Assembly (NCBI GenBank): GCA_050290185.1 | Contig: JBNKHE010000009.1 | Location: 32,001-96,000 of the forward strand | DNA: 64,000 nt | Reading direction: 5' to 3' | Origin: Pontiella sp. | Lineage (GTDB): Bacteria; Verrucomicrobiota; Kiritimatiellia; Kiritimatiellales; Pontiellaceae | Shown here: positions 1 to 64,000 of the stretch, in pieces | Layout: each line of letters starts with the position of its first letter | How positions within the stretch are numbered: the first letter of the stretch is position 1 | The notes under the pieces: model-generated | The model's database searches: none | Told to the model about the DNA's origin: nothing | Seen by the model: the letters and a program-made list of their open reading frames with translations, nothing else | Position numbers and translations under genes: made by a program

Positions 1-2002
1 GCGTATCAAGATTCTCGGTGCGGACCGCATGAGCAACCGCAGGGTGCTGCAGAAGTCCGAACTCGTGATTGGACAGTTTGCCGACGACTCTACTTTTGAG
101 CAGGCCGCAGCCAAGATCAAGGAAGCCTATGCAGATTTCTGGCATCCCGATGCCAAGGTGGAATGGACTGCCGATGTGGATGAAGATCTCGGAACGGTCG
201 ATGTCTCCTATACGATCCACGAGGGGCGAAAACTGGGCGTCAAGCATATTGTGTTCGAAGGGAACAACTTTATCGATGACGGCAAGCTGCAGCGCTTGAT
301 GGAGCAGAAGGAAAAACACTGGTACTCCTTTGTTACCCGTTCGGGGCAATACAAGGAAGAGGCTACCGATCTGGACGTGTTCAGCATCAAGTCGTTCTAC
401 ATGAATAATGGTTTTCTCGATGTGCAGGTATCGGACCCGGTACTGGATGATTCGGATTCCAGGAACGCCCGATTGCTCTACACCATTGACGAAGGGCAAC
501 GCTACCGGATTGGAACGGTGAGTCTGTCCGGCATGGAATCCTTTTCCGAGGAAGTGCTGCTCCGAACCATCCGTCTGCGGTCTGGCAACATTGCCTCGTA
601 CGAAAACATTAATGCGGCAAGCGAAGGTCTTCGTGCCTACTACGGAAACCGCGGCTATGTCCGTGTGGGAATCCGCCCTGAATTCAACGCCCATGCCGAT
701 CAGGGCATAGTCGATATCGAATATGTCATCTCCGAAGGAACCGTCGGGTATATCAATAAGATCAACATCACGGGGAACGAGCGGACTGCGGATGAGGTTA
801 TCCGCCGGGAACTGGTCGTCTATCCCGGTGAAAAATACAATCGCAGCCGAGTCAAGGCTTCGGAAAACAAACTGCGGAACCTCCGCTACTTTGACATCGT
901 CACCATTAATCCGGAACCGACCGAAGAAAGCGGAAAATACGATCTCAATGTGCAGGTCAACGAGCAGCCGACCGGCCGGTTTGCTGCAGGGGTGGGTTTT
1001 TCCAGTGTCGACTCGCTGGTTGGCTATGCCGAGCTGTCCCAGGGGAATTTCAGCTACAGGACCTGGCCGCCCGTCGGCGATGGGCAGAAGTTCAAGATCC
1101 GCGCCCAGCTGGGCACCAAGCGCAATGACCTCGACATCTCGTTCATTGAACCGTGGTTCATGGACCGCAAGCTTTCGTTCGGCGTGGATCTGTACCATCG
1201 CGAAGCGCGCTACTATTCAAGCGTGTATGATCAGCGGACGGATGGTTTCCGGCTGTCGCTGGGCAAGCCACTGTCGCGTTTCTCGCGGGGAAGCCTGGCC
1301 TATTCGCTGGAGCGTTTCGATGTGTACAATGTGGACACCGGTTCGCCGATTATTCAGGAAGAAGCGGGCAGGCGCACCAAGAGCGCGCTTGAATATACCT
1401 GGCTGTTTGACAGTCGCGACAATTACTTTAATCCAACGCGCGGCAACAAGACCTCGATTTCTCCCTATGCGTCCGGCGGTGCGCTGGGTGCGCAGACCGA
1501 TATCTACGGCCTTCGCGTACGCTCCGCCCAGTATTGGCCTTTGATCGGCGGCATGGTGCTCAATCTCCGCGGGGAAGCCGAGTCGGTTGAAGCCTATGGC
1601 GACAGCAAGGATTCCGGTGCGAGCTATGGGGATGGGGTGCCGCTGTTTGATCGGCTTTTCCTCGGGGGGTCCTACACGTTGCGTGGATTCGAGTACCGCG
1701 ATGTGGGTCCGCACCCGGGGAACGATCCCATCGGAGGCAACAGTTCGGCATTTGCAACGGCGGAGCTGACCCATCCCATCTGGCAAAAAATTCGCGGTGC
1801 GGTTTTTTATGACTGGGGCTTTGTGAACGTCGACTCCTGGGATTTCGATCCCTCAAAATATTCCGACGACTGGGGTATCGGACTCCGCTTCGATTTGCCG
1901 GGATTTCCGCTTCACCTCGACTATGCGTGGCCGATTTCCTACGACGCTACCTACCAGACGGGCGACGGACGCTTTAATTTCCTGATCGGCCACACGTTCT
2001 AG
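1..2002 (+). CDS. bamA: Outer membrane protein assembly factor BamA (5' end lies before the window)
   Basis: POTRA-like repeats (I.FEGN, GNERTADEVIRRE), a beta-barrel with the LRGFEYRDVGP motif and a C-terminal Phe (IGHTF). The frame appears open from the window edge. Confidence 0.95.
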   Translation, partial: RIKILGADRMSNRRVLQKSELVIGQFADDSTFEQAAAKIKEAYADFWHPDAKVEWTADVDEDLGTVDVSYTIHEGRKLGVKHIVFEGNNFIDDGKLQRLMEQKEKHWYSFVTRSGQYKEEATDLDVFSIKSFYMNNGFLDVQVSDPVLDDSDSRNARLLYTIDEGQRYRIGTVSLSGMESFSEEVLLRTIRLRSGNIASYENINAASEGLRAYYGNRGYVRVGIRPEFNAHADQGIVDIEYVISEGTVGYINKINITGNERTADEVIRRELVVYPGEKYNRSRVKASENKLRNLRYFDIVTINPEPTEESGKYDLNVQVNEQPTGRFAAGVGFSSVDSLVGYAELSQGNFSYRTWPPVGDGQKFKIRAQLGTKRNDLDISFIEPWFMDRKLSFGVDLYHREARYYSSVYDQRTDGFRLSLGKPLSRFSRGSLAYSLERFDVYNVDTGSPIIQEEAGRRTKSALEYTWLFDSRDNYFNPTRGNKTSISPYASGGALGAQTDIYGLRVRSAQYWPLIGGMVLNLRGEAESVEAYGDSKDSGASYGDGVPLFDRLFLGGSYTLRGFEYRDVGPHPGNDPIGGNSSAFATAELTHPIWQKIRGAVFYDWGFVNVDSWDFDPSKYSDDWGIGLRFDLPGFPLHLDYAWPISYDATYQTGDGRFNFLIGHTF

Positions 2003-2064
2003 ATTGAGGATTGATCCGTGACGTGATTGACGGATGCCGTGCCAGGAAAGACCATTCTCACGTC

Positions 2065-2517
2065 TCAGTTCTCCCCAATCGCCACCTTTACGACCACTTT
2101 GTGGATGGGACCGTCGCCAATGAGCGGAAGATGGGCGTCGGTTGGAAGGAAGACCGCAAAGGATCCAGGAGGCACGCGTACAATGCTTTCCGGTTCGCCC
2201 TCGAAGAACTCCAGGTCTTTGGTTGCGTCATAGGGAACCGCATTCACCAAACCTGCCGACGGTCTCCATCCCATCAACTCTTCGCCGCTGATTACGTACT
2301 GGATATCGAGATACTTGCGGTGGCCTTCCAGTTGACCGTCGGAAACCTTGCGCCCTTGGGCCCGGTCGACGATGGCATAAACCCGGTCTCCCGATATTTC
2401 ATATTTCCCGTCCGGAAGCTCCGCCAGCCCCGGCTGATCCAGAAAGCCGAAGGCTTCCGAACATCCCACTTTCAGTCCCGCATACCGTGCCGCATTCGCT
2501 AATGTATCCAATATCAT
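2065..2517 (-). CDS. YhcH/YjgK/YiaL family protein (NanQ-like sugar-acid anomerase family)
   Basis: MILDTL start, EGHRKYLDIQY motif, G.FAVFLP.DAH.P and KVVVKV. ATG at 2517 follows a GGAGG-like RBS just after ligA. Confidence 0.9.
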   Translation of the reverse strand: MILDTLANAARYAGLKVGCSEAFGFLDQPGLAELPDGKYEISGDRVYAIVDRAQGRKVSDGQLEGHRKYLDIQYVISGEELMGWRPSAGLVNAVPYDATKDLEFFEGEPESIVRVPPGSFAVFLPTDAHLPLIGDGPIHKVVVKVAIGEN

Positions 2518-2533
2518 CTTTTCCCTCCCTGGA

Positions 2534-4681
<2,148 letters not shown>

Positions 4682-4859
4682 TTAACGGGTCTCTGCCGAG
4701 GTGTTGGACATCGTAAAGACGGCTTGCTCTTTAGAGAATTCACGGCCCTCGGATCTGCGTCCTTGCAGGCAGACCAAAAACGTGATGCTAAGGGTCGCCA
4801 GGGCATGCGTGATGGTTGGCTAATATCGGAAAGGATTTTACTACCTGAACGGCACACAC

Positions 4860-5020
4860 AGGAACAAGTACTTCAAGAAAAATATTATTGATAAATAACA
4901 GTATACACAAATACACCTATTATATATAACGATAACAAGTATTAATGTATTTCATTAGGGTTAAGGGGTTTGTGGTTACATTGTTCTTCGTTTTGGAGAT
5001 TGGTGTAAGTTGGGAATATT
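4860..5020. promoter_or_regulatory. Strongly AT-rich tract in the ligA / KAP-LRR divergent intergenic region; probable promoter region
   Basis: Runs such as AAAATATTATTGATAAATAA and TATTATATATAACGATAACAAGTATTAATG contrast with the GC-rich flanks. Confidence 0.45.
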
Positions 5021-5065
5021 CTTGTGAGAAGAGCTTCGGCTCCTAATAGGATAAGGGGAGTGCAT

Positions 5066-7090
5066 ATGCATGGCCTTTGCATGCCGGAATTTACAATCTT
5101 GGCGGATCACAGTTTGTCTGGCGATCTGGTTGGAAATGAGGAAGTGGACTATTTTGACTTCGGGAATCGACTTGGACCTATTCTTGATGTGTTGAGGCAT
5201 AAAGAAACCAGGATGCCGCTTTCCATGGCCGTTTACGGGGGTGTAGGTACGGGAAAAAGTACGGCATTGAATTGGCTGGCCGGACAGATCGAGTTGTGGA
5301 ATGAAATCCCGGTAGCCGAGCGAGGGGGGCATCCCCTGGTTGTTCCGATTCGCTTCTCGGCCCGCAAATGCCCGACCCCGGCCTTCGTTCCGAAAATGAT
5401 CCTATCAGAGCTGCTCATCCAAAGCCTGCTCTATATGGATGACCAGGTTACTCAGCATCGCATCGATCGTATGAAAGGAATGGCAATTAATTGCTCAAGT
5501 TCGCTTGGAAAAGATTTCCTGAAGAGGCTGGAGTGTCTGGCCCGGCGCTGGGGCGTGTTTGAGACCCTTCGGGCAATCATCACGGATCACTCCTCTTCCG
5601 TCGCGAACGAAGTTGCCTGTTTCGATAGCTGCCATGCGCTGTTGAACGATTCGATATCGCAATATGCCAACGCTGTCCGAATGATCGTGTTCATCGATGA
5701 TCTGGATCATGTTGCGCCCGATGTGATGATGGCCGTGTTTGAGGCTATCGACGTGCATTTGGGCAGTGAGCACGTCGGATTCGTTGCCGCGCTCGACCCG
5801 AATATTGCCAGGATCATGATTAAGAATCATTTTTCCCAGCACGAATTCAGCGAGATGCAATGCCGACATTACCTGAGTAAGATCTTCCATGTTGAATGTG
5901 ATATCGAGCCTACCAATCAACAGATTCATGACTATTACGACGCACAGTATAAACTGCTGGACGGTCGATGCGGTGAGCGCCTGTCCCAATATGTAGGCCC
6001 CGAGCATAAAGCGCATATTGATGCGGCGCTTCTTCATTTGTCGTCGGGCAACCCTAGGAAAATCAAAGTCTTGCTAAACAGTGCATTGATGAAAGGGTCT
6101 GCCGGGGTGCGGTCTGCAAGATCAGATGAAGGTTTGGATGGTGCTGAATCCTTATTGTTTGTTCAGAATATACAGGCATATCTGCTCCAGCGCTGGCTCT
6201 CCTTTTTTTCGGTAGGGGGAGGTGCTATCCATCGCGAGGATGTGATGAATTGGTTTGAGTTCCTGTCGTCCGAGGCGCAATCCCCCTCGGCAGACTTTAA
6301 TTGGGTGCAGAAGCAGGAAAGCGTGGATGAAAAATTCCGGAATGTGCCATCGGGGATGGGATTTCATATGATTCATGAATGGGTCTGGAATTTGTTGAAA
6401 ATCCCCTTTTCAAAAACCATCGCGAGCCTCTGCTCCGACGACGGTTTGATTGTGGAGCCTGTTCCGGAGGATTCGCCTATGCCCATGAGCGAAGGACTGA
6501 AAACGCTCTCAAGCGGATTCGTGGATTGCCTTGCCGCCGCCTTGGAAAAGGCAGCACCCGAACTGTCGGATGAAGATGCCTTGAAGGTGACGGATCTCGT
6601 CCTGACCGGACACCGGTTTACGGAACAGGATACGGCATTTTTGAGCAAACTGGAAAATCTTCGCCGCCTTGATTTACACAACAGCTCAATAGGGCATCTT
6701 GATCCGTTGGCCGGACTGGGCCAGCTGAAGAGTCTGAATCTGACTTGCACGCCCATTGAGGATATCGATCCGCTTGCCTCGCTTACAGGACTGGAAGTGC
6801 TGGATCTCTCCTTCACTAACATCAAGAACTTATCTCCATTGAAGCAATGCGAGGAACTCTGCGGCCTGGTGTTGTTCGGTTCTGCGGTGGAGGACATTGA
6901 GCCGTTAAGAGGACTGGAAAAACTTGCTCGTCTCAATCTTTCGCGCACCCAAATAACCGATGACCAGATGGATGTGCTTGGATCCCTACCCGCACTAAGT
7001 ACATTGTTCATTCGCGAAACCAAGGTTTCCAGACAACGGGTTGCCGCGCTCAACAAGATCTTCGATTTCAACCTCAAGATTGAACAATAG
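5066..7090 (+). CDS. KAP-family P-loop NTPase with a C-terminal leucine-rich repeat domain
   Basis: Walker A GGVGTGKS at 5237-5260, KAP-type Walker B MIVFIDDLDH at 5681-5710, YLSKIF and GNPRKIK motifs, then about 6-7 LxxLxLxxxxI/LxxLxxL repeats at ~6590-7050. Start uncertain (5024, 5066 or 5081); GGGGAG lies just before 5066. Confidence 0.85.
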   Translation: MHGLCMPEFTILADHSLSGDLVGNEEVDYFDFGNRLGPILDVLRHKETRMPLSMAVYGGVGTGKSTALNWLAGQIELWNEIPVAERGGHPLVVPIRFSARKCPTPAFVPKMILSELLIQSLLYMDDQVTQHRIDRMKGMAINCSSSLGKDFLKRLECLARRWGVFETLRAIITDHSSSVANEVACFDSCHALLNDSISQYANAVRMIVFIDDLDHVAPDVMMAVFEAIDVHLGSEHVGFVAALDPNIARIMIKNHFSQHEFSEMQCRHYLSKIFHVECDIEPTNQQIHDYYDAQYKLLDGRCGERLSQYVGPEHKAHIDAALLHLSSGNPRKIKVLLNSALMKGSAGVRSARSDEGLDGAESLLFVQNIQAYLLQRWLSFFSVGGGAIHREDVMNWFEFLSSEAQSPSADFNWVQKQESVDEKFRNVPSGMGFHMIHEWVWNLLKIPFSKTIASLCSDDGLIVEPVPEDSPMPMSEGLKTLSSGFVDCLAAALEKAAPELSDEDALKVTDLVLTGHRFTEQDTAFLSKLENLRRLDLHNSSIGHLDPLAGLGQLKSLNLTCTPIEDIDPLASLTGLEVLDLSFTNIKNLSPLKQCEELCGLVLFGSAVEDIEPLRGLEKLARLNLSRTQITDDQMDVLGSLPALSTLFIRETKVSRQRVAALNKIFDFNLKIEQ

Positions 7091-7272
7091 GCACACCTTT
7101 TCGCCGGATCCAGCGTGCTGGTATACGATTTTTTCTCCCGCGGCCTGCCAGAGTCTGAAGAGTGATTTATTCATGAAATCCACCCATTTTTTATGGTGTT
7201 AATCGCAAGCGATCATCTATGGTCCGTAGCTCACTTTTAGATGTATGTAGTTGATCGTTGCGGGAGAATAAA

Positions 7273-9102
7273 ATGGCATATAAGTTTTTGGAAGAAGTCG
7301 AATTAGTGGGATTGTCGAACGATTGGAGCCGCCTGACGGAAGAGCAGCAGGAATTGATCAACAGGCTGGTTGAAAACGGCCAGCAACACCTGTTTGACGG
7401 GTGGGACGGGCCGGGATCGGCTGATGCTGAAAAGGACGCTTTTCTGGATTCTCTCGCGAAGATCGACAGCAATTATCCCGGCGGTCTGGTCGGCTACATT
7501 ACGAATAGCCGCAAACTGCTGGCGGAGGCCAAGGCCGGATCAAACCCGTTCGAGGGCCTGACTCCGGAAAAGCCGGACACCGTGGATCTGACTGAATTCA
7601 CTGCCGAATTTGAAAAATATGAAGCCATCGGCGTATCGCATTTCGACAAGGTGGGTATTGTGCTGGTGGCTGGCGGGCTGGGTGAACGTTTGGGCTACAA
7701 TGGGATCAAACTCGACATCGCCGTCGAAGTTCTGGAATCAACGTCCTACCTCAAACATTATGCCGACAATCTACTGGCGATGCAGGCGCGTTCGGAAAGC
7801 AAGCGTCCGGTGCCGTTTGTCATCATGGTATCCCAGGACACCGGCCCGAAAACCATCCAATCTCTGGAGGCCAACAACTATTTCGGTTTGGATCGGTCCC
7901 AGGTGCATATTCTCCAGCAGGAACTGGTTCCGGCCATTGCCGACAACGACGGCAAGCTGGCGCTGGACGAAAAATACAAACTGATCCTCAAGCCGCACGG
8001 CCATGGCGATATCCACATGCTGCTGCATACCAGCGGCCTCGCGGCCAGGCTGCAGGCAGACGGCATCGAGTACCTGATGTTTATTCAGGATACCAATGGC
8101 CCGAGCTTTAACACGCTTCCTTCTGCGATTGGGGTATCGGTTGAAAAGGGATACGACTTCAACTCGCTCGCGATCAACCGGGTGCCAGGCGAAGCCGTCG
8201 GGGGGCTGGCGAAGCTCGTTGGCCAAGGCAAGGAGTTCACGCTGAACGTGGAATATAATCAGCTCGACCCGCTGTTGCGCGCCACGATCAGTCCCGAGGG
8301 CGATGTGGCCGACGAGCACGGATTCTCCATGTTCCCCGGAAACTGCAACACCCTGGTGATCCGGATCGCCTCGTACGTCCGTATTCTCGAGGAGTCGCAG
8401 GGCATCATTGCCGAGTTTGTTAATCCCAAGTATACCGACGAAACGAAGTCGGGCTTCAAAAAGCCGACCCGACTCGAAACCATGATGCAGGATCTACCAA
8501 AACTTTTCGGGGAGTCCGAAAAAGTGGGCGTAACGATCTTTAGCCGCATGTGGAGTTTCTCGCCCAACAAAAATAATATTGCCGATGCGGCGGCGAAGAT
8601 CGCTTCCGGGGGGCCGGCCGATGCCAGCGCCACCGCCGAGAACGATTTCTATGCGGCCGGTCGCGCAAGGCTTGAGGTGGCGGGAATGAACGTGGATGAA
8701 GCTCGTCAGGAAATGATTCTCGGAGTGCCGTTCACGCTGGGTCCGAAAGTGATCCTGCGCCCGTCCTTTGCCATGACCCTTGATGAAGGGTGCGACAAGG
8801 TGAATGGCGGCTCGATTTCCGGCGAAGCCACTCTGATTGTCGACGGCGAGGATATCGAACTGGATGGCGTCGAACTGTCCGGATCATCCGCGCTGGTGGT
8901 GAAGGCCTGCGAGGGCGCGAAGGTCACGGTTCGGGGCAAATTCAGAAATGCCGGCTTCGAGCTGGTCAGGCTGACGGATGCCGAACGTTCCGCCGAAAGC
9001 GATGTGCCGGAATACCTCAAGATTCGGGGCTATAAATTCGAAAACCGCGGCGCGGCCATTTACGAATTCAACGAGCCGGGTGAATACGTCGTCGAAGAGT
9101 AG
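7273..9102 (+). CDS. UDP-sugar pyrophosphorylase (USP; UTP:monosaccharide-1-phosphate uridylyltransferase, eukaryote-like)
   Basis: LVAGGLGERLG, KPHGHGDIH, QDTN, NVEYNQLDPLLR, FPGN, EFVNPKY and KPTRLETMMQD, as I recall them from plant/protist USPases; about 610 aa. Confidence 0.85.
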   Translation: MAYKFLEEVELVGLSNDWSRLTEEQQELINRLVENGQQHLFDGWDGPGSADAEKDAFLDSLAKIDSNYPGGLVGYITNSRKLLAEAKAGSNPFEGLTPEKPDTVDLTEFTAEFEKYEAIGVSHFDKVGIVLVAGGLGERLGYNGIKLDIAVEVLESTSYLKHYADNLLAMQARSESKRPVPFVIMVSQDTGPKTIQSLEANNYFGLDRSQVHILQQELVPAIADNDGKLALDEKYKLILKPHGHGDIHMLLHTSGLAARLQADGIEYLMFIQDTNGPSFNTLPSAIGVSVEKGYDFNSLAINRVPGEAVGGLAKLVGQGKEFTLNVEYNQLDPLLRATISPEGDVADEHGFSMFPGNCNTLVIRIASYVRILEESQGIIAEFVNPKYTDETKSGFKKPTRLETMMQDLPKLFGESEKVGVTIFSRMWSFSPNKNNIADAAAKIASGGPADASATAENDFYAAGRARLEVAGMNVDEARQEMILGVPFTLGPKVILRPSFAMTLDEGCDKVNGGSISGEATLIVDGEDIELDGVELSGSSALVVKACEGAKVTVRGKFRNAGFELVRLTDAERSAESDVPEYLKIRGYKFENRGAAIYEFNEPGEYVVEE

Positions 9103-9106
9103 GTTT

Positions 9107-9179
9107 TGGAGTGAGGAGGCAAGCGAAGTGCGACATCGCTTAAAAAGCGGCGTGGCCTTCTAGTTTCCTCCGCACTCCA
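9107..9179. repeat. REP-like palindromic element between convergent genes
   Basis: TGGAGTGAGGAGG ... CCTCCGCACTCCA terminal inverted repeat with an inner CGCTT/AAGCG pair. Confidence 0.7.
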
Positions 9180-9186
9180 GGATGAA

Positions 9187-10938
9187 CTACCCGTAGCCGT
9201 CGGATTGGAGCTTGTCGAGATAGTCGTCGGGGTTGATTTCTTCCGGTATGGCGTATCCGGGTGCTTCCCCGGACATTTCCCGGTTCAGCTTTTCGCGTTT
9301 GATCCAGAACTGGGGCTGCTGCTCGGCGAGGGCGATGCTCTTGACGTGCTTGGAGATGCGCCAGAAGTTGGAGAGATAGTCGTTGAAGATCATACCGGCA
9401 ATCGGGGTGACGGCCTTTTCTTCGAGCCGCTGCAGGTGTGCCTGCTGGACGGTCATGGCGGTTGCGCAGAACTCTTCGCGCAACTGCAGGATTTCCTTGG
9501 CCATCTCCTGGAAATGTGCGGTTTCGGGATCGAGCGACGCGATCACCTTGGCCAGTAGTTTGCCCACAGCCTGATGGACGGCCAGCCAATCCTCGACGGC
9601 TTCGGGGACAAACCTTGCGGCGGGCAAGGCACGCTGACGTTGCGCGATGGTTCCAAGGTTGGCGACATGGTCACCGACGCGTTCAATATCCGACATACAC
9701 CGGTCAATGTGCTCGATCAGGATCGCCTGCCGCTTGGACAGATAATGGCGTGTGAGCTTCGCGATATAGACACGCATGGATGCCTTGATGGCATTCACAC
9801 TTTGCTCGTTGATTCTTATTAGCCGTTCGCGGCGGGCCTCGTGCCGGATGAACTCCTCGGCGGCCAGGTAGAGGCTGTGGGCGCAGATACGTGCGGTGCG
9901 CTGCAGCTCGCGCAGGCAGGCGAAGATCGCTTGTTCGGGGCGGGCGAGCAGTTGGTCGTCGAGGAAGGTGGGTTCCGGCTGTGCGGTGCGCGAGGGAACG
10001 AGCTTCGTGGCGATTTTGGCCAGGAGCGGAGCGAGTGGGAGCAACAGGAAGGCGAAGACGATCATTTTGATGGTGTCGGCGTTGGCGGCCTGTCGGATCA
10101 GGTCGCCGGAGGTATAGTGGATGTATTTGAAGAACAGTGGTGCCGCAATGATGCCCAGCGTGGAGCTGACCAGGTTGAACAGCAGATGAACGATGGCGGC
10201 CCGGCGGGCATCGATGGTCGTGCCGATGCTGCCAAGCAAACCGGTAACGCAGGTGCCGATGTTGGCGCCGAGAATGATGGGGTACATCCCTTCGAATTCG
10301 GTGATGGCTCCGGCGGAGATCATGGCGAATCCCATGCCGATGACCGCGCCGCTGCTTTGCACGACCCCCGTTATGAGTGCCGCCGCGAGTGTGCCGGTGA
10401 TGAGTCCGCTGACCGTACTTCCGTTGATGTGGGCAAGCCACGGTTCGAAGTCTTCGCGGAAGGGCCGGATGGCATCGCTCATGATGGACATGCCCAGGAA
10501 GAGCAGTCCGAAGCCCAGGAGCGCCAGCCCGCCGTTCTTGATCTTGCTGTTCCTGACAGCCAGATGGAGGATAAGACCGAGGAAGATGGCGTGGAGACTG
10601 TAGTCGCTCAGTTTCAGCGAAATCAGCTGCATGGAAAGCGTGGTGCCGATGTTGGCGCCGAGGATCGGGCCGACCGATTGGAGCAGGGTCATGAGGCCGG
10701 CATTGATGAAGCCGATATAGAGCACGACGGAGGCGCTGCTTTGGATCAGGGTGCCGACCATCGTTCCCATGCCGAGACCGACGAGACGATTGTGGGTGGC
10801 CTTGCCTAGCAGGCTGCGCATCCCGCTGCCCACGGCGGCGGACAGGCCGTCCCCCATGACCCGCATGCCATAGATGAAGAGCGCCAGACCGCCCAACAGC
10901 CAGAAGATCAATTCAGTAAGTGTATCCGGTGCGTTCAT
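9187..10938 (-). CDS. Na+/Pi cotransporter family protein (NptA/YjbB type) with a PhoU-like C-terminal domain
   Basis: GGLALFIYGM, two QSS motifs (IQSSA, VQSSG), two GANIGT motifs and a helical PhoU-like tail (DIERVGDH). Confidence 0.92.
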   Translation of the reverse strand: MNAPDTLTELIFWLLGGLALFIYGMRVMGDGLSAAVGSGMRSLLGKATHNRLVGLGMGTMVGTLIQSSASVVLYIGFINAGLMTLLQSVGPILGANIGTTLSMQLISLKLSDYSLHAIFLGLILHLAVRNSKIKNGGLALLGFGLLFLGMSIMSDAIRPFREDFEPWLAHINGSTVSGLITGTLAAALITGVVQSSGAVIGMGFAMISAGAITEFEGMYPIILGANIGTCVTGLLGSIGTTIDARRAAIVHLLFNLVSSTLGIIAAPLFFKYIHYTSGDLIRQAANADTIKMIVFAFLLLPLAPLLAKIATKLVPSRTAQPEPTFLDDQLLARPEQAIFACLRELQRTARICAHSLYLAAEEFIRHEARRERLIRINEQSVNAIKASMRVYIAKLTRHYLSKRQAILIEHIDRCMSDIERVGDHVANLGTIAQRQRALPAARFVPEAVEDWLAVHQAVGKLLAKVIASLDPETAHFQEMAKEILQLREEFCATAMTVQQAHLQRLEEKAVTPIAGMIFNDYLSNFWRISKHVKSIALAEQQPQFWIKREKLNREMSGEAPGYAIPEEINPDDYLDKLQSDGYG

Positions 10939-10959
10939 ACCTGTCTCTTGCTTCAGGTT

Positions 10960-10989
10960 ACGTTACATGTCCGGGCCGCATCATGTCAA
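10960..10989 (-). promoter_or_regulatory. Putative sigma70 promoter of the Na/Pi cotransporter gene
   Basis: Minus strand reads TTGACA-N18-TAACGT, about 21 nt upstream of the ATG. Confidence 0.55.
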
Positions 10990-11059
10990 AGCGATGGGCT
11001 CCCTTGGGAAGAGGCAATCGGCACTGGCTTGTGGGGGCAGGACATTCCGTTGGGGCCGG

Positions 11060-12031
11060 TCAGGGTTGTTCGAAATAGACAACCCCTTGGCGGGGGCAGA
11101 CAGTTACAATATATTTTTCGAGCATTCGGCGTCCGGCGCGGGGGAATAGGTCCTGTGCGGCCAGCACTTCAGTGGGTACTTTGATAAATACCACTTCCCC
11201 CAGTTCAACCTGCTCTGTGACCGGTTCGCGAGTATCGCCGCGCGCAAAGGCATAGTCGCCGGCAAAGTCGAGTACGATGGGCACAGGCTTTCCGAAAACA
11301 GAGCCCTGTACGGCGAGGCAGTCCCGGCATACGGTGGAGACTCCGACCTGACCCATCAACCGCTTCTCGTCGGGGGTATAGGGTGTGCTGGAGGAAAAAC
11401 GGACGATCCCGTCGCGCAGGTTGAACTGGATGTATTGGAACTGCCGCAGATTGTCGTACCCGAGTACCGCATCCACTCGCGGGACCGTACTGCTGTACAC
11501 CACCGGTTTCATTGTTCCTTTGGCCATGCGAATATAGAAGGGGGTATTGTTCAGGGTTAGATCATCAATCTGGAGGAGGGGAATGATTCCCGCAAAGGCA
11601 TTGGCGCCTTCGGTACTGGCGGTGCCGAGATAGGTAACGACCTGGCCTTTATATTTGAGGAACGTGAGGGCATTCTTTGCCGCACAGGAATACTGCATCC
11701 ATGACGCATTGGAGGCGGTATCCAACAGCACGGTCATGCGTTTGCGGCGCGATTCTCCTTGCAGTTCTATGATCGGCAAGCCACCGGGCTTGAAGGTCCG
11801 GGAGGCCGACTGGTTGGCTTCGAGCAATGTGGCTCCGAAATAGGGCATGCCGTTGCCATAGGGAAACGAAAGCGAGTATCCGAGTTCCTCCAGCGGACGG
11901 GCTTTGGCCACCAATGCGTGTTGTTCCCGGTTGCCCAGAAACGATTCGTATTCCGTGCGGTCGCCGGTGGAGGTGCACCCTGCGGCCAATGCCGTTAACA
12001 GTAGGATTGTAGACGTTGGAATCAACTTCAT
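11060..12031 (-). CDS. Lipoprotein with a two-lobed aspartyl-protease-like (retropepsin-like) fold and degenerate motifs
   Basis: Signal peptide with lipobox LAAGC; VLLDTAS and VLDFAG resemble D-T/S-G motifs; AVLGYDNL resembles the hhG motif. Confidence 0.6.
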   Translation of the reverse strand: MKLIPTSTILLLTALAAGCTSTGDRTEYESFLGNREQHALVAKARPLEELGYSLSFPYGNGMPYFGATLLEANQSASRTFKPGGLPIIELQGESRRKRMTVLLDTASNASWMQYSCAAKNALTFLKYKGQVVTYLGTASTEGANAFAGIIPLLQIDDLTLNNTPFYIRMAKGTMKPVVYSSTVPRVDAVLGYDNLRQFQYIQFNLRDGIVRFSSSTPYTPDEKRLMGQVGVSTVCRDCLAVQGSVFGKPVPIVLDFAGDYAFARGDTREPVTEQVELGEVVFIKVPTEVLAAQDLFPRAGRRMLEKYIVTVCPRQGVVYFEQP

Positions 12032-12280
12032 GGTGTTTTCCCCTATTTTATATGATAAGCGATCATCATGGGTTTTCTGGGTTGCTTGGTCAAATCTTGA
12101 ATAAGCTCCATGGCTCATCAAATATTTCTGTAGGGTCGGTTTAATTAAAAGAAAAGCCGACGGAATGCCGTTTTCTTTCTTTTTTTGGATGGATGTCTGC
12201 GCATATATGATAATTTCCGGCGTTTCCAAATGAATTTATGCATATGAAATAATGCCCGATAGGGATGGAGAGATCGTGTT

Positions 12281-15200
12281 ATGAAGATCCGGACTGTTGT
12301 TTTTGGTATGGTGTATGTGCTGTCGGTTGTCGCTGGACGGGCTGACTACCTGATCGACTTTGGTAATTATGTTGAAAACATAGTCACCGATACGAGTTAC
12401 GGGGCGAACGATGTGTTCATCGGAATCAATACCTCCACGAACGGGTTAAGGGTCTATAGTGGAAAAAGCGCGTTGGCCAACGCCTTGGTTGTGGGATATG
12501 CTTCAGGTTCCACAGGAAATTTTGTGGATCTTCGAGACGATTCCAGTCTGTTTTTGTCGGACCGGCTGTGTGTGGGGTACGATTCTTCCGGCAATACGCT
12601 GACCACTTCCGATGGAGCCTCGGTGCGTTCGAGTGGTTCGGGATTCGTCGGGTTCTTTGAACAGGCCGAAAACAACACCGTGGAGATCCGGGGGGCTGAG
12701 TCATCCTGGTTTCTGGGGGGGGATCTGTATGTTGGTTTGAACGGCAATGATAATAATCTCCGGATCGCCGACGGCGCTTTGCTTGTTACGGGCGGCTCGC
12801 TCATTATTGGGGACGGAAAAACAGCGGACAACAACACGATGACGGTTTCGAACGCCGGTTCATATGTCGAATACGACGTGTTTGTCGGCAGCGTAGGCGA
12901 AGGAAACCAGTTGCGTCTCGTGGATGGATCCACGCTCGATTCATTAAACGGTTTCGTGGGAGTAACCAACCTTGCAGACGACAACCTGATCTATGTTTCG
13001 GGGGGATCCACATGGACAAACTATGGCGGTCTTTACATCGGCAACGTGGATAATACGGGGAACGGTATTACAGTCACCAATGGGGGGGGCATTGTCACAT
13101 ATGATGGGCTGCAGATCGATGGAACCGGCAACACATTCAATCTGGAGCGCGGGGGATCGTTGACGGTGCAGACTAATTTTGATGCATCCATTACCGGATT
13201 CAATTTTAACGAAGGCGGCGCGCTGTATGTCGGAGGGATGCTTACTGGGGCCACGAGCGAAATTGAGGGTGAACGCACTTTGGGCTTGGTTGGTTTCAAT
13301 GGATGGTGGAATCAGGCTGGCAGCAACGTCGTTGTAGGCGGAGCGTCTTCCGGTAATACACTTGATGTCTCGGATGGGGGATGGGTCGATGCGGGTGCGG
13401 TGTCCGTGGGATCAGGCAATGCCGTAACCGGTAATACCGTATCCGTAACGGGCGACGGCGCCGTACTGAACATCGAAGGATCGCTGGCCGTGGGAACGGT
13501 CTCCAATGCGGACAATCTGGTTGAGGTCTCATCCGGTGGAACGATTCTGCTGGGCGGCAATCTGATTATGGGCGGATCAAACAATACCTTCAATCTCGGC
13601 GACGGCGGATGGTTGGTGGCCAGCAACGGCTTAGATGCTTCGGCTCAGGGATTCAATTTCCTTGCCGGCGGTACGCTGGAATCGATGGGAACACTCTCCG
13701 GTCTGGATGGCTCCATCGAAGATCGCCGGGCGGTTCTGCTGTCCGGCAGCAATGCCGTGTGGAATCTGGGAACAAACCTGCTCCAGGTGGGTTCTGCTTC
13801 ATCTTCTAATGTATTGTATGTGACCGATGGGGCCTATCTGGCCAGCGGAGACGCAATAATTGGGAGCACGGGCGCAACCGGAAGCTGGGTCTATGTGGCC
13901 GGTCCGGGATCGGTCTGGACCAACGCCGGCGACCTGTCCATGGAGGGATACTACAATGACCTGCTCATTGAAAATGGCGGGTATGTGGCGGTGGGCCAAT
14001 CGCTCTCCGTTAAGAATGAGTCCGCTATTTCATTTGCTTCCGGCGGGCATGCGACAGCATCCAACTACTTTCAGGATGCTACTTCTATTTTTGCATTCGA
14101 AAACATTACCAACTCGACCGCCGTTCCGGCGTTGCTTGTGGTGGACGATGCGGCCGAATTCGAGGGAGGAGCGACGCTGGAATATACCGGAACTATCAGT
14201 GGTCTGGAGCGGGGAATCACATTCACCAACCATCTGGTTAATGCGGGAACACTGGTTGTGGATGGAGTAACGAACGCTACGGGAACCGATCTGGATGCCT
14301 TGAACATTGCCGGCCTTGGATCGTTGCTCTCCATAGATCTGGTTTCGGAAAACGACGATTTGATTGCCCTCATCACCCGGCTGCGGTTGGCTGATAGCGC
14401 CGGCTTTTCCGCCGGCACCGACATGGCTGGTGTGAGCGAGGAAATTGACCAGATGGCTGATGGCGGCGACCCGCGCTCAGAAAACATGCTGAACACGCTT
14501 TCGCAACTTAATGCAGCCAAGCAGAACTCCGAGTTGTCCCAGCTCTACGATCGTCATGCACCTTCCTATGCCCATGCAAAGGGTATGATTGATGGCTTCA
14601 AGCAGGTTCGCCAGCGCGGAGTCGTTCCCGGTGCCATGCTTCCCCGTGGCGCGTTTGGACCTCATTTCTACAGTACGCAAGTTCAGGGATGGATCAAGGG
14701 ATACGGTAGCTGGGGGCAGCGCGACGGTGCTTCCGCTTTCCCGGGCTATGATCAATCCACCTATGGCGTTGCTTTGGGTGTGGACAAGAGCTATGGCGAC
14801 CTGCTGGCCGGTGTGGCGGGCGGCATGGCCACCACGGACATCAGCCAGGATGACGGTGATAGTAGCGATGCTCAGACGGGATACGGTCTCGTCTATGCCT
14901 CCTGGGGCACACTATCCTGGTTTGGCGACCTGAACTTTGGATATGGCCGCAGCTTGATCAATGACCGTTCGGGTACTTCCTTTAAGACCACCGCCGAATA
15001 CAATGCCGACCAGCTCGGTTTCTATGCAGGCGGCGGCAAGGAGATGGTGTTCATGGAAGACCGGCTCTTCATTACGCCTTCGGCGGCCCTGTCGGGTTCA
15101 TACTATATGCAGGAAAGCTATGTTGAAAGTTCAACAATGGCCCTGCCTCGGCGGGTTGATGAATTCGACTACCTCAGCCTTCAATCTGAAGTGGGGCTCA

Positions 15201-15499
15201 AGGCCAGCTATACGCATGCGCTGAAGCGGTCGGTTCTCGAGCCGGAGGGACATGTCAACTGGATGCACGAGTTCAATGCCGACGAGGAACGCATTGGCTA
15301 TTCGCTTGTCGGAGGCACGGGAAGCTACAGCTTTGGCGTGGCGGCCCCGGTTGAGGATATCTACGAAGTCGGATTGGGACTGGGCTGGTGGCTGCACGGT
15401 CAGCAGAACGTCTATCAGTGGTCGGTTGGGTTGGATGGCCGCTTTGGTGATGGCTATACGGAAACCACCGCCAGCCTGCGCTTACTCAGCCAGTTCTAA
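12281..15499 (+). CDS. Autotransporter (type Va) with a Gly/Asn-rich beta-helical passenger
   Basis: Signal peptide, repeated L.VG..G..N.L.h.DG units, a C-terminal barrel of roughly 270 aa (GWIKGYG..., W.HEF) ending in Phe. Confidence 0.88.
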   Translation: MKIRTVVFGMVYVLSVVAGRADYLIDFGNYVENIVTDTSYGANDVFIGINTSTNGLRVYSGKSALANALVVGYASGSTGNFVDLRDDSSLFLSDRLCVGYDSSGNTLTTSDGASVRSSGSGFVGFFEQAENNTVEIRGAESSWFLGGDLYVGLNGNDNNLRIADGALLVTGGSLIIGDGKTADNNTMTVSNAGSYVEYDVFVGSVGEGNQLRLVDGSTLDSLNGFVGVTNLADDNLIYVSGGSTWTNYGGLYIGNVDNTGNGITVTNGGGIVTYDGLQIDGTGNTFNLERGGSLTVQTNFDASITGFNFNEGGALYVGGMLTGATSEIEGERTLGLVGFNGWWNQAGSNVVVGGASSGNTLDVSDGGWVDAGAVSVGSGNAVTGNTVSVTGDGAVLNIEGSLAVGTVSNADNLVEVSSGGTILLGGNLIMGGSNNTFNLGDGGWLVASNGLDASAQGFNFLAGGTLESMGTLSGLDGSIEDRRAVLLSGSNAVWNLGTNLLQVGSASSSNVLYVTDGAYLASGDAIIGSTGATGSWVYVAGPGSVWTNAGDLSMEGYYNDLLIENGGYVAVGQSLSVKNESAISFASGGHATASNYFQDATSIFAFENITNSTAVPALLVVDDAAEFEGGATLEYTGTISGLERGITFTNHLVNAGTLVVDGVTNATGTDLDALNIAGLGSLLSIDLVSENDDLIALITRLRLADSAGFSAGTDMAGVSEEIDQMADGGDPRSENMLNTLSQLNAAKQNSELSQLYDRHAPSYAHAKGMIDGFKQVRQRGVVPGAMLPRGAFGPHFYSTQVQGWIKGYGSWGQRDGASAFPGYDQSTYGVALGVDKSYGDLLAGVAGGMATTDISQDDGDSSDAQTGYGLVYASWGTLSWFGDLNFGYGRSLINDRSGTSFKTTAEYNADQLGFYAGGGKEMVFMEDRLFITPSAALSGSYYMQESYVESSTMALPRRVDEFDYLSLQSEVGLKASYTHALKRSVLEPEGHVNWMHEFNADEERIGYSLVGGTGSYSFGVAAPVEDIYEVGLGLGWWLHGQQNVYQWSVGLDGRFGDGYTETTASLRLLSQF

Positions 15500-15826
15500 A
15501 CCTTGTTGTCTAGCGGTACCGTTCGTAATCGCAGGGCATTGGTGATTACGGAGACGGAGCTGCTGCTCATGGCCGCGTTCGCCGGTGTGGCCATGGTGTT
15601 AAATGACGTCCACGAACGCACCCGTCTCCTCGTCGCGACAGACGCTTTCAAGCTTGGCGATCTTGGAGCAGGTTTACTGGTAGCGGCGGAGGATGTGCCA
15701 GCGGTCCATCTCGAAATCGGAGAGGTTGCCGACCATGGTGCCCTGGCCGAGGCCGACCATGCGGTTGCGGGTGTCCTTGCCGAACAGCCAGACGACCATC
15801 TCAACAATCGTATCGGGAACACCCAT
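15496..15826 (-). pseudogene. Chimeric relic: internally deleted Na/Pi cotransporter 5' end, an unknown gene fragment and a heavy-metal P1B-ATPase C-terminus
   Basis: MGVPDTIVEMVVWL|FGKDTRNRMVGLGQGTMVGNL aligns with MNAPDTLTELIFWL...LGKATHNRLVGLGMGTMVGTL of the gene at 9187-10938. In another frame, AAMSSSSVSVITNALRLR matches the CopA-type C-terminal signature. In-frame stops are present. Confidence 0.75.
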
Positions 15827-15994
15827 ATTATCCCTGTTATCACCTGTAGAAGCTATAGAGGTGCATTGCATTAAGTCAAAGCGGGGAACGTTACAACTGC
15901 ACGTATGTTCCATTGGTTTTTGTTGTCTTTTGTCCGATGGCCGATATGCTCCGAAAGATCTAGCCGGGCGGGCAAACTGAAACTGAGGTGGAGC

Positions 15995-18900
15995 ATGAAG
16001 AAAAGTTGTCTATTCATAATCGTTTGTGCCGTGGCAACGGCGCTGTATGCGGATCAACAGGTAGTCGACACGAAGGTTTACCGGCAGGAGGGGTCCTCGC
16101 TGCGGATCCTGGGCGGTTCGGTGGATTTGCCGTCTACCGGCATCTGGGTGACGGAACAGGACTCTAGCGAAGTCTATTTTGTACCTCCCGACGAGGCGGG
16201 GGATCAGCTTACCGGAAGACGCATGGGCGAAGTCCAGCTGCAGGAGCAGATCAATAGGGCTCAACGCGTGTTGTCCCAACTAAGCTGGCAATGCGGCAAC
16301 TATGCCCATGAACACGGCAATACCGGACCGGCTTCGATTGACGACATGGATGCCAATACATGCAGTTATTTGATAACGAGGTTCAACATGATGCCATGGG
16401 ACGAGGTTGACGGGCTCGTTGATCTATCCGGCCCTTATTATTATCTGGTTCCCCGTGTGCCGTTTGAATTCAAGAATCAGGACCAGTATTCGCGAGCGAC
16501 CAATCATGTTGTCTTGGCATTTGAGCTAAGGCCGTACATTGGCGATGGGAAGCATTGGGTCTGCTATGCCGACGGAACGTGTCGACGGGAGGAAATCAAT
16601 CTGGAACTGGTGGCGGAACAAGGACAGGAGATCCGGCCCGTATTCACGGAAAGACCGCAGTTTGGCAACCAACCGGCAACGTTTACCTATTCCATTCTCG
16701 CAACAAAACCCGAAGGAGCCGAGCTGGGAACGGAAACCGTTTCGCTCAAGAACATCTATACGGGGGAGCGGATGGCTGTTGCCTGGGATCTGCAAACGGC
16801 GAACCTCGATGACAAAAAACTTCTGGAACAACTACGGGAATACCAACTGGACGAATGGTGGTGCTATCTGCAGGTGTCGGATTCTCCGGCTCTGCAGACT
16901 TGGACCGCGTTGGTCGACAACGACGACTCCGGGATGCAAGGCAATCAGCGCCGCGGGGAAAGTACATCGATGTTCGGAGTAATGGGGGGGTATGCAGCGG
17001 TTCGGGAAACCTTGCAGATGCAGTTGATCGGTTCCATTAACAAAGTCGAGGAACGAACCGTGCCGATCGGTTCGGTGACCGGGGTGGAGGTAAAGTCGCA
17101 TCCGTACGGCGAGATGCTGGGAGACCGGCAGGGCGGATCGCTCGCCTTGGCCAATCTAGCCCCAAAAGACCACTTGTTCGTCTATCTGGCCAAGCCGGAA
17201 TCCATGCTGGCCATGCTGGGCTCCGGTGCCGACTTTGCGTCGGAATTGGGAAGCGCGATTACCGGCAACAGCATCAAGTATTATCTCAAGGCACGCTATC
17301 TAAAACGGTTGGGCATGGACGAGGAATGGCTGGAACGCCTTCTTGAATGCGGTGGCGTAAAGGAGTGCGCGTTGTTTGCGCCCGACATGTTCTTCATCGA
17401 TGGCACCGACATCACCGTAGTTTCGCGCATGTCCAATGCACGGTTGATCATACCCCTGTTGAAAGTCCTCGGCATACCCTCTCTGTCGGACCAAAAAATT
17501 GCCGAATTTGAAAACAAGGAAGGATACAAAACCTACTGGACCATACGCGACGACCTGCTGTTGCTAGGCACCAGCGAAAAGGAACTTCAGCTCGTACTGG
17601 ATCTGCACGCCAATGGCGGCGAAGGCAGCCTTGGGAAGAGCTCCGAATTCCGCTACATGTTGACCCGGTTGCCGGCCAGTGATATGACGCGTTGCTATGC
17701 CTATTGTTCGGATCCCTTCATCCGCCGCCTGGTCGGTCCGGCAACGAAAATCGGACAGTTGCGCCGGGTTGATGTCATCAACAAGCTGACATTGCTGACT
17801 TCAGGTGCATTGCTGGCCATGCAAGATGGTTTCGGCAAGGTGCAGTCGGTGGAAACCCTAAAACAACATGGATACCTTCCGGCGACGTTCGAGGCGGGGA
17901 ATGAGTATTCTCTTGATGCCAATCTGGTCGCCCATTCGAAGACCTATGGAACACTGGCCAATCTGGCACCCATTGGAAGCGTGCCGGTTGAAATGGTGAC
18001 CAAACACGAAGCGGAAACCTACGGAAATTATGTCCGGAACTATTCCCGCTTCTGGCGCCAGTTTTTCGATCCCATCGCATTCCGGCTGGACGATACGTCC
18101 GACGGTTCGCTGGAGGCTGGCGTGTATATCCTTCCGCTGATCGACAGTTCGATCTACGGCGGATTGCGGCAATTTGTCATGACGCAGGAAGATGGCTTTC
18201 CGATGAAGACGCCGGTTTTTTCTCCCGATCCGGTTCTGCGGTTTTCAATCAACTTGAAGGAAGAAGCATGGCAGGGTATTGCCGAAAGTATGTCGGAAAT
18301 GCTGACCCATTATGTGATGGTTGATCCGGCCATTCTCGATGATCTTGGATCCAGCATTCACTTGAACATCAACGATGGCGATCCCGTGGTGGCTTTGGGA
18401 AGCGGTGATATCCTGGGTGCATTCGGCGGCATGGCGAGTGGCATGAATGAAGATATGGTTATGATTCCGCTAGTTCTTTCGGTACTGACCCGACCCAGCA
18501 CCATTGCCATTGAAACCAGCGATCCGGAGAAGACCACCATGTACCTGCGCAATGCTGCGGATTCGGTTTCCGACAGGCGTTGGTGGGGAGAAGACATCCG
18601 GTCTGAAATCTACCAGATCGACGGGCGCGATTCCTGGGTTTGCCTGTTCGACATCATGGGCATGGTGCAGCTGCGCTATGGGCTCGAAGTCAAGGATGGG
18701 TTTCTCTTGATCCGTAATATCCCATGGTCCAGCAAGGACCGGATTGCAAAGGTTGAAACCGCCGAACTAAACGGCATGGGGCTGAAGGTTTGGCCGAGCA
18801 CATGCAACCTTCAATTGCCGGGACTGTTCTCTACTGCAGCGGAAAAGGAGCGTATGGCCACGTTGCAAGGCATGGGCTTCCTCTATCCGCTGGTCGCCAG

Positions 18901-19168
18901 TGGCTATACCTCCCTCGACACGGCCTTCGACCAGTACATGAACCTGTTTGGCTTTACACCCGCCCGGGCTTCCGGTGATCAGTGGACGTGGACCAATGCA
19001 ACCATCGAAAGCTCGCGCTATGGCTCCGTTTTCCAGAAACGGCAACCCGCCTACACGGGCGATAACAATTTCGGATTGATGGATGCTATTCAGGATCTGG
19101 CGTTGCAGATGCAGTTTGAGGAAACCGGCCTGCGTGCCACGATCAAGTGGAAAACCCGCCCAGAGTAG
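15995..19168 (+). CDS. Large secreted hypothetical protein (about 1057 aa)
   Basis: Long ORF with a signal peptide (MKKSCLFIIVCAVATALYA) and GAGGTGG RBS. The N-terminal part has weak DUF1559/H-X9-DG-like segments (LSQL...NYAHEHG; HWVCYADG). Confidence 0.8.
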   Translation: MKKSCLFIIVCAVATALYADQQVVDTKVYRQEGSSLRILGGSVDLPSTGIWVTEQDSSEVYFVPPDEAGDQLTGRRMGEVQLQEQINRAQRVLSQLSWQCGNYAHEHGNTGPASIDDMDANTCSYLITRFNMMPWDEVDGLVDLSGPYYYLVPRVPFEFKNQDQYSRATNHVVLAFELRPYIGDGKHWVCYADGTCRREEINLELVAEQGQEIRPVFTERPQFGNQPATFTYSILATKPEGAELGTETVSLKNIYTGERMAVAWDLQTANLDDKKLLEQLREYQLDEWWCYLQVSDSPALQTWTALVDNDDSGMQGNQRRGESTSMFGVMGGYAAVRETLQMQLIGSINKVEERTVPIGSVTGVEVKSHPYGEMLGDRQGGSLALANLAPKDHLFVYLAKPESMLAMLGSGADFASELGSAITGNSIKYYLKARYLKRLGMDEEWLERLLECGGVKECALFAPDMFFIDGTDITVVSRMSNARLIIPLLKVLGIPSLSDQKIAEFENKEGYKTYWTIRDDLLLLGTSEKELQLVLDLHANGGEGSLGKSSEFRYMLTRLPASDMTRCYAYCSDPFIRRLVGPATKIGQLRRVDVINKLTLLTSGALLAMQDGFGKVQSVETLKQHGYLPATFEAGNEYSLDANLVAHSKTYGTLANLAPIGSVPVEMVTKHEAETYGNYVRNYSRFWRQFFDPIAFRLDDTSDGSLEAGVYILPLIDSSIYGGLRQFVMTQEDGFPMKTPVFSPDPVLRFSINLKEEAWQGIAESMSEMLTHYVMVDPAILDDLGSSIHLNINDGDPVVALGSGDILGAFGGMASGMNEDMVMIPLVLSVLTRPSTIAIETSDPEKTTMYLRNAADSVSDRRWWGEDIRSEIYQIDGRDSWVCLFDIMGMVQLRYGLEVKDGFLLIRNIPWSSKDRIAKVETAELNGMGLKVWPSTCNLQLPGLFSTAAEKERMATLQGMGFLYPLVASGYTSLDTAFDQYMNLFGFTPARASGDQWTWTNATIESSRYGSVFQKRQPAYTGDNNFGLMDAIQDLALQMQFEETGLRATIKWKTRPE

Positions 19169-22100
19169 TTATCTAACCTTCCATTCCTTCAGGGCGCAGT
19201 AGAGCACCGGCACGACGAAGATGCTGATGAGGACAACGAGCATACCGCCGAAGGAGGGGATGGCCATCGGTACCATGACGTCGCTGCCACGACCGGTGGA
19301 GGTGAGCACCGGAATCAATGCGAGGATGGTGGTGGCCGACGTCATTAGGCACGGGCGTACGCGGCGTTCGGCGGCCACCAGCGTGGCCTCCCGGATTTCG
19401 TCGCGGGTTTTGGGGTCGCTTTCGCGGAAGACCTGGTCGAGGTAGGTCGACTGGATCACGCCGTTGTCGGAGGCAATGCCGAAGAGGGCGAGGAATCCGA
19501 CCCAGACGGCAACGCTCAGGTTGATGGGATGCACCTGGAACAGGTCGCGCATCTCCATGCCGAACACACTGAAGTTCAGGAACCACGGTTGGCCGTAGAG
19601 CCAGATCAAAATAAACCCGCCGCTCCAAGCCACGAAGATGCCGGAGAAAACCAGTAGGGTGGTCGGTACCGACTTGAACTGGAAGTAGATGATCATGAAG
19701 ATCACAAACAGAGCCAGTGGCAGGATCAGCCGCAGGGTTGCGGCGGCACGCTGCTGGTTTTCATAGCTGCCGGCAAACTTGTAGCTGACACCGCGCGGAA
19801 GGTTGAACTCGTCGCTGTCGATCTTGGACTGAAGGTAGGCTTGGCACTGTTCAGCAACGTCCACTTCGGCATAGCCGTCCTTCTTGTCGAAGACGACATA
19901 GCCGACCAGGAAAGTATCCTCGCTTTTGATCACCTGCGGGCCGCGCACATATTTGATTTCGGCGAGCTGCGTGATTGGGATCTGCTGTCCGTTCATGCCT
20001 GGAACGAGAATCTTATCGAGCGCCTCGATGTTGTCGCGCAGCTCGCGGCTGTAGCGCACGCGCACGGGGAAACGTTCGCGGCCTTCGACGGTGGTGGTCA
20101 CCTGGCGGCCGCCGATGGCGATTTCGATGGTGTCCTGAAACTTGCGGATCGGAATTCCGTAGCGGGCGATGGCTTCGCGATTGGGCACGATTTCCAGGTA
20201 GGGTTTGCCGACGATGCGGTCGGCCACCACGGCGGCGGCTTGGACGGACGGCACCTGCTTGAGATATTTTTCGATCTGCAGTCCAACCTGCTCGATGGTT
20301 TCCAGATCCGGGCCTGTAACCTTCACGCCCATGGGGGCGCGCATGCCGCTCTGGAGCATCACGATGCGCGCGGCGATGGGCTGGAGTTTCGGTGCGGAGG
20401 TGGTGCCCGGCATTTTTCCCGCCTTGACGATCTCGTTCCAGATGTCGTCGGGTGTATGAATGTCCTCGCGCCATTGCCGGAAGGGCCTTCCGCGCCGGTC
20501 GGGAATCAGTTCGCCGTTTTCATCGCGGACAAATTCGCCGTTTTCATATTTGAAGTTGATGCGCCGTCCATTCTTGTCGGTCTTGTATTCCGGTTTGTAG
20601 TTGATGACCGTTTCGAACATCGAGATGGGCGCGGGATCGAGCGGGGTATCGGCCCGGCCGAGCTTGCCGACAACCGACTTGATTTCGGGAATGGTCTGGA
20701 AGGCCATGTCCTGCTTTTCGAGAATGTCGAGCGATTCGCCGATGGAGGCGTGCGTCATGGTGGTCGGCATCCAGAGGAACGAACCCTCGTCGAGTGGTGG
20801 CATGAATTCCTTGCCGAGCCGGTTCCAGGCTAGTCCGCCCCCAACGATCAAGACCACTGGAAGCATGAGGAACAACAGCTTGTGGGCTAGGCACCAGCGC
20901 AGCATGCGTACATAGAAGCGCTGGAACAGCGCAAAGAATCCGAGCAGTCCGCCAATGATGGTGGCCACAAAGATAAAGTTGAGTATGAAACCACGTTCCG
21001 GTCCGAGCGGTTCCCAGTAGTGGGTCAGCAGGATACCCACCAGCAGGACGGTGAGACCGATTGGCCAATGTTTCAAGAGGGTAGGGGCGACTGTCCCCAG
21101 CCGTCCGCGGCGTTCTGGGACAGAACGCCCTACCTTTTGCGGCGGCGCGCTCGGCGATCGCGCCCTACCACGAAAGAAGGTGTAGGCCATGATGGGCAGG
21201 ATGGTGAGCGCAATCACGATGGAGGCGATCAGGGCGAAGGTCTTGGTGTAGGCCAGTGGCTTGAAAAGCTTGCCTTCGGCTCCGATCATGGTGAAGACGG
21301 GCAGGAAGCTGACGACGGTGGTCAGCACGGCGGTCAAAACCGCGCTGCCGACTTCGGATGCGGCACGGTGCACGGTTTCGAGCTTGGATTCATCCGCAGA
21401 GGATTTACCCAGATGCCTGAGCACGTTTTCACAGACGACGATGCCCATGTCGACGATGGTGCCGATGGCGATGACGATGCCGGAGAGCGCTACGATGTTG
21501 GCCTGGACCTTGAACAACTTCATGCCGATGAAACAGAGCAGCACGGCCAGCGGGAGCATGGAGCTGATGACCAGTCCGCTACGCAGATGCATCACCATAA
21601 CCAGCACGACGATAATCGTGACGAGGATTTCCAGTGCGATGGATTTATTGAGGGTGCCTAGGGTTTCGTAGATCAGGCCGGTGCGGTCGTAGAAGGGAAC
21701 CACCGTGATCTGGCTGACGGTGCCGTCGGCAAGCGTCTTCTTCGGCAGGGCTTCCTTGGTTTCGGCGATCTTCTTTTTGACATTGTTGATGACCTCGAGC
21801 GGGTTGGCGCCGTAGCGGGCCACTACCACGCCGCCTACCGCTGGAGCGCCGCCCTTGTCGAGCGCACCGCGCCGGGTTGCGGGGCCAATCGTGACGTTGG
21901 CCACATGCTTTACGAGCACCGGCACATTGTCGGCATTAACCTTGATGACGCTGTTCTCGATATCCTCGATCTTCTTGATGAAGCCGATGCCGCGAATGAA
22001 ATATTCAACATGGTTGACCTCGATGCTCTTGGCGCCGACATCGATGTTGGCCGCCTGGACCGCCTGGTAGACCTGCTCGATGTTTACGCCGTAGGCGCGC

Positions 22101-22762
22101 ATGGCGTCGGGATCGACATCGATCTGGTATTCGCGGACGTAGCCGCCGATGGAACCGACTTCGGCCACACCGTCGGCGGAGAGCAGCCAGTAGCGCGCAT
22201 ACCAATCCTGGATGGTGCGCAGCTCTTCGGGATCCCAGCCGCCGGCGGGGCTGCCGTCGGGATCGCGCCCTTCCAGCGTGTACCAGAAAACCTGCCCGAG
22301 TGCGGTGGCATCGGGCCCGAGGGTGGGCTTGACGCCTGGGGGAAGGGTGCCGGGAGGCAGGCTGTTGAGCTTTTCGAGCACGCGGGTGCGCGAGTCGTAG
22401 AAGTCGGCCTTTTCCTTGAAGATGATGTAGATGGATGAAAAGCCGAACATGGAATAGCTACGGATGGTTTTCACGTCCGGAATGCCGAGTAGCTGGACGG
22501 TGAGCGGGTAGCCGATCTGGTCTTCCACATCCTGCGGGGAACGGCCCATCCATTGGGTAAAGACAATCTGCTGGTTTTCGCCGATGTCCGGGATGGCATC
22601 CACCGGGACCGGATGGCGCTCGATGCTGCCGAGCTTCCAGTCAAACGGCGCAACCAGCAAGCCCGTAAGGATGATCGCCACCGTGATCAACACCACAACC
22701 AGCCGGTTGTGCAGGCAGAAACCGATCAGTCGGCCAACAAGCGATTGTTGTTCGGGGGTCAT
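19169..22762 (-). CDS. cusA: Heavy-metal efflux RND transporter, CusA/CzcA family
   Basis: DAIPD, GPDATALG, AIGTIVD, GAEGKLFKPLA, EFMPPLDEG and RVRPCLMT motifs. Confidence 0.95.
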   Translation of the reverse strand: MTPEQQSLVGRLIGFCLHNRLVVVLITVAIILTGLLVAPFDWKLGSIERHPVPVDAIPDIGENQQIVFTQWMGRSPQDVEDQIGYPLTVQLLGIPDVKTIRSYSMFGFSSIYIIFKEKADFYDSRTRVLEKLNSLPPGTLPPGVKPTLGPDATALGQVFWYTLEGRDPDGSPAGGWDPEELRTIQDWYARYWLLSADGVAEVGSIGGYVREYQIDVDPDAMRAYGVNIEQVYQAVQAANIDVGAKSIEVNHVEYFIRGIGFIKKIEDIENSVIKVNADNVPVLVKHVANVTIGPATRRGALDKGGAPAVGGVVVARYGANPLEVINNVKKKIAETKEALPKKTLADGTVSQITVVPFYDRTGLIYETLGTLNKSIALEILVTIIVVLVMVMHLRSGLVISSMLPLAVLLCFIGMKLFKVQANIVALSGIVIAIGTIVDMGIVVCENVLRHLGKSSADESKLETVHRAASEVGSAVLTAVLTTVVSFLPVFTMIGAEGKLFKPLAYTKTFALIASIVIALTILPIMAYTFFRGRARSPSAPPQKVGRSVPERRGRLGTVAPTLLKHWPIGLTVLLVGILLTHYWEPLGPERGFILNFIFVATIIGGLLGFFALFQRFYVRMLRWCLAHKLLFLMLPVVLIVGGGLAWNRLGKEFMPPLDEGSFLWMPTTMTHASIGESLDILEKQDMAFQTIPEIKSVVGKLGRADTPLDPAPISMFETVINYKPEYKTDKNGRRINFKYENGEFVRDENGELIPDRRGRPFRQWREDIHTPDDIWNEIVKAGKMPGTTSAPKLQPIAARIVMLQSGMRAPMGVKVTGPDLETIEQVGLQIEKYLKQVPSVQAAAVVADRIVGKPYLEIVPNREAIARYGIPIRKFQDTIEIAIGGRQVTTTVEGRERFPVRVRYSRELRDNIEALDKILVPGMNGQQIPITQLAEIKYVRGPQVIKSEDTFLVGYVVFDKKDGYAEVDVAEQCQAYLQSKIDSDEFNLPRGVSYKFAGSYENQQRAAATLRLILPLALFVIFMIIYFQFKSVPTTLLVFSGIFVAWSGGFILIWLYGQPWFLNFSVFGMEMRDLFQVHPINLSVAVWVGFLALFGIASDNGVIQSTYLDQVFRESDPKTRDEIREATLVAAERRVRPCLMTSATTILALIPVLTSTGRGSDVMVPMAIPSFGGMLVVLISIFVVPVLYCALKEWKVR
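21080..21169. repeat. Three GTAG-type REP hairpins (90 bp) lying in frame inside cusA
   Basis: (+) GGTAG-GGGCGACTG-TCCC-CAGCCGTCC; (-) GGTAG-GGCGTTCTG-TCC-CAGAACGCC; (-) GGTAG-GGCGCGATCG-C-CGAGCGCGCC. Confidence 0.8.
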
Positions 22763-24369
22763 GGTTCAACCTTTTCCGGTTCGATTCCCTCGGCACGCAT
22801 TTGGTTGAGATATTCTTCGGGATCGGCAAGAAAGGTTTCTTCGCAACCGCCACAGCAAAAATAGATGCGCATGCCGTTGTAGTCGGTGAACTCGTTCTTG
22901 TCGATTGCACCGCCCATGACCGGGCAATGGGTTTGGGGTTTCATGGCCATTGGCGCGTTTTCACTCGGCATGGACATCATGCTCGGCTTGGCTTGGATCT
23001 GCAGCTCGGCATCGAGCTTGAAGTTGCCGCGCGTGACGACACGCTCGCCTTCGGTCAATCCCTCTCCCACGACATAGAAGTCGCCCATGCGTGCGCCGAG
23101 ACGAACTTCCCTTCCTTCGAAGGTTGGCTTTTCCGCATCGGGTTTTTCGACGTAGACGACCGCGCGTTTGCCGGTTTTAAGCGCGGCGGTGACCGGGATC
23201 AGCAACGGTGCGTTTTCTGGGGTTTCATTGACGTAGCCAAGCGACTCGGCGGTGACCAGCGGCATGCCGCAAATGTCGCAGGTTCCGGGGCCGTCCTTGA
23301 CGATTTCCGGGTGCATCGGGCTGATCCACTTTCCTGCGAGATCGGGGTTCATTACGCGTCCACCGGCGGCGATCCTGGGGCGTGCCACGGCGCGGACAAA
23401 CATGCCGGGTTTCAATTTGCCGTTGGCGTTGTCGACAATCACGCGCACCTTGGCGGTACGGGTGGCGGAATTGATGATCGGGTCGATGAAGGTAATGGTG
23501 CCTTTGAAGGTTTCACCGGAATAGGTCTCGGTCGTGAACTCGACGGCACTGCCATAGCGCAGTCCGTTTAGATCGCTCTCATAGGCATCGAGCTGGACCC
23601 ATACCTTGGAGAGGTCGGCGATGGTGTAGATCTTCGTTCCGGTCTGGACATACATGCCTTCCTGCGCGTTCTTGTGGATGACGATTCCGGAAGCGGGGGA
23701 GTAGATGGTCATGTGGTCGCTGGGCGTTCTGCGTTTTTCGATGTCCGCGACCTGCTCCTGCGTGAAACCCCAGAGGCGGAGTTTTTCGCGGGCGGCCTCG
23801 ATGGTTTGTTGCGCGGTTTCTGTCAAGGTGGTGCTTTGGCTGTTCTTGAGGTTGGTTTGAGTCTGGACGGCCTGCAGCAGTTCCTCCTGGGCGGTGAGCA
23901 GCTCGGGACTGTACAGCTCGGCCAGATGTTCGCCCTTCTTGACGGGGATGCCGGTGTAGTCGACAAACAACCGGTCGATACGGCCGGGCACCCAGGCGGA
24001 AATGTAGGAGACGCGGGTTTCGTCATAGTCCACCTTGCCGACCATGCGGACTTCGGAGGCGGCGAACTGGCGACGCACCTTGGTGGTTTCGATTTCCATC
24101 AGCTTGGCGGCGTAGGGGCTGATGCGGATTTCACGTTCGCCGAGGTCATCGCCCCCGGGCTCGAGCGGGATTAGGGGCATGTTGCAGATCGGGCAGAGGC
24201 CGGGCTCGGGCAGTTTGATCTGCGGATGCATCGAGCAGGTCCAGAGGGTGGTTTGCGGTTTGGAGTTTTTGGATTGAGGTTGTGGGGAAGAGGACGTGAA
24301 GCAGCCGCGCAGAATGAAACCGATGGCTAGGGCGACGACAATAGGCAGGACGATTTTAACACGTTTCAT
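22759..24369 (-). CDS. cusB: RND periplasmic adaptor (CusB-like) with heavy-metal-binding motifs and a C-terminal YHS-like domain
   Basis: WTCSMHP...CPICNM, LYSPEL, LKPGMF, a second SPMHP...CDICGM motif and a CPVMG...FCCGGC tail. Confidence 0.92.
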   Translation of the reverse strand: MKRVKIVLPIVVALAIGFILRGCFTSSSPQPQSKNSKPQTTLWTCSMHPQIKLPEPGLCPICNMPLIPLEPGGDDLGEREIRISPYAAKLMEIETTKVRRQFAASEVRMVGKVDYDETRVSYISAWVPGRIDRLFVDYTGIPVKKGEHLAELYSPELLTAQEELLQAVQTQTNLKNSQSTTLTETAQQTIEAAREKLRLWGFTQEQVADIEKRRTPSDHMTIYSPASGIVIHKNAQEGMYVQTGTKIYTIADLSKVWVQLDAYESDLNGLRYGSAVEFTTETYSGETFKGTITFIDPIINSATRTAKVRVIVDNANGKLKPGMFVRAVARPRIAAGGRVMNPDLAGKWISPMHPEIVKDGPGTCDICGMPLVTAESLGYVNETPENAPLLIPVTAALKTGKRAVVYVEKPDAEKPTFEGREVRLGARMGDFYVVGEGLTEGERVVTRGNFKLDAELQIQAKPSMMSMPSENAPMAMKPQTHCPVMGGAIDKNEFTDYNGMRIYFCCGGCEETFLADPEEYLNQMRAEGIEPEKVEP

Positions 24370-25718
24370 GGCTGTTCCTTTTCGTTCGGGACGAGGTTGG
24401 AAAGATTGCTGTCTGCTGGCGCAATCACGTCTACCTTCAAGAAATCGATTCCAGTGAGTTTGCCGAGTTCCGCTCGGGCAATCAGGTGGTCGGCGAGGGC
24501 GCGCTCATGGGCCAGCTCGAATTCGAGCAGCATGCGTTCGGCGTCGATGAGGTTGATGAACTCCATTTTGCCGGCTTCGTAGCCCTGGCGATTGACCTCT
24601 AGCGACTGGTTAGCCTTGGGAATCAGACTCTCCTTGTAGAGGTTGATCTTGCGGTCGGCGTTCCGCAGCTTGAAAAGGGCTTGCTGCAATTCTGCTTCAA
24701 GGGTCTGTGCCCGGTTTTCCAGCATCAAGCGGGCTGCGTTTTTCAGGTTGGCGGCGGATGCGATGCGGGCATGGTTTTTGCCGAACCAGACCGGCAGGCT
24801 GATGCCAAAGGTGCCGATGACTGGATTTTTGCCGCTGTCAGCGACCGGGCCGGAAGTCTCGCCGGTGTCTATGTACATCACACCTAGGGTGAAGTCGGGG
24901 AGTCGCTGTCGTTTGGCGAGCAACAGCTGGTGGTTGCCTTGCTCAACCTTGAAGGCCAATTCCAGTAGCTCCGGGCTGGTGTGGGCGACGTTTTTCTCCA
25001 GGCGGGAGGGATCGACCGCCCGATAGGGCAGGGTCGATGAAATGGGAAGCGGGGCATTTGCTGGACGGTTGAGCAGGGCGTTCAGTTTTGCATCACGAGG
25101 ATGCTGCATATCCTTCAAGGAATTGAGTTTATCTTCGAGCCGTCCGAGTTCGACCTGGGCCTGCAGGACGGATGCCATCGATGCGCCGGCCGAATAGCGC
25201 GTGCGGGCAACCTGTTCCAGATCCTGGATCAGCTGGATGCGGTCCTGGGTAATTTCTATGCCGCGATGAAGGTAGTGCAGCTCGGCGTAGGCTTGTGCAA
25301 TGGAGAACTGCAGGTTGAGTTTTTCGCGCTGATAGCGTTGTTGGGCGCCGTCGGCCATGTCGGAAGCGATGGACTTCATGGCGGAGAGCTTACCAAAGCC
25401 GGGGAATTTCTGTTGCAGCCCGAAGCTTTGTTCCTGGGGCCCCACCTTGGTTTCGACCGACTCGAAATAATAGCCGTAGGTCAGCATGGGATCGGGCAGG
25501 GCTTTCTGCACGGTGATGTTGTATACGGCTCCCTGCCACTGGTGGTAGGCGGCCTGCAGCTGCGGGTTGTTTTCCAAGCCGTAATCCAGTGCGGCCTGCA
25601 AGGTCAGGTTGGTGCCGAAAGGATCGGCGGCCGCTTGCCGGGCAAGGAAGACACCAAGGCACAAAGCCAGTGCCGATGCTCTGGTGTTCTTCGTGAACTT
25701 CGTGCCTTGGTGTTTCAT
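24366..25718 (-). CDS. TolC/CusC family outer membrane efflux protein
   Basis: NPQL, LPDP and coiled-coil repeats ending ...YEAG...LIDA.R. Overlaps the cusB start (ATGA). Confidence 0.9.
   Translation of the reverse strand: MKHQGTKFTKNTRASALALCLGVFLARQAAADPFGTNLTLQAALDYGLENNPQLQAAYHQWQGAVYNITVQKALPDPMLTYGYYFESVETKVGPQEQSFGLQQKFPGFGKLSAMKSIASDMADGAQQRYQREKLNLQFSIAQAYAELHYLHRGIEITQDRIQLIQDLEQVARTRYSAGASMASVLQAQVELGRLEDKLNSLKDMQHPRDAKLNALLNRPANAPLPISSTLPYRAVDPSRLEKNVAHTSPELLELAFKVEQGNHQLLLAKRQRLPDFTLGVMYIDTGETSGPVADSGKNPVIGTFGISLPVWFGKNHARIASAANLKNAARLMLENRAQTLEAELQQALFKLRNADRKINLYKESLIPKANQSLEVNRQGYEAGKMEFINLIDAERMLLEFELAHERALADHLIARAELGKLTGIDFLKVDVIAPADSNLSNLVPNEKEQP
25651..25713. repeat. Inverted repeat element (ACACCAAGGCAC(A/G)AAG arms) encoding the N-terminus of the TolC-like protein
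   Basis: 25651-25666 ACACCAAGGCACAAAG pairs with 25698-25713 CTTCGTGCCTTGGTGT (15/16). A related copy lies at 62492-62562. Confidence 0.7.
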
Positions 25719-26036
25719 TTAGCTGTCCTGCTTTGGTGTTTCTTTAGGAGCGGGAGCCTTTTCAAGCGCAATGCCTTGGGCTTTCATTTTCTTGATGTAC
25801 TTGTCCGGATCGGCCTTGATCTTGCCGATGCAGCCGGCGCAGCAGACATAGATGCGGTATCCTTTCACATCCACGTACATGTTCTTGTTGATCTTGTTGC
25901 CCGTCATGACGGGGCAGTTGGTCTGCTTCTTCCCCTGCGCCTGTTCAGGCGCAGCCTGCTTGTCTTCGGCGTATGATGCCATGCCGATCGTCACCGCGGC
26001 GATCAGCATCAGGGTTGCTATGCTTTTTTTCTTCAT
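25719..26036 (-). CDS. Small exported YHS-like Cys-rich metal-binding protein
   Basis: Signal peptide, then CPVMTG...YVCCAGC....DPDKY. Confidence 0.85.
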   Translation of the reverse strand: MKKKSIATLMLIAAVTIGMASYAEDKQAAPEQAQGKKQTNCPVMTGNKINKNMYVDVKGYRIYVCCAGCIGKIKADPDKYIKKMKAQGIALEKAPAPKETPKQDS

Positions 26037-26047
26037 GGTGTCTCCTT

Positions 26048-26329
26048 TTATTTCTCCATCCGTTTAACGACGGTCATGATTTCATCGAGCTTTTCCGCAA
26101 CATCGGCTTCGTTTTTGGATTCCAGCGCGGCAGCGACGCAATGCTTGAGGTGCTTTTCGAGAATGGTCTTGTTGACGGATTGCAGGGCGGCGCGGGCGGC
26201 CTGGATCTGGGTGATGATGTCGATGCAGTATTCGCCGTCGTCGATCATCCGTTTCACCGCCCTGATTTGGCCTTCGATACGTGAAAGCCGCGTAATGTTC
26301 TCCGAATGCGTGGTGGTATGACCCTTCAT
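26048..26329 (-). CDS. csoR: CsoR-family metal-sensing transcriptional repressor
   Basis: RLSRIEGQ, YCIDI..Q and HLKHC: the Cys/His/Cys ligand set of Cu(I)-sensing CsoRs. Confidence 0.9.
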   Translation of the reverse strand: MKGHTTTHSENITRLSRIEGQIRAVKRMIDDGEYCIDIITQIQAARAALQSVNKTILEKHLKHCVAAALESKNEADVAEKLDEIMTVVKRMEK

Positions 26330-26356
26330 GGTTTTCTCCCTCGTTCAAAGGCATGG

Positions 26357-26373
26357 ATACCCCTGCAGGGTAT
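26357..26373. promoter_or_regulatory. CsoR operator
   Basis: ATACCC-CTGCA-GGGTAT pseudo-palindrome about 28 bp upstream of csoR; matches the TAC-(C/G tract)-GTA CsoR operator pattern. Confidence 0.8.
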
Positions 26374-26423
26374 AATGTTCAAATAAAAATGACAAATACG
26401 ATCACAATACTTGGTGCTGGAGT

Positions 26424-26462
26424 AAAAAAAGGCCCCGGACACTCTGAGGAGCGTCCGGGGCC
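26424..26462 (-). terminator. Rho-independent terminator of the GH2 gene
   Basis: GGCCCCGGAC / GTCCGGGGCC 10-bp stem followed by T7 on the minus strand. Confidence 0.85.
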
Positions 26463-26484
26463 TGCGGATTGGGCAGGGAAACAT

Positions 26485-29130
26485 CTACATCCCGTTGATC
26501 ACCACGTTGGCTGGTTTCAGCCCTTCCGCCGTTGCGCGGAGGGTGATCGGTCCGGCGGCGTTCGCGCGAACGATGCAGAGCGCAAGACCGTTGAAGGCCT
26601 TGCGTTCGGACGATTGGAATACGGTGAGGTCGGTTGCATCACCGTTGTCGGTGGCGACGATTTCGCCGGGGCCTTCGATCGTGAACTTAATGTTGTACAT
26701 GGCAACTGGCATCATGCGTCCTTTTTCATCCTGAACCGTCAGGGTGATGAAGGAGAGATCCTTTCCATCGGTCATGATGCTTGAGCGATCGGCCTTCAGC
26801 GCGAGCCTTGCCGCCGGTCCGGCGGTTTGCACGGAGTCTTCCGCCCATTTCCTGCCGTCCTTGTAGGCGACGACCTTGAGTTCGCCGGGTTCATAGATGA
26901 CGTCGTCCCAGCGCAGGCGGTATTCAAATTTGCCCTTTTTCTTTCGTCCGAGCGATTTCCTGTTGAGGAACAGCTCGGCTTCATCGCCGGAAGTGTAGAC
27001 GTGAACGGGCGTAACCTGTCCAACGCGATCCGGCCAGTTCCAGTGGGGCAGGATATGCGCCATGGGCAGATCCGGCCGCCAGCGGGCCTGGTAGATGTAG
27101 AAGCGGTCCTTCCTGAAGCCGGCGAGGTCGACGATGCCGAAATAGGAGCTGCGGGACGGCACCTTGATTTTGCCGATGGCTTCGAGTTCGGAGCGCGCTT
27201 TTTCCTTTTCCTCTTCCGTGTGGAAGTTGCTGAGGACGGTCATGTCGGCGTTAAACGGGGTGGGTTCGCCGAGATAGTCGAAGCCGGTCCAGACAAATTC
27301 GCCTGCGACGTAGAGGAACTCGTCCTGAGCCTTGAACTCCCAGTCCGGCGGCTGGGCCCAGCGCGGGGCATAGAGGTCGTAGGAACTCATCTGAAAGCCG
27401 ATCTTGCCGCCGTCCTTGTTGTCGTCGACCGGGAAGAGGTATTCTCCGCGGGAACTGATGCACGAGGAGGTTTCGCTGCCGAAGAGCGGCTGGTCGGGAT
27501 TGTTCTTGTGGAACTTTTCATAGAGCATCGGTTTGTAGTTGTAGCCGAAGATATCGATGGTTTTGTTATAGCCGTTTTCTCCGGATTGCGGTCGGTCGTT
27601 TCCGGTAGTGACGGGTCGGGTCGGATCTTCATTGTGGGCGATGGCGCTGAGGTGCTCGGATATATGGAAGCGCTTGGGATCGCCCTGTTCACCGATTTCG
27701 TTTCCGGTGCTCCAGGCAAAGATGCAGGGATGGTTGCGGTCGCGCCGGATCATGGCGCGCAGATCAGCCTCGGACCAATCCTTGAACAGCAGGCCATAGC
27801 CGTTCTTTTTCTTTGGATAGGTCCAGGTGTCGGTTAGCTCGTCCAGCACGAGCAGGCCCATGCGGTCGCACAGGTCGAGGAATTCCGGCGCGGGCGGGTT
27901 GTGGCTGGTACGGATGGCGTTGACGCCCATTTCCTTCATGATTTCAAGTTGCCGCTCCGAGGCCCGGACATTGTAGGCCGCTCCCAGCGCGCCGAGGTCA
28001 TGGTGCAGGCAGACGCCCTTGAGCTCGACGACTTGACCGTTCAGCAGAAAACCCTTATCGGCATCAAATTCCATGGTCCGGATACCAAAAGGTGTTTCGT
28101 GTCGTTCGACAATTTTACCGTCCTGCTGAATGGAAGTGACAGCCACGTACCTGTTGGGGGATTCCGTATCCCAAAGCGCCGGACGATCAATGCGAAATTC
28201 CGTGACATAGTTTTCTGCGCCGTTCGGTGAAAGCTTCATGCTAATCGGCTCGGAGGTTGCAACCGGTTTATCCATATCCGATTCGATGAAGATCTGTGTA
28301 GCGATACGAGCACTGGCTACGGTTTCGGTTTGGTTAAGTATGGTTGATTGAAGGTGGATGTCGGCGCTGGTCGAAGAAACCTTCGGCGTGATGATATACG
28401 TGCTCCACTGCGCGACGTGGACCGGTGCGGTCTTGATGAGCCAGACGTTGCGGTAGATGCCGCCGCCGGGGTACCAGCGCGACGACTCTTCAGGGTTGTC
28501 GAGGCGGATGGCGAGGGTGTTTTTCTTTCCGGTTTCAAGGTAGGGGGTGAGGTCGAGCTGCCATGTGGTATATCCGTAGGGCCAGCCACCGACGAGTTTC
28601 CCATTGCACCATACGGTTGCGTAGGACATGGCCCCGTCCACTTGAAGGAAGATGCGTTTTGCATCGTCGGTTTCCGGCAGGTCGAAGGATTTGCGATACC
28701 ACGCCACGCCGAACCAGGGCAGCTTGGCGGTTTCTCCCGGCAGATTGATGTCGAAGGGGCCTTCGATGCCCCAATCGTGCGGCAGGTCGAGCTGGCGCCA
28801 TCCAGAGTCGTCAAAGTCCACTTGAGTTACGGTGGCGGCTTCTCCCGGTGCGGCTCCCTCGGGCCGGTTGGCCGAAGTCGATGTGACAAAGCCGTTGGCG
28901 GAGGGAAGCAGCCAAGGTTTCAGCTGTTTGTAGGTGAGATCCCCGTCCGTTCCTGCTGGATCGTTTTTCTGGAAACGCCAGTTTTTGGTGAAAAGAATTT
29001 TTTCACGGGGCGGTGGCGTTGCGGCAGAGCATGTTTCGTTTTCCATTGTTTCCTCCGCTATGCTGGATTGGGTTGCAAGGCCGACAGTCAGCAGCATTGT
29101 TATCCGAAGTGCAAAATAAATGTGTTTCAT
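26485..29130 (-). CDS. Glycoside hydrolase family 2 (beta-galactosidase-like), secreted
   Basis: LPHDW, GVCLHHDLG, IRTSHNPP, WSTGNE (acid/base), GSETSS (nucleophile region) and WTGFDYLGEP; N-terminal signal peptide. Confidence 0.93.
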   Translation of the reverse strand: MKHIYFALRITMLLTVGLATQSSIAEETMENETCSAATPPPREKILFTKNWRFQKNDPAGTDGDLTYKQLKPWLLPSANGFVTSTSANRPEGAAPGEAATVTQVDFDDSGWRQLDLPHDWGIEGPFDINLPGETAKLPWFGVAWYRKSFDLPETDDAKRIFLQVDGAMSYATVWCNGKLVGGWPYGYTTWQLDLTPYLETGKKNTLAIRLDNPEESSRWYPGGGIYRNVWLIKTAPVHVAQWSTYIITPKVSSTSADIHLQSTILNQTETVASARIATQIFIESDMDKPVATSEPISMKLSPNGAENYVTEFRIDRPALWDTESPNRYVAVTSIQQDGKIVERHETPFGIRTMEFDADKGFLLNGQVVELKGVCLHHDLGALGAAYNVRASERQLEIMKEMGVNAIRTSHNPPAPEFLDLCDRMGLLVLDELTDTWTYPKKKNGYGLLFKDWSEADLRAMIRRDRNHPCIFAWSTGNEIGEQGDPKRFHISEHLSAIAHNEDPTRPVTTGNDRPQSGENGYNKTIDIFGYNYKPMLYEKFHKNNPDQPLFGSETSSCISSRGEYLFPVDDNKDGGKIGFQMSSYDLYAPRWAQPPDWEFKAQDEFLYVAGEFVWTGFDYLGEPTPFNADMTVLSNFHTEEEKEKARSELEAIGKIKVPSRSSYFGIVDLAGFRKDRFYIYQARWRPDLPMAHILPHWNWPDRVGQVTPVHVYTSGDEAELFLNRKSLGRKKKGKFEYRLRWDDVIYEPGELKVVAYKDGRKWAEDSVQTAGPAARLALKADRSSIMTDGKDLSFITLTVQDEKGRMMPVAMYNIKFTIEGPGEIVATDNGDATDLTVFQSSERKAFNGLALCIVRANAAGPITLRATAEGLKPANVVINGM

Positions 29131-29392
29131 CAGTATCTCCTGATTCTGAAGTGTGATCCTAACTTCCCGGAGGTGAATGAGACCATTACTCTATAACAAC
29201 GCTCCAATCAAATGCATTGATAAACAGGAACGCTGCGAAGCATAGTGTCCGGAAGGCGGTAATAGTGCCGGAGGCACGGTCCAAGCGGTAAGAAATTGGA
29301 CGCGAGGGAAGCAAAGAAGTTTTTTCCATGATTTCAATGCATGACTGCGATGCGCATGTACGTTATGGATAGAGGTCTTAAGGGGAAAGCAT

Positions 29393-30184
29393 ATGAATAG
29401 AATGGGTCAGTGCCGGATTGGGAGATCTTTGATCACAGGGGTTGTTGTGTGTGCCTTCCTTGCCATCACGACATGGTCCGCCGAACAGTACCGCACGTTT
29501 ACCAATACGCAGGCCCGTTCGTTTGAGGGGGAACTCAAGGCTTTTAATGCCATCGAGGAAACGGTGAGCATCCAGCGCGCCGATGGTAGAACAGGGAAGA
29601 TGCCGCTGGCTGTATTTTCAGAGCAGGACCGGAAATATATCCGTAATTGGGGATGTACCAATGACTTTATGACCGGGATCAAGGTTGCGGCATTCCTCGA
29701 GGCCTATTCCGTGTCAGCCGAGGAAACGGACTTCGACGATGTCACCAAACAGGTCAAGGATTTCCGCTTTAACGTGCAATTGAAAAATCAATCGACCACG
29801 GCGTTTGGAAAAATCAACGTGGAATACTGCCTCTTCTACCGGCAGGGGGAACGGGATGGTTCGACCATCCAATACGACGAAGGAATCTGCCATAGCGAAA
29901 TCAACGTCGAATCCCTGGCATCGGCTGACTTGGCGGATCTCGAAACGAAGTATGTCCGTCTTTATTCCGCCGCCGGCCAACAAACCCTGTTTGGTTCACT
30001 GGAGCTGTCCGATGCCGAGGTACGGGGGCTCTGGCTGCGCATGAAAATGAAGCTTCCGTCGGGCGAGGAGCTGATTCGGGAATACCGGACGGCTGAAGAC
30101 GATTTCTGGAAGTGGAGTGACTATTCGATCGGTGCGGGTCTGAACAAGGGCGACTCCGGGACGGGATACTACTTTGTCCCGTAG
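29393..30184 (+). CDS. Secreted hypothetical protein with an N-terminal SHD1-like domain
   Basis: Signal peptide, then RTFTN..ARSFEG...V.IQRADG...L..FSEQDR.YI, the pattern of SHD1-like domains seen in PVC bacteria. Confidence 0.65.
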   Translation: MNRMGQCRIGRSLITGVVVCAFLAITTWSAEQYRTFTNTQARSFEGELKAFNAIEETVSIQRADGRTGKMPLAVFSEQDRKYIRNWGCTNDFMTGIKVAAFLEAYSVSAEETDFDDVTKQVKDFRFNVQLKNQSTTAFGKINVEYCLFYRQGERDGSTIQYDEGICHSEINVESLASADLADLETKYVRLYSAAGQQTLFGSLELSDAEVRGLWLRMKMKLPSGEELIREYRTAEDDFWKWSDYSIGAGLNKGDSGTGYYFVP

Positions 30185-30293
30185 GAGCGGTCGGGCCGTC
30201 ATGGCCTCATATTGCAGGGTTTATGGATTTGTATCGGCTTGGGAGAACAGGTAAAAACGGGCTCTTGTTTTTGGCGGGGAGCCGCCTGCTATC

Positions 30294-30361
30294 AGTTAAT
30301 GGTTAATGGGTAAATGTGTTCCGTGAACCTCTAATTAACGAATAACTAATCGCGATAACTA
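30294..30361. repeat. Degenerate inverted heptamer repeat array upstream of trpS
   Basis: AGTTAAT GGTTAAT GGGTAAA on the left faces ATTAACG AATAACT...ATAACT on the right. Confidence 0.5.
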
Positions 30362-30379
30362 CAAAACGGAGTTTTGTTG

Positions 30380-31342
30380 ATGAGGATTCTTTCGGGCATT
30401 CAGCCTTCGGGCAAACTGCATATTGGAAACTATTTCGGGATGATGAAGCCGGCGATCGAACTGCAGGAGCAGGGCGATGCCTACCTCTTCATCGCCAACT
30501 ACCATGCCATGACCACGGTGCAGGATGCGGCTGCGCTTAGGCAGATGACGACCGACGTAGCGCTGGACTTTCTGGCGTGTGGAATCGATCCGGAAAAAAC
30601 GGCGTTTTATCGTCAGAGCGACGTGCCCGAAGTGCACGAACTGGCCTGGATGCTGTCGACCCTCTGCCCAATGGGGTTGCTGGAACGATGCCATTCCTAC
30701 AAGGACAAGATTGCCAAGGGAATTGCGGCCTCGCACGGCCTGTTTGCTTATCCGGTGCTGATGGCGGCCGATATTCTTGCCGTCAACTCCAATGTCGTGC
30801 CCGTTGGCCGCGACCAGAAGCAGCACGTCGAGGTGACGCGCGATCTGGCGATACGCTTCAACAATGCGTATGGCGAAGTTTTCACCATTCCTGAACCATC
30901 GATCCGCGAGCAAGTGGCTGTGGTGCCGGGTATCGACGGGCAGAAAATGTCGAAGTCGTACAACAATACCATCGAGATTTTCAGCGAGGGTAAGCCACTG
31001 AAAAAGCAGGTGATGAAGATCATGACCGACAGCAAGGAACTGGAAGATCCGAAAGATCCGGACACCTGCAACGTCTTTGCGCTCTACAAGCTTTTCGGAA
31101 CGGAAGAAGAGGTGGTCGATCTGGCGGATCGCTACCGCGCCGGCGGCATGGGTTATGGTCATGCCAAGACCGAGTTGCTCGGTAAGATCAACGAGCATTT
31201 CGGCCCCATGCGCGAACGCCGCGCCGAATTGGCCAACGATATGGATTATGTGGAAGATGTGCTGCACCAGGGTGCGGAAAAGGCGCGGATACTTGCGCGG
31301 GAAATCCTTCAAAGGGCCCGTCAGGCAGTCGGCTTGGAGTAG
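30380..31342 (+). CDS. trpS: Tryptophan--tRNA ligase
   Basis: SGIQPSG.LHIGNY (HIGH), YPVLMAADIL, VPVG.DQ.QH and KMSKS. Confidence 0.97.
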   Translation: MRILSGIQPSGKLHIGNYFGMMKPAIELQEQGDAYLFIANYHAMTTVQDAAALRQMTTDVALDFLACGIDPEKTAFYRQSDVPEVHELAWMLSTLCPMGLLERCHSYKDKIAKGIAASHGLFAYPVLMAADILAVNSNVVPVGRDQKQHVEVTRDLAIRFNNAYGEVFTIPEPSIREQVAVVPGIDGQKMSKSYNNTIEIFSEGKPLKKQVMKIMTDSKELEDPKDPDTCNVFALYKLFGTEEEVVDLADRYRAGGMGYGHAKTELLGKINEHFGPMRERRAELANDMDYVEDVLHQGAEKARILAREILQRARQAVGLE

Positions 31343-31441
31343 GGATGCCTGCGACCGGGTGTCGGGCAAAATGATTATCCATGCTGGAGCGGCAATTCTT
31401 TTATGCCTGATCATCTTGTCATCCCAATCAACTGAATGTGA

Positions 31442-32257
31442 ATGGATGTGAATAGCCAAATGGATTTGATTAAAGACGACTACAAGGTCTCGCTCGAAGT
31501 GTTCGAGGGGCCGCTGGATCTGCTTTTGTACCTGATCAAGAAGGACGAAGTGGATATCTACGACATTCCGATCGGGCGCATTACCGACCAGTACATGGAA
31601 TATCTACAGCTAATGAAGGTCCTCGACCTGAACATTGCCGGCGATTTTATCGTGATGTCTGCGACGCTGATGCTGATCAAGAGCCGCATGCTGCTTCCGG
31701 TGGAGGAGCGCAAGGAGATGGACGAGGAGGACGAGGAGGATCCCCGCTGGGATCTGGTCCGGCAGTTGGTGGAATACAAGAAGTTCAAGGATGCCGCCGA
31801 CCACCTCGAAGAGCTTGAAATGCATATGGAAAATGTGTTCGGTCGCGAGAGCGAGCACGTCGAATTGGGAGCGCCGCCGGATGTTGACCTTCGGGACGCG
31901 AGCATCTTCGACCTGATTTCATCGTTAAACGAGGCGTTGGGCCGGGTCAAGGAAGAGGACCTTCAGGAAATCTTTGCCGAGGAATACACCGTCTCGCAAA
32001 AAGTGACCTATATTGTCGAGAACCTGAAAATTGCCAAGCGGCTGAGCGTCACCGACCTTTTCACAGGCATGGTTTCCCGTCAGGAGATTGTCTGTACTTT
32101 CCTTGCGGTGCTTGAACTGATAAAACTGAACCGCATTGCCGCGGTGCAGGGCGATCATTTCGGCGAAATCGTGGTGGAGCCGCGCGAGCCGGAGCCGGAG
32201 CAGATGGCCGTGGATGAGCCGGGCGAACCGGAGCCGGTGGAAGATCAGTTGTTTTAG
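31442..32257 (+). CDS. scpA: Segregation and condensation protein A (kleisin)
   Basis: FEGPLDLLL, IKSRMLLP and FLAVLEL. Start may be 31460. Confidence 0.95.
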   Translation: MDVNSQMDLIKDDYKVSLEVFEGPLDLLLYLIKKDEVDIYDIPIGRITDQYMEYLQLMKVLDLNIAGDFIVMSATLMLIKSRMLLPVEERKEMDEEDEEDPRWDLVRQLVEYKKFKDAADHLEELEMHMENVFGRESEHVELGAPPDVDLRDASIFDLISSLNEALGRVKEEDLQEIFAEEYTVSQKVTYIVENLKIAKRLSVTDLFTGMVSRQEIVCTFLAVLELIKLNRIAAVQGDHFGEIVVEPREPEPEQMAVDEPGEPEPVEDQLF

Positions 32258-32271
32258 GACGGAGCACGAAC

Positions 32272-33024
32272 ATGAGCGAAAGCACGGTAGATGTACTTCC
32301 AGAACTGAAGCAGATTGTGGGGGCATTGCTGTTCGCGGCCAAAGAGCCGCTGACCGTGAAGCGCATCCGCAAGGCGATGATTGAAACCGGTAATGGATTT
32401 TCCGGCCCCTACGAACAGTATGCCAAAGCAACGGATACGCAAATCGAGGGAGCGATCGAGCAGTTGCAGGAGGATCTGGATAAGGCCAAGCTGGGGCTCA
32501 ACGTTGCGCTTGTGGCGGGGGCCTACCGCCTTCAGAACGACGCTTCCTGCGGACCTTTTGTCCGTGCCTTGCTCGAAAAAAACCAGGTGATGCGGCTTTC
32601 CAAGCCGGCCCTTGAAACCCTGGCGATCGTGGCCTACCGCCAGCCGTGTCTGCGCTCGGAGATCGAGGAGGTGCGCGGGGTGTCGGTTGATGCCGTTTTG
32701 CGCAAGCTCATTGATATGCAGCTGGTACGCGTGGTGCGCCGCAGCGAGCTTCCGGGCCGCCCGTGGCTGTTTGGAACAACCCAGAAGTTCCTTGAGCATT
32801 TCGGTATCAACCAGATCGAGGATCTGCCCGGCAGTCAGGAACTGAAGCGAGCCATGCCGGTGAATGAAAAAAAGAAGAGCACTGAAACCTTCCCGAAAAT
32901 GGAGGAGGAACTCAGCGAAAAAGCCGGTGACGACGGAGAGGCCGAAGCATCTGTTGCCGCGCTTGACGAGGAGATCCAGGGTAGTGAAAAGCCTGTGGAG
33001 GATGAGGAAAAAAATGAATCTTGA
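32272..33024 (+). CDS. scpB: Segregation and condensation protein B
   Basis: LSKPALETLAIVAYRQP, IEEVRGV and GRP.LFGTT..FL..FG. Confidence 0.95.
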   Translation: MSESTVDVLPELKQIVGALLFAAKEPLTVKRIRKAMIETGNGFSGPYEQYAKATDTQIEGAIEQLQEDLDKAKLGLNVALVAGAYRLQNDASCGPFVRALLEKNQVMRLSKPALETLAIVAYRQPCLRSEIEEVRGVSVDAVLRKLIDMQLVRVVRRSELPGRPWLFGTTQKFLEHFGINQIEDLPGSQELKRAMPVNEKKKSTETFPKMEEELSEKAGDDGEAEASVAALDEEIQGSEKPVEDEEKNES

Positions 33025-34078
33025 CGACCTGAGAAACCAGATCGACTCGCTCGACTCTGAAATTGTCCGCCTGTTGAACGAGCGCATCAATGTGGTGCTT
33101 GAAATCGGCGAGGAAAAAAAGAAAAACGGCGCGGAAATCTATGTGCCGTCGCGTGAGCGACAGGTCTTTGAAAAAATCAAGAGCCTGAACGCCGGTCCGC
33201 TTCCGGAAGAGTCCGCCCACGCCATCTACCGCGAAATCATGTCGGCTGCGCTGGCACTGGAAACCGAAATGAAGATTGCCTATCTCGGTCCGGAGGCCAC
33301 CTTCACGCATCAGGCGGCGCGCGGCAAGTTCGGGGCCAGCGTCGAGTATCTGCCCGCCAGCACCATCAGCGAAGTGTTTGACCGGGTGCAAAACCGCACG
33401 GCCGATTATGGTGTCGTGCCGATCGAAAACTCCACCGAAGGCGCCGTAACGCATACCTTCGACCTGTTTGCCACGACGCCGCTCAAGATTTGCGCCGAAA
33501 TCTATCTCCCCATCTCGCAGACCCTACTGTCGAAATATCCGAGAGATGAAATCACGAAAATCTACAGTAAAGATGTTGCTTTTGGTCAGTGCCGCGGCTG
33601 GTTGCGGACCAATATGCCAAACGCCCAGCAGGAGGCGGTCGACAGCACGGCCCACGCCGTGCAACTGGCGCTGGAAAATCCTGGTACCGCCGCCATCGCC
33701 AGCTCCATGGCGTCCGACATGTACGATATCGAAGTCCTCGCCACGAACATTCAGGATATTCAGGGCAATACGACCCGATTCCTGGTCATTGGCCAGAAAT
33801 ACGGACCGGCCACAGGCAACGACAAAACCTCAATCGTCTTCGGCGTAAAGCACAAGGTTGGCGCGCTCTACGACGCACTTTCCGTCTTCAAGGCCGACAA
33901 CATCAACATGACCAAGATCGAATCGCGCCCCAGCAAGAACAAGGCATGGGAATATTATTTCTTCGTAGACATCGACGGTCACGCCAGCGACGAAAAAGTA
34001 GCTCGCGCGCTAGAAGACCTGCAAGAGCATTGTACCGTCATGACCATCCTTGGCTCCTATCCCAAGGCCGAACTGTAA
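33014..34078 (+). CDS. pheA: Chorismate mutase / prephenate dehydratase
   Basis: LR..ID..D N-terminal CM domain, YLGPEATF, PIENSTEG, NTTRF and an ACT domain with ESRP. Confidence 0.95.
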   Translation: MNLDDLRNQIDSLDSEIVRLLNERINVVLEIGEEKKKNGAEIYVPSRERQVFEKIKSLNAGPLPEESAHAIYREIMSAALALETEMKIAYLGPEATFTHQAARGKFGASVEYLPASTISEVFDRVQNRTADYGVVPIENSTEGAVTHTFDLFATTPLKICAEIYLPISQTLLSKYPRDEITKIYSKDVAFGQCRGWLRTNMPNAQQEAVDSTAHAVQLALENPGTAAIASSMASDMYDIEVLATNIQDIQGNTTRFLVIGQKYGPATGNDKTSIVFGVKHKVGALYDALSVFKADNINMTKIESRPSKNKAWEYYFFVDIDGHASDEKVARALEDLQEHCTVMTILGSYPKAEL

Positions 34079-34093
34079 TCCGGTTTCTTTGGC

Positions 34094-35197
34094 ATGACGA
34101 CCTCTCTTGATCCCCGCGAAATGGAACTGCTGCGGGAGGTGGTATCGCTCCCGACCGCGCCGTTCCATGAGAAACGGGTGCAGGCGTATATCCGGGCCTG
34201 GGCGGAGTCCAACGGAATCGATTGTACGCAGGATCCGGATGGCAACATCCTGCTGTGCTACCCGGGCAAGGGCCGCCGGCCAAAAAAACCGTGGGTGTTG
34301 CAGGCCCACATGGACCATCCTGGATTCTCTTTCATCAAGCGGCGCGGCCGCATTGCCCAGGCCTGGTTCCGGGGCGGTGTGCTCAAGGACTATTTCGCGG
34401 GCTCCCGCATGTGCTTCCATCCCGAAGGCCATGACGCGGTTCGCGGAACCGTACGCTCCGTCCGGCGCGACAAGGAAACCGGGTTTCTGCGTTGCCGGAT
34501 TGAACTGGATCAGAACGCCGACCTCGAGGAGGGCACGCTTGGGATGTGGGACCTTCCGTGCTGGCGCAAGCGCGGCGACATGCTGTCGCTTCGGGTTGCC
34601 GACGATTTGTGCGGCGCGGCGAGCATACTGTTGACGCTGGCGCGTTTAAAGCGCGCGGGTTCCGGACGAACAACGTATGGGCTGTTGACCCGTGCTGAAG
34701 AAGTCGGTTTTGTCGGGGCTATTTCCGCGGCCAAGCATGGGCTGGTTGATCCGGCCTGGCCGGTGTTGGGCATCGAAATGTCCAAGGAGCAACCCAATGC
34801 CAGGCTGGGTGGCGGGGCTGTAATTCGCGTTGGCGACGCACTGACGGTCTTTGACCCGGCTCTGACCGCGCTCATGCGGCAGACCGCCCGTGACTTGGAA
34901 AAGAATAAGCGGACATCGCACCTGAAGTATGTCTCTTCGCTCATGCCCGGCGGCAGTACCGAATCCACGGGACTGGCCCAAATGGGGTATCAAACGTGTG
35001 CCGTCTGCCTGCCGCTCGGAAACTACCACAACATGGGTGGAAACTCGATCGCGCCCGAAAAAATCAATCTGCGGGATTTCGAAGCCCTTCTGGCATTGCT
35101 GGCCGAAGTGGCGCAGCGCGATCCGGATTCCGCCTGTGGCGGCGGATTGAAACAGCGCCTGCTGGAAAATCACCGCAAGTGCTCGTCCTTGCTGTGA
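34094..35197 (+). CDS. M42/M20/M28-clan metallopeptidase
   Basis: Metal-ligand motifs AHMDH, ADD, AEEVG, GGSTE and YHN. Confidence 0.8.
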   Translation: MTTSLDPREMELLREVVSLPTAPFHEKRVQAYIRAWAESNGIDCTQDPDGNILLCYPGKGRRPKKPWVLQAHMDHPGFSFIKRRGRIAQAWFRGGVLKDYFAGSRMCFHPEGHDAVRGTVRSVRRDKETGFLRCRIELDQNADLEEGTLGMWDLPCWRKRGDMLSLRVADDLCGAASILLTLARLKRAGSGRTTYGLLTRAEEVGFVGAISAAKHGLVDPAWPVLGIEMSKEQPNARLGGGAVIRVGDALTVFDPALTALMRQTARDLEKNKRTSHLKYVSSLMPGGSTESTGLAQMGYQTCAVCLPLGNYHNMGGNSIAPEKINLRDFEALLALLAEVAQRDPDSACGGGLKQRLLENHRKCSSLL

Positions 35198-35685
35198 TCC
35201 CGCTTAGGATAGTCGAAGTCCAACAGTGTGGCGGGACAGGTACCGGCATTTTTCCAGGAATCTGTTATTAGCTCAAGGGTGGCCACGCCGCAGGTTGGCA
35301 TGCCTCCGATCCGTTCCCCGGATAGCAAGTCGGCTAGCCAGCTCATGGAAGGGTTGTGGCCGACAAGCATCGCTGAATCGAACCGGTCCGACACATTATG
35401 GATAATGTTCATCAGGGTCTCAGGGGCAGCTTCGTAGATGCGATCGTTGAACAGTACTGATTCCATCGCTACGCAGATTTCAGTGGCCAGCCGTTCGGCC
35501 GTTTGGCGGGCGCGCATGGCGGGGCTGCTGATAATGATATCAGGAGAGAGGGACCGCTTTCGTAGCTGGCATCCCATCTCCGGTGCATCGCGCAGTCCAC
35601 GCTTGTTGAGCGGGCGGTCGAAGTCGGAGAGGTGGTTGTGCCAATCCGAGTTGGCGTGGCGCACGAGATAGAGCGTTTTAGCCAT
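35170..35685 (-). CDS. sixA: SixA-like histidine phosphatase
   Basis: LVRHA.S, D.DRPL..RG, SSPA.RA.QT and LVGHNP. Confidence 0.88.
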   Translation of the reverse strand: MAKTLYLVRHANSDWHNHLSDFDRPLNKRGLRDAPEMGCQLRKRSLSPDIIISSPAMRARQTAERLATEICVAMESVLFNDRIYEAAPETLMNIIHNVSDRFDSAMLVGHNPSMSWLADLLSGERIGGMPTCGVATLELITDSWKNAGTCPATLLDFDYPKRDHSKDEHLR

Positions 35686-36067
35686 TCAATGCTCCGAAAG
35701 AGTATGGCAGCAGCTCGCCGAGAGTGATTGTTTCGCATCCATTGGCGTTGGCTACATAAACGGGTAAGTCGGCGGAACAGAATTCTGCCAGCACCTGACG
35801 GCAGGCTCCACAGGGAACGGGAGTCGGTTCGCCGGAGGCGGCAATGGCGATCGCCTTGAAGGTCGTTTGACCTGTAGCAACGGCGGAAAAAACCGCGGTA
35901 CGTTCGGCGCAGTTGGTCAGGCCGTAGGAGGCGTTTTCCACGTTGCAGCCGGTGAAGACGGTTCCATCTTCGCACAGCAGGGCCGCTCCAACCTTGTAGT
36001 TGGAGTAGGGCGCATGCGCATGGTCCAGCGCCTTGCGGGCGGCGTCAACCAGTTCAGCGGGATTCAT
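35678..36067 (-). CDS. cdd: Cytidine deaminase (homotetrameric type)
   Basis: APYS.YKVGAA, NVENASY, CAE and PCGACRQ. Confidence 0.95.
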   Translation of the reverse strand: MNPAELVDAARKALDHAHAPYSNYKVGAALLCEDGTVFTGCNVENASYGLTNCAERTAVFSAVATGQTTFKAIAIAASGEPTPVPCGACRQVLAEFCSADLPVYVANANGCETITLGELLPYSFGALNG

Positions 36068-36881
36068 GGGCCAGCTCCTCCAGGAAGGTTTCGATGGTTT
36101 TTTTCATGCGGGGCATGGTTTTGGCGGCCGTTTCGTTAACATCCTCGTGGGTGAGTTTCGTCGGGCTGATGCCCGCCGCCCAGTTGCAGATGCAGGAGAG
36201 ACCGGCCACGCGCATGCCGAGTGCGTTGGCCACGATGGCTTCGGGGACCGTTGACATGCCGACGGCATCGGCGCCCATGGCGGCGAACATCTTGATTTCC
36301 GCGGGGGTTTCGAAGGTGGGGCCCGTGGTGGCAATGTAGGTGCCGGTGGCGTCGGCCCCGGCATTCATGAGTTTATGCCATAGTTCTTTGGTGTAGACTT
36401 CCGACTGGTCGGGGAAGCGGGTGCCAAGATTGGAGTTGTGAGGACCGATCAGCGGGTTGGATCCGAGCATGTTGATGTGGTCTTCAATCGCCATGAGCGA
36501 CCCCGGCGGCAGGTTGGTGCTGATGCCTCCGGCGGCATTGGTCAGCAGGATGGTATCGGCGCCGAACGCATGCAACAGGTAGACGGGTAAAATAACCGGG
36601 GTCCAACCCGCCCCTTCGTACCAGTGGCGCCGGCCTTGGAAGATAAACAGTTCCATGCCGCCGATGGCTACGAGGCGAATCTTGCCGGCGTGTCCCATGA
36701 CGCCGGTGATTCCAAGTCCAGGAATGTCGGCATAAGGGATTTCAGGGCCTTCGAAGTTTGCCGCGGCTTCACCCCAGCCGGAACCGAGAACAAGGCCGCA
36801 TAGGGGGGTGGCATCCGGCCAGGCCTGCTTTAGGAAGGCGACGGCCTTGTCGAGGACGGACTGGTTGATTTGTATATCCAT
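36054..36881 (-). CDS. punA: Purine nucleoside phosphorylase (trimeric type)
   Basis: LGSG, GH.G, GR.H.YEG, TNAAGG, GP.FET.AE and VGMSTVPE. Confidence 0.93.
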   Translation of the reverse strand: MDIQINQSVLDKAVAFLKQAWPDATPLCGLVLGSGWGEAAANFEGPEIPYADIPGLGITGVMGHAGKIRLVAIGGMELFIFQGRRHWYEGAGWTPVILPVYLLHAFGADTILLTNAAGGISTNLPPGSLMAIEDHINMLGSNPLIGPHNSNLGTRFPDQSEVYTKELWHKLMNAGADATGTYIATTGPTFETPAEIKMFAAMGADAVGMSTVPEAIVANALGMRVAGLSCICNWAAGISPTKLTHEDVNETAAKTMPRMKKTIETFLEELAHESR

Positions 36882-36929
36882 GCCCAAAGCTTAGTTGGCC
36901 AGCGGATGCGAATCAACATCTAGTCGGGT

Positions 36930-37760
36930 TTAATGGGTGGTGTTGCTTCCCAACATCATGATAGCGGCGACGAGGACCAGTACGACCACGATGGCGCGCA
37001 GGAACAGCTCCGGCATTTTCACGGAAAGTTTACTCCCATAATAGACCCCGGACAGCGATCCCACCGCCATGATGATGGCGGTGGTGTAATCCTGTGCCCC
37101 GCGGGTCCCATAGATCAGCGCGGTAATCATGGTAAGGATGAAGGCGATGAATATAGCCGTGCCGACCGTGCGCGAGGTAGCCAGATCGAAAAGGATGATC
37201 AGGAGAGGCACAATCAGCACGCCGCCGCCAATGGAGGTGGCGCCAATAAGTCCGCCGCAAATGGCGCCCAGCAGGATGCACAGTTCGATGCGAACCACCT
37301 TTTTTTCCTGGATGTGTTCGGCAAGTTCTCGTTCCTTTTCGACCACTTTCGGCCGGGCCCGGGTAATCATGTTGAACACCATCATGAACACAGAGAAGAA
37401 GACGACACCGACGATGAAGCGCATCAGGACGCGTTTGAAATGGAGATCCTCTCCCTGGCTGCTGACCCATATCGCCGTGATGATATTGGCCGGTACAGCC
37501 CCTATGAGAAAACGTGTGGAGATGCTCCAGTCGATGGTTTTCAGTTTGCAGTGATGTATTGTGGCCGTGATCTTGGTCAGGAACGCGTACAGTGTGGTGG
37601 TTCCGACTGCGGTGATCGGATCAATGCGCAGGATCAGGGTCAGCGCCGGCAGGACCAGTACACCTCCCCCGACGCCGGTCAGCCCGATGCAAAACCCGAT
37701 GACCGTGCCGAGCATAAGACGCAGGACTATTTCCGTTATGGATAGGTCGAAGATTTCCAT
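36930..37760 (-). CDS. TauE/SafE family (sulfite exporter) membrane protein
   Basis: Two G..GVGGG / IGGG..IVP repeats, AVGT, multiple TM helices. Confidence 0.88.
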   Translation of the reverse strand: MEIFDLSITEIVLRLMLGTVIGFCIGLTGVGGGVLVLPALTLILRIDPITAVGTTTLYAFLTKITATIHHCKLKTIDWSISTRFLIGAVPANIITAIWVSSQGEDLHFKRVLMRFIVGVVFFSVFMMVFNMITRARPKVVEKERELAEHIQEKKVVRIELCILLGAICGGLIGATSIGGGVLIVPLLIILFDLATSRTVGTAIFIAFILTMITALIYGTRGAQDYTTAIIMAVGSLSGVYYGSKLSVKMPELFLRAIVVVLVLVAAIMMLGSNTTH

Positions 37761-37814
37761 TTATTCATCCCAAAAGGAAAGGAGAGTAGCGGTCAAACGG
37801 AGGCTGTGCCAATC

Positions 37815-38999
37815 CTATTGTGATGCCAGTCGAGCGATGTTGAGCAGGACTGTGCAGACCGTCAGGTATTCCCTGATATCCACGTATTCCTCCAACTGGT
37901 GGAACTTGTGCGAGCCTGTTCCGAGGGTGACGGTTGGCAGCCCTTTTTCGTTGAAGTTATTGGCGTCGAGCCCGGCATCCATCACCAGCGGGTTGGGTTT
38001 CAGTCCCGCGCCTTCGACGGCTTTTCCGGCGATCTTTACGCAGGTTTCCGATTTGTTCAATCGGAACGCATTGTAGTCGCTGACGGTGGAGAATTTGACC
38101 GAGCCAGATTTGCCGGCATCGTTGATCACCGACTTGGCAGCCCACTCAAAACTGGTTTTATGGATCCTGATGATCTGCTTCAGAAACGCAGGGCTGTGGC
38201 TGCGGCATTCGCCGGTCATCATGACCCGATCCATGACCTGGTTGTTGGCTTCGCCTCCGTGCATGGTGCCTAGGTTGGATGTGCCCTTGCGATTGCCTTT
38301 CTGGATACGGCCGAAATATCCTTGTTCGGAAATGCGGGCCAACGCCTTTGAGGCAATCAAACCGGCGGAAATTCCTTTTTCCGGCTCCAATCCCGCATGG
38401 ACGGATAGGCCTTTTATTTCGGCCTGCCAGCGCACGGCGCTCATTGCACCGATCACCAGTTCGTTGGGGAATTGTCCGTCGAGATTGAAGCCCATCACGG
38501 GATTGCCGAGATCCTTGAAACGCACCATGCGCGAGCCATGCAGACCATTTTCTTCGGCGATTGGAAAAAGCAAGGTGATCGGCGGGTGGGGGATTTTGTT
38601 TTTCAGGAGGGTTTCAACCATGGTGACGATCGCCGCGCAGCCGGAGCGGTCGTCGCCGCCGAGGCCGGTCTTCCCTTTTGGTACCACGCGGTTGCCCTTC
38701 ACGACCGGAACTGCTCCTTTGCAAAGCGGCACTGTGTCCATGTGCGCCGAAAACATAATGCGCGGTGCCGTCTTGACCGTTCCCGGCAGTTGGACGATCA
38801 GGTTGCCCGTTTCATAGCCTTCGCCCAAACGCGCTTGCGCATCGTCGGTCTTGATCCACGCCTTTTTGCAGCCGGCGGCAACGAGTTTTTGCGTGATGGC
38901 TTCGGCGACTTTTGATTCCCGTCCGGTCGGGCCTTCTACGGAAAGCAGATCAAGCAAGTGGGTAAGTGCGCGGTCTTTGTTAACCAGTGATGATTTCAT
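37815..38999 (-). CDS. M20 family peptidase (PepT-like)
   Basis: AHMDTV, GGDD, AEE.G, HAG..PE.G and a C-terminal H...E motif. Confidence 0.88.
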   Translation of the reverse strand: MKSSLVNKDRALTHLLDLLSVEGPTGRESKVAEAITQKLVAAGCKKAWIKTDDAQARLGEGYETGNLIVQLPGTVKTAPRIMFSAHMDTVPLCKGAVPVVKGNRVVPKGKTGLGGDDRSGCAAIVTMVETLLKNKIPHPPITLLFPIAEENGLHGSRMVRFKDLGNPVMGFNLDGQFPNELVIGAMSAVRWQAEIKGLSVHAGLEPEKGISAGLIASKALARISEQGYFGRIQKGNRKGTSNLGTMHGGEANNQVMDRVMMTGECRSHSPAFLKQIIRIHKTSFEWAAKSVINDAGKSGSVKFSTVSDYNAFRLNKSETCVKIAGKAVEGAGLKPNPLVMDAGLDANNFNEKGLPTVTLGTGSHKFHQLEEYVDIREYLTVCTVLLNIARLASQ

Positions 39000-39274
39000 A
39001 AACGAGTTCTTTCGGTTCGTTGGGTTCTCCCGATGCTTCGAAGGCGTGAACTCTTTTGGGTGAAAGTGTCATGCCATCGTATTGCTTCTCAATAATCCAC
39101 GGGGAATGCATGCTAACGAGGATACGCATTGTGCCGGAGGAATGGCAACGTCAATTCGCCGCTTACAAGCTTGTGGAACCTTAAATTCCAGCCCGCCTCC
39201 GGTCGGGAGCTGCTGAGCGGGTAGCGCCGTGTGTTGAGTTTCTGATCCGGTGCATAAGAAGTGTTTGTCGACCA

Positions 39275-39290
39275 TGGCATTCAAAATGCT
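39275..39290 (+). promoter_or_regulatory. Candidate sigma-54 (-24/-12) promoter upstream of hybrid kinase 1
   Basis: TGGCATTCAAAATGCT has exact GG-N10-GC spacing and lies about 93 bp upstream of ATG 39383. Confidence 0.35.
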
Positions 39291-39382
39291 CTTATGTACA
39301 TTTACGGATCTGATGCGAGTGAGTTCAGGCCGGAGACGCGGACTGCATTTAGCGGGAGCTGGCTTTAGTGTGAAGGAGATCT

Positions 39383-42300
39383 ATGGGCGATAAGGATCAA
39401 TTTTCAGCCGAGCTGCAAGAGCTGCGCGAGCGCGCCGAATGGCGGTTAACGCCAAACGGCAAGCGGGATATCGAGCGGATGTCGATCGAGGATATCGCGA
39501 AAGTCCTTCATGAACTGGAAACGCGCCAGATTGAACTGGCGCTGCAGAATAAAGAATTGCAGCGGACCCATGGCCAGCTAATTGAGACGAGCGATCAGTA
39601 CACCCATCTCCCCGAGCAAAAGCAGGCGGAGAAGGCGCTGCGGGAGAGCAAGTCCTTCCTTCGTGGCTTGATCAACGCGATCCCCGACCCGGTTTTGTTG
39701 AAAGATCCGGAGGGGGTCTTTCTGGCCTGCAATTCGGCGTTCGCGCACCTGTATGGTGTAAAAGAAACAGAGGTTTGCGGTAAGACCGATTACGATTTTG
39801 TTGACAAGGACGCGGCGGACTTTTTCCGCGCCAACGACCGTAAGGCCATTGCGGTCGGTGCCAGCATAAACGAAGAGCACCTGATCTTTACAGATGGCAG
39901 CTACGAGGGCGACTATGAAGTCCTCAAGTCCCCGATGCGGGATCTGGAAGGTAATCTCATTGGGGTGCTGGGCATCGCCCGCGACATCACCGACCGCAAG
40001 CGTGCGGAAGCGATGGCCCAGGAGAGCGAGAGCCGCTTGCGGGAAGCTCAGAGGATGGCACAACTGGGAAGCTGGAAATGGGATATCAAGACCGGTGATG
40101 TCGAATGGTCCGATGAATTATTCAACATCTTCCATCTCGACCCTAAAGAGTTTACCCCGAAAATCGATTCCATCCTGGCGTTGTCTCCCTGGCCCGAAGA
40201 TCATGAGCGTAACAATGAGTTGATCAAACGCGCGACGGAAAACCATGAACAGGGGTCATACGAACAGAGGTTCCTTCTTCCGGATAAGAGCATTGGTTAT
40301 TACTTCTCAACATTCCGGGGAATCTATGACGACGACGGGGCTCTCGTTTCCATGATTGGAACCGCACAGGACATCACCGAGCGCAAGCGGGCGGAACAGG
40401 CGCTGCGGGAGAGCGAGGAAAGGTATCGGGAGCTTTTCGAAAGCTCCCGCGATGCCATCATGACCATTGCGCCCCCTTCCTGGAAGTTCACGTCAGCAAA
40501 TGCTTCCGCCGTGAAGATGTTCAGGGCTCAGAATGAGGCGGATCTTATGACCTATGGGCCGTTGGAATTATCGCCCGAAAAGCAGCCGGACGGGCGCGCG
40601 TCCAGCGATATGGCCCCGGGAATTCTCGAAACAGCCATGCGCGAAGGTTCCGTCTTTTTCGAGTGGAACCAACGACGCATCGACGGCGAAGAATTTTCCG
40701 CCACCGTGCTTCTCAGCAGGGTGGGTTCCGGAGAAGGGGCGTTCCTTCAGGCAACCGTCCGCGACGTCACCGAGCGCAAGCAGGCGGAGGCTGCGGTTGC
40801 CCAGGAACAGAAACGGCTCAAGTTTATTTTCGAGGCCCTGCCCGTTGGCATATGCTTGAATCGGATCCATGGCGATGGGAGCGTATTCCACTTGATCAAT
40901 GAGGCCCACCTGCAGATTGCCGGCATCCGGCGCGAAGAGGACGAGCCGGAGATCTGGAGGCAGATCACTCATCCCGACGACCGCGACCAGCGGCAGTTTT
41001 TTTTAAAGCAGATGGACGAGGGGGAAATAAGTTCTTTCTCGATGGATAAGCGCTATGTCCATCCGGATGGACGGAATATATGGGTCGAGTTTACTGCACA
41101 GCGGCGAAAACTGGACAACGGAGGCTACGAGGATTTATGTACTGTGGTGGACATCACCGAGCGCAAGCGTGCTGAGGCGCTGGTACGGGCGAGCGAGAGC
41201 CGGCTGCGGGATGCTCAGAGGATTAGTCACCTAGGCGATTGGGAACTCGACCTCGAGACCGCAATGTTTACCTTTTCGGAGGAGATGAACCGTCTCTGCG
41301 AGCGCGATCCCATGGCCGGACCGTGCCCGCTTGCGGAAGCCATGGAGCTGTTTTTCGAGCAGGATGCCGTTGCCGCGCGCCAGTATATGCAGCGTGCGGT
41401 CGAAACGGGGGAAGGCTGGGAGCATGAACACCGCGCTTGCCTGCCCAGTGGTAGAGAAGCCTGGTTCCGTGGCACCGGCAAGGCCGTCAAAGACAACTCG
41501 GGCAAGGTGGTCAGGCTTCAGGGTACCTCGCAGGACATCACCGAGCGCAAGGAAGCGGAGGCGGAACGGCAGCGACTGGAAAGGCAGTTGCGCGAGGGGC
41601 AGCGGCTGGCCTCGATCGGTGTGCTGGCCGGCGGGATCGGGCACGAATTCAACAATATCCTGCAAACCATTACGGGCTATTGCGAGATTATGCTCATGGA
41701 AATAGAGGCCCAATCCACTCATCGCCAGACTATCCTCGAAATCGAGGCGGCGGCCAGCCATGCCGGGGAACTGACCCGGGAGTTGCTGGCCTTCAGCCGG
41801 CAAGGGTCGTTGGAGTGCGAGGTGGTGGATCTCAGTGGGGTACTCCGCGACGGCGAATCCCTGCTGCTGCAGGCGCTGGATGAAACCACCCACCTGAAAC
41901 TGGAGCTGGATCCTCAGCTGAAGCCGGTTTTTGCTGACGCCGCTCATATCCGGGAGGTGGTCATGAATCTGGTCGCCAATGCCCGCGATGCCATGTCGGA
42001 CGGAGGGACCGTGACCCTTTCCACGATGAACCGGACGATCACCGAAGAGGATCTTCCCGGACTGTCCAACGCCAAGGCGGGCTCGTTTGCTTGCTTCTCC
42101 GTGGCGGATACCGGTTGCGGGATGAACAGAGAACAGTTGGCGCATATGTTTGATCCGTTTTACACCACCAAGCCGGTGGGCAAGGGATCCGGGCTGGGGC
42201 TCGCCACCGTCTATGGTATTGTGCAGGAACACAACGGATGGGTGTCGGTCGCCAGCGAGCCCGGCCAGGGATCTGTATTCACGGTCTTCCTGCCGGTCCT

Positions 42301-42703
42301 AAGCGGGGACATCGGGGATGGCCTTCCAGAGGCCAAGGGCCTGACCCAGCGGAAAATCCTGCTGGTGACGGCCGACGTTATGACCGGCGAGATTCTTCAG
42401 GGGCTGGGATATGCGGTGACCCTGGTTGAAACCGCTCAGGCAGCCGAAGACGTCTTTGCCCGGAAGAACGGGGCGTTCGATCTGCTCTTTATGGATGTGA
42501 TGCTGCCCGACGGCAACGGGATTGATCTGGCCGACGCCTTGCTCGAACGAAGCCCTGGATTACCGGTACTGCTCTTCTGTGATTGTACCGATAAAGCAGT
42601 CAACAACGGGCGGATCACCACAAGTGGGTATCGCTACATAAAAAAGCCGTTCAGCCTGAATCATCTCATGGATGCTTTCGAGCAAGGCTTCAAGGCAGGA
42701 TAA
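39383..42703 (+). CDS. Cytoplasmic multi-PAS hybrid sensor histidine kinase (five PAS/PAC modules, HisKA, HATPase, receiver)
   Basis: Five DITERK-type junctions, GIGHEFNN H-box, NARDA, DTGCG, FYTTK..GKGSGLGL and a receiver with MDVMLP...KPF. Confidence 0.92.
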   Translation: MGDKDQFSAELQELRERAEWRLTPNGKRDIERMSIEDIAKVLHELETRQIELALQNKELQRTHGQLIETSDQYTHLPEQKQAEKALRESKSFLRGLINAIPDPVLLKDPEGVFLACNSAFAHLYGVKETEVCGKTDYDFVDKDAADFFRANDRKAIAVGASINEEHLIFTDGSYEGDYEVLKSPMRDLEGNLIGVLGIARDITDRKRAEAMAQESESRLREAQRMAQLGSWKWDIKTGDVEWSDELFNIFHLDPKEFTPKIDSILALSPWPEDHERNNELIKRATENHEQGSYEQRFLLPDKSIGYYFSTFRGIYDDDGALVSMIGTAQDITERKRAEQALRESEERYRELFESSRDAIMTIAPPSWKFTSANASAVKMFRAQNEADLMTYGPLELSPEKQPDGRASSDMAPGILETAMREGSVFFEWNQRRIDGEEFSATVLLSRVGSGEGAFLQATVRDVTERKQAEAAVAQEQKRLKFIFEALPVGICLNRIHGDGSVFHLINEAHLQIAGIRREEDEPEIWRQITHPDDRDQRQFFLKQMDEGEISSFSMDKRYVHPDGRNIWVEFTAQRRKLDNGGYEDLCTVVDITERKRAEALVRASESRLRDAQRISHLGDWELDLETAMFTFSEEMNRLCERDPMAGPCPLAEAMELFFEQDAVAARQYMQRAVETGEGWEHEHRACLPSGREAWFRGTGKAVKDNSGKVVRLQGTSQDITERKEAEAERQRLERQLREGQRLASIGVLAGGIGHEFNNILQTITGYCEIMLMEIEAQSTHRQTILEIEAAASHAGELTRELLAFSRQGSLECEVVDLSGVLRDGESLLLQALDETTHLKLELDPQLKPVFADAAHIREVVMNLVANARDAMSDGGTVTLSTMNRTITEEDLPGLSNAKAGSFACFSVADTGCGMNREQLAHMFDPFYTTKPVGKGSGLGLATVYGIVQEHNGWVSVASEPGQGSVFTVFLPVLSGDIGDGLPEAKGLTQRKILLVTADVMTGEILQGLGYAVTLVETAQAAEDVFARKNGAFDLLFMDVMLPDGNGIDLADALLERSPGLPVLLFCDCTDKAVNNGRITTSGYRYIKKPFSLNHLMDAFEQGFKAG

Positions 42704-42752
42704 AACGAACTATTGAACGGTTAGAGCCACGGATGTTCTGTCAGAGCATGGA

Positions 42753-44048
42753 TTAAGTCGAAGCCGCTATGGTTTCCAAAACGAGCGGCGGTGCTTCTAC
42801 GGGCTGATCCACGATTTTAAAAGCGGTTTTCATTGCGTGCAACAGCTCGGTTTCATTTTCATGGCCGTTCGAGTGGATAAGGCAGAGCGGTTCTCCTGCT
42901 TCGACGGATTCGCCGATCTTTTTCAGGTCCGACAGGCCGACTGCGGGATCGATGGAATCGGTGATTTGAGCGCGTCCGGCGCCGAGCAGCAGGCAGGCAC
43001 GGCCGATGACCTCGGCGTCGGCCTTGGAGATAAAACCGGATTTCGGGGCGGGCAGGGGAGTTTGTTTTTCTGCCGGCGGGAGGTCGGTATCGGAATCGCC
43101 GCCATGGCAGGTGACCATTTGTTTGAATTTCTCCAATGCCGTTCCGTCTTCCAGATGTGTGGTTGGATCCGTGATCCCTCCTTCGAGGTCATGGACCTCG
43201 GCGACACCTAGCATCCGTTTTGCGAGTTCGATGGTGAGTCCCTGTGAATCGGCGGGTCCGTTACCTTTGAGAATATCCAGCGATTCGCGCACTTCGAGCG
43301 CGTTGCCGACGGCTCGTCCGAGCGGCTGGTTCATGTCGGTAATGAGTGCCACGACTTTTTTGCCCATGGCCGTGCCGGTGTCTATCAGCGCTCGGGCCAG
43401 TTTGCGCGCGTCGTTGATATTCTTCATGAAGGCGCCGGATCCGCATTTGACGTCGAGCACGAGCGCGTCGATGCCTTCGGCCAGCTTTTTTGACATGATG
43501 CTGGAGACGATCAGCGGGATGGAGGGGACGGTGGCGGTGACGTCGCGCAGGGCGTAGAGCTTTTTATCGGCGGGGGCGATTTCGGCGGTTTGGCCGATCA
43601 TGGAACAACCACAGGTTTCCAATGTTTTAAAAAATTCGGATTCGGAGAGTCCGGTGCGGTAGCCGGGGATTGCTTCAAGCTTGTCGAGCGTGCCGCCGGT
43701 GATGCCAAGGCCGCGGCCGGAAATCATCGGAACAACAGCGCCGCAGGCGGCGACGAGCGGGGCCAGAGGGATGGATATCTTGTCGCCGATACCGCCGGTG
43801 GAATGTTTGTCGACCTTGGCACCCGGAATGCTACTAGGATTAATGACTTTGCCGGATTCCATCATAGCCAGGGTGAGATCGGCGGTTTCACGGGCGGTCA
43901 TGCCCTTGAAATAGATGGCCATGGCAAGGGCCGCCATCTGGTAGTCGGGAATGGCCCCGGTGGTATAGCCGGCGATAAAGGCGCGGATTTCTTCGGGGGC
44001 AAGTTCAGCGCCGTCGCGTTTTTTCTCGATGATCCATTGGGGAAGCAT
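42753..44048 (-). CDS. pdp: Pyrimidine-nucleoside/thymidine phosphorylase
   Basis: DKHSTGG.GDK, SGRGLG.TGGTLDKLE, YALRDVT and SIMSKK. Confidence 0.95.
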   Translation of the reverse strand: MLPQWIIEKKRDGAELAPEEIRAFIAGYTTGAIPDYQMAALAMAIYFKGMTARETADLTLAMMESGKVINPSSIPGAKVDKHSTGGIGDKISIPLAPLVAACGAVVPMISGRGLGITGGTLDKLEAIPGYRTGLSESEFFKTLETCGCSMIGQTAEIAPADKKLYALRDVTATVPSIPLIVSSIMSKKLAEGIDALVLDVKCGSGAFMKNINDARKLARALIDTGTAMGKKVVALITDMNQPLGRAVGNALEVRESLDILKGNGPADSQGLTIELAKRMLGVAEVHDLEGGITDPTTHLEDGTALEKFKQMVTCHGGDSDTDLPPAEKQTPLPAPKSGFISKADAEVIGRACLLLGAGRAQITDSIDPAVGLSDLKKIGESVEAGEPLCLIHSNGHENETELLHAMKTAFKIVDQPVEAPPLVLETIAAST

Positions 44049-44176
44049 GGCGGCAAGATACGCGGGACGACGGATTTATGGCAATGTCAAAAGCCAATGT
44101 TGAATTTTGGACGGGTTCCTGATATATCTGTGTCGTTTATGTCGGGATCGGAAAAACATACGCAGGTTTTTGCTTT

Positions 44177-47100
44177 ATGAAGAAAATGTCGTTCAGGCTC
44201 TTTGGTCTTCCGGCCGCGGGAACCCTTGCCCTAGGGTATCTGATCATAGGTATAATCTGGATTTCCTGGTCCGACAAGGCTCTCCGCGGTTTGGTGCCCG
44301 ATCCCTATCTGCAGGATGTTTTCCAGACGTATAAGGGGTGGTTCTATGTTTTTGCCACAGCTCTGCTTCTCTATGTTGCCTTGAAGCGTGTTTTTGGTCG
44401 TGTTCGTAAGGCCCAGGAGCAAAAGGCGGAGAGCGAAGAGCGTTTCCGCATACTGTTTGAACAAGCTGAAGACGGGATAATGTTGATCGGACTTAATGCC
44501 TGTATCATCGACTGCAATCCGGCCATCTGCCGGATATTCGGAGTCGCTTCCAAAGCGGATGTGATCGGCCGTTCCGTATTGGATTTTTCTCCTGAGCGAC
44601 AGAAAGGTGGTCGCCTTTCGGTGGATATTGTTGCGGAACTGACCGACGCGTTTGGGGCGGGGAAGCCGCAGCGGTTCTATTGGCAGCATGTTCAACCTTC
44701 CGGAGCCGCGGTTGATGTAGAGGTATCTGTTAGCGTGATGAAGATGGGCGGGGGAACCCAGCTTCAAGCCATTGTCAGGGATATTACCGAACTTACGCAG
44801 GCTCAGGATGAGGTGGCCCGGGAACGGCATAGGCTTAAGTTCATTTTCGACTCTTTGCCTATCGGCATCTGTTTGAACCGGATGCATCCCGACGGGAGGG
44901 AAACCCGCCTGATCAACGATGCCCACCTGCGCATGGCCGGTATTCACCGCGAGCAGGACGAGCCAACGACCTGGTTCAATATCAGCCATCCCGACGACCG
45001 CAGTCGGCATCGGGCTCTTACCGAACAGATCGAAAAGGGGGAGATCAACCGGTTCACGATGGATAAACGCTATGTCCGGACGGACGGACAAATTGTTTGG
45101 GTCATGTTTTGCCTGCAACGGCGGAAAATGGATGATGGCGGTTTCGAGGATTTGACCGCCGTAGTGGACATTACCGAGCGTAAGCATACGGAAAAATTAT
45201 TGTTCAGGCGGGAGCAGGAGTTCCGCGCCCTGGTGGAAAACTCGCAGTATCTTATTGCCCGCTATAATCGAGACTGCCAGCGCATTTACGTCAACCCCGC
45301 GTATTTGGAAATGGCCCAGATGCCCCGGGATCAATGGATTGGCACCGCTCCCGAATTCCGTTCGCCGCTGTCGCCGGCCGATGCGGCGGTGCTTCAGGGG
45401 ATATTACACCGGGTACTGGATGGCGGGGCTCCGGAATCCGTTGACCTTCCCGTAACGAAGGGGGATAACTCGAAGTGCTGGTACCATATTCATGTCGTTC
45501 CAGAGCATGGTCCGGAAGGCGGAGTGGAGAGTGCTCTGCTGACGGCCCACGACATTACCGAGCGCAAGCGGGCCGAAGAAAGGCTGATGGAGAGTGAGGC
45601 GCGCTTCCGCGGTCTGGTGACTCAGGCCGGAGATGCATTCTTCCTGCATGACCGCAAAGGTCGGATTCTAGACGTGAACCCGAACGCCTGCAGTAGTCTG
45701 GGCTACACGCGTGAAGAACTGCTCTCTATGACCGTGTCAGATATCGATGTGATGGTGGGGGTCAACCGGAGCAAGGAGCAGATCTGGGATGCGCTCCAAC
45801 CTGGGAAACCCGTCACGTTCGAGGGGCTGCATTGCCGCAAGGACGGTTCCACGTTTCCGGTCGAGGTGCGTCTGGGCATGCTGGAGTTGGGTAATGATAA
45901 GTGTCTGTTGGGATTGGCTCGCGATATCACGGACCGGAAGCAGGCGGAAGAATCTATACATAAGGCGGCCCTTCGACTTAACGAAGCGCAACGTATCGCC
46001 CATGTCGGCAATTGGGAGCTGGATCTGGCGAACAATGTTCTTACATGGTCCGACGAGATTTTCCGGATTTTCGAGATTGATTCAGACCGGTTTAGTGCTA
46101 CGTACGAAGCGTTTCTCAACGCCATACATCCGGATGACCGGGAGGCCGTAAGAATGGCCTACGAAAACTCGCTCCAAACCAAAGCTCCGTACTCGATTGA
46201 GCACCGCCTTTTATTCTCTGACGGGCGAATTAAATATGTATGTGAGCAGTGTGAAACGGTATATGAGGGAGATAAACCTATTCGTTCAATAGGAACCGTG
46301 CAGGACATTACAGAACGCAAGTTAACTGAGAAGGAAATAAAGCAGGTTCAGGAGGATCTGCAATATATCCTCAACAACACCCACGACGTCATTTTCCAGA
46401 TCGACCTGAAGGGGAACTACATCTTTAGCAACGTTGCCGCAGAGCATATGACCGGGTATCCATTGGAGCGATTGCTGGGCATGAACATGATGGAGTTGAT
46501 CGCGCCGGAGCACCAGCAGATGGTGGCGGGGCGCCTTCAGAAACGCATCGCCGGCGAACTGGATGAAACCACATACAGTTTCGAGATTATCCATAAGAGC
46601 GGGCGTCGCGTCTGGGTCGAGTTGGAAACCAAGGGGGTGTTCAGTGCGGAAGGAACGCTTCAGGCGATCCAAGGGGTTGCACGCGATGTTACCGAGCGAA
46701 AGCGCATGGAGGATGCGCTCGAAAAGCGGATTGTCGCCCTCACTCGGCCGTTTGACCAAGTGGACGACCTTGTGTTCGAGGACCTGTTCGATGTCGAGGA
46801 GATCCAGCGCATTCAGGACCAGTTTGCCGCAGCCACCAACGTGGCTTCGGGCATCATCCGCCCGGACGGGAGCCCCATTACGAAGCCTACCAATTTTACG
46901 CGCCTGTGCGGGGATGTCGTCCGCAAGACGGAGGCGGGTTGCGCAAACTGCCGAAAGTCCGATCTTTTCCTAGGCCGCTACCACCCCGAAGGTCCGGTTG
47001 TTCAGCCGTGTCTCAGCGGCGGTCTTTGGGATGCCGGCGTTAGTATTGTCGTGGGCGGAAAACATGTCGCCAGCTGGTTGATCGGCCAGGTCCGCGACGA

Positions 47101-48850
47101 GACCCAGACCGAGGAAAACATGCGCGCCTATGCGCGTGATATCGGCGTCGACGAAAAGGAGTTCATGGAGGCGTTCGAAGAGGTTCCCCAGATGTCGCGC
47201 GAGCATTTCGAACAGATTTCCGAGGCGTTGCACTCACTCGTAAAGCAACTTTCTACCACCGCATACATGAATATGCAGCAGGCACGTTTCATCGCGGACG
47301 AAAAGAAGCGCACCGACGAGCTCCTTCATCTTTCCACTGCCATCAACCAGTCGGCCGAGACCGTGGTCATTTCCGATGCGAAGGGAATTATCCAGTACGT
47401 CAATCCTGCCTTTGAGAAGACGTCGGGATACACTCGGGATGAGGTGGTTGGCCAGAATCCCCGTATCCTCAAAAGCGAGATCCATAGCGAAGCGTTCTTC
47501 AAGGATATGTGGGGAACCATCTTGGCGGGGCAACCCTGGAATGGGCAGATACACAACCAGCGCAAGGAGGGTTCGCCGTATGTTGTGGACGCAACGATTT
47601 CCCCGATTCTCAGCCAGACCGGTGAAGTAGTCAACTTTGTAGGGGTGATGCGCGATATTACCAAAGAGCTGAGCCTGGAAGAGCAGTTCCGCCATTCCCA
47701 GAAAATGGAAGCCGTCGGTCGTTTGGCCAGCGGGGTGGCGCACGACTTCAACAATATCCTGCAGACTATTCTGGGCTTTTGCGGGGTCCTCCTCTTGGAA
47801 AGCGCTGGGCAGGATGCGCTCCAGCAGGATGTGCTGGAAATTCAAAATGCCGCCAAGCGGGCTGGTGGCCTGACCCGCCAGTTGCTCGCCTTTGGCCGAA
47901 GGCAACCCTTCATGAAGGAGCAGATTGATCTCAATCTGGTTCTTGCTGAGCAGACCAATATGCTGTGCCGCCTGTTGGGTGAAAATTTAAGTCTGGACTT
48001 TGATCCCTCAGAAAAACTCGGATGCGTTAAGGCGGATCGTTCGCAACTGGAGCAGGTCATCATGAATCTGGTGGTGAATGCGCGCGATGCGATGCCCCAT
48101 GGGGGAGCGATCAAAATATGTACAGATAACGTTATCTTCAATGAAGATGAGATCATGATCCAGACTAGCAACAGGGAGTTCGTCTGCCTGTCTGTGACGG
48201 ATACAGGTATGGGGATGAATGAAGAAGTTCTTGATCATATATTTGAACCCTTTTTCACCACCAAGCCCGTTGGGGAGGGCACCGGACTCGGGCTCTCCGT
48301 GATTTATGGCATCGTTGATCAGCATGGAGGATGGATTGAGGTCAAAAGCAAGCCGGGAGAGGGGACGACGTTCAAGGTTTACCTGCCGAGATCTATCGGC
48401 GAGAAGGGGCACGTCCAGCCAACCGACGATCAGTCATACATCTTATCCCAATCCTATGGGAATAGGCAGAAATCAATTTTGCTGGTGGAAGATGATCCTC
48501 AGGTCCGCAGGTTGGCCTCGTTGGTGTTGGCCGAAGCAGGATACGCGGTCAAAGATGCAGATAGCGCAGAAGCGGCAGCAGTTGCTTTTGAAAAAGATGG
48601 CGGCCGTTTCGACCTACTCTTGATAGACGCGGTTTTACCGGACCTGGCCGGTACCGACCTGGCCGATGAGTTGAACAGCCAAAAGGCCGGAATCCCCGTG
48701 ATCATTTTTAGCGGGTATGCCGATGAGCGCATCCGGATGGGCCTCATAGAGGAAAGGGGCTATAATTTCCTGAGAAAACCCTTCAGCACGGAATCCCTTC
48801 TGAATATAGTTCAGTCAGTACTGAGTCGAAGGGCAATAAGATATCGTTGA
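44177..48850 (+). CDS. Membrane-anchored multi-PAS plus PocR-domain hybrid histidine kinase
   Basis: Two N-terminal TM helices (W...SD...QT.KG), about seven PAS/PAC modules, a PocR-like domain (IQ..F..AT, C...D, C..GL.D, WLIGQV), GVAHDFNN and a receiver. Confidence 0.92.
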   Translation: MKKMSFRLFGLPAAGTLALGYLIIGIIWISWSDKALRGLVPDPYLQDVFQTYKGWFYVFATALLLYVALKRVFGRVRKAQEQKAESEERFRILFEQAEDGIMLIGLNACIIDCNPAICRIFGVASKADVIGRSVLDFSPERQKGGRLSVDIVAELTDAFGAGKPQRFYWQHVQPSGAAVDVEVSVSVMKMGGGTQLQAIVRDITELTQAQDEVARERHRLKFIFDSLPIGICLNRMHPDGRETRLINDAHLRMAGIHREQDEPTTWFNISHPDDRSRHRALTEQIEKGEINRFTMDKRYVRTDGQIVWVMFCLQRRKMDDGGFEDLTAVVDITERKHTEKLLFRREQEFRALVENSQYLIARYNRDCQRIYVNPAYLEMAQMPRDQWIGTAPEFRSPLSPADAAVLQGILHRVLDGGAPESVDLPVTKGDNSKCWYHIHVVPEHGPEGGVESALLTAHDITERKRAEERLMESEARFRGLVTQAGDAFFLHDRKGRILDVNPNACSSLGYTREELLSMTVSDIDVMVGVNRSKEQIWDALQPGKPVTFEGLHCRKDGSTFPVEVRLGMLELGNDKCLLGLARDITDRKQAEESIHKAALRLNEAQRIAHVGNWELDLANNVLTWSDEIFRIFEIDSDRFSATYEAFLNAIHPDDREAVRMAYENSLQTKAPYSIEHRLLFSDGRIKYVCEQCETVYEGDKPIRSIGTVQDITERKLTEKEIKQVQEDLQYILNNTHDVIFQIDLKGNYIFSNVAAEHMTGYPLERLLGMNMMELIAPEHQQMVAGRLQKRIAGELDETTYSFEIIHKSGRRVWVELETKGVFSAEGTLQAIQGVARDVTERKRMEDALEKRIVALTRPFDQVDDLVFEDLFDVEEIQRIQDQFAAATNVASGIIRPDGSPITKPTNFTRLCGDVVRKTEAGCANCRKSDLFLGRYHPEGPVVQPCLSGGLWDAGVSIVVGGKHVASWLIGQVRDETQTEENMRAYARDIGVDEKEFMEAFEEVPQMSREHFEQISEALHSLVKQLSTTAYMNMQQARFIADEKKRTDELLHLSTAINQSAETVVISDAKGIIQYVNPAFEKTSGYTRDEVVGQNPRILKSEIHSEAFFKDMWGTILAGQPWNGQIHNQRKEGSPYVVDATISPILSQTGEVVNFVGVMRDITKELSLEEQFRHSQKMEAVGRLASGVAHDFNNILQTILGFCGVLLLESAGQDALQQDVLEIQNAAKRAGGLTRQLLAFGRRQPFMKEQIDLNLVLAEQTNMLCRLLGENLSLDFDPSEKLGCVKADRSQLEQVIMNLVVNARDAMPHGGAIKICTDNVIFNEDEIMIQTSNREFVCLSVTDTGMGMNEEVLDHIFEPFFTTKPVGEGTGLGLSVIYGIVDQHGGWIEVKSKPGEGTTFKVYLPRSIGEKGHVQPTDDQSYILSQSYGNRQKSILLVEDDPQVRRLASLVLAEAGYAVKDADSAEAAAVAFEKDGGRFDLLLIDAVLPDLAGTDLADELNSQKAGIPVIIFSGYADERIRMGLIEERGYNFLRKPFSTESLLNIVQSVLSRRAIRYR

Positions 48851-48880
48851 TTATATGAACAATCGAATTTGGGAGCTATC

Positions 48881-49249
48881 ATGGCACGTATTTTACTGAT
48901 TGATGATGACCCGTCCATACGGGCGATATTTAAACGCTATCTCGAAGCGCATGGCTATGAGGTCGATGAAGCGGCTGATGGGAATGCGGGGTTGTCGAGC
49001 ATAGCGGGCTGTGCGCCTGACCTGGTTGTCACCGATGTCATGATGCCGGAAAAAGATGGTTTGGAAGTGGTGATGGAATTGCGGAAAAGCAATCCCGATT
49101 TGCCGGTCATTGCCATATCCGGCGGAATGCGGATTGCTCCCATGGATTTTCTTCCGACCATCAAAAAGTTCGGTGCCTGCAAAGTCTTCTACAAGCCGGT
49201 TGAGCTTGAAGAATTGCTGGGTGCTATATCCGAACAGCTGGCAACATAA
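48881..49249 (+). CDS. Single-domain response regulator (CheY-like)
   Basis: ILLIDDD, TDVMMP..DG, ISG and KP. Confidence 0.92.
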   Translation: MARILLIDDDPSIRAIFKRYLEAHGYEVDEAADGNAGLSSIAGCAPDLVVTDVMMPEKDGLEVVMELRKSNPDLPVIAISGGMRIAPMDFLPTIKKFGACKVFYKPVELEELLGAISEQLAT

Positions 49250-49267
49250 TGCAATACGTCCTGCTGT

Positions 49268-50746
49268 CTACTGCAGGCGGGCCACTACGCCTTGTTCGCC
49301 GAACATGAATGAAACCTTGATAAAGGCGATCTTCCGGCCGATTTTTTCGCTCTCCGCCTTTCGCGCGGCTTCGACGGCTTCTTCCTTCAATGCCATGTCG
49401 CCTCCACAGGTCTTGATCGCGGCTTCTACTGAGCGGAAGCGGGTCGTCTTGATGATTTCGGCCATTTCAAAGAGGCCCATCAACAGATTGGCGCCATAGC
49501 CGCGGCCGATCGCATCATAGCCCGGCCGGCCGAAGCCGTGGTCCGAGGCCGGCGCATGGTCGGGGCGGAAAACGCCTTGCCAGCCGAGGTCGACGAGAGT
49601 GTGCACGACCTTGGCGAGCTCCTCGCGATGTTCAGCGTGGTGGCCTTCCCGGAAATTCTTTCCGTCGGTTTCGATCGGACGCAGGTGGATGTGCGGGAAT
49701 ATTTCCTCAATAGACATCCCCTTCATGCTGCCGTATTCAGCAATTTCTCGGATAACTGTGGTGATATCGCGGTTTTTCTCCGCGGCCATCAGCGAGCCGA
49801 TGCACATGTTCACGCCGCAACCATGATCGAGCAAAAACTTATAGCCCTGGCTGCCTCCCACGGCGCGTGGCGTGCCTAGGAAGGGAGAGAAGGCCGGGTC
49901 GTCCGCATGGCAGCACAGGCGCACGCCGGCGGCGTTGGCCACCGGGACCACGGCATCGAGGAAGTAGGCGATGTGCTCCTGCAGCTCTTCACGCGACATC
50001 CCTTCATATTTGGAAACGGCGGCCCGGAAATCATCGAGGGTGAAACCTTCCTGAGCGCCCGGAAGGCCGGCCGTGATCATATCAATCAGTTGCTGCTGCC
50101 GTTCCGTGTTGCCGGCCAGATAGCGATCCCAGTATTGCCGGGCGTCCTCAATCTCTTCGGCGGAGAAGGATCCGTCATCGATATAGGACTGTTCATTGTC
50201 GTGGCGCTTAAGGAGGAAAATATCAAAGGCGGCGAAGGCGGCATGGATATATTTCAGGGTCTTGGAGCCGTCCGGCAGCGAGGTGATGCTGGTGCGCGTC
50301 CAGTCAGCCACCAGCATGAAATTGCCCACAACCTTGTTCACCCCGAAGCGGCCCAGATTCTGCAGGCTTTGCTTGTAGTTGTTGATGTGCTGTTCGCGGT
50401 TGGGGCTGCCGTTCTTGATATCTTCGGTGAAGACCAAACTCTCGGCCGTATCCCAAACCAGCCCCGTGCGTTGTCCGTATGTGCTGTACCACTTGTATAA
50501 ATCCATTCCCGTCAAGTCGGCCGGTGCATCGGACTGGGGCAGGAACTCGACCTCGATTTTGCGCCGGGCAATCTCGACTTCCGTCCAGACTTCGCCGGCA
50601 GGAATGTGGTGAAGAGCCGAAATAATGTTTGTAATGCCCGGTGTCTGTTGAATGTTGCGGATTGTGATCGTATCTTCCGGCCCAAACCAGCGCATTCCGG
50701 CACGTACCCGTTCCCGATTCCAGTTCTGGTTGAAAATTTCGCTCAT
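49268..50746 (-). CDS. uxuA: Mannonate dehydratase (divergent, long form)
   Basis: MRWFGP.D, GEVW, NFM...DWTRT, H.DDP, C.GS, HLR, RPDH and PGY..IGR. Confidence 0.85.
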   Translation of the reverse strand: MSEIFNQNWNRERVRAGMRWFGPEDTITIRNIQQTPGITNIISALHHIPAGEVWTEVEIARRKIEVEFLPQSDAPADLTGMDLYKWYSTYGQRTGLVWDTAESLVFTEDIKNGSPNREQHINNYKQSLQNLGRFGVNKVVGNFMLVADWTRTSITSLPDGSKTLKYIHAAFAAFDIFLLKRHDNEQSYIDDGSFSAEEIEDARQYWDRYLAGNTERQQQLIDMITAGLPGAQEGFTLDDFRAAVSKYEGMSREELQEHIAYFLDAVVPVANAAGVRLCCHADDPAFSPFLGTPRAVGGSQGYKFLLDHGCGVNMCIGSLMAAEKNRDITTVIREIAEYGSMKGMSIEEIFPHIHLRPIETDGKNFREGHHAEHREELAKVVHTLVDLGWQGVFRPDHAPASDHGFGRPGYDAIGRGYGANLLMGLFEMAEIIKTTRFRSVEAAIKTCGGDMALKEEAVEAARKAESEKIGRKIAFIKVSFMFGEQGVVARLQ

Positions 50747-50906
50747 ATCACTCCCCCCGGTTGGTTAAAGCGCTGAAATATGGCGAGCTCGCGTTATATA
50801 ATCAATAAATTACTTGATTGGTATTCGAATAAAGTTCAGTTTTCAAACCATTGAGCCGGCGTTGCTTGCCCTCGTGGCCCGCTAGGTTGTAGGAATTGAA
50901 TTTAGT

Positions 50907-52034
50907 GTGCCCTTTTACATTGAACCCACGATTTTAGGTAAGGATAATCCCATTGTGCAAAATGAAACGGCAGTAGAAAAAAAGTATTCTTTGATTGTTC
51001 CCACCAGCATGGGGATTCGGTTGACTCCTGCTGATTCGCAACCGTTCCATTGCAGTGATATGTTCAAGATGCAGGCCACGAGCGCGGAAAGCAACGTAGC
51101 CAGTGTGGCCTCGTATCTGGGAATGCCGGTGAAGGTGCTGACGGCCTTTGTCAAGGGAAGCCCTGTGTCGCACTTTATCAAGGATAATCTCGGAAGCCGC
51201 CGCATGGATTTCGAGGGCCCCGAGTTTGAACAGGGCGACCCGTGGGGCTACCGTCACCAGATCAACATGGCCGACAGCGGCTGGGGTTCGCGTGGTCCGC
51301 GGGTGCAGAACGACCGGGCCGGTGAAGTCGGTCGCGAACTCTGTGTAGAGGATTTTGACCTGGATCGTATCTTTGGACAGGAAGGGGCAACGATCGTGCA
51401 TCTTTCAGGACTGATTGCTGCGCTGTCACCCAAGACCAGCCAATTCTGTCTGGATATCGCGCGCATCGCCAAGGAAAATGGATCGCTTATCTCCTTCGAT
51501 CTCAACCACCGGGCCAGTTTCTGGAAGGGCCGCGAAGAAGAACTTAGCCAAGCGTTTTCCGAAATCGCTTCGCGTAGCGATATCCTGATCGGCAACGAGG
51601 AAGACTTCCAGCTTTGCCTTGGTATCAAGGGACCGGAGGCCGGCGGCAAGGGACTCGATGAAAAGATCGACGGCTTCAAACAAATGATCGGCCGGGTCCA
51701 GACCGCTTATCCCAATGCCCGCTATTTTGCAACCACGCTCCGGGAAGTGGTTTCTGCCAATACCCATCTGTGGGGTGCACTGGTCACGGATGGCAAGGAA
51801 TGGGAGGTCATCCATCCACGTGAAATAGGGGTCTTTGACCGTATCGGTGGTGGCGATGGCTTTGTGGGCGGACTGCTTTATGGGATACTCAGGAATTGGG
51901 ATGTAAAAAGATGCGCACGCTTCGGCTGGGCCAGCGGAGCGCTTGCGGCGACGATGCTGACCGATTATGCCCAGCCGGTGGACGAAGACCAAGTCTGGAG
52001 CATATGGGAAGGCAACGCACGGGTTAAGCGTTAA
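50907..52034 (+). CDS. PfkB-family sugar kinase (KdgK-like)
   Basis: AESNVA, SFDLNHR..FW, GNEEDF and DRIGGGDGF. Start uncertain (50907 or 50955). Confidence 0.88.
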   Translation: MPFYIEPTILGKDNPIVQNETAVEKKYSLIVPTSMGIRLTPADSQPFHCSDMFKMQATSAESNVASVASYLGMPVKVLTAFVKGSPVSHFIKDNLGSRRMDFEGPEFEQGDPWGYRHQINMADSGWGSRGPRVQNDRAGEVGRELCVEDFDLDRIFGQEGATIVHLSGLIAALSPKTSQFCLDIARIAKENGSLISFDLNHRASFWKGREEELSQAFSEIASRSDILIGNEEDFQLCLGIKGPEAGGKGLDEKIDGFKQMIGRVQTAYPNARYFATTLREVVSANTHLWGALVTDGKEWEVIHPREIGVFDRIGGGDGFVGGLLYGILRNWDVKRCARFGWASGALAATMLTDYAQPVDEDQVWSIWEGNARVKR

Positions 52035-52074
52035 TCAACGAGTTGGATATTCAATACAAATATAGAGGTGAAAA

Positions 52075-53526
52075 ATGGCAAAGGCAGATATCGGATTGAT
52101 TGGTTTGGCGGTGATGGGCGAAAACCTCGTCCTCAATATGGAGAGCAAGGGATTCACGGTTGCGGTGTTTAACCGCACGGTGGAAAAGGTCGATAAGTTT
52201 GTTTCCGGGCGCGGTGCCGGAAAGAACTTTATCGGATGCCACAGTATCGAAGAACTGTGCGCCAGTCTGGAGCGTCCGCGCAAGGTAATGATGCTCGTCA
52301 AGGCAGGCCAGGCGGTCGACGACTTCATTGAAAAGACCATCCCGTACCTCGAAGAAGGCGACATTATTATCGACGGCGGCAACAGCCATTTCCCCGACAC
52401 GATCCGTCGTGCCCAATACGTCGAAAGCAAGGGCATGCTCTATATCGGAACCGGTGTCTCCGGTGGCGAAGAGGGCGCATTGACCGGCCCCTCCATCATG
52501 CCCGGCGGATCTCCGGCGGCATGGGACGCCGTGAAACCGATCTTTCAGAAGATTTCCGCACACACGGATGCCGGCGAGCCTTGCTGCGAATGGGTCGGCA
52601 AAGACGGCGCCGGCCACTTCGTTAAGATGGTGCACAACGGCATAGAGTATGGCGACATGCAGATGATCTGCGAAACCTACCAGATAATGAAGGAAGGCCT
52701 TGGCCTCTCGAACGCTGAGATGCACGAAGTCTTCGCACAATGGAACGAGGGCGAACTCGATTCCTATCTCATTGAAATCACCCGCGATATTCTCGGCTAC
52801 AAGTCCGAAGACGGCGAAGAGGTGATCGATCAGATTCTCGATACAGCCGGACAAAAGGGTACGGGCAAATGGACGGCCGTTTCTGCGCTGGATCTCGGCC
52901 AGCCCCTGACGCTCATCGGTGAAGCCGTCTTCGCCCGGTGTCTTTCGGCGCTTAAGGATGAACGGGTCGCGGCATCGAAGGTATTGAGCGGTCCAGCCGT
53001 TTCATTTGATGGCGATAAAGCGGCATTGATCGAGGATCTCAAGCAGGCTCTTTATGCGTCGAAGATTGTTTCCTATGCGCAGGGCTACCAGCTCATGCGG
53101 GAAGCGGCCAAGGAATATGACTGGAAGCTCAACAATGGTGAAATCGCGCTGATGTGGCGCGGTGGTTGCATCATCCGCTCGATTTTCCTCGGTAAGATCA
53201 AGAAAGCCTTCGATACCAACCCCGACCTGGTGAACCTGCTGCTCGATCCATTCTTCAAGAATGCAGTTGAGAATGCACAGGCGTCCTGGCGTCGCGTTAT
53301 TATGAAATCGGTTGAGCTGGGTATTCCGATGCCGACGATCAGCGCGGCTTTGGCCTATTACGACGGCTACCGCGCCGCCCGCTTGCCGGCCAACCTACTG
53401 CAGGCGCAGCGTGATTATTTCGGTGCGCATACCTACGAGCGTCTCGATAAGCCGCGCGGCGAGTTTTTCCACACCAATTGGACGGGTCGCGGTGGAAATA
53501 CTTCCGCTTCCACCTACATTGTTTAA
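52075..53526 (+). CDS. gnd: 6-phosphogluconate dehydrogenase, decarboxylating
   Basis: [29 protein letters not shown] and [10 protein letters not shown]. Confidence 0.97.
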
Positions 53527-53545
53527 TTCAATATCGTCCGCCTTC

Positions 53546-53577
53546 CTCGTTATCGACCCCAATGGGTCGATAACGAG
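53546..53577. repeat. Perfect 14-bp hairpin between gnd and the LarA-like gene, within a CTCG/CGAG-rich repeat
   Basis: CTCGTTATCGACCC-CAAT-GGGTCGATAACGAG; no U-tract. Confidence 0.7.
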
Positions 53578-53601
53578 TGCGGGGACGAGTGCGAAGACGA
53601 G

Positions 53602-54888
53602 ATGATGATCAGTAGATTTGGCGAACAGATTTCCATTTCCGCAGACGAGTTGAAAGAACTCGTTATGCAGGTGCTGGCGCAGGCAGGTGAACTGAAGCGC
53701 GTACTGGTACTGCCGCCGGACCACACCCGCCTCAATTCAATGGCGGGGCCGATCACGGCCATGGTCTATGAAAAGCTGACCGCCGACGGAGTTGAGGTCG
53801 ATGTCTTGCCGACATTGGGTACCCATAACCCGATGACGGAGGCCCAACTGCGAATGATGTTCGGCGACTCGATTCCGCTTGACGTTTTCAAGGTGCACGA
53901 CTGGCGTAACGGAATCGTTCGCAAGGGCGTTGTTGAAGGCGAGATACTTGCCGAGCTTTCGGGAGGCAAGCTCGACTACTCGGTCGGAGTCGAAGTCAAT
54001 CAGATGCTGTTTGCCGACTATGATTTGATTCTTTCGGTGGGGCAGGTGGTTCCGCACGAAGTGGTAGGCATGGCCAACTACACGAAGAACATTGTGGTGG
54101 GTGCCGGCGGTTCGGACATCATCAATAAATCGCATTTTCTTGGTGCGGTGGCGGGCATTGAAAATATTCTCGGTCAAACCGATACGCCGGTGCGCCGGCT
54201 GTTCAATCATGCGGTTGAAACTTATCTTCCCGATTTGCCGATCACCTACATCCTAACAGTGATGGAGCAGGACTACACGACCCGCGAAATGCACATGCGC
54301 GGTTTCTATGCCGGCGAGGATATCTCCGTCTTTGAAGAGGCTTGCAAGCTGGCACGTGCCGTGAATATTACGCTGCTCGACCGCGAGCCGAAGAAGGTTG
54401 TGGTCTATCTCGACCCGCACGAGTTCCAGAGCACATGGCTCGGAAACAAATCGGTTTACCGTACCCGCATGGCGATCGCCGATGACGGAGAGCTGATCGT
54501 GCTGGCCCCTGCACTCAAAGAGTTTGGTGAAGATCCGACTATTGATCGACTAATCCGCAAGTTTGGCTACTGCGGAACCCCGGCCACGCTCAGGTTTGTC
54601 GAGGAAGATGAAGAACTGCGGAGTAATCTCGGTGCGGCGGCCCACCTGATTCATGGATCATCAGAAGGACGCTTCAAGATCACCTATTGCCCCGGTGAAA
54701 ATGGAGTGACGCTCGACGAGGTGCGCTCGGTGGGATTCGAAGCGGCGGCGTATGATGAAATGGCGGCGCGCTACAACCCGGAAACGCTCAAGGACGGCTT
54801 CAATACGATGCCCGATGGTGAGGAAATATTTTATATCAGCAATCCGGCCCTCGGACTTTGGGCCTATCAGGATAAGTTCAGTACATAG
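53602..54888 (+). CDS. Lactate racemase (LarA) superfamily / DUF2088 protein, probable sugar-acid 2-epimerase
   Basis: PDHTR, LGTH.PM, HDW, VPHE..G....K and SH motifs align with the LarA catalytic residues; hexuronate gene context. Confidence 0.8.
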   Translation: MMISRFGEQISISADELKELVMQVLAQAGELKRVLVLPPDHTRLNSMAGPITAMVYEKLTADGVEVDVLPTLGTHNPMTEAQLRMMFGDSIPLDVFKVHDWRNGIVRKGVVEGEILAELSGGKLDYSVGVEVNQMLFADYDLILSVGQVVPHEVVGMANYTKNIVVGAGGSDIINKSHFLGAVAGIENILGQTDTPVRRLFNHAVETYLPDLPITYILTVMEQDYTTREMHMRGFYAGEDISVFEEACKLARAVNITLLDREPKKVVVYLDPHEFQSTWLGNKSVYRTRMAIADDGELIVLAPALKEFGEDPTIDRLIRKFGYCGTPATLRFVEEDEELRSNLGAAAHLIHGSSEGRFKITYCPGENGVTLDEVRSVGFEAAAYDEMAARYNPETLKDGFNTMPDGEEIFYISNPALGLWAYQDKFST

Positions 54889-54897
54889 GAGAACCAC

Positions 54898-56142
54898 ATG
54901 GCGATTGATCCAAAATATACATTGGGATGCGGGGACCGCTTCGGCCGTCAGGGTGAGGCACAGTTGAAAGCCTATATCGAAGCCGGTAAACGTGGGATCA
55001 TGGTCTGTCCGGTCTGGAATAAATCGCATCGTGAACACATGACGGTTCACACCGCCCCGCAATCAGTGCGGGCCAAAGCCGATGCCGCCGTCAAAGCGTT
55101 GGCATGGGAGCAGGATTACTATGTGGATGCGGACCATATTTCATTGAAGAATGTCGATGGGTTCATCAATGCATCGGACTTCTTTACGCTGGATGTAGCG
55201 GATTACATCGGGGAGGCTGCTGATCCCGGTTCCATTGAAGATTTTGTTGTGGCCATGACCGATCTGGTGGGTGAGATCAGGCTGCCGGGCGTGAATGAGC
55301 CGCTGCAGGTTTCTTCCGGGGATATCCGCACGATTGCGGAAAAATATCTTTTTGCGGTGCAGGAAGCCGGGCGCATTTACCGTCATATCGAAGAGAATAA
55401 AGACGGAAAATTTGAGGTGGAGGTTTCCATGGATGAAACCGATGATCCGCAGAGTCCGGTTGAAATGCTCTTCATTCTGTCGATGATTGCCCGCGAAGGG
55501 ATTCCGCTCGATACAATCGCCCCGAAGTTCAGCGGACGGTTCAACAAGGGCGTCGACTATGTTGGTGATGTTGACCAGTTTGAAAAGGAATTCGAACAGG
55601 ATGTGGCGGCTTTGAAATTCGCTTCCGAAAAATTTGGATTGAAAGATAGCCTGCGCCTGAGCGTGCATTCCGGAAGCGACAAATTTTCGATCTATGCACC
55701 GATGAACCGTGTGATCAAGAGGTTTGGTGTAGGCCTGCACGTTAAGACGGCTGGTACCACCTGGCTCGAGGAGATGATCGGTCTGGCCGAAGCCGGCGGT
55801 GAAGGTCTGAATGTGGCGAAAAAAATCTATGCAGGAGCCCTCAACCGTTATGATGAACTGGCTGCTCCCTATGCCACCGTCATCGATATCGATCCCGATC
55901 AGCTTCCTTCGATTGAAACGGTCGAAGGTTGGGACAGCGCCGCTTTCGCCAATGCCCTGCGCCATGAACTGGACTGCCCGGAATACAACCCGAGCTTCCG
56001 CCAGCTGATCCACGTCGCCTACAAGGTGGCCTATGAGTTGGGTGACGAGTATTATAAGGCGCTGGAGGATTTTTCGGAAATCATCGGGCGCAACGTCAAG
56101 AGAAACCTCCTCCACCGCCACATCATCCCTGTTTTTGGATAA
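54898..56142 (+). CDS. uxaE: Tagaturonate/fructuronate epimerase
   Basis: G.GDRFG, DADH, FTLD, EVSMDET, APKF.G.F.KGVDY, SVHSGSDKF and HVKTAGT.WLE. Confidence 0.9.
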   Translation: MAIDPKYTLGCGDRFGRQGEAQLKAYIEAGKRGIMVCPVWNKSHREHMTVHTAPQSVRAKADAAVKALAWEQDYYVDADHISLKNVDGFINASDFFTLDVADYIGEAADPGSIEDFVVAMTDLVGEIRLPGVNEPLQVSSGDIRTIAEKYLFAVQEAGRIYRHIEENKDGKFEVEVSMDETDDPQSPVEMLFILSMIAREGIPLDTIAPKFSGRFNKGVDYVGDVDQFEKEFEQDVAALKFASEKFGLKDSLRLSVHSGSDKFSIYAPMNRVIKRFGVGLHVKTAGTTWLEEMIGLAEAGGEGLNVAKKIYAGALNRYDELAAPYATVIDIDPDQLPSIETVEGWDSAAFANALRHELDCPEYNPSFRQLIHVAYKVAYELGDEYYKALEDFSEIIGRNVKRNLLHRHIIPVFG

Positions 56143-56162
56143 GCAATAAACGAGAGTTTGTA

Positions 56163-57569
56163 ATGAAGAAGTTCATGGATAAAGATTTTCTGCTTAAAAC
56201 CGGGACGGCGAAGAAACTTTACCACGATCATGCGGCTAAAATGCCGATCTATGATTACCACTGCCACTTGCCGCCGCAGGACATAGCGGAGGATAAGCAA
56301 TACGAAAACCTCGGTGAAATATGGCTGGGCGGCGACCACTACAAATGGCGTGCCATGCGCACCAACGGCGTGAACGAGGAGTTTTGTTCGGGTAGTGCTT
56401 CGTGGCGCGACAAGTTCCAGAAATGGGCTGAAACCGTGCCGCAGACGATCCGCAATCCGCTCTACCACTGGACGCATCTTGAATTGCAGCGCTATTTTGG
56501 AATCGATACGCTGTTGAGCCCGGCCACGGCGGATGCCATCTACGACGAATGCACCGCCAAGCTGCGAACACCGGAATATTCCGCACGCAACCTGATGCGC
56601 AAGATGAACGTCAAAGTGGTCTGTACGACGGACGATCCGACCGATTCGCTGGAATATCATAAACAGATTGCCGCCGATGGATTCGAGGTTAAAGTCTTGC
56701 CAACGTTTCGTCCTGACAAGGCCGCCAATCTGTCCGATCCCGTGGCGTATCAGAACTATATCCATGCACTTTCAACGGTATCGGGAATCGAAATCCGGGA
56801 CTTTGAATCGTTAGTGGACGCCATCGATAAGCGGCATGACTATTTCCACTCCGTCGGGTGCCGGTTGTCAGACCACGGTCTGGACTATGTACCGGTGGCG
56901 GATGCCACGGGAACCGAGCTGAATGATATTTTCCATAAAGCGATGAAGGGCAAGCATGTTTCGCAACATGAAGCCGACGCGTTCCTGCTGGCCTTTCTGC
57001 AGGAAGTTGGAATGATGAATCATCAGCGCGGCTGGGCGCAGCAGTTCCATGTCGGGGCGTTCCGTAACAACAGCAGCCGTCTGTACAAGGCACTGGGTCC
57101 GGATACCGGCTTTGATTCGATTGCCGATTACCAGCAAGGACCAGGGCTGGTCAAATTACTCGACCGGCTCGATAGCTCGAACCAGCTGGCAAAATCCATT
57201 CTCTATAACCTCAATCCGGCCGACAATGAACTGATGGCGACGATGATTGGAAACTATCAGGACGGCTCCTTCCCGGGTAAGATGCAGTTCGGTTCCGGCT
57301 GGTGGTTCCTGGACCAGAAGGATGGCATGGAGAAGCAGATGAATGCGCTCTCCGCGCTTGGCCTGCTCAGCCGGTTCGTGGGCATGCTGACTGATTCGCG
57401 CAGCTTCCTGTCGTATCCACGTCACGAATATTTCCGCCGTATCCTTTGCAATCTGCTCGGTAACGATGTTGAAAATGGCGAAATCCCGCCGGACATGGAG
57501 TTGCTTGGCCAGATGGTTGAAAACATCTGCTACAACAACGCCGTCGATTATTTCGATGTTGAGGTGTAG
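56163..57569 (+). CDS. uxaC: Glucuronate (uronate) isomerase
   Basis: DYHCH, DHYKWRAMR, NPLYHW.HLEL, CTTDDP, WWF.D and DSRSFLSYPRHEYFRR. Confidence 0.97.
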   Translation: MKKFMDKDFLLKTGTAKKLYHDHAAKMPIYDYHCHLPPQDIAEDKQYENLGEIWLGGDHYKWRAMRTNGVNEEFCSGSASWRDKFQKWAETVPQTIRNPLYHWTHLELQRYFGIDTLLSPATADAIYDECTAKLRTPEYSARNLMRKMNVKVVCTTDDPTDSLEYHKQIAADGFEVKVLPTFRPDKAANLSDPVAYQNYIHALSTVSGIEIRDFESLVDAIDKRHDYFHSVGCRLSDHGLDYVPVADATGTELNDIFHKAMKGKHVSQHEADAFLLAFLQEVGMMNHQRGWAQQFHVGAFRNNSSRLYKALGPDTGFDSIADYQQGPGLVKLLDRLDSSNQLAKSILYNLNPADNELMATMIGNYQDGSFPGKMQFGSGWWFLDQKDGMEKQMNALSALGLLSRFVGMLTDSRSFLSYPRHEYFRRILCNLLGNDVENGEIPPDMELLGQMVENICYNNAVDYFDVEV

Positions 57570-57630
57570 CGGTTCCTGGGCTTCAGCGAGTGCTGCTCCG
57601 ATGGGTATTTTAACCGGTGATGGCTCTACG

Positions 57631-57891
57631 TCATTTCCGGTGGAATCTCGTCTTGAACCGTTCCCCCATGTGATGAACACGTTGGGTCAGATTCGGGAAC
57701 TTCAGGTGTATCCGGTCCCGGATGCGGCCGAATAGCGGAACGTGGTCGGCTAATAGAAATATTCCGATGACGATACTCAACAAGCCTTGGCCCGGTGTGA
57801 CCAGCATGATGATGCCGGTGAGGATAAAAAACCATCCCACGATGTGCTTGAGCACGAGCTTGGTATGCCTGTTCCAGATCAGCCGTTTCAT
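57631..57891 (-). CDS. Small membrane protein (PGPGW-like)
   Basis: 86 aa with two TM helices joined by TPGQG. Confidence 0.7.
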   Translation of the reverse strand: MKRLIWNRHTKLVLKHIVGWFFILTGIIMLVTPGQGLLSIVIGIFLLADHVPLFGRIRDRIHLKFPNLTQRVHHMGERFKTRFHRK

Positions 57892-57905
57892 GATGAACCT
57901 GCGGT

Positions 57906-58119
57906 TCGGTTAATGGTTATTAGCTATTCCCGATCCAGGACCGATTGTTTTCCCAATAAAAATACGAATTAACTGATAGCAGCCGCAAAGCGGCATAAAA
58001 AGAAAACCACGAAATTGACAGGAAAGCACGACTCAAACCTCTACGTTTCGTTGCCGGACTTCCTCACCGCAGCCGCTGAAGGGGGGGGACAGCGGTGTGT
58101 TGCGGTGATTCCGTGGTTT
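57906..58119. repeat. Stack of degenerate intergenic repeats (heptamer array plus an AAACCACG inverted repeat)
   Basis: GGTTAATGGTTATTAG...AATTAACTGATAGC, then AAACCACGAAAT (58004-58015) pairing with ATTCCGTGGTTT (58108-58119). Confidence 0.55.
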
Positions 58120-58123
58120 GGAG

Positions 58124-59887
58124 TTAGAGACCCTCGAGCTCTTCCCAGCGTTCATAACATTTTTCGAGTTCATGGGGAATCGCTTCGGCGCGGGCGGTGG
58201 CCGAGGCGATTTCGTCCTTATTCTGCTGGTAGAAGGCAGGATCGGTCATGGCCTGCTGGAGATCTTCCAGTTCGGCTTCCAGCTGCTCGATACGGTGAGG
58301 GAGGTTCTTCAATTCCTCCCGTTCCTTGTTGGTCGGCTTTCGGGTGGACTTTTGTTTTGCTGGTTTGGGAGTTTCTTCCACCTGCTGAGTGCCTGGGGCT
58401 GCTTGTCTCTGCAGCAGCCAGTCATCGTAGCCGCCGGCGTATTCGCCGATCTGTCCGTTGCCCTCGAAAACCAGCGTGCTGGTCACGACATGGTTGAGGA
58501 AGGAGCGGTCATGGCTGACGAGCAGGAGCGTTCCTTCGTAGTTCGCCAGCAACTCTTCGAGCAGATCAAGCGTTTCCATATCGAGGTCGTTGGTCGGCTC
58601 GTCGAGCACCAGCACGTTCGCGGCTTTGGTAAAGAGCTTCGCCAGCAACAGTCGGTTGCGCTCGCCGCCGGAGAGTACAGTCACGGGCGAACGCGCCCGG
58701 TCCGGCGTGAAGAGGAAATCCTGCAGGTAGCCGAGCACGTGTTTCTTGCTTCCGCCGATGGTGATGAACTCTTCCATACTGACGTTTTCGGCGACGGTCT
58801 TGGTTTCGTCGAGCGTGGCGCGATGCTGGTCGAAATACGCGACCTCCAGCTTGGTGCCGTGATCCACCGATCCCGTTTTGGGGGTCAGTTGGCCGAGCAG
58901 TAGCTTGATTAACGTCGACTTGCCACAGCCGTTTGGGCCGATAATGCCAATCTTGTCGCCACGCATGATATTGGCACTGAAGTTCTCAATGATGGGGGAG
59001 CCATCGTAATTGTATGAAATCTGTTTCGCTGTGATGACCTTGCGGCCGGATTGTCCGGCTTCAACCAATTGCATATTGACCGAGCCCGTGCGTTCTCGGC
59101 GTTGGCTGCGGTCGTTTCGCATTTTTTCGAGTTCGCGTACACGGCCTTCATTGCGGGTGCGCCGCGCCTTGATGCCCTTGCGGATCCAGACCTCTTCCTG
59201 TGCCAGCTTCTTGTCGAACTGGGCCCATTGTTCCGCCTCACCGTCGAGCAGGGCTTCCTTCCGATTCAGGTAGGTGTCGTAGTCGCACGCCCACGAATGC
59301 AGTTTGCCGCGGTCGAGTTCGACGATGCGCGTGGCGAGCTTGCGCAGGAAGGTGCGGTCATGCGTCACAAACAGGATTGTGCCTTGGTAGCGGCCGAGGA
59401 AGTTTTCCAGCCACTGGATCGATTCGATATCCAGATGGTTGGTCGGCTCGTCCAACACGAGGATGTCCGGTTCGCAGACCAGCGCCCGTGCCAGCAGGAC
59501 GCGCCGCTTCTGTCCGCCCGAAAGCTCCTCGAAACGCCACTCGTTTTCCAGTCCAACCAGCGAGACCGCCTTGTCGACGAGCTGGTGTGAAACATAGTCG
59601 TCGTGCGGGTTTGCCAGCCCCTGGAACACCACCGCCTCGACGCTATCCGCCAGATCATGCGGTACGTTCTGCCGCAGTCGTCGCACCTTCAGTCCCGGCT
59701 GACGGATGATTTCTCCGGCATCGGGCTCGATGAAGCCGCTGACAATTTTCAGCAGCGTCGATTTTCCTTCTCCATTGCGGCCAACCAGGCAGATGCGTTC
59801 GCCGCGCTCGATCTGGAGCGTCGCGTCGTCCAGTAGCTGGGGACCGCCGAAAGCCTTGTGGATATTCTGTAAACTGAGTAATGCCAT
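58124..59887 (-). CDS. uup: ABC-F family ATPase, Uup-like
   Basis: Two ABC domains (GRNGEGKS / GPNGCGKS, LSGG, DEPTN), linker WIRKGIKARRTRNEGR and a C-terminal coiled coil ending RWEELE. Confidence 0.9.
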   Translation of the reverse strand: MALLSLQNIHKAFGGPQLLDDATLQIERGERICLVGRNGEGKSTLLKIVSGFIEPDAGEIIRQPGLKVRRLRQNVPHDLADSVEAVVFQGLANPHDDYVSHQLVDKAVSLVGLENEWRFEELSGGQKRRVLLARALVCEPDILVLDEPTNHLDIESIQWLENFLGRYQGTILFVTHDRTFLRKLATRIVELDRGKLHSWACDYDTYLNRKEALLDGEAEQWAQFDKKLAQEEVWIRKGIKARRTRNEGRVRELEKMRNDRSQRRERTGSVNMQLVEAGQSGRKVITAKQISYNYDGSPIIENFSANIMRGDKIGIIGPNGCGKSTLIKLLLGQLTPKTGSVDHGTKLEVAYFDQHRATLDETKTVAENVSMEEFITIGGSKKHVLGYLQDFLFTPDRARSPVTVLSGGERNRLLLAKLFTKAANVLVLDEPTNDLDMETLDLLEELLANYEGTLLLVSHDRSFLNHVVTSTLVFEGNGQIGEYAGGYDDWLLQRQAAPGTQQVEETPKPAKQKSTRKPTNKEREELKNLPHRIEQLEAELEDLQQAMTDPAFYQQNKDEIASATARAEAIPHELEKCYERWEELEGL

Positions 59888-60032
59888 TTTAGTTATTGAA
59901 TGATGGGTGTTGTTTGACAGGGGTTGCCAGTACTGCGTCCCAACAACTATCAACGAACACTCGTCAACTCCTTCTGCGGAGCAGAAGCGCGCATTCTCCA
60001 GATTTTATCCGCGATGGAAAGGAAGAAAGTTT

Positions 60033-60052
60033 ATAGTTCCGCCTTTAGGCGG
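60033..60052 (+). repeat. Single GTAG-like REP half (ATAG-TT-CCGCCT-TT-AGGCGG)
   Basis: CCGCCT/AGGCGG hairpin preceded by a TAG motif, in an intergenic position. Confidence 0.5.
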
Positions 60053-60072
60053 CTCTGCGGTATAAGTTGCGC

Positions 60073-60576
60073 ATGGCCATAGAGAAATACAGGTTGCCGT
60101 TGATGGATGTGGAGAACGTGCTGCCGATCCTCAACAAGATCTCCATTCTGGGTGGGTTGGACGATAAACAGCTCTACACCGTGTTTCATCTACTGGAAGT
60201 GGAGCATTACCAAAAGGGTGAGTTCATTTTCCGGCAGGGTGATGCTCCCAGCCATATTCGCATTATCCGTTCGGGCCGGGTGCGGATGGTTGAAAACGTT
60301 GATGGCACGCCGATGGAACTAGTCGAATTTAAGACGGGCGACTGTTTTGGCGAGGTTTCGGTTCTGGCCATCCATCCACATACCGCCAGTGCCTTGGCCA
60401 TTGAAAAGACCGATCTGCTGGTGGTACCGCGTGATAAACTGTTCCATCTCTATCATTCCGATCCCCAACTCTTCGGCATGCTGATGATGAACATTGCCCG
60501 CGAGGCCTGTCGCCGGCTCAGCAAGACCGAAGACGTTATGCTCCACTATGCGCTGGAAGCAAAGCCGGGGCAGTAG
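60073..60576 (+). CDS. Stand-alone cyclic-nucleotide-binding (Crp-like) domain protein without an HTH domain
   Basis: GE.IFRQGD, I.SG.V, GDCFGE....HTASA; 167 aa. Confidence 0.85.
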   Translation: MAIEKYRLPLMDVENVLPILNKISILGGLDDKQLYTVFHLLEVEHYQKGEFIFRQGDAPSHIRIIRSGRVRMVENVDGTPMELVEFKTGDCFGEVSVLAIHPHTASALAIEKTDLLVVPRDKLFHLYHSDPQLFGMLMMNIAREACRRLSKTEDVMLHYALEAKPGQ

Positions 60577-60833
60577 GGCGTTAACAGAAGAGCGCAAAGG
60601 GCTCGTTTTCGCCGTTTTAGCGCTGATGCCGCTATTCGGTTGGTTTTATCATTTTCCTTGGGCAACCGGGCCGGCTGCGATACGTACCACCCGCTGTTGG
60701 CCTGCAACGGAAAAAATTAAAACCGTGCAGTAATTGGTCTGAATTGGGTTTGTAAACCGTCTGGGACGATCTTTGCATTGTCCTATTCTTGCCAGGCGGA
60801 TCAAACGAAGGTCGTCCCGCCAAAGACGGATCG

Positions 60834-61697
60834 CTAGATATCAATGCCGATGAACTTCCTGAGCACCATGCCGATCAGAAAACTGATGGCCGATACGCCC
60901 AGGCTAAGCCCTGCCATTTCGAGGAAACGCTTTTTGAACGAGACCTCCTGCACGACGGAGATGTAGTAGTTGAATGCGGCGACGATCACCAAACCTATCG
61001 AAAGCGTGATGGCCAGGCAGAGGTAGTATGAGGAAAAGAGCAGGTAGGGGGCGATCAGCGAAACGACAGTAATCACATAGGCTGTGCCGGTGTAGACGGA
61101 AGCCTTGAGCGGGTTCTGGTCGGAGTTTTCCGATTTGGTGGACAGGTATTCGGACACGGCCATCGAGAGCGCGGCGGCGAGGCCGGTGATACTGCCGGTC
61201 AAAGCAATCAGCTTGGTGTTCTGGAGTGCCAGGGTAAGGCCGGCCAATGCCCCGGTGAGTTCGACGAGCGCATCGTTCAGTCCGAGCACGATCGAGCCCA
61301 CGTAGCGCAGGCGCTCCTCATCGAGCATCTCGATCAATTCCTGTTCGTGATCGTTTTCCTCGTCGATAATGTGGCCGATTTCCAACTCTTCGAGTACATG
61401 CCGGTAATTTTCCTGGGCGGCGTCCTCACCGGCCTCCATAAGCTTGATGGCAAAGGTGAATCCGAGCAGGCGACTGATCAGGTCATACTTGAGAATGGTC
61501 AGCCGGTGGGGGCCGATGTCCTTCCCGGTATGCACTTTCCACTCGTGGTAGTGGCGCAATTCATCTTTTGCGATCTGTTCGAGAATTCTGCGGTTCTTTT
61601 CATCCCTGGCCATACGGGCCAGCCGAAGATAGATATGGTTCTCGGTGATCTCGTTGCGCTGGAACAGCAGCAGTTTGTCAGATTGGTTCGCTTTCAT
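60834..61697 (-). CDS. Rubrerythrin-like plus VIT1/CCC1 iron transporter fusion
   Basis: N-terminal E..E...Y, DE.RH and EE..H di-iron motifs; C-terminal LGLNDALVE and AAALSMAVSEYLS. Confidence 0.88.
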   Translation of the reverse strand: MKANQSDKLLLFQRNEITENHIYLRLARMARDEKNRRILEQIAKDELRHYHEWKVHTGKDIGPHRLTILKYDLISRLLGFTFAIKLMEAGEDAAQENYRHVLEELEIGHIIDEENDHEQELIEMLDEERLRYVGSIVLGLNDALVELTGALAGLTLALQNTKLIALTGSITGLAAALSMAVSEYLSTKSENSDQNPLKASVYTGTAYVITVVSLIAPYLLFSSYYLCLAITLSIGLVIVAAFNYYISVVQEVSFKKRFLEMAGLSLGVSAISFLIGMVLRKFIGIDI

Positions 61698-61763
61698 GCC
61701 ACTCTTCTATAAGAACCCGCCATAAGAATCAATATTGAGGACAGACAGGAAGGGCGCTGGCGA

Positions 61764-62486
61764 TTAAATGCCGCCGCCATTCTTGAAGTTGAGGTGCAGG
61801 CCGCATTCCTTGTGCTCGGTGCTTTCCCACCACCAGCGGCCGGCGCGCTCGTCCTCGCCCTCCTTGCAGGGGCGGGTACAGCAGGCGCAACCGATGGAGA
61901 GGTAGCCTTCGTCGTAGAGCCGGTTGTGCGGAACCTTGTGCTCCTCGACGTAGTACCAAAGATCGGACTTGGTCCAGTGGATGAGCGGGTTGATCTTGAC
62001 CAAGCCCGGATGGACCGGATCCTCTTCGATGATGTTGAGTCCCTGGCGGGTGTCGCTCTGGTCCATTCGTCGTCCGGTGATCCAGGCATTGTAGCCCTCG
62101 AGTGCGCGGCCGAGCGGCTCGACCTTGCGGATGCCGCAGCATTCCTTGCGGTTTTCGATACTTTCCTTGAAGGAAAACAAACCCTTCTCGGTTTCCAGCT
62201 TCTGGACGGCTTCAAATTTGGGGAAGATCCATTCGATGTTGATGCCGTACTTGCGGCGGATCGCTTCGGCGCATTCATAGGTCTCTTCCGGCAGTCGACC
62301 GGTATCCAGCGAAAAGACGCGAACGGGCTTGCCGACCTGATGGAGCATGTCCAGCAAGACCAGACCGCCCAGCTGGAGGCTGGTGGCCATGGTGATCTTG
62401 TTGCCAAAATGGTCGATGGCACGCGACAGTATCTCCAGTGAATCCTTCGGATCCACTCCTTCGAATATCTTTTCGTAATCAGTCAT
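61764..62486 (-). CDS. cysH: Adenosine-5'-phosphosulfate reductase ([4Fe-4S] CysH type)
   Basis: LDTG, CC..RK..PL, TG.R..Q, SIGC..CT, RAGRW and ECGLH. Confidence 0.93.
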   Translation of the reverse strand: MTDYEKIFEGVDPKDSLEILSRAIDHFGNKITMATSLQLGGLVLLDMLHQVGKPVRVFSLDTGRLPEETYECAEAIRRKYGINIEWIFPKFEAVQKLETEKGLFSFKESIENRKECCGIRKVEPLGRALEGYNAWITGRRMDQSDTRQGLNIIEEDPVHPGLVKINPLIHWTKSDLWYYVEEHKVPHNRLYDEGYLSIGCACCTRPCKEGEDERAGRWWWESTEHKECGLHLNFKNGGGI

Positions 62487-62491
62487 GGGAT

Positions 62492-62562
62492 AAACACGAA
62501 GGCTCCAAGTACGCCAAGTATTCAGCGTTGCGGTTCCTCGAGTCCTTTGTGCCTTAGTGTTT
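62492..62562. repeat. Degenerate inverted repeat of the same family as 25651-25713, between cysI and cysH
   Basis: AAACACGAAGGCTCCAAG ... CTTTGTGCCTTAGTGTTT. Confidence 0.6.
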
Positions 62563-62569
62563 CAAATTG

Positions 62570-64000
62570 TTAAATTCCGCTGGAGATGAACCCTTCTGGG
62601 TTCTTATGAAAGTCGCGGCCGTCGTAGACGGCGGGAACGATGCCGGTGCGGACGACGAAATCGCCGAATCCTTCACCTTTTTCGCGTTCCTTGGCGTATT
62701 GCGCGATGAGCGGTTCAAGCGTTTCGAGGATCTCTTCTTCGCCGATGTTTTCGCGGTAGAGCTTGTTCAGGCGCGTGCCTTTTCCGTCGCCGCCGAGCAG
62801 CAGATTGTATTTCCCCGGGGCCTTGCCGACAAAGGCGATTTCCGCCAGGAAGGGGCGGGCGCAGCCGTTCGGGCAGCCGGTCATGCGGATGACGATGGGC
62901 TGCTCGGAAAGGCCGTTCTTGTCGACGATCGCTTCGAGCTTGGTAATGAGGCTGGGAAGGTAACGCTCGGCCTCGGCCATGGCCAGGGTGCAGGTGGGCA
63001 GGGCGACGCAGGCCATGCTGTTTTGACGCAGCACGCTGACGTCGCGCAGCAAACCATGTTCGCGTGTCAGCTTTTCGATCTCGTCCTTTTTGCTCGTCTC
63101 CACCTGTGCCACGATCAGGTTCTGCGTGGCAGTCATGCGGAAGTCGCCACCGTGCAGGTCGGCAATTTTCAGCAATCCTTGCAGCATCTGCGGGCCGTCT
63201 TCATAATCGATGATGCGGCCCTGTTCGATGTACATCGTCAGGTTCCAGGTGCCGTCTGCGTTTTCGGTCCAGCCGAAGCGATCGGAATGCATGGTGAATT
63301 CATATGGAGCCGGCTCGGCAAATTTAACGCCGGAACGCTCTTCGACATGCTTCTTGAAGGTTTCCACACCCATGTCATCGATGGTGTATTTCAGACGGGC
63401 ATGCTTGCGATCGGTGCGGTCGCCGAAATCGCGCTGGGTGGTGACGATGGCTTCGGCCACCTTGCAGATATCTGCAGGCACGACGAAGCCGAGGTTTTTG
63501 GCGATCTGCGGATAGGTGGCGGTTTCGCCGTGGGTATTGCCCATGCCGCCGCCGGCGAGAATATCATATCCCTTGAGTTTGCCGTCTTCGACGATGGCGA
63601 CCAGGCTCAGGTCGTTGCCGTTGACATCCACATCGTTGTGCGGTGGAACGGCTACAGCAACCTTGAACTTGCGCGGGAGGTAGGTGTCTCCGTAGATCGG
63701 CTCCTTTTCCTCTTCGTAGTTGGCGATCTTCTCTTCGTCGAGCCAGATTTCGTGGTAGGCGCGGGTGCTCGGCAGCAGGTGGGTGCTGATGGCTACGGCA
63801 TCGGCATAAACCTGCTTGTGCAGGTCCGATTCCACCGGATTGGTGTTGCAGAGCACGTTGCGGTTGACGTCGCCGCAGGCGGCGATGGAGTCGATCATGG
63901 CCTTGTTGAGACGCTGGATCAGCGGCTTGACGTTGCGCTTGAGGATGCCGTGGTGCTGGAAGGTCTGGCGGGTGGTGAGGCGTAGGCCGCCGCCCGTCAG
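62570..64000 (-). CDS. cysI: Assimilatory sulfite reductase hemoprotein subunit (5' end lies beyond the window)
   Basis: TTRQT.Q.HG near the window edge, ACGDVNRN, YLPRKFK, ACVALPTC and TGCPNGC.RP. Confidence 0.95.
   Translation of the reverse strand: MTGGGLRLTTRQTFQHHGILKRNVKPLIQRLNKAMIDSIAACGDVNRNVLCNTNPVESDLHKQVYADAVAISTHLLPSTRAYHEIWLDEEKIANYEEEKEPIYGDTYLPRKFKVAVAVPPHNDVDVNGNDLSLVAIVEDGKLKGYDILAGGGMGNTHGETATYPQIAKNLGFVVPADICKVAEAIVTTQRDFGDRTDRKHARLKYTIDDMGVETFKKHVEERSGVKFAEPAPYEFTMHSDRFGWTENADGTWNLTMYIEQGRIIDYEDGPQMLQGLLKIADLHGGDFRMTATQNLIVAQVETSKKDEIEKLTREHGLLRDVSVLRQNSMACVALPTCTLAMAEAERYLPSLITKLEAIVDKNGLSEQPIVIRMTGCPNGCARPFLAEIAFVGKAPGKYNLLLGGDGKGTRLNKLYRENIGEEEILETLEPLIAQYAKEREKGEGFGDFVVRTGIVPAVYDGRDFHKNPEGFISSGI

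What the first reader, a model, noticed from the sequence alone, without database searches (positions are those of the whole stretch)
5024..7090. Orphan KAP NTPase fused to leucine-rich repeats: an NLR-like sensor architecture
Seen: an intact Walker A (GGVGTGKS) and KAP-type motifs (hhhhDDLD with His where Arg is usual, YLSKI, GNPR.IK). There is no obvious TM hairpin between the Walker motifs. A helical linker then leads to about 6-7 internalin-like 22-24-residue LRRs. There is no signal peptide and no N-terminal effector domain. The gene stands alone between ligA and the USPase gene, behind a very AT-rich leader, and looks less GC-rich than its neighbours (by eye). Established: KAP NTPases are relatives of STAND (NACHT/NB-ARC) NTPases and include the phage-exclusion protein PifA; NTPase-plus-LRR is the layout of eukaryotic NLRs, whereas bacterial STAND sensors mostly use TPR or WD40 repeats. 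Inference: this may be a cytoplasmic pattern-recognition or anti-phage switch that arrived at an NLR-like design on a KAP scaffold and signals to an effector in trans or acts by itself. It is the best candidate here for an undescribed system.
Basis: partly seen in the sequence, partly recalled or inferred. Interest (0 to 1): 0.78.

Follow-up and report, generated by a model that had tools for sequence, protein, structure and literature searches.

The report
Frozen KAP ATPase-LRR receptor offshoot
This gene encodes an ATPase joined to a leucine-rich binding surface. It belongs to an apparently undescribed family of bacterial proteins built like immune receptors, but in this branch the binding surface has stopped varying and the ATPase has partly decayed, so it probably grips one fixed partner.

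Summary
The gene is real: 674 aa from ATG 5066 (not GTG 5024), a soluble KAP NTPase plus seven LRRs. It is not an orphan.

It belongs to a family of stand-alone, single-copy KAP-LRR genes (101 representatives at E<1e-30; the named loci are mostly PVC bacteria). Typical members look like diversifying sensors: 3-16 repeats, a homogenised framework and a hypervariable concave face (pN 0.51 vs pS 0.45). Some carry FGE, TIR or dead DnaB tails instead.

This gene sits in a small, long-branch clade (named members: Kiritimatiellales) that behaves the opposite way. Its LRR layout is fixed and its concave face is the most conserved part. The hallmark KAP residues W60, W100, R215 and R335 are lost, although this copy keeps the Walker A/B, sensor-1 and sensor-2 residues. 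It occurs in 4 of 53 genus genomes, here in a swappable slot between ligA and the uridylyltransferase gene, with no partner gene and no defence island.

Best reading: a non-lethal binder of one conserved protein, derived from an NLR-like sensor. No function is shown. No paper on KAP-LRR was found, but this scan noted the architecture before on other DNA.

The parts
4694..4819 (-). 46-codon 3' stub of a ~520-aa membrane-protein gene; relic of earlier cargo in the ligA-USP slot
   Evidence: tblastn of the intact G423 gene: 70% identity, residues 476-521, E 5e-10, only hit in G000; DNA 79% to G423
4858..4960 (.). AT-rich leader (GC 0.22) with one sigma-70-like site at 4895-4923, which is at chance level
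   Evidence: (1 found, 0.8 expected)
5053..5060 (+). Shine-Dalgarno AAGGGGAG, 5 nt before ATG 5066
   Evidence: sequence
5066..7090 (+). KAP NTPase-helical domain-LRR gene, 674 aa (P0002)
5081..6100 (+). Soluble KAP NTPase domain (about aa 6-345), AAA+-like, with a helical insert where membrane KAPs have TM helices
   Evidence: Pfam 53 bits; pLDDT 92.6, pTM 0.89; best fold match RdrA 8fnt_B Z 15.8, rmsd 7.2, 331 aligned
5237..5260 (+). Walker A G58-S65 (GGVGTGKS); K64 and S65 intact, the family Trp60 replaced by Val
   Evidence: W in 140 of 141 typical members, 0 of 16 in this clade
5696..5710 (+). Walker B D211-D212 intact; DDLDR arginine replaced by His215
   Evidence: R in 144 of 145 typical members, 1 of 17 in this clade
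5795..5797 (+). D244, sensor-1-like residue, kept
   Evidence: assigned by motif spacing to RdrA D253, inferred
5870..5884 (+). YLSKI motif, K272 kept
6050..6070 (+). NPRKIKV: sensor-2-like R331 kept, R335 lost
   Evidence: R335 in 145 of 145 typical members, 2 of 16 in this clade
6101..6415 (+). Helical domain (about aa 346-450) with clade-conserved aromatic residues
6416..6580 (+). Flexible linker and helical N-cap of the LRR (about aa 451-505)
   Evidence: pLDDT <50 at 458-472
6581..7087 (+). Seven internalin/Roco-type LRRs plus capping strand; concave face strongly conserved among orthologues

Best explanation
The protein is a derived, specificity-frozen offshoot of a bacterial family of KAP-NTPase/LRR sensors. 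SHOWN: (1) typical members have full KAP motifs and a hypervariable LRR face; (2) this clade has a fixed seven-repeat LRR whose concave face is its most conserved part; (3) the clade has lost a set of otherwise near-invariant KAP residues, and catalytic residues drift in some members; (4) the gene is single-copy, has no partner and is exchanged at a variable slot. INFERRED: the LRR face binds one conserved protein, either a conserved invader protein or a host protein that it guards. The KAP domain still binds nucleotide and acts as a conformational lock or scaffold. The lost residues are taken to form the AAA+ ring interface and a basic amphipathic helix, so the protein probably no longer assembles the ATP-burning, membrane-acting oligomer that is the likely output of typical members. 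It would then protect by binding and blocking, without killing the cell. It would be an accessory conflict gene, gained and lost between lineages.
For: The clade (19 tips) is monophyletic, support 1.0, stem 0.99. Of 88 positions at least 85% conserved in 145 typical members, the clade keeps 31 at that level, keeps 36 in fewer than half of members, and this protein keeps 49. Drift within the clade: Walker A K to R in 3 of 16; second Walker B acid lost in 5 of 17. LRR face entropy is 1.14 vs 1.96 bits at other variable positions, p 2e-4. Against G422 the face is 88% identical and the NTPase 55%, with face pN 0.08 and saturated pS. Control: clade pairs at 25-55% NTPase identity share about 0.50 of face residues; typical pairs share 0.20-0.26, even at more than 65% NTPase identity. 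The insert helix has moment 0.29 and net charge +0.1 in the clade vs 0.40 and +2.1 in typical members. Present in 4 of 53 genus genomes. The slot holds different cargo in close kin, and the gene tree disagrees with the USP tree. A Tmn D276A/R279A mutant and EF_KAP Walker B mutants lose defence (passages); mapping those residues to DDLDR is my inference.
Against: This copy keeps every AAA+ catalytic residue named for RdrA (G63, K64, S65, D211, D212, D244, R331) and K272, so it may still hydrolyse ATP. Placing the lost residues at a ring interface rests on AAA+ topology from my own knowledge, not on a model. A conserved LRR face could instead be an intramolecular autoinhibitory contact. No ligand, expression or phenotype is known. 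There is no defence-island link, and no family member was found in viral contigs, phage records or plasmid records. The trees are single-gene FastTree trees, and USP itself could have recombined.
Confidence: 0.45

Rival explanations
1. It is still an active NLR-like anti-phage switch. The fixed LRR recognises a conserved phage protein, and the KAP domain oligomerises and acts as its own effector by draining ATP or damaging the membrane, like PifA or Tmn.
For: The catalytic core is intact in this copy. Single-gene KAP proteins with varied C-termini defend against phage and need Walker B (PMC13552941 passages). Tmn senses a phage protein with a repeat arm of conserved architecture (section read). 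The gene is patchy and swappable.
Against: W60, W100, R215, K229, Y231 and R335 are lost across the clade, and Walker residues are lost in several members. The amphipathic helix is weakened. There is no effector domain and no conserved neighbour.
Confidence: 0.25
2. It is a domesticated host regulator. The sensor was captured early in Kiritimatiellales and now binds a housekeeping protein as a nucleotide-dependent adaptor, unrelated to defence.
For: Purifying selection is strongest on the binding face. The same position upstream of USP is held in three genomes with 43-62% identical proteins. The neighbours are housekeeping genes.
Against: It was not found in 49 of 53 genus genomes searched, nor in 21 of 22 high-quality ones. 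It lies at other sites in G005, G058 and L147. The gene tree is discordant with the USP tree.
Confidence: 0.25
3. It is a decaying relic of a once-active sensor with no present function.
For: Long branches and loss of many conserved residues; frequent absence in kin.
Against: Reading frames are open in all copies examined. pN is far below pS in every folded region, lowest on the LRR face. The clade has its own conserved positions.
Confidence: 0.05

Closest known systems
Single-gene KAP NTPase anti-phage proteins (EF_KAP and relatives, PMC13552941; PifA)
   Same: One gene; N-terminal KAP NTPase with a large C-terminal region and no N-terminal effector. PifA also lacks TM helices.
   Different: The C-terminus here is an LRR solenoid; that paper has no LRR mention. 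EF_KAP has TM helices. This clade has lost hallmark KAP residues.
Stand-alone KAP-NTPase+FGS counter-invader proteins (Kaur et al. 2021, PMC8195603, figure 2 source data)
   Same: KAP in place of STAND, with a C-terminal antigen-receptor-type domain, often stand-alone. Four members of this family carry FGE/FGS tails.
   Different: That file lists no LRR fusion (0 occurrences of LRR). The LRR form dominates this family.
RdrA of RADAR (PDB 8fnt)
   Same: Best structural match (Z 15.8, rmsd 7.2, 331 aligned); same Walker A/B, sensor-1 and sensor-2 set and a helical insert after Walker A.
   Different: 13% identity; no RdrB neighbour; LRR tail; oligomer unknown.
Bacterial NACHT-LRR (bNACHT16) and animal/plant NLRs
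   Same: NTPase, helical domain and C-terminal LRR in that order; in typical members the face is hypervariable.
   Different: KAP rather than NACHT or NB-ARC; no D[GAS]hDE signature; no N-terminal effector.
Bacterial Roco/AP-GTPase LRR conflict proteins (Chlorobium Roco, 5il7)
   Same: Closest solved LRR by sequence (E 2.6e-38); described as rapidly evolving LRRs in conflict systems.
   Different: In those the LRR is N-terminal and the switch is a Roc-COR GTPase.
QatA of qatABCD
   Same: KAP domain; nearest named defence model.
   Different: 51 bits vs cut-off 600; no qatB/C neighbours.

Membership tests
KAP NTPase (PF07693) | Pfam gathering score | tested here: met
   53 bits vs 20; the typical members scanned score 91-125
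KAP NTPase (PF07693) | Walker A GxxGxGK[ST] and Walker B hhhhDD | tested here: met
   G58-S65 and D211-D212
KAP NTPase (PF07693) | Trp in GxWGxGK (feature taken from alignments; the 2004 defining paper was not held) | tested here: not met
   Val60; W in 140 of 141 typical members and 85 of 86 more distant KAPs
KAP NTPase (PF07693) | Arg of DDLDR | tested here: not met
   His215; R in 144 of 145 typical members. The 93 of 93 in distant KAPs is partly circular, because many of those loci were found with a DDLDRC pattern
KAP NTPase (PF07693) | YLxK and NPR motifs | tested here: met
   Y269-K272 and N329-R331; the following R335 is lost
KAP NTPase (PF07693) | TM hairpin in the NTPase (optional; PifA lacks TM helices) | tested here: not met
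   Highest hydropathy 1.33; 5 of 179 domains reach 1.9
KAP NTPase (PF07693) | ATP hydrolysis and oligomer formation | not testable with these tools
   Needs biochemistry
STAND/NACHT NLR | NACHT profile and D[GAS]hDE Walker B signature | tested here: not met
   13.6 bits vs 26.7; the motif is DDLDH; signature
STAND/NACHT NLR | C-terminal superstructure-forming repeats | tested here: met
   Seven LRRs
STAND/NACHT NLR | N-terminal effector or adaptor domain | tested here: not met
   The NTPase begins within about 30 residues of the start, here and in the aligned homologues
STAND/NACHT NLR | Winged-helix domain after the NTPase | tested here: inconclusive
   A helical domain follows; NLR chains appear only at Z about 11 over the NTPase core; the helical part was not folded alone
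STAND/NACHT NLR | Ligand-triggered anti-phage activity | not testable with these tools
   Needs phage challenge
QatA / qatABCD | NCBIfam cut-off and qatBCD operon | tested here: not met
   51.3 vs 600; neighbours are ligA and the uridylyltransferase gene
RADAR RdrA | Adjacent RdrB deaminase | tested here: not met
   No such neighbour here or among 115 neighbour ORFs scanned with PADLOC
Roco (LRR-Roc-COR) | Roc GTPase and COR domain | tested here: not met
   Matches to Roco cover only LRR residues 536-670

The most novel reading that the evidence does not exclude
Bacteria evolved NLR-like receptors independently on the KAP scaffold. These are single-copy, effector-less proteins whose LRR face is diversified by repeat shuffling, whose tail can be swapped for a lectin fold, a TIR domain or a catalytically dead DnaB 'integrated decoy', and whose ATPase ring with its amphipathic helix is itself the executioner. 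This gene would show the end of that path: a receptor locked onto one conserved target that has shed its killing output.
Probability: 0.3. Interest if true: 0.82.

Novelty: new variant of a known kind. Interest (0 to 1): 0.58.

Why it matters
Prokaryotic NLR-like proteins are said typically not to display LRRs (Dyrka et al., passage), and KAP anti-phage proteins have C-termini of unknown role. A KAP-LRR family with a selection signature on the binding face gives testable sensors on a non-STAND motor and poses a clear question: how does an effector-less NTPase-LRR act? The frozen clade is a natural loss-of-function control. The residues it lost list the candidate oligomer and output surfaces, and its conserved face should make its ligand easy to pull down.

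Tried and rejected
- Homodimer prediction of a typical member (P0027 1-430, two copies, ATP, Mg): no answer, score 0.00, not evidence either way.
- Expression: no RNA holder listed; the laid contigs only confirm the assembly.
- Partner gene: no shared neighbour family in 21 typical loci or among clade loci.
- Defence island: of 115 neighbour ORFs scanned with PADLOC and 51 with Pfam, most hits are housekeeping look-alikes. Plain conflict genes appear only at L029 (Doc-type toxin-antitoxin, Cas9) and G058 (Fic); TatD lies beside the gene at L015 and L026. Gene calls were crude.
- Paralogue expansion: one family copy in each of 23 of 23 genomes and no KAP or LRR paralogue in G000 by tblastn.
- Mobile carriage: only distant KAPs in viral contigs (15 loci, best E 1e-13), plasmids (138 records, best-ranked rows 24-28% identity) and phages (4 records).
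- Insertion scars or RNA in the leader: no repeats at 4550-5100, no Rfam match, promoter match at chance level. The AT-rich leader is not shared: other clade leaders have GC 0.43-0.57.
- The conserved 'non-coding' DNA by ligA is a gene stub, not an RNA. The first alignment of it was on the wrong strand.
- The ESM Atlas gave only generic KAP clusters, at 0.81 or lower.
- The full-length fold search was swamped by LRR hits.
- An IQ-TREE run timed out and FastTree was used instead.
- Pseudogene and TM-anchored readings were rejected.

Full report
OBSERVATION. The ORF is open from 5024 to 7090. The Shine-Dalgarno sequence at 5053-5060, the 674-aa database protein and the homologues' N-termini place the start at ATG 5066; residue numbers below count from there. 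Pfam gives KAP_NTPase 53 bits (cut-off 20), LRR_4 and LRR_8 above cut-off, and NACHT 13.6 bits (cut-off 26.7). The full-length model has mean pLDDT 82.7 and eight solenoid strands, i.e. seven LRRs and a cap. The N-terminal 455 residues model at pLDDT 92.6 and pTM 0.89. Their best match among 48,161 chains is RADAR RdrA (Z 15.8, rmsd 7.2, 331 aligned), followed by Orc1/Cdc6 at Z about 14. No TM-like stretch is present. The leader is among the most AT-rich in the genome (15 of 34,405 100-mers), and GC3 is in the lowest tenth. The closest named homologues are Kiritimatiellales proteins, and I infer the host's order from that.

THE FAMILY. A search with the non-LRR part found 876 representatives at E<1e-3, 207 at 1e-10 and 101 at 1e-30; I analysed the 150 listed plus fetched loci. 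Twenty-one of 80 genome loci matched at E 2e-25 or better, the rest at 4e-13 or weaker. Of 146 typical members, 123 have tails of at least 120 aa and 100 have three or more LRRs by a strict pattern, with 3 to 16 repeats. Two duplicates remained in this set. I scanned 24 proteins, chosen mostly because my LRR model missed them: 15 had LRRs, 4 FGE-sulfatase, 2 TIR_2, 2 DnaB_C and 1 nothing known. The DnaB tails lack an intact Walker A (compare the real DnaB in L012), which suggests decoys (inference). Every locus is stand-alone, with no shared neighbour family across 21 loci. Neighbours are mostly housekeeping genes, and there is one family copy in each of 23 of 23 genomes.

TYPICAL MEMBERS DIVERSIFY. 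In 64 proteins with 22-residue repeats, identity between repeats of one protein is 0.11-0.24 at concave-face positions x2, x4, x6 and x7, and 0.31-0.70 at the other non-consensus positions. At DNA level, 12 of 15 loci had enough repeats. With x1 counted as face, face pN exceeded non-face pN in 12 of 12 and exceeded face pS in 8 of 12. Pooled values were pN 0.51 and pS 0.45 for the face, and pN 0.18 and pS 0.37 for the rest. These are uncorrected counts on non-independent pairs, so they show relaxed-to-positive selection, not a formal test. Between proteins, face identity stays at 0.20-0.26 and repeat number differs by 3-5, whatever the NTPase identity. The Chlorobium Roco LRR shows a similar framework-versus-face pattern by eye, so the pattern is not unique to this family.

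THIS GENE'S CLADE IS FROZEN. Nineteen tips (17 distinct) form a clade with support 1.0 on a long stem; its exact place inside the family is poorly supported. Full-length members share one LRR layout. Face entropy is 1.14 bits vs 1.96 at other variable LRR positions (p 2e-4), and the LRR is more conserved (43%) than the NTPase (37%). Against G422 the face is 88% identical (pN 0.08) and the NTPase 55%. Against the other orthologues with DNA, the face is 58-67% identical and the rest of the LRR 39-44%; pS is saturated throughout. Of 88 positions at least 85% conserved in typical members, the clade keeps 31 at that level and 36 in under half of its members. Lost are W60 (140/141 vs 0/16), W100 (144/144 vs 0/16), P181, N187, E190, R215 (144/145 vs 1/17), E226, K229, Y231 and R335 (145/145 vs 2/16). 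Against a simple 'dead enzyme' reading, this copy keeps G63, K64, S65, D211, D212, D244, K272 and R331, which match the catalytic set named for RdrA (mapped by motif spacing). Other clade members have K64R (3 of 16) or lack D212 (5 of 17), so hydrolysis is not strictly selected in the clade. The basic amphipathic helix in the insert is weakened: moment 0.29, net charge +0.1, against 0.40 and +2.1 (that typical set held a few duplicates). About 20 of the typical sequences were found with a DDLDRC pattern, which slightly inflates that one count.

DISTRIBUTION. The gene was found in 4 of 53 genus genomes and 1 of 22 high-quality ones. In a class-wide draw, 20 of 401 genomes matched, but only 3 strongly. 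Of 30 USP loci with 1.5-kb flanks, three have the gene directly upstream (G000, G422, G029) and two have ligA directly adjacent (G035, G151). G423 holds a membrane protein, a methyltransferase-like gene and a TetR-like gene between ligA and USP (names by eye). G000 keeps a 46-codon stub of that membrane gene at 4694-4819, so its slot changed content. The gene tree pairs G000 with the G422-like protein (0.998), whereas the USP tree puts G000 nearer G029 (0.956), and a protein from another family nests inside the clade. This points to old residence, frequent loss and exchange within the order. Both trees are single-gene.

MECHANISM. Shown: the architecture, opposite selection regimes on the LRR face, motif loss, and stand-alone, patchy, swappable status. 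Inferred: typical members sense variable invader proteins and act through the KAP module itself, as PifA-like and Tmn-like proteins do. This clade binds one conserved protein and has probably given up ring assembly and membrane action, because by AAA+ topology (my own knowledge) the lost residues sit beside the P-loop, after strand 2 and on the helix after Walker B, where neighbouring subunits meet. I put 0.45 on a non-lethal binder or guard with a conflict role, 0.25 on a still-active killing sensor, 0.25 on a host regulator and 0.05 on a relic.

LITERATURE. Searches: 'KAP NTPase' + 'leucine-rich repeat' found 0 papers. 'KAP family P-loop' + 'LRR' found one ciliary-disease paper (listing only). 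'KAP ATPase' + 'LRR' found two works, neither showing this fusion in the passages read. Broader searches (listings) showed none either. What I read: passages of PMC13552941, PMC9994260, 10.1101/2022.07.19.500537, 10.1101/2020.01.06.895854, 10.1101/2023.09.22.558884, PMC8195603 and PMC7159879 (its two KAP mentions were not displayed). For the Tmn preprint I read passages and part 1 of section 6. Supplements: PMC8195603 files list KAP-NTPase+FGS but no KAP+LRR in file 1, and file 13 was not searched; the two held files of PMC7159879 have no KAP. The 2004 KAP paper was not held, bioRxiv supplements were not seen, and most subscription journals are outside the library, so a prior listing of KAP+LRR cannot be excluded. 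Two earlier notes of this scan describe KAP-LRR genes in other genomes; they are unchecked and are not support.

VERDICT. This is a real, selected gene and a new variant of a known kind (KAP conflict NTPase with a repeat sensor). The strongest new result is the contrast between a diversifying family and this frozen, partly degenerate clade. Function is untested. Interest 0.58.

Noticed in passing
window 4694-4819 (-): 3' stub of a membrane-protein gene that is intact in G423 and G282. The ligA-USP interval is a variable cargo slot across the genus.
   Followed up: yes
proteins P0032, P0037: Typical KAP domain fused to a DnaB C-terminal domain with a broken Walker A; a possible integrated decoy of the host helicase.
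   Followed up: partly
proteins P0118, P0119: Same KAP family with a C-terminal TIR_2 domain instead of LRRs; an effector-type tail.
   Followed up: partly
protein P0085: Family member with a C-terminal tail that matches no Pfam family.
   Followed up: no
L023:4532-7003 and L024:7920-10195: The KAP part and the LRR part lie in two adjacent ORFs; frameshift, assembly error or natural split not resolved.
   Followed up: no
L029:6844-14398: Family gene followed by a Doc/MazE-type toxin-antitoxin pair, a Clp-type ATPase and Cas9; the only locus with a defence-like neighbourhood.
   Followed up: partly
L015:10240-11028 and L026:7079-7876: TatD genes directly beside the KAP-LRR gene in two Verrucomicrobia; echoes QatA/QatD but may be chance.
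   Followed up: no
window 11060-12229 (-): Probable lipoprotein with a weak retropepsin-like aspartyl protease match (Pfam 22.3 bits, cut-off 24.3).
   Followed up: no
window 12281-15499 (+): 1072-aa protein with a glycine-rich repeated passenger and an autotransporter-like C-terminus (by eye), behind another low-GC leader.
   Followed up: no
proteins P0134, P0156, P0023: Clade members that have deleted most of the helical insert between the Walker motifs, showing that the insert is dispensable in this clade.
   Followed up: partly
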